From assembly GCA_964590575.1 (NCBI GenBank), contig CAZPWM010000104.1, positions 1-11,117 of the forward strand: DNA of 11,117 nt. Reading direction: 5' to 3'. A program made the translations under genes and the position numbers. Each line of letters opens with the position of its first letter. Position 1 is the stretch's first letter. Below are positions 1 to 11,117 of the stretch, piece after piece. This stretch comes from an uncultured archaeon. Lineage in GTDB: Archaea > Asgardarchaeota > Thorarchaeia > Thorarchaeales > Thorarchaeaceae. The notes under the pieces were generated by a model. It made no database searches. It saw only the letters and a list, made by a program, of their open reading frames with translations, and was not told the DNA's origin.

Positions 1-160
1 CAACGAGGGAGGTTATTTTTGAAGAGACGTTCTATGTCGTTTCGGAGTCTAGGTCACTGATAAGTGGTAGACCATCCATGTTTGTTACAACAACCCCTCG
101 GACTCCTTCCTGTGACTTGATTTTGGAAAGAATCCCTTGGAGTTTTTCTTGGCTAATCAA
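1..160 (-). CDS. Roadblock/LC7 (MglB/LAMTOR2-like) domain protein, partial at window edge, with an in-frame TAG at 34-32
   Basis: From TTG at 160 (GAGG about 9 nt upstream) the frame reads MISQEKLQGILSKIKSQEGVRGVVVTNMDGLPLISDLDSETT*NVSSKITSLV. The helix followed by GVRGVVVTxxDGLPL is the typical roadblock N-terminus. The residues after the TAG resemble roadblock helix 2. The N-terminal extension to 313 in the ORF track is probably non-coding. Confidence 0.8.
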
Positions 161-593
161 CGTGCAGAATCCTCGCTGCTTCAACTGTGCACTACCAAAT
201 ACGCCGCAGTTGACTATTTTAGACTTGTGGAGATATGTTACCAGTCCACAGGGTTCATTTGCGCATTTGAAGAATATTTGGGGTTGTGTTACAGCTGTAA
301 TAGACTTAGACATGCATTAAATTCATGTTCTAGTAGAAGTGAAAATTGTATGTCTTTTTATTGTCCTGTCAGAACAATCCTCTGGCTCCCTCATTGGTTC
401 ACAAAGCCTACTGGGACGAGCTAAAGTCACCGTCAGTTTGCCGGAGACTCTAACTGTCTGTGGAGAGGATGTAAGACTTTGGAAATCATCAGGATTTATT
501 CAGAGCAAGCCTCTGAGAAGCAGAAACCGAACATCAATCAAGGACTCTAATGTTCAAGATTGTCTAGGTTTCGGGAAACGGTTGTGTTACATA

Positions 594-633
594 GAAAAAT
601 AGGTGAGGTCGTGCCTGTGAATAGAGCACGACC
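594..633 (-). terminator. Putative terminator hairpin plus oligo-T downstream of the Sec23/24-like gene
   Basis: Perfect 8-bp inverted repeat GGTCGTGC (607-614) / GCACGACC (626-633), 22 nt past the stop at 656. On the minus strand it is followed by TATTTTTCT. Confidence 0.55.
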
Positions 634-655
634 GTTTATTGTAATATCAAGAGAG

Positions 656-2272
656 CTATTCTTCTTCCTTTTCGTCAAAGAGTTTCTTTGAGCTTCTTTT
701 ACTCTGAGCAAGACTGCCAGTGAACGCCTCGTCTGCTGCTCCAGAAGGGGCCGCTGAAGGTGCTCGTTCTAGCATCTCTTCCTGACGAGTAATCTCCTCC
801 TCCTCGTTGTTCAGAACATTGTCAGTCTTGTCTAACATTGCTTGGACACTTGCAGGAGCGGCCCCAGCTTTTGTCTTCAGAGCCTTTCTGTAGGAAGCAA
901 TTCGCTTTCGTCCTTTTTCTCTGTCACCGCGGAAGGATTCCTCACCAGCTTTCTGCGTCACAAAGGTAGCACCCACCGTTGGGTCGAGAGTTTTCATCAG
1001 CTCGTCCTCATTTTTCGTAACATGAAGTTTGGTGGTGAGTGAACGGATTCTTCGAGCACCTGCTTCATCCGTGTAAGTTACTTGGACCTGTATTGGTACT
1101 TCAGACTCTTTGATTTCCGTTTCGGGTTCAATCTCGAAGTAAAGTTCATGATTCTCACCTACAGCTCCAATCTTACTCTCACTTGTCTTCTTTAGCTGGT
1201 CAACTACAGCTCGGGAAACTCCAGATGCGTCTTTGACCGTGACGCCAGGGGGTGTTATGAGGCGAACCTCTACATCCCTACCAAGAAGCGATGCTCCAGC
1301 CAGTTCAGCAAGACTTCGGTCAAGCTCATTTGGAGTGACATAGTACATCTGGCCACCTGTAGCCTCTGGCAAGAGACCCAAGGTCTGAAGTTCCATACCC
1401 GCACCAGATGCAATACCAACGACATCCACTGCAGTACCTAGCTCCATGAACATCTTTCCTAGGTCTTCGTAGTATGTGCTTGCAGGGGTCACTTGGTATC
1501 CTTCAAGCGCGCCAATTCCTTCGTTGGCTAACCCATCAGTCAGAAGAACCACTCTTCCAACATTACGATGCTTGGCAATAACATAGGCCATTCCTACTGC
1601 GGGACCCAGAGCGGTTCCACCTTGGTCACGAAGCGCCTGTACATGTTTCTTTAGCCGATCCGAATTCTTTCCTACACCCACTAATTTTACCGTATCAAGC
1701 AGTTTCTTTGTAGACTCCATGATATCCTTTAGGCTTGCAAAGGAGTCTCTCGGAAGTTCGATAGGATTTCCATTTTCTAGATTTCTGGCTATGACTGAGC
1801 TCTCAAACTCTATCAGACCGAACATTGTGTCTGGCGCATTTGCCGCAAGACTGTCAATGGATGTGTTCAGACTTCGTTTGACTGCAGCTAGGTTTGCACC
1901 AGCCATTGATCCTGATACATCAATAAGTCCAAGGAATGAACGTCCGCCTACGGATACTGTATCAGTAGTTGTATCTGGGGGTGGTTTAATAGTGAAATCA
2001 GTGTCATCACCTGCTACAAAAATCTCACCTTCTATCACGTTAAGAGTCCCGCAGAACGGGCATACAAAATGCTTACCGACCTTTGAATCCTCTTGGATTT
2101 GGTCCAAACTAAGAAGGAAACCATTACACTTGTGGCATGCTATGGGCTTTCCTACAATCTTGGTTGTCTCATGCGCTAGATGACCAAATTCTACACGCAA
2201 GACATATGGAATGTCGCTCAGTACCTTCCTCGAAGCAGGAAAGGATTCTGAGCTAGTTCTCAACATAGGCAT
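656..2272 (-). CDS. Sec23/Sec24-like protein (zinc finger + vWA trunk + beta-sandwich + helical C-terminus)
   Basis: PIACHKC...FVCPFCGTLN (C46/C49/C71/C74) matches the Sec23/24 Zn-finger pattern. The vWA domain has DVSGS, GGTALG and LLTDG. QVQVTYTDEAGARRIRSLT matches the Sec23/24 beta-sandwich strand motif (Q..x.Y....G.RR.R..T). AGGAG RBS at 2288-2284. Confidence 0.85.
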   Translation of the reverse strand: MPMLRTSSESFPASRKVLSDIPYVLRVEFGHLAHETTKIVGKPIACHKCNGFLLSLDQIQEDSKVGKHFVCPFCGTLNVIEGEIFVAGDDTDFTIKPPPDTTTDTVSVGGRSFLGLIDVSGSMAGANLAAVKRSLNTSIDSLAANAPDTMFGLIEFESSVIARNLENGNPIELPRDSFASLKDIMESTKKLLDTVKLVGVGKNSDRLKKHVQALRDQGGTALGPAVGMAYVIAKHRNVGRVVLLTDGLANEGIGALEGYQVTPASTYYEDLGKMFMELGTAVDVVGIASGAGMELQTLGLLPEATGGQMYYVTPNELDRSLAELAGASLLGRDVEVRLITPPGVTVKDASGVSRAVVDQLKKTSESKIGAVGENHELYFEIEPETEIKESEVPIQVQVTYTDEAGARRIRSLTTKLHVTKNEDELMKTLDPTVGATFVTQKAGEESFRGDREKGRKRIASYRKALKTKAGAAPASVQAMLDKTDNVLNNEEEEITRQEEMLERAPSAAPSGAADEAFTGSLAQSKRSSKKLFDEKEEE

Positions 2273-2404
2273 CTATTATTCGACTCCTAAAATATATGGG
2301 CGGACTTTTGCATGAGTGGTTTTAAGTGCTATCACGATACCTGAATAAGTGTGAATCTCCAAAAAAAGAGAATAACACACATAGACGTAACATATTTACA
2401 CACC

Positions 2405-2448
2405 TATTTATTGAACTACAGTGTAGACAATTCAGACCTCTTAGGAGG
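2405..2448 (+). promoter_or_regulatory. Putative TATA-like box and Shine-Dalgarno for the roadblock gene
   Basis: TATTTATT at 2405-2412 and AGGAGG at 2443-2448, 11 nt before ATG 2460. Confidence 0.45.
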
Positions 2449-2459
2449 AAAACTCACAG

Positions 2460-2825
2460 ATGGTGGACCAAGCAAAGATTGAACAAGTCGTACAAGAAAC
2501 GATGGCTGCTAATGCAGATTTGGAAGGCATTGTCATATGCGATGCTAAGGGAAAAGTACTATTCGGGCATACAATCAGTGGAGGAACAAAACACTCTGAT
2601 ATCGCGGAGCTTGCCGTGAAGATAGCAACCAATTCTTCCCAGCTTGCCGCTGGTCTGGACAAGGGAGGTCTGAAGGAAGTCAGTATTGCATCGGACCACG
2701 GGTTTATTGTCATCCTTGGCGACGTGAAAATTGTGTTGGCAGGAATTGCAGGCGAAGGCGCACGTGAATCATTAGGACTTCTGAGGATGGCTCTACGAAG
2801 AGCACTCTTGCGGATAGTTGCGTAG
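2460..2825 (+). CDS. Roadblock/LC7 (MglB/LAMTOR-like) domain protein
   Basis: 121 aa. Contains LEGIVICDAKGKVL, GGLKEVSIASDHGFIVI and the C-terminal helix LGLLRMALRRA typical of roadblock/MglB. Strong RBS. Confidence 0.85.
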   Translation: MVDQAKIEQVVQETMAANADLEGIVICDAKGKVLFGHTISGGTKHSDIAELAVKIATNSSQLAAGLDKGGLKEVSIASDHGFIVILGDVKIVLAGIAGEGARESLGLLRMALRRALLRIVA

Positions 2826-3021
2826 AGCGCGCGAAAAAAGGCAACAGAGTTAGACTTTTCAAGGATTGGAGGATGCCCTCTAAGCCTGAATACGTAATCC
2901 AGATGTAGCTGGAGTATTACTATGGTCATACCAACCGTATTTAGGACTCTGTAACATCGGAATAACACACTTGGTCACGCCAGGGTTGTTCTGACTGTAA
3001 CTTGCCGGAAGGGAACGGGAC

Positions 3022-6000
3022 TTGGTTCACATTGAGAAGCTGGTATGCAAGGGCTTCAAATCGTTCGGTCGAGATTCAGTCAGTATTAGGCTCAACCAAG
3101 GATTCACCTGCATCGTAGGACCAAATGGTTCAGGAAAGTCCAATGTGATTGATGCTATTCTTTTCGTTCTAGGACAACTCAGCGCTAAGACTCTTCGTGC
3201 TACTGTGTTTTCAGACTTGCTTTACTCGCCTCCAAAACCGAATATGCCTCCGAAAGCAAAGTCTGCTGTGGTAGAGCTCCATTTCAACAACAAAGACAGG
3301 AAGCTTCAGATTGATGCAGATCGTGTTGTGATTGAGAGAGAGCTGGATGATTCGGGAAAATCAGTATGTCGAATCAATGGAAAGGTAGTGACACGTTCTG
3401 CGGTGTTGGATGTATTAGGCGCCATTGGTGTTGACCCTAATGGATACAATCTTGTCCTTCAGGGGGAAATCGCTCAGATGGTCAAGGTCAGTCCTAGTGA
3501 GCGACGTAAATTGGTTGAAGAGATTGCAGGGATATCAGCATACGATGAGCAGAAGGACAAAGCTCTGAAGAAACTGGCTGAGAGCGAGAGCAACTTAGGT
3601 AAGGTCGACATGCAGCTTCAAGAACGTCGTCGGCATCTTGAGAAATTGGAGGGTGATATGTCGGATGCACGGAGGTATCAAAATCTCCACAAACAGATAC
3701 GAAAGCATAGGGTTGACATTCTTGCGTGGAGCATTATCAAGGGCAAATCGAGGATAGCAACTATCAACGAAACTCAGGCACAACGTGCTGAGGAAGCAGA
3801 GAGTCTTGTCAAAGAGTTCGTCGAGGTGGAAACCGGGATAAAAAGTACAGATGCCGAGATTGAGAAAATTGATTATGATATCGATCAAATCACTGGTGGA
3901 GACTCAACTAGGGTATCAGAGCAGTACGGTATCGTGTCTGCTGCAGTCACCCATGTAAAAGGAGATCTTGAACGGGCACAAGCGGAATTAGATGGAACCA
4001 GTAGTCAAAGAACTGCGCTACAAGAAGATCTTGAAACTACTCAAGATGAAATTAGCCATAATGAGCAAATTATGACTGATAAAAACAATGAACTCACATC
4101 GCTTGAAAAAGAGATAGCTGGAACAACTGCAGAAATTATTCGGCTTGAGGATATGTCAGAGAGAGCGCAGGTAGCGTACTATGAAACTACGTTGCGTCTA
4201 CAAGATTTGAATAACCAAATGAGACATCTAGATGAGGGTGTTTCCGAGGTTCGATCAACAATAAAATCTGACAATAGGGAACTTGGGCTAGCATACGAGG
4301 AACTCCGAGATGCAACCGAGAGTATAGAGAGAACTGAAACTGAGTTTTCACAGCTGAAGGAAACTATCCCTGAAAGGAAGATAGAGTTAGAAAAGTCTGA
4401 AGAACTTGAAAAGAAAGATCAGAGAGAGATTGATAGTTTAACTGAACAACTCTCTATTGTGGATGCAGAAGTAGCAGAGAGCGCGAAAATTGTGGCTCAG
4501 ACAAGGGAAGAACTCATCAAGGTTCAAGCTCGTCAAGAGGCTTTGAAGGAGGCAGAAGACACCTTTCTAAAGAGACGACGAGCAATAGCCACAGTTCTTG
4601 AACTCAGAGATGCAGGCGCTATAGGTGGGATTCATGGTACTGTAGCTGAGCTTGGAACTATAGATCCAGATTATGCTGTAGCACTAGAGATTGCAGGAGG
4701 CAATAGACTTTCACATATTGTTGTTGAGAATGAACAGGTAGCAACTGAATGTGTCAATGTTCTGAAGAATGAGAGAATTGGCAGAGCCTCATTTATTCCA
4801 CTCGATAAGATCAAAACACAACCTCCAGGAAAATTACCCAAAGATGACGGTGTCATCGATTTCGCACTGAATCTCGTCAAGTTCGACCCAAAAATGCGTC
4901 CAGCCTTTGAGTTTGTATTCTCTGATACTATCGTAACAGAAGATTTTGATACTGCCAAGAAACAAGGATTCCAAGGTCAAAGAGCTGTTTCACTAGATGG
5001 AGACCTCATAGAACGTTCTGGATTGATGACAGGAGGGTACTTCCAGAAAGCAGCTGTTGGTTTATCATTGCAAGTGGAAGATACCAGTCCAGAAATTACC
5101 AGGCGTCTTCAAGGTTTGGAAGAGATTCTGAATGACCTGCGTAGTAAACAAAATACACTTCGCAGCGAGAGAACAAGTCACGAAAAAGAAGTTCAAGACC
5201 TCTCAAAAACAAACTATAGACTCCGCATGGAACTCGAGAGATTTGAAGAGCGGTTTGAAGAATTGAAATCAAAATCAGAGCTGCTGCGAGAACGTATAGA
5301 TAAAGCCAACCTTACAATTAGCGAGCTCGAAGCTCAGGTTAAGGACCTCCAGGAGCGAGATGATGAACTTACTGTTCAACGTGAGCGAGTTAGAGCTCAA
5401 CGTGACGAAGCAAATGAAACATTGGTGACCTCGGATGCAAACAAGCTCAACCAAGAAATCAAAGATTTGAAGGAAGTGCAAGAGCAGTACCAGAGGCAGA
5501 GAGAGAAACTCCAGAGTGAAATAACCTCAGTAAGAGTGGCACTTGACGAGCGACTTGGACCAAAGGCAATTGAGATAGAATCCAAGATTCAGGCTCAAGA
5601 TGCAATAATTCCTGGTCTTGAAGAAGAGGTAAAACGATTACAGATGGGGCTCTCTGAGAGGGAGAAAGAGTTTGAAAAGCTCAAAGAGGAGCGAGAACGT
5701 ATTGACGATGCTGTCAAGGATAAACGGGTTCGCCAACTTGAACTAAAGGAAGACCTACGAAATCTAAGGTTAAGACACGAGGAGATTCGTGAAGCACAAA
5801 CATCCAATGAGAAAGCTGTATACAGGCTTCAAACTGAACAAAACAGGCTAGAAACTGATATTGTTGCTTTTGTTGCTGAACTGAACACTGTGGCTGTTGC
5901 TCAAGAAGCGCTTGAAGAAAGAGAGGAAGAACGTGAACTCACCTACAAGGAATTAGAAGAACTTGAAGAGAAAATTAAAGAGATTGAGCGAGAGCTCGAA

Positions 6001-6612
6001 GCTATGGGTCCAGTCAACCTGAAATCGCTTACTGATTATGACATGGAGAAAGAACGTTACGAGGAAATCGTTGACAAAAAGACTGGACTAGAAAACGAAC
6101 GACGAGAGATTCTCGCGTTCATGGAGGATCTTGAAGCTGAGAAGACGCAGAAATTCCTCACGGTCTATAACGAGATTGCAGACAACTTCTCTACTGTGTT
6201 TGCACAACTTTCACCAGATGGTGAGGCTAGTCTTATGCTTGAAAATCCCGAATATCCTTTGATGGGAGGGATAACGGTTCGATCAAAGCCACGAGGGAAA
6301 GAGCTAGTAACCCTTGATGCTATGAGTGGCGGAGAGAAGACTCTTACTGGACTTGCACTTATTTTTGCGATTCAGATGTACAGCCCGGCGAGTTTTTACA
6401 TTTTTGATGAGATAGATGCAGCGCTTGATAATGTCAACGCTCATAATGTGGCGCTCCTCATCTCAAAAATGTCGAAAAACTCACAATTTGTAGTTGTTTC
6501 GTTGAGAGACACCACAGTTCGAAAAGCTGATTTGTTGGTTGGGATTGCAAACCAAGATGGAATTTCAAGGATTGTTTCAGTTGATTTGGAGGAGGTAGCT
6601 GCATCAACATGA
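3022..6612 (+). CDS. smc: Chromosome segregation protein SMC
   Basis: 1196 aa, TTG start. Walker A GPNGSGKS, Q-loop LQG, long coiled coils, hinge (GIHGTVAELG, IGRASFIPL, GDLIERSGLMTGG), signature MSGGEK, Walker B/D-loop IFDEIDAALD, and archaeal-type VSLR at the H-loop. Confidence 0.98.
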   Translation: MVHIEKLVCKGFKSFGRDSVSIRLNQGFTCIVGPNGSGKSNVIDAILFVLGQLSAKTLRATVFSDLLYSPPKPNMPPKAKSAVVELHFNNKDRKLQIDADRVVIERELDDSGKSVCRINGKVVTRSAVLDVLGAIGVDPNGYNLVLQGEIAQMVKVSPSERRKLVEEIAGISAYDEQKDKALKKLAESESNLGKVDMQLQERRRHLEKLEGDMSDARRYQNLHKQIRKHRVDILAWSIIKGKSRIATINETQAQRAEEAESLVKEFVEVETGIKSTDAEIEKIDYDIDQITGGDSTRVSEQYGIVSAAVTHVKGDLERAQAELDGTSSQRTALQEDLETTQDEISHNEQIMTDKNNELTSLEKEIAGTTAEIIRLEDMSERAQVAYYETTLRLQDLNNQMRHLDEGVSEVRSTIKSDNRELGLAYEELRDATESIERTETEFSQLKETIPERKIELEKSEELEKKDQREIDSLTEQLSIVDAEVAESAKIVAQTREELIKVQARQEALKEAEDTFLKRRRAIATVLELRDAGAIGGIHGTVAELGTIDPDYAVALEIAGGNRLSHIVVENEQVATECVNVLKNERIGRASFIPLDKIKTQPPGKLPKDDGVIDFALNLVKFDPKMRPAFEFVFSDTIVTEDFDTAKKQGFQGQRAVSLDGDLIERSGLMTGGYFQKAAVGLSLQVEDTSPEITRRLQGLEEILNDLRSKQNTLRSERTSHEKEVQDLSKTNYRLRMELERFEERFEELKSKSELLRERIDKANLTISELEAQVKDLQERDDELTVQRERVRAQRDEANETLVTSDANKLNQEIKDLKEVQEQYQRQREKLQSEITSVRVALDERLGPKAIEIESKIQAQDAIIPGLEEEVKRLQMGLSEREKEFEKLKEERERIDDAVKDKRVRQLELKEDLRNLRLRHEEIREAQTSNEKAVYRLQTEQNRLETDIVAFVAELNTVAVAQEALEEREEERELTYKELEELEEKIKEIERELEAMGPVNLKSLTDYDMEKERYEEIVDKKTGLENERREILAFMEDLEAEKTQKFLTVYNEIADNFSTVFAQLSPDGEASLMLENPEYPLMGGITVRSKPRGKELVTLDAMSGGEKTLTGLALIFAIQMYSPASFYIFDEIDAALDNVNAHNVALLISKMSKNSQFVVVSLRDTTVRKADLLVGIANQDGISRIVSVDLEEVAAST

Positions 6613-7331
6613 TGGATGACGATTCTCCCTTCTGGGCAACTCCGCCATACATACTTCTTACTGATGTACTCCAGTTAGACAAAGTTGATCCATGGAATGT
6701 GGATGTTGGCAAGCTTGTAGGGAGTTTCCTTGATGAGATGAAGCGGCTGGGAAACATCGACTTTCGTATCTCAGGAAATGCTTTGTACTCAGCCTCAGTG
6801 ATTTTCATGAGAAAGACCAGAGAGCTCGTTGAACTGGGTCTTTTGCCGCCAGATGAAGATGAGGATGAAGTAGAACTTGTGATTCCACTCATCCGTCCAC
6901 CCTTCAGACTGACAAACCGACGCGTGACCCTAGAGGAACTACTTTTCGCGATGGACCATGTCCTCAGCAAAGGTGCCAGACAACACTCTACACCGACGAA
7001 GCGAAAATATAGCTCAAAGGCGGATCCGTTGACATTTCAGATGAATGTGGACCAAGCCAATATTGAGGAAACAATCGCTGATGTCTATGAGGACCTCCGT
7101 AGAATAATGGAAGTTGGTCAGGTGTCGAAGTTTGTTGACGTACTCATGAACAATACTAGACAAGAAATAGTGCGTGTTTTCTTCTCATTGCTTTTCCTTT
7201 TTGCACGAGATTACATTGACATTTGGATGGATGATGAAAGTGTTATCTGGATAAAACTTCAGGAACCGCACAAGGTCACAGATGAGGATGTACTTCCTGA
7301 AGAGGAGATACAACCGGATATCAAGACCTAA
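6609..7331 (+). CDS. scpA: Segregation and condensation protein A (kleisin)
   Basis: ATGA overlap with the smc stop. N-terminal DPWNVDV, archaeal ScpA motif RRVTLEELL, and a C-terminal winged-helix-like region (RQEIVRVFFSLLFL...IDIW). Confidence 0.93.
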   Translation: MMDDDSPFWATPPYILLTDVLQLDKVDPWNVDVGKLVGSFLDEMKRLGNIDFRISGNALYSASVIFMRKTRELVELGLLPPDEDEDEVELVIPLIRPPFRLTNRRVTLEELLFAMDHVLSKGARQHSTPTKRKYSSKADPLTFQMNVDQANIEETIADVYEDLRRIMEVGQVSKFVDVLMNNTRQEIVRVFFSLLFLFARDYIDIWMDDESVIWIKLQEPHKVTDEDVLPEEEIQPDIKT

Positions 7332-7341
7332 GGTGATAGTG

Positions 7342-7896
7342 TTGGATGAGGATATGATTACGCTAGAAGCAGCCCTTTACGTTTCAGGCAGAGCACTGAC
7401 CTTGGATGAGCTAGCAGACATCATTGGAAAATCTCAATCAACAGCACAAAAGATACTTGATGACTTGAGCTTTGAATACAACAAAAGAGAAGGGGCTTTG
7501 GAGGTGGTGGCACTACCTAAGGACCGCTATGTGATGCAACTTAAACCCGAGCTCACTCCGCGGGTTGGAAAGTTGATACCTGGGGGGCTCTTGTCCTTTG
7601 CTACTCTCCAAACATTGGTTTTTGTCGCTCTTAAACAGCCCATCATTCAATCAGAGCTCGTTGCGCAACGTGGGACACATTGCTACGATCATATCAAAGA
7701 CCTCATTGACAAGAAGTTCATTGATGCAGTTCCAGAAGGTCGTTCGAAGTTGTTGACGACAACCCAGCTCTTCGCAGATTACTTTGGTCTGGATTATGAT
7801 CGTGTGAAACTCAAGGCTCAGCTCAAGTTCAAGATGAAAAGGATACTTGAAGACCAACGTGAAGTGGAAGAAGCCGCAGGGATGGTTCCCGACTAG
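7342..7896 (+). CDS. scpB: Segregation and condensation protein B (kite)
   Basis: LEAALYVSGRALTLDELA, LSFATLQTLVFVALKQPI..SEL...RG, and GRSKLLTTTQLFADYFGL are ScpB motifs. Start is re-called at TTG 7342 because AGGTGA (7331-7336) overlaps the scpA stop. The ORF-track start at 7282 lies inside scpA. Confidence 0.93.
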   Translation: MDEDMITLEAALYVSGRALTLDELADIIGKSQSTAQKILDDLSFEYNKREGALEVVALPKDRYVMQLKPELTPRVGKLIPGGLLSFATLQTLVFVALKQPIIQSELVAQRGTHCYDHIKDLIDKKFIDAVPEGRSKLLTTTQLFADYFGLDYDRVKLKAQLKFKMKRILEDQREVEEAAGMVPD

Positions 7897-8381
7897 ATTC
7901 CAAGAGGAATGAAAATTGAGAAACACAGTAAGATTCCAAAGCTAAGTAAGAATAGTCCAGACGCAAATCCGGTATTCTTCCTGAATTTCACCAATATTAC
8001 AGTGTGAACAATCCCATTGGCTATAACGTTTATTGAGATACCAAGACCATAAAGTATAGCCTAGGAAGCCTGGACTGTGATTGGAAAATAGAACAGAAAA
8101 CTCAGCAGCACAAGCACTTGACTGAACGCAACTAAGAAATCTCAACCAGATACTGATTCTTTTGGAAACCCATCAGGATTCTTCCTCAATTGTGCTTCAA
8201 CATTCCATGCTTTTGTATAGTTCTCCTCAATGAAGTGTGCCGCCTGTGCTACACAAAATAATAGGTAGATTGTGGGAGAGTATGCAAATGTGACCACCTG
8301 AGTGGGAAAAGCAAATCCTACAATTATAGAAACCAGTACTAAGACTACTAGAAAAGCAATTAGTGGTTTGAAAACTTTCAA
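7893..8381 (-). pseudogene. HXXEE-family integral membrane protein interrupted by two in-frame stops (TGA 8144-8142, TAG 8063-8061)
   Basis: TTG start at 8381 with a GGTGA RBS. A single frame reads ...QAAHFIEENYT...KESVSG*DFLVAFSQVLVLLSFLFYFPITVQAS*AILYGLGISINVIANGIVHTVILVKFRKNTGFASGLFLLSFGILLCFSIFIPLGI*. It ends at TAG 7895-7893, which overlaps the convergent scpB stop (CTAG). It has the HxxEE motif, a later N-x3-H motif and several TM-like segments. Confidence 0.8.
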
Positions 8382-8394
8382 ACTTTTTCACCAT

Positions 8395-9408
8395 CTAACA
8401 TACACGAGGAACAGGTTCGCCATAGGGCACTTGAATAATCTTACGTCCTCCAATTGTTGTCCGCATCACGACTCTGGCCTTACCATCAAGGACTTTGCCA
8501 ACAACTTTAGCATCACTTGTAGTCTTATGTTTAGAAAGGGCATCTAGAATGTCATTGCTTTTCTTCGAGTCTACACTCATCACAGCTGTGCCTTCACAGC
8601 TCATGTGAAGCGGATCAAGTCCCAATACATTGCACAAGGATTGGACTGCTGGACGGATGGGAATCTGATCTTCTTGAAGTTCAAATTCAACCTTAGACTT
8701 TGATGCAATCTCGTTTAAAGCCACGGCTGTACCGCCCCTTGTAGGGTCCTTCATTGCATGAATACCACCTACATCAAGACAATCGCGTATGGGTTCCCAG
8801 AGAGGTGCAACATCACTTATCAAATCGGTCTCGAACTTCAACCCTTCTCGATGTGCTAGCAGGGAGGTTCCATGATCACCAATTGGTCCAGTGAGAATTA
8901 TGCTATCACCAATCCTAGCACCACTGTCACTGATTGGATCTTCAAGATAGGGTATTCCTATGCCTGTTGTTGACATCACAATTCCATCGAGGGTGCCTGG
9001 TGGCATGACCTTGGTATCGCCTGCAATCATTGCTACATCGAGGGGTTCAATGATACTATTGAGAGACCTGAGTATAGACTGCAAAGTAGCAATCTCAACA
9101 CCTTCTTCGATAATCACAGTGTTCGTCATTGCAATAGGTTGAGCTCCCATGACAGCTAAATCGTTGATCGTACCACATGCAGCCAATACTCCTAGATCAC
9201 CACCAGGAAACACGAGTGGATGTACTGTATGGGCATCGGTGCACACAATTAGATTGGCTCCTGCAGCTATAAGGGTGGCGCCATCATCCATTTCATCTAG
9301 ACCAATGGTCCCAATCTTCCTTCGACCAAAAGAGGGGATTATAACGTCTTCCAGAAGACGCTGCATTATCTTGCCACCAGCTCCGTGTGCAGTCTCAATC
9401 TTTGGCAT
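8395..9408 (-). CDS. hypE: [NiFe]-hydrogenase maturation protein HypE (carbamoyl dehydratase)
   Basis: AHGAGG N-terminus, DDGA, TDAHTVHPLVFPGGDLG, GTINDLAVMGA, GDTKV, AMKDPTRGG, and terminal PRVC with the catalytic C-terminal Cys. Confidence 0.97.
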   Translation of the reverse strand: MPKIETAHGAGGKIMQRLLEDVIIPSFGRRKIGTIGLDEMDDGATLIAAGANLIVCTDAHTVHPLVFPGGDLGVLAACGTINDLAVMGAQPIAMTNTVIIEEGVEIATLQSILRSLNSIIEPLDVAMIAGDTKVMPPGTLDGIVMSTTGIGIPYLEDPISDSGARIGDSIILTGPIGDHGTSLLAHREGLKFETDLISDVAPLWEPIRDCLDVGGIHAMKDPTRGGTAVALNEIASKSKVEFELQEDQIPIRPAVQSLCNVLGLDPLHMSCEGTAVMSVDSKKSNDILDALSKHKTTSDAKVVGKVLDGKARVVMRTTIGGRKIIQVPYGEPVPRVC

Positions 9409-9505
9409 TTTCTTTCCTCTGACTTTACGGTATCTTAGAGCAAACCTCGGAAGTATTTGAAGAGGTCGTTCTAGACATGAAAAAGAAGTTAGCCACGAAG
9501 CAACA

Positions 9506-9550
9506 TTTAAAACGAATCTGCAAGGAGCGTCATTGACCTAACCAAGAGGT
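9506..9550 (+). promoter_or_regulatory. Putative TATA box and RBS of rps8e
   Basis: TTTAAA at 9506-9511, about 50 nt upstream of the ATG, and GAGGT at 9546-9550. Confidence 0.45.
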
Positions 9551-9558
9551 AGTCAGAA

Positions 9559-9936
9559 ATGGGCGTCTGGCATAGAAGATCAACACGAACATCCACTGGA
9601 GCTCGATTGAGAAAGTTAAGAAGTAAGAGAAAGCACCAGATGGGTCGCACTCCAACTGAAACCCTAATGGGCGAAGCAAAGAGGATGACGATCGACAGCA
9701 GAAGCAAAGCCAAGAAGACACCAGCCCTACGTCTCATTCAGGTAAATGTCACTGATCCAGCAAAGAATGTCACAACCCGTGCTGAAGTACAAGATGTTGA
9801 GAAAAATCCGGCGAATATGGATTATCAACGAAGGAAAGTAATCACACGTGGTACGATTATCAAGACATCAAAGGGTCGTGCTATGGTGACCAGCAGACCT
9901 GGTCAAGATGGCGTTCTTAATGCCATACTCATTTAA
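9559..9936 (+). CDS. rps8e: 30S ribosomal protein S8e (eS8)
   Basis: MGVWHRRS.R..TGAR...R.KRK..MGR.P.ET, NPAN.DY.RR.VITRGTII and TSRPGQDGVLNA. The 125-aa length is archaeal. Confidence 0.98.
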   Translation: MGVWHRRSTRTSTGARLRKLRSKRKHQMGRTPTETLMGEAKRMTIDSRSKAKKTPALRLIQVNVTDPAKNVTTRAEVQDVEKNPANMDYQRRKVITRGTIIKTSKGRAMVTSRPGQDGVLNAILI

Positions 9937-9967
9937 ACGACTCATTTTTCGCCATTAGTTGTTGTTT

Positions 9968-10363
9968 CTATCCTGAAGCGGACTCTGAAACCTCAGCTTC
10001 GATGCTTGTTATCACGAAGTCTTTTCCACCTGTGATCTTAGTTGAACTACCTCCGCATTTTGGACACTTCATAGGTGCGAAAACAGCAATCTGATTGGGT
10101 AAGTTGGGGTCCATTTGTGATTCTCCCTGAAAATTACAGTCATTGCAGAGGAGTTGACCTTTAATCGTCTTGATTCGCAACTCAGCTCCTTCTAGAATAG
10201 AGTTTTTACTAGCAATTTCAAAATTGAATACTAGTTGCTCAGGCACGAGAAATGTGAATTCTCCTACTTCTACATTGACGATGGATACCTTTGTGGCTTT
10301 GTTGTTCTGTGCGGCTTCGAGCGCAGTATCAACAATGGAACAGGCTGCAGAGAATTCGTGCAA
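9968..10363 (-). CDS. hypA: Hydrogenase maturation nickel metallochaperone HypA
   Basis: N-terminal MHE Ni-binding motif (TTG start), VGEFTFLVPEQL.FNF, two CxxC motifs (CNDC, CPKC) with a long archaeal-type spacer, and ITGGKDF.I.SIE. Confidence 0.96.
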   Translation of the reverse strand: MHEFSAACSIVDTALEAAQNNKATKVSIVNVEVGEFTFLVPEQLVFNFEIASKNSILEGAELRIKTIKGQLLCNDCNFQGESQMDPNLPNQIAVFAPMKCPKCGGSSTKITGGKDFVITSIEAEVSESASG

Positions 10364-10434
10364 ATAATGACACCGATGAAAGGTGGAATATAGACTTGTT
10401 AAGGCATTTCCGCTATAGTCAAAGGTTCAGACTC

Positions 10435-10488
10435 TTTATATGAATCAGTGTTCATTGAAAGAACATCCTGTAGAGATGTAAGAGGGAG
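10435..10488 (+). promoter_or_regulatory. Putative TATA box and RBS for the HEAT-repeat gene (divergent from hypA)
   Basis: TTTATAT at 10435-10441, a short inverted repeat ATGAA-N6-TTCAT at 10440-10455, and GGGAG just upstream of TTG 10494. Confidence 0.4.
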
Positions 10489-10493
10489 TCGCT

Positions 10494-11105
10494 TTGTCAA
10501 AGACATCTAAAACATCAAAGAAAGGAACCACAACCAAGAAGAAGGCCACGGAGGGAAAGACGTCTGAAGGCAAACCAAAAGCAAAGAAAAAGACTGCCAA
10601 ATCTCAAATCAAAGCAAAGACTCCTGCTATGAAGACTGTGCCAAAGAAAGCGCTCAGCAAGAAGACAAGTACAGTCAAACCGACACCTAAGAAGACTGAG
10701 AAAAAAACACCCGCACAGAAAGTTTCCAGTAAGATGAATCGTGAAATGGTGAATGAACTAGAGATTGATATTAAAAGTGAGGATGAACAGGTGTGCCTAG
10801 GGGCAATCGGGCGGCTAGGTAGTGTGAATCATCCCGATGCAACTCGCGTGTTGATTATGGCTCTAACAGATAAAAGATACATGGTGAGGATTCTCGCAGC
10901 GGCTCAATTGGGTGAACGGAAGGACAAGAAGTCAGTGGATGCCTTAGTTGCAACACTTAATGATGATTCGATTTTTGTCAGACAAACAGCCGCGGGAGCC
11001 CTAGAAAGCATTGGTGGTGCAAAGGCAAAGAAGGCAGTCATCAAAGCTGAAAAAGACGGTTTACTTCTGGATGAACTACCTGAAGGGAAAAGATTAGGTG
11101 ATTGA
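10494..11105 (+). CDS. HEAT (PBS-lyase-type) repeat protein with Lys-rich histone H1-like N-terminal tail
   Basis: The first 80 aa contain 28 Lys and are low-complexity (K/T/S/A/P). About three HEAT repeats follow (SEDEQVCLGAIGRLG, LTDKRYMVRILAAAQLGE, LNDDSIFVRQTAAGALE). Confidence 0.85.
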   Translation: MSKTSKTSKKGTTTKKKATEGKTSEGKPKAKKKTAKSQIKAKTPAMKTVPKKALSKKTSTVKPTPKKTEKKTPAQKVSSKMNREMVNELEIDIKSEDEQVCLGAIGRLGSVNHPDATRVLIMALTDKRYMVRILAAAQLGERKDKKSVDALVATLNDDSIFVRQTAAGALESIGGAKAKKAVIKAEKDGLLLDELPEGKRLGD

Positions 11106-11117
11106 CTACAAAATACG

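Follow-up and report, generated by a model that had tools for sequence, protein, structure and literature searches.

Gene content of the contig

The window analysed here, a stretch of 11,117 bp from an uncultured Thorarchaeal genome (G000), is an entire contig, and no sequence lies to its left within the assembly. It carries a gene for a Sec23/24-like protein (Sec23L) between two roadblock genes (RblL and RblR), together with the genes for SMC, ScpA and ScpB (Table 1). The first-pass annotation had described a Sec23/24-like gene flanked by two dissimilar roadblock genes, one of them divergent across a gap of 187 bp. The length of the gap is exact, and BLASTP of RblL against RblR gave no alignment. 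The right-hand gene is a true roadblock gene, but the left-hand one is present here only as a fragment at the contig end.

Table 1. Features of the window (positions in bp; (-) and (+) denote the strand).
Feature	Positions	Strand	Description or basis
RblL fragment	1-160	(-)	53 codons, 5' part of a roadblock gene of ~99 aa; starts with TTG (158-160), has a TAG in frame (32-34) and runs off the contig
RblL promoter-like region	170-265	(-)	TGCGCA palindrome, 260-265; TATA-like TCTAAAATA, 215-223; Shine-Dalgarno-like GAGGA, 170-174; assigned by eye from conservation
Copy of a dispersed repeat of ~160-200 bp	376-583		Within an insertion of ~286 bp (about 294-579) in the Sec23L-RblL spacer
Terminator-like hairpin (607-633), then T5 run (595-599)	595-633	(-)	22 nt past the Sec23L stop codon
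Sec23L, 538 aa, Sec23/24 fold	656-2272	(-)	Pfam, invariant columns, AF2, Foldseek, PDB profile search
Divergent spacer, 187 bp	2273-2459		Separate promoter-like motifs for Sec23L and RblR
RblR, complete roadblock protein of 121 aa	2460-2825	(+)	Pfam, PDB phmmer, AF2, Foldseek
SMC, ScpA and ScpB genes	3022-7896	(+)	Pfam; synteny with RblR extends far outside the family

RblR is matched weakly by the Pfam family Robl_LC7 (E 0.0073, 16.5 bits against a cut-off of 23), and a phmmer search of the PDB linked it to an Asgard roadblock protein at 2e-8. Its AF2 model (pLDDT 79) has the element order H-E-E-H-E-E-E-H and aligns in Foldseek with Asgard roadblock, MglB and LAMTOR2 chains at TMq 0.75-0.84. 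For RblL, the TTG at 158-160 is the true start: 31 of 32 sequences have TTG or GTG here, and a GGAG-like motif lies upstream. A full-length orthologue (L029:9392-9775) matches Robl_LC7 at 2.5e-16 (59.6 bits) and nearly reaches the cut-off of the LAMTOR5 family (6.6e-6, 26.6 bits against 27). The open reading frame listed for the left-hand gene extends upstream of this start, and we considered whether its Cys-rich part (161-313) encodes a Zn-ribbon extension of RblL. This was rejected: stop codons fall within it in 5 of 31 relatives (L039, L045, L047, L056 and L059), its frame is unconserved, and its conserved bases are the promoter-like motifs; in part, it also overlaps the inserted repeat.

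The window copy of RblL does not make up a complete roadblock domain, as it ends at codon 53 and has a TAG inside. It is possible, though rather unlikely, that the gene has decayed to a pseudogene in G000 and that the trio of Sec23L and its flanking roadblock genes is broken in this genome. The TAG occupies a position where all 28 aligned orthologues carry Glu, and the final 10 codons ahead of the contig end contain further residue changes. However, the TAG lies 32 bases from that end, in a region prone to assembly errors, and the orthologues are strongly constrained (mean column identity 88%). In four public salt-marsh contig sets aligned to positions 1-700, no sequence covered positions 1-62, which include the TAG, or the join to another contig of the genome, C136.

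Each of the three genes has promoter-like motifs of its own. Those of RblL are kept across the family loci and are identical in G341, a genome with no Sec23L at this locus. An alignment of 27 family spacers, read by eye, gave TTTTAA (2320-2325) and GGAG (2284-2287) for Sec23L on the minus strand, and ATATTTACA (2392-2400) and GGAGG (2444-2448) for RblR. The hairpin downstream of Sec23L folds at -15.9 kcal/mol (z -5.0, with none of 200 shuffles as good) and, with its T5 run, would act as a terminator. The promoter and terminator calls follow from motif conservation and are predicted elements. The insertion between Sec23L and RblL is common to L043 and L046 and is absent from L029-L031 and others. 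The repeat inside it has 11 more blastn matches on 10 contigs of G000 (77-94% identity), and on public contigs its depth is raised and the flanks differ at 426. Only one 11-nt pair was found as a candidate for terminal inverted repeats, away from the ends of the repeat, and no Rfam family matched anywhere in the window at E up to 1.

The Sec23/24-like protein

The assignment of Sec23L as a shortened Zn-finger/vWA/beta-sandwich protein of the Sec23/24 type, without the GAP part of Sec23, was borne out. Three Pfam families match it in the order found in Sec23/24: zf-Sec23_Sec24 at residues 43-80 (E 0.003, below the cut-off), Sec23_trunk at 113-313 (E 1.6e-9) and Sec23_BS at 333-419 (8.2e-8, 33.2 bits against a cut-off of 33.5). 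The AF2 model (pLDDT 88.4, pTM 0.89) also has a helical domain (helices 422-503), and Foldseek ranks chains of Sec23 and Sec24 first for it (E about 1e-29, TMq 0.72-0.74). Searched against the PDB, a family profile of Sec23L found Sec24 at 3e-19, ArnB at 8.4e-9 and Sec23 at 5e-6; with the single sequence, phmmer reached Sec24C at just 27.9 bits. The closest named homologue is a 'SEC24 family transport protein' of Thorarchaeota SMTZ1-45 (90% identity).

The gelsolin-like domain of Sec23 bears the arginine needed for its GAP function. Sec23L has no such domain, with only short helices beyond the helical domain in the AF2 model and a length of 538 aa compared with 705-748 in the matched chains. 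It therefore lacks the arginine-finger element and cannot be a GAP of the Sec23 type. Across 39 Sec23L sequences, which span 11 family labels, the Zn-finger cysteines C46, C49, C71 and C74 are invariant, and so are D118-x-S120-x-S122, T220 and D246. The latter residues we take to be the full MIDAS motif of the vWA domain. Thus, Sec23L shares the overall fold and domain order of the COPII inner coat proteins (PDB 1M2V, 1M2O and 1PCX) but differs in the missing gelsolin domain, in a fully kept MIDAS (in yeast Sec24, a Gly aligns with D246), and in copy number, as G000 and most family genomes have one Sec23-like match rather than a Sec23/Sec24 pair.

The protein itself has already been published. 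Passages of a recent paper describe Asgard Sec23-like proteins with Zn finger, trunk, beta-sandwich and helical domains, the gelsolin domain being absent in all (PMC11914678, Nat Commun 2025); they share with Sec23L the family, the domain set and the Foldseek matches to Sec23/Sec24. These passages do not include the MglA/roadblock cluster position or the invariant MIDAS reported here, and the words neighbo-, synten- and operon are absent from the text of that paper, supplements aside. Likewise, we found no paper describing the present arrangement of Sec23L with MglA and roadblock genes in the freely accessible literature, again supplements aside. Similar domains occur in eukaryotic proteins outside COPII, namely the Zn-finger/vWA proteins related to CPRas (PMC2430557), although only two long eukaryote-like matches were seen. 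One of them, a rotifer protein of 1027 aa, aligns over residues 24-413 (25% identity, 121 bits), including the Zn finger and the DxSGSM, TALGPA and TDGLAN motifs; no Ras domain was detected in it.

A role outside membrane traffic is conceivable, if considerably less probable than not. Sec23L could work like archaeal ArnB, as a phosphorylation-controlled signalling scaffold of vWA, beta-sandwich and helical domains, to which the neighbouring genes would be irrelevant. The ArnA-ArnB system of Sulfolobus shares this layout (PDB 8S05), and passages of the report on it describe ArnB with the core layout of Sec23/24 (PMC12852372). The Sec23L model matches chain 8s05_A at E 3e-15, alongside the profile match given above, the MIDAS is intact, and a C-terminal R-x-S-S-K-x-L-F motif is conserved after a variable linker. 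However, the match to ArnB (TMq 0.48) is much weaker than those to the Sec23 and Sec24 chains, the Zn finger is fused in Sec23L as in Sec23/24 instead of residing on a distinct FHA protein of the ArnA kind, and neither an FHA protein gene nor a kinase gene was seen beside Sec23L. We note that a role of this kind concerns the protein and is compatible with the insertion scenario set out below. Most likely, Sec23L is a Zn-finger/vWA adaptor whose MIDAS would hold an acidic or phosphorylated residue of a partner, independently of the neighbouring roadblock proteins.

The MglA/roadblock cluster

No GTPase gene had been seen in the window, and one was suggested to lie beyond its left edge. This proved correct: in the loci of relatives an MglA-type GTPase and an MglB-type roadblock gene sit two genes further left (the GTPase is whole in 26 of 31 family loci), and in G000 the GTPase is found at the start of contig C136 (C136:705-1274), followed directly by the MglB-type gene. 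The GTPase is a single-domain protein of 190 aa that phmmer places far closer to MglA (3e-38) than to the best Arf (6.5e-12). Its G3 motif is TVAGQ, with the Thr in place of Asp that we regard as the hallmark of MglA. The MglB-like protein matches a solved roadblock, 7f8m, at 5e-24; Foldseek names this structure as a roadblock of Thorarchaeota SMTZ1-45. A further roadblock protein, Rbl154, passes the Pfam family MAPKK1_Int (the LAMTOR3 family; 31.9 bits against a cut-off of 25). Of 400 genomes of the phylum, 365 encode it (60-70% identity).

Rbl154 gives access to the cluster well beyond the family. Among 17 loci around it, 16 from outside the family and one from inside (G341), RblL is adjacent in 11, MglB in 11, MglA in 9 and a divergent RblR in 7, while Sec23L occurs in none. 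At least RblL-Rbl154-MglB is present in 11 of these loci, seven of which additionally have RblR, divergent and right beside RblL; MglA is absent from two of the 11 (L089 and L101). Orthologues of RblR adjoin SMC in 7 of the 17 loci, all outside the family or without the Sec23L insertion, and SMC adjoins RblR in L087, L093, L094 and L103. Roadblock genes are abundant in Asgard archaea, and chance adjacency had been raised as a concern. The 3.4-Mb genome G000 has about 13 Robl_LC7 matches, as well as 25 of the Arf/Ras type, so that several roadblock genes around one gene are not a random scatter. Their clustering, however, belongs to the roadblock/MglA cluster and not to the Sec23-like gene.

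The cluster resembles the bacterial MglA-MglB polarity switch of Myxococcus and Thermus, with its accessory roadblock proteins such as MglC, in its MglA-type GTPase, the MglB-like roadblock next to it and the clustering of extra roadblock paralogues. Unlike that switch, it is archaeal, has four roadblock paralogues and is linked to SMC/ScpAB and UPPS. It recalls Ragulator (LAMTOR2/3, LAMTOR4/5) and Rag in that several distinct roadblock proteins stand beside a small GTPase; in contrast, the GTPase is of the single-domain MglA type, without the C-terminal roadblock domain of Rag, and no LAMTOR1-like anchor or further family was seen in the neighbouring open reading frames. By analogy, the cluster would form a small-GTPase switch of the MglA type in which MglB acts on MglA as in bacteria, and RblL-Rbl154 and RblR may be accessory roadblock dimers comparable to MglC or to Ragulator subunits.

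Sec23L as a neighbour of the cluster

Synteny of the trio across Asgard genomes had been proposed as a test, and within the family it is extensive. In 64 of the 65 family genomes that are informative, Sec23L is followed by RblL and Rbl154, with Rbl154 no more than about 1.1 kb away; the tally leaves out 12 more genomes made uninformative by contig ends. The trio of RblR, Sec23L and RblL is found in 15/15 loci of the genus. For 15 other genera of the family, 17 loci were compared: RblL and Rbl154 come after Sec23L in 16 of them, RblR lies ahead of it in 15, and 15 show the trio in synteny. The unrelated SMC, ScpA/B, HypE and S8e genes are equally syntenic in the family, and family synteny therefore says little about function. 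Beyond the family the adjacency is not conserved, as the Rbl154 loci show, and at that level the outcome is the one that the first-pass annotation had named as refuting its idea.

The Sec23-like gene is rarer than Rbl154. It is found in 147 of 400 genomes of the phylum, and in G025, G139, G149, G336 and G341 it lies elsewhere in the genome, with none at the Rbl154 locus. The cluster is intact in G341, where the gene has been relocated, in G394, where a 30-codon remnant is left (matching query residues 507-536), and in G391, where it is missing. Across the family, identity is 91-99% for MglA, 85-95% for Rbl154 and 54-75% for Sec23L. Beyond the family, 21 Sec23L loci in 16 genera were compared; a roadblock or small GTPase gene lies within 4 kb in five of them (four genera), and none is an orthologue of a cluster gene. 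In L072 a roadblock gene is the immediate upstream neighbour of the Sec23-like gene, and in L078 a small GTPase gene takes this place. Both were dismissed as cluster orthologues (best BLASTP 1.4e-9 to MglB over 45 residues, and 27% identity to MglA, respectively), but they hint at a recurrent association of Sec23-like genes with roadblock or GTPase genes.

The gene order, distribution, folds and conserved motifs observed here are best explained if the Sec23/24-like gene is a late, family-specific arrival in an older MglA/roadblock cluster rather than a component of some ancestral coat machinery, a reading to which we assign a probability of about 0.8. The old Asgard cluster would have had SMC and RblR reading one way and RblL, Rbl154, MglA, MglB and UPPS reading the other, in this order, and in a single Thorarchaeal family Sec23L would have settled between RblR and RblL, in their divergent spacer. 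Sec23L, RblL and RblR would then be transcribed separately, Sec23L from its own promoter-like motifs and up to its terminator-like hairpin, with RblL retaining promoter-like motifs of its own. The choice of insertion over ancestral presence with many losses rests on an outgroup comparison of family labels. An ancestral or obligate coat-GTPase unit is not supported; weighing against it are the wider spread of the cluster (365 genomes of 400 for Rbl154, 147 for the Sec23-like gene) and the loss or relocation of Sec23L from intact clusters.

As a counterpoint to insertion alone, Sec23L has kept its place beside the roadblock genes in no fewer than 16 genera of the family, while other insertions, between Rbl154 and MglA, came and went. 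Selection for co-location could be the reason.

In eukaryotes, Sec23/24 acts together with a GTPase of the Arf family, and a module limited to the Thorarchaeal family is imaginable, in which Sec23L, once inserted, came to serve the MglA switch as effector or cargo adaptor, with the flanking roadblock dimers providing GTPase regulation and recruitment in a proto-coat/GTPase module. In this family, the recruitment of a gelsolin-less, Sec24-like adaptor to membranes would then fall to MglA-GTP or to a roadblock dimer docked at the MIDAS. We consider both the module and this mechanism improbable. The near-constant adjacency in the family speaks for a module, as do MglA and MglB two to three genes from Sec23L and the compact arrangement of all six genes on one strand in G386. 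Furthermore, the binding of yeast Sec23 by an Asgard Arf-type GTPase depended on GTP, yet three Asgard Sec23-like proteins co-precipitated weakly with Asgard Arf regardless of its nucleotide state, according to passages of the same paper (PMC11914678). The cluster is older and far more widespread, and in the loci sampled outside the family it never contains Sec23L; Sec23L has been lost or relocated while the cluster stayed intact and has promoter-like and terminator-like signals of its own; and unrelated neighbours are just as syntenic. A multimer prediction for Sec23L residues 1-505 with RblL and Rbl154, all from G005, scored 0.00 ('no answer') and is evidence neither way. If such a module did exist, prokaryotes would have independently paired a small GTPase with an inner-coat protein of the COPII type.

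Asgard Sec23/24-like proteins feature in the literature as potential precursors of the COPII coat, and had a link to a GTPase and its regulators proved conserved, these would have been candidates for their partners. The link between Sec23L and the roadblock genes is a family-specific juxtaposition, and the case for a proto-COPII machine should therefore not lean on gene position. In G394, G391 and G341, natural 'knock-outs' or relocations of the Sec23-like gene provide ready comparison genomes for functional tests. Finally, the older neighbourhood is a deeply conserved Asgard cluster, in which an MglA-type GTPase and four distinct roadblock proteins, including the nearly universal Rbl154, stand beside SMC/ScpAB.

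Flanking roadblock genes and their putative transcription signals

The window is one complete contig (C104; 11,117 bp) of a 3.4 Mb genome assembly (G000; 194 contigs, 91% complete), and it starts at a contig end, to the left of which the assembly holds no sequence. The first-pass annotation had proposed that the Sec23/24-like gene (Sec23L) and two flanking roadblock genes may form a proto-trafficking coat-GTPase module, with a GTPase possibly beyond the left edge. The flanking arrangement is real, although the left gene (RblL) is truncated, running for 53 codons before the contig end cuts it.

Features of the window, and of the cluster beyond its left edge as found in relatives
Feature	Position	Strand or place	Basis
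Roadblock fragment (RblL)	left end of window	minus	ORF + Pfam
RblL upstream motifs	TGCGCA palindrome 260-265; TCTAAAATA box 215-223; GGAG-like motif 170-174		conservation
Sec23/24-like gene (Sec23L)	656-2272	minus	ORF + Pfam
Roadblock gene (RblR)	2460-2825	plus	ORF + Pfam
SMC	3022-6612	after RblR	Pfam
ScpA, ScpB, HypE, ribosomal protein S8e, HypA, HEAT-repeat protein		in this order after SMC	Pfam
Roadblock, 154 aa (Rbl154)		first after RblL in relatives	passes LAMTOR3/MAPKK1_Int model
Variable spacer		between Rbl154 and GTPase in relatives	
GTPase (MglA), 190 aa		after spacer in relatives	MglA 3e-38 vs best Arf 6.5e-12
MglB-like roadblock		after GTPase in relatives	5e-24 to solved roadblock 7f8m
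Undecaprenyl-diphosphate synthase (UPPS)		after MglB-like gene in relatives	
398-aa protein		after UPPS in relatives	no Pfam family

RblL starts at 158-160, because the frame upstream of the residues LISQEKLQ holds stops in 5 of 31 relatives' loci and 31 of 32 sequences have TTG or GTG at the opening Leu codon; a GGAG-like motif lies 8-14 nt upstream of that codon. The listed ORF 32-313 was accordingly rejected as the left roadblock gene. An in-frame TAG (32-34, minus strand), 32 bases from the contig end, replaces a Glu found in 28/28 aligned orthologues and is either an assembly error or the mark of a pseudogene; public contigs leave window positions 1-62 uncovered. At full length, the orthologue is a roadblock protein of 99 aa (Robl_LC7, 2.5e-16; LAMTOR5 just below cut-off). 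Pfam scores RblR at 16.5 bits, short of the cut-off of 23; the protein matches an Asgard roadblock among PDB sequences at 2e-8, and its AF2 model (pLDDT 79) gives TMq 0.75-0.84 to Asgard roadblocks, MglB and LAMTOR2. BLASTP detects no similarity between RblL and RblR.

Upstream of RblL, all loci of the family (Thorarchaeaceae) share the TGCGCA palindrome, the GGAG-like motif and, some 55-63 nt ahead of the start, the TCTAAAATA box, as does G341, a family genome where no Sec23L adjoins. A hairpin 22 nt past the Sec23L stop codon (607-633; -15.9 kcal/mol, z -5.0) is followed by a T5 run, and in the 187-bp spacer between them Sec23L and RblR each have a TATA-like and a GGAG-like motif of their own. 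Conservation of these signals therefore points to RblL, Sec23L and RblR as three transcription units. The palindrome, about 100 nt upstream of RblL, belongs to a AAATGCGCAAA element conserved across family genera, a candidate regulator-binding site.

The Sec23L-RblL spacer also contains a dispersed repeat of about 160-200 bp (~376-583), inside an insertion at ~294-579. Ten contigs of the genome carry 11 more matches to it (77-94% identity), one directly after the MglB-like gene on contig C136; clear terminal inverted repeats were not found in it. At this site the repeat is shared with two genomes only (G016 and G020).

The MglA/roadblock cluster

The predicted GTPase past the left edge was confirmed, and is of the MglA type: relatives carry it after RblL and Rbl154, and in G000 the GTPase, MglB-like gene, UPPS and 398-aa gene open contig C136, with Rbl154 falling in the assembly gap. 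The 398-aa protein is always 3' of UPPS in the family cluster (L029:5658-6854; C136:3874-5067), with 40-56% identity between genera. Rbl154 has an invariant acidic C-terminal helix. In one genome (G022), its gene has a 28-nt insertion after codon 28 (L031:9368-9395, minus strand) that folds as a bulge-helix-bulge, with 3-nt bulges flanking a 4-bp helix (-24 kcal/mol, z -6.7), and looks like a tRNA-type intron inside a protein-coding gene. The solved roadblock 7f8m is, by its name in the Foldseek output, from Thorarchaeota SMTZ1-45; PMC10933270 describes a solved Thorarchaeota roadblock structure.

Within the family the order is well kept. RblL-Sec23L-RblR is present at each of the 15 loci from the genus, and among 17 loci from 15 other family genera, RblL and Rbl154 follow Sec23L in 16 and RblR precedes it in 15. 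Combined coordinate tables give 65 informative family genomes (12 more, cut by contig ends, were left out); in 64 of them Rbl154 comes after Sec23L, transcribed in the same direction and no more than about 1.1 kb away. SMC, ScpA, ScpB, HypE and S8e are equally syntenic, and thus conserved order in the family is not specific to function. Furthermore, Sec23L is far less conserved across the family (54-75% identity) than MglA (91-99%), Rbl154 (85-95%) or MglB (82-93%).

Phylum-wide (Asgardarchaeota), Sec23L occurs in 147/400 genomes and Rbl154 in 365/400, including 89 of the 90 high-quality genomes. Among 17 Rbl154 loci, 16 from other families and one from G341, 11 contain an adjacent RblL, 11 MglB and nine MglA; RblR is divergent beside RblL in seven, four of which have SMC next to RblR; none has Sec23L. 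Of 21 Sec23L loci outside the family (16 genera), five (four genera) have a roadblock gene or a small GTPase no more than 4 kb away, none orthologous to cluster genes. From these comparisons, the older unit comprises SMC and RblR in one direction and RblL, Rbl154, MglA, MglB and UPPS in the other. In strain MK-D1, according to PMC10933270, GTPase genes as a rule do not share operons with roadblock genes, which fits the dispersed state of 6/17 Rbl154 loci.

In two families (L089 of G026, L101 of G329) the cluster keeps RblL, Rbl154 and MglB with no MglA between them, so that the roadblock set outlasts the GTPase. RblR adjoins SMC-ScpA-ScpB (2460-7896 in the window) in four different family labels (L087, L093, L094, L103), which ties the roadblock/MglA cluster persistently to chromosome-condensation genes in Asgard archaea.

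The Sec23/24-like protein

Thorarchaeal Sec23/24 homologues were reportedly first described by Zaremba-Niedzwiedzka et al. in 2017. The closest named homologue of Sec23L is a 'SEC24 family transport protein [Candidatus Thorarchaeota archaeon SMTZ1-45]' (90% identity). Pfam finds the zinc finger (E 0.003), trunk (1.6e-9) and beta-sandwich (8.2e-8) in Sec23/24 order, and the family profile matches Sec24 (3e-19) better than Sec23 (5e-6). An AF2 model built from 39 homologues (pLDDT 88.4, pTM 0.89) retrieves Sec23 and Sec24 chains on top in Foldseek against the PDB (E about 1e-29, TMq 0.72-0.74); a bacterial vWA protein gives 1e-16 and archaeal ArnB (8s05) 3e-15. The modelled fold thus resembles COPII Sec23/Sec24, but lacks the gelsolin domain, which is likewise missing in all Asgard Sec23-like proteins according to PMC11914678; the model closes with a helical domain, whose helices span 422-503, and with short terminal helices.

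Across 39 sequences (11 family labels), four zinc-finger cysteines and the full MIDAS (D118, S120, S122, T220, D246) are invariant, whereas yeast Sec24 has Gly aligned at D246. A 1027-aa rotifer zinc-finger/vWA protein scores 121 bits over residues 24-413, above COPII Sec24C in a single-sequence search (27.9 bits). No Ras domain is detectable in the rotifer protein, and its match partly bears out CPRas-type proteins (PMC2430557) as nearest eukaryotic relatives.

After a variable linker, the consensus of the 39 proteins conserves R-x-S-S-K-x-L-F (residues ~525-533; window ~674-700, minus strand), which may serve for phosphorylation or docking. Both genomes sampled under family label f21 carry, beside the Sec23-like gene, a hexapeptide-repeat protein whose match to dynactin subunit 5 stays below threshold (L067:6128-6643, L068:8643-9260).

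Probable insertion into an older cluster

Sec23L lies between RblR and RblL only in Thorarchaeaceae, and even there can be lost or relocated. Its gene is elsewhere in the genome in G025, G139, G149, G336 and G341; in the last, the cluster has closed up, leaving 283 bp from RblL to RblR, and Sec23L is on another contig. In G394 (96% complete) the sole Sec23L match is a remnant of 30 codons from the C-terminus, lying between RblR and RblL, and G391 (98% complete) has the cluster and no Sec23L match. MglA and the roadblocks are still highly conserved in these last three genomes. The coat-GTPase module is therefore not borne out as an ancestral or obligate unit, and a secondary functional link of Sec23L with the cluster inside the family seems improbable.

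PMC11914678 treats Asgard Sec23-like proteins structurally, and the words neighbo-, synten- and operon are absent from its text; the examined part of bioRxiv 10.1101/2024.02.28.582541 holds no gene-context analysis, and our literature search found no description of Sec23L inside an MglA/roadblock cluster. With ~13 roadblock and 25 Arf/Ras-type matches in the 3.4 Mb of G000, four roadblock genes plus MglA within ~6 kb is far from random, and this density is a property of the old cluster. The preferred interpretation of the proposed module is that a known Sec23/24-like gene was inserted, in this family alone, into an MglA/roadblock cluster older than itself.
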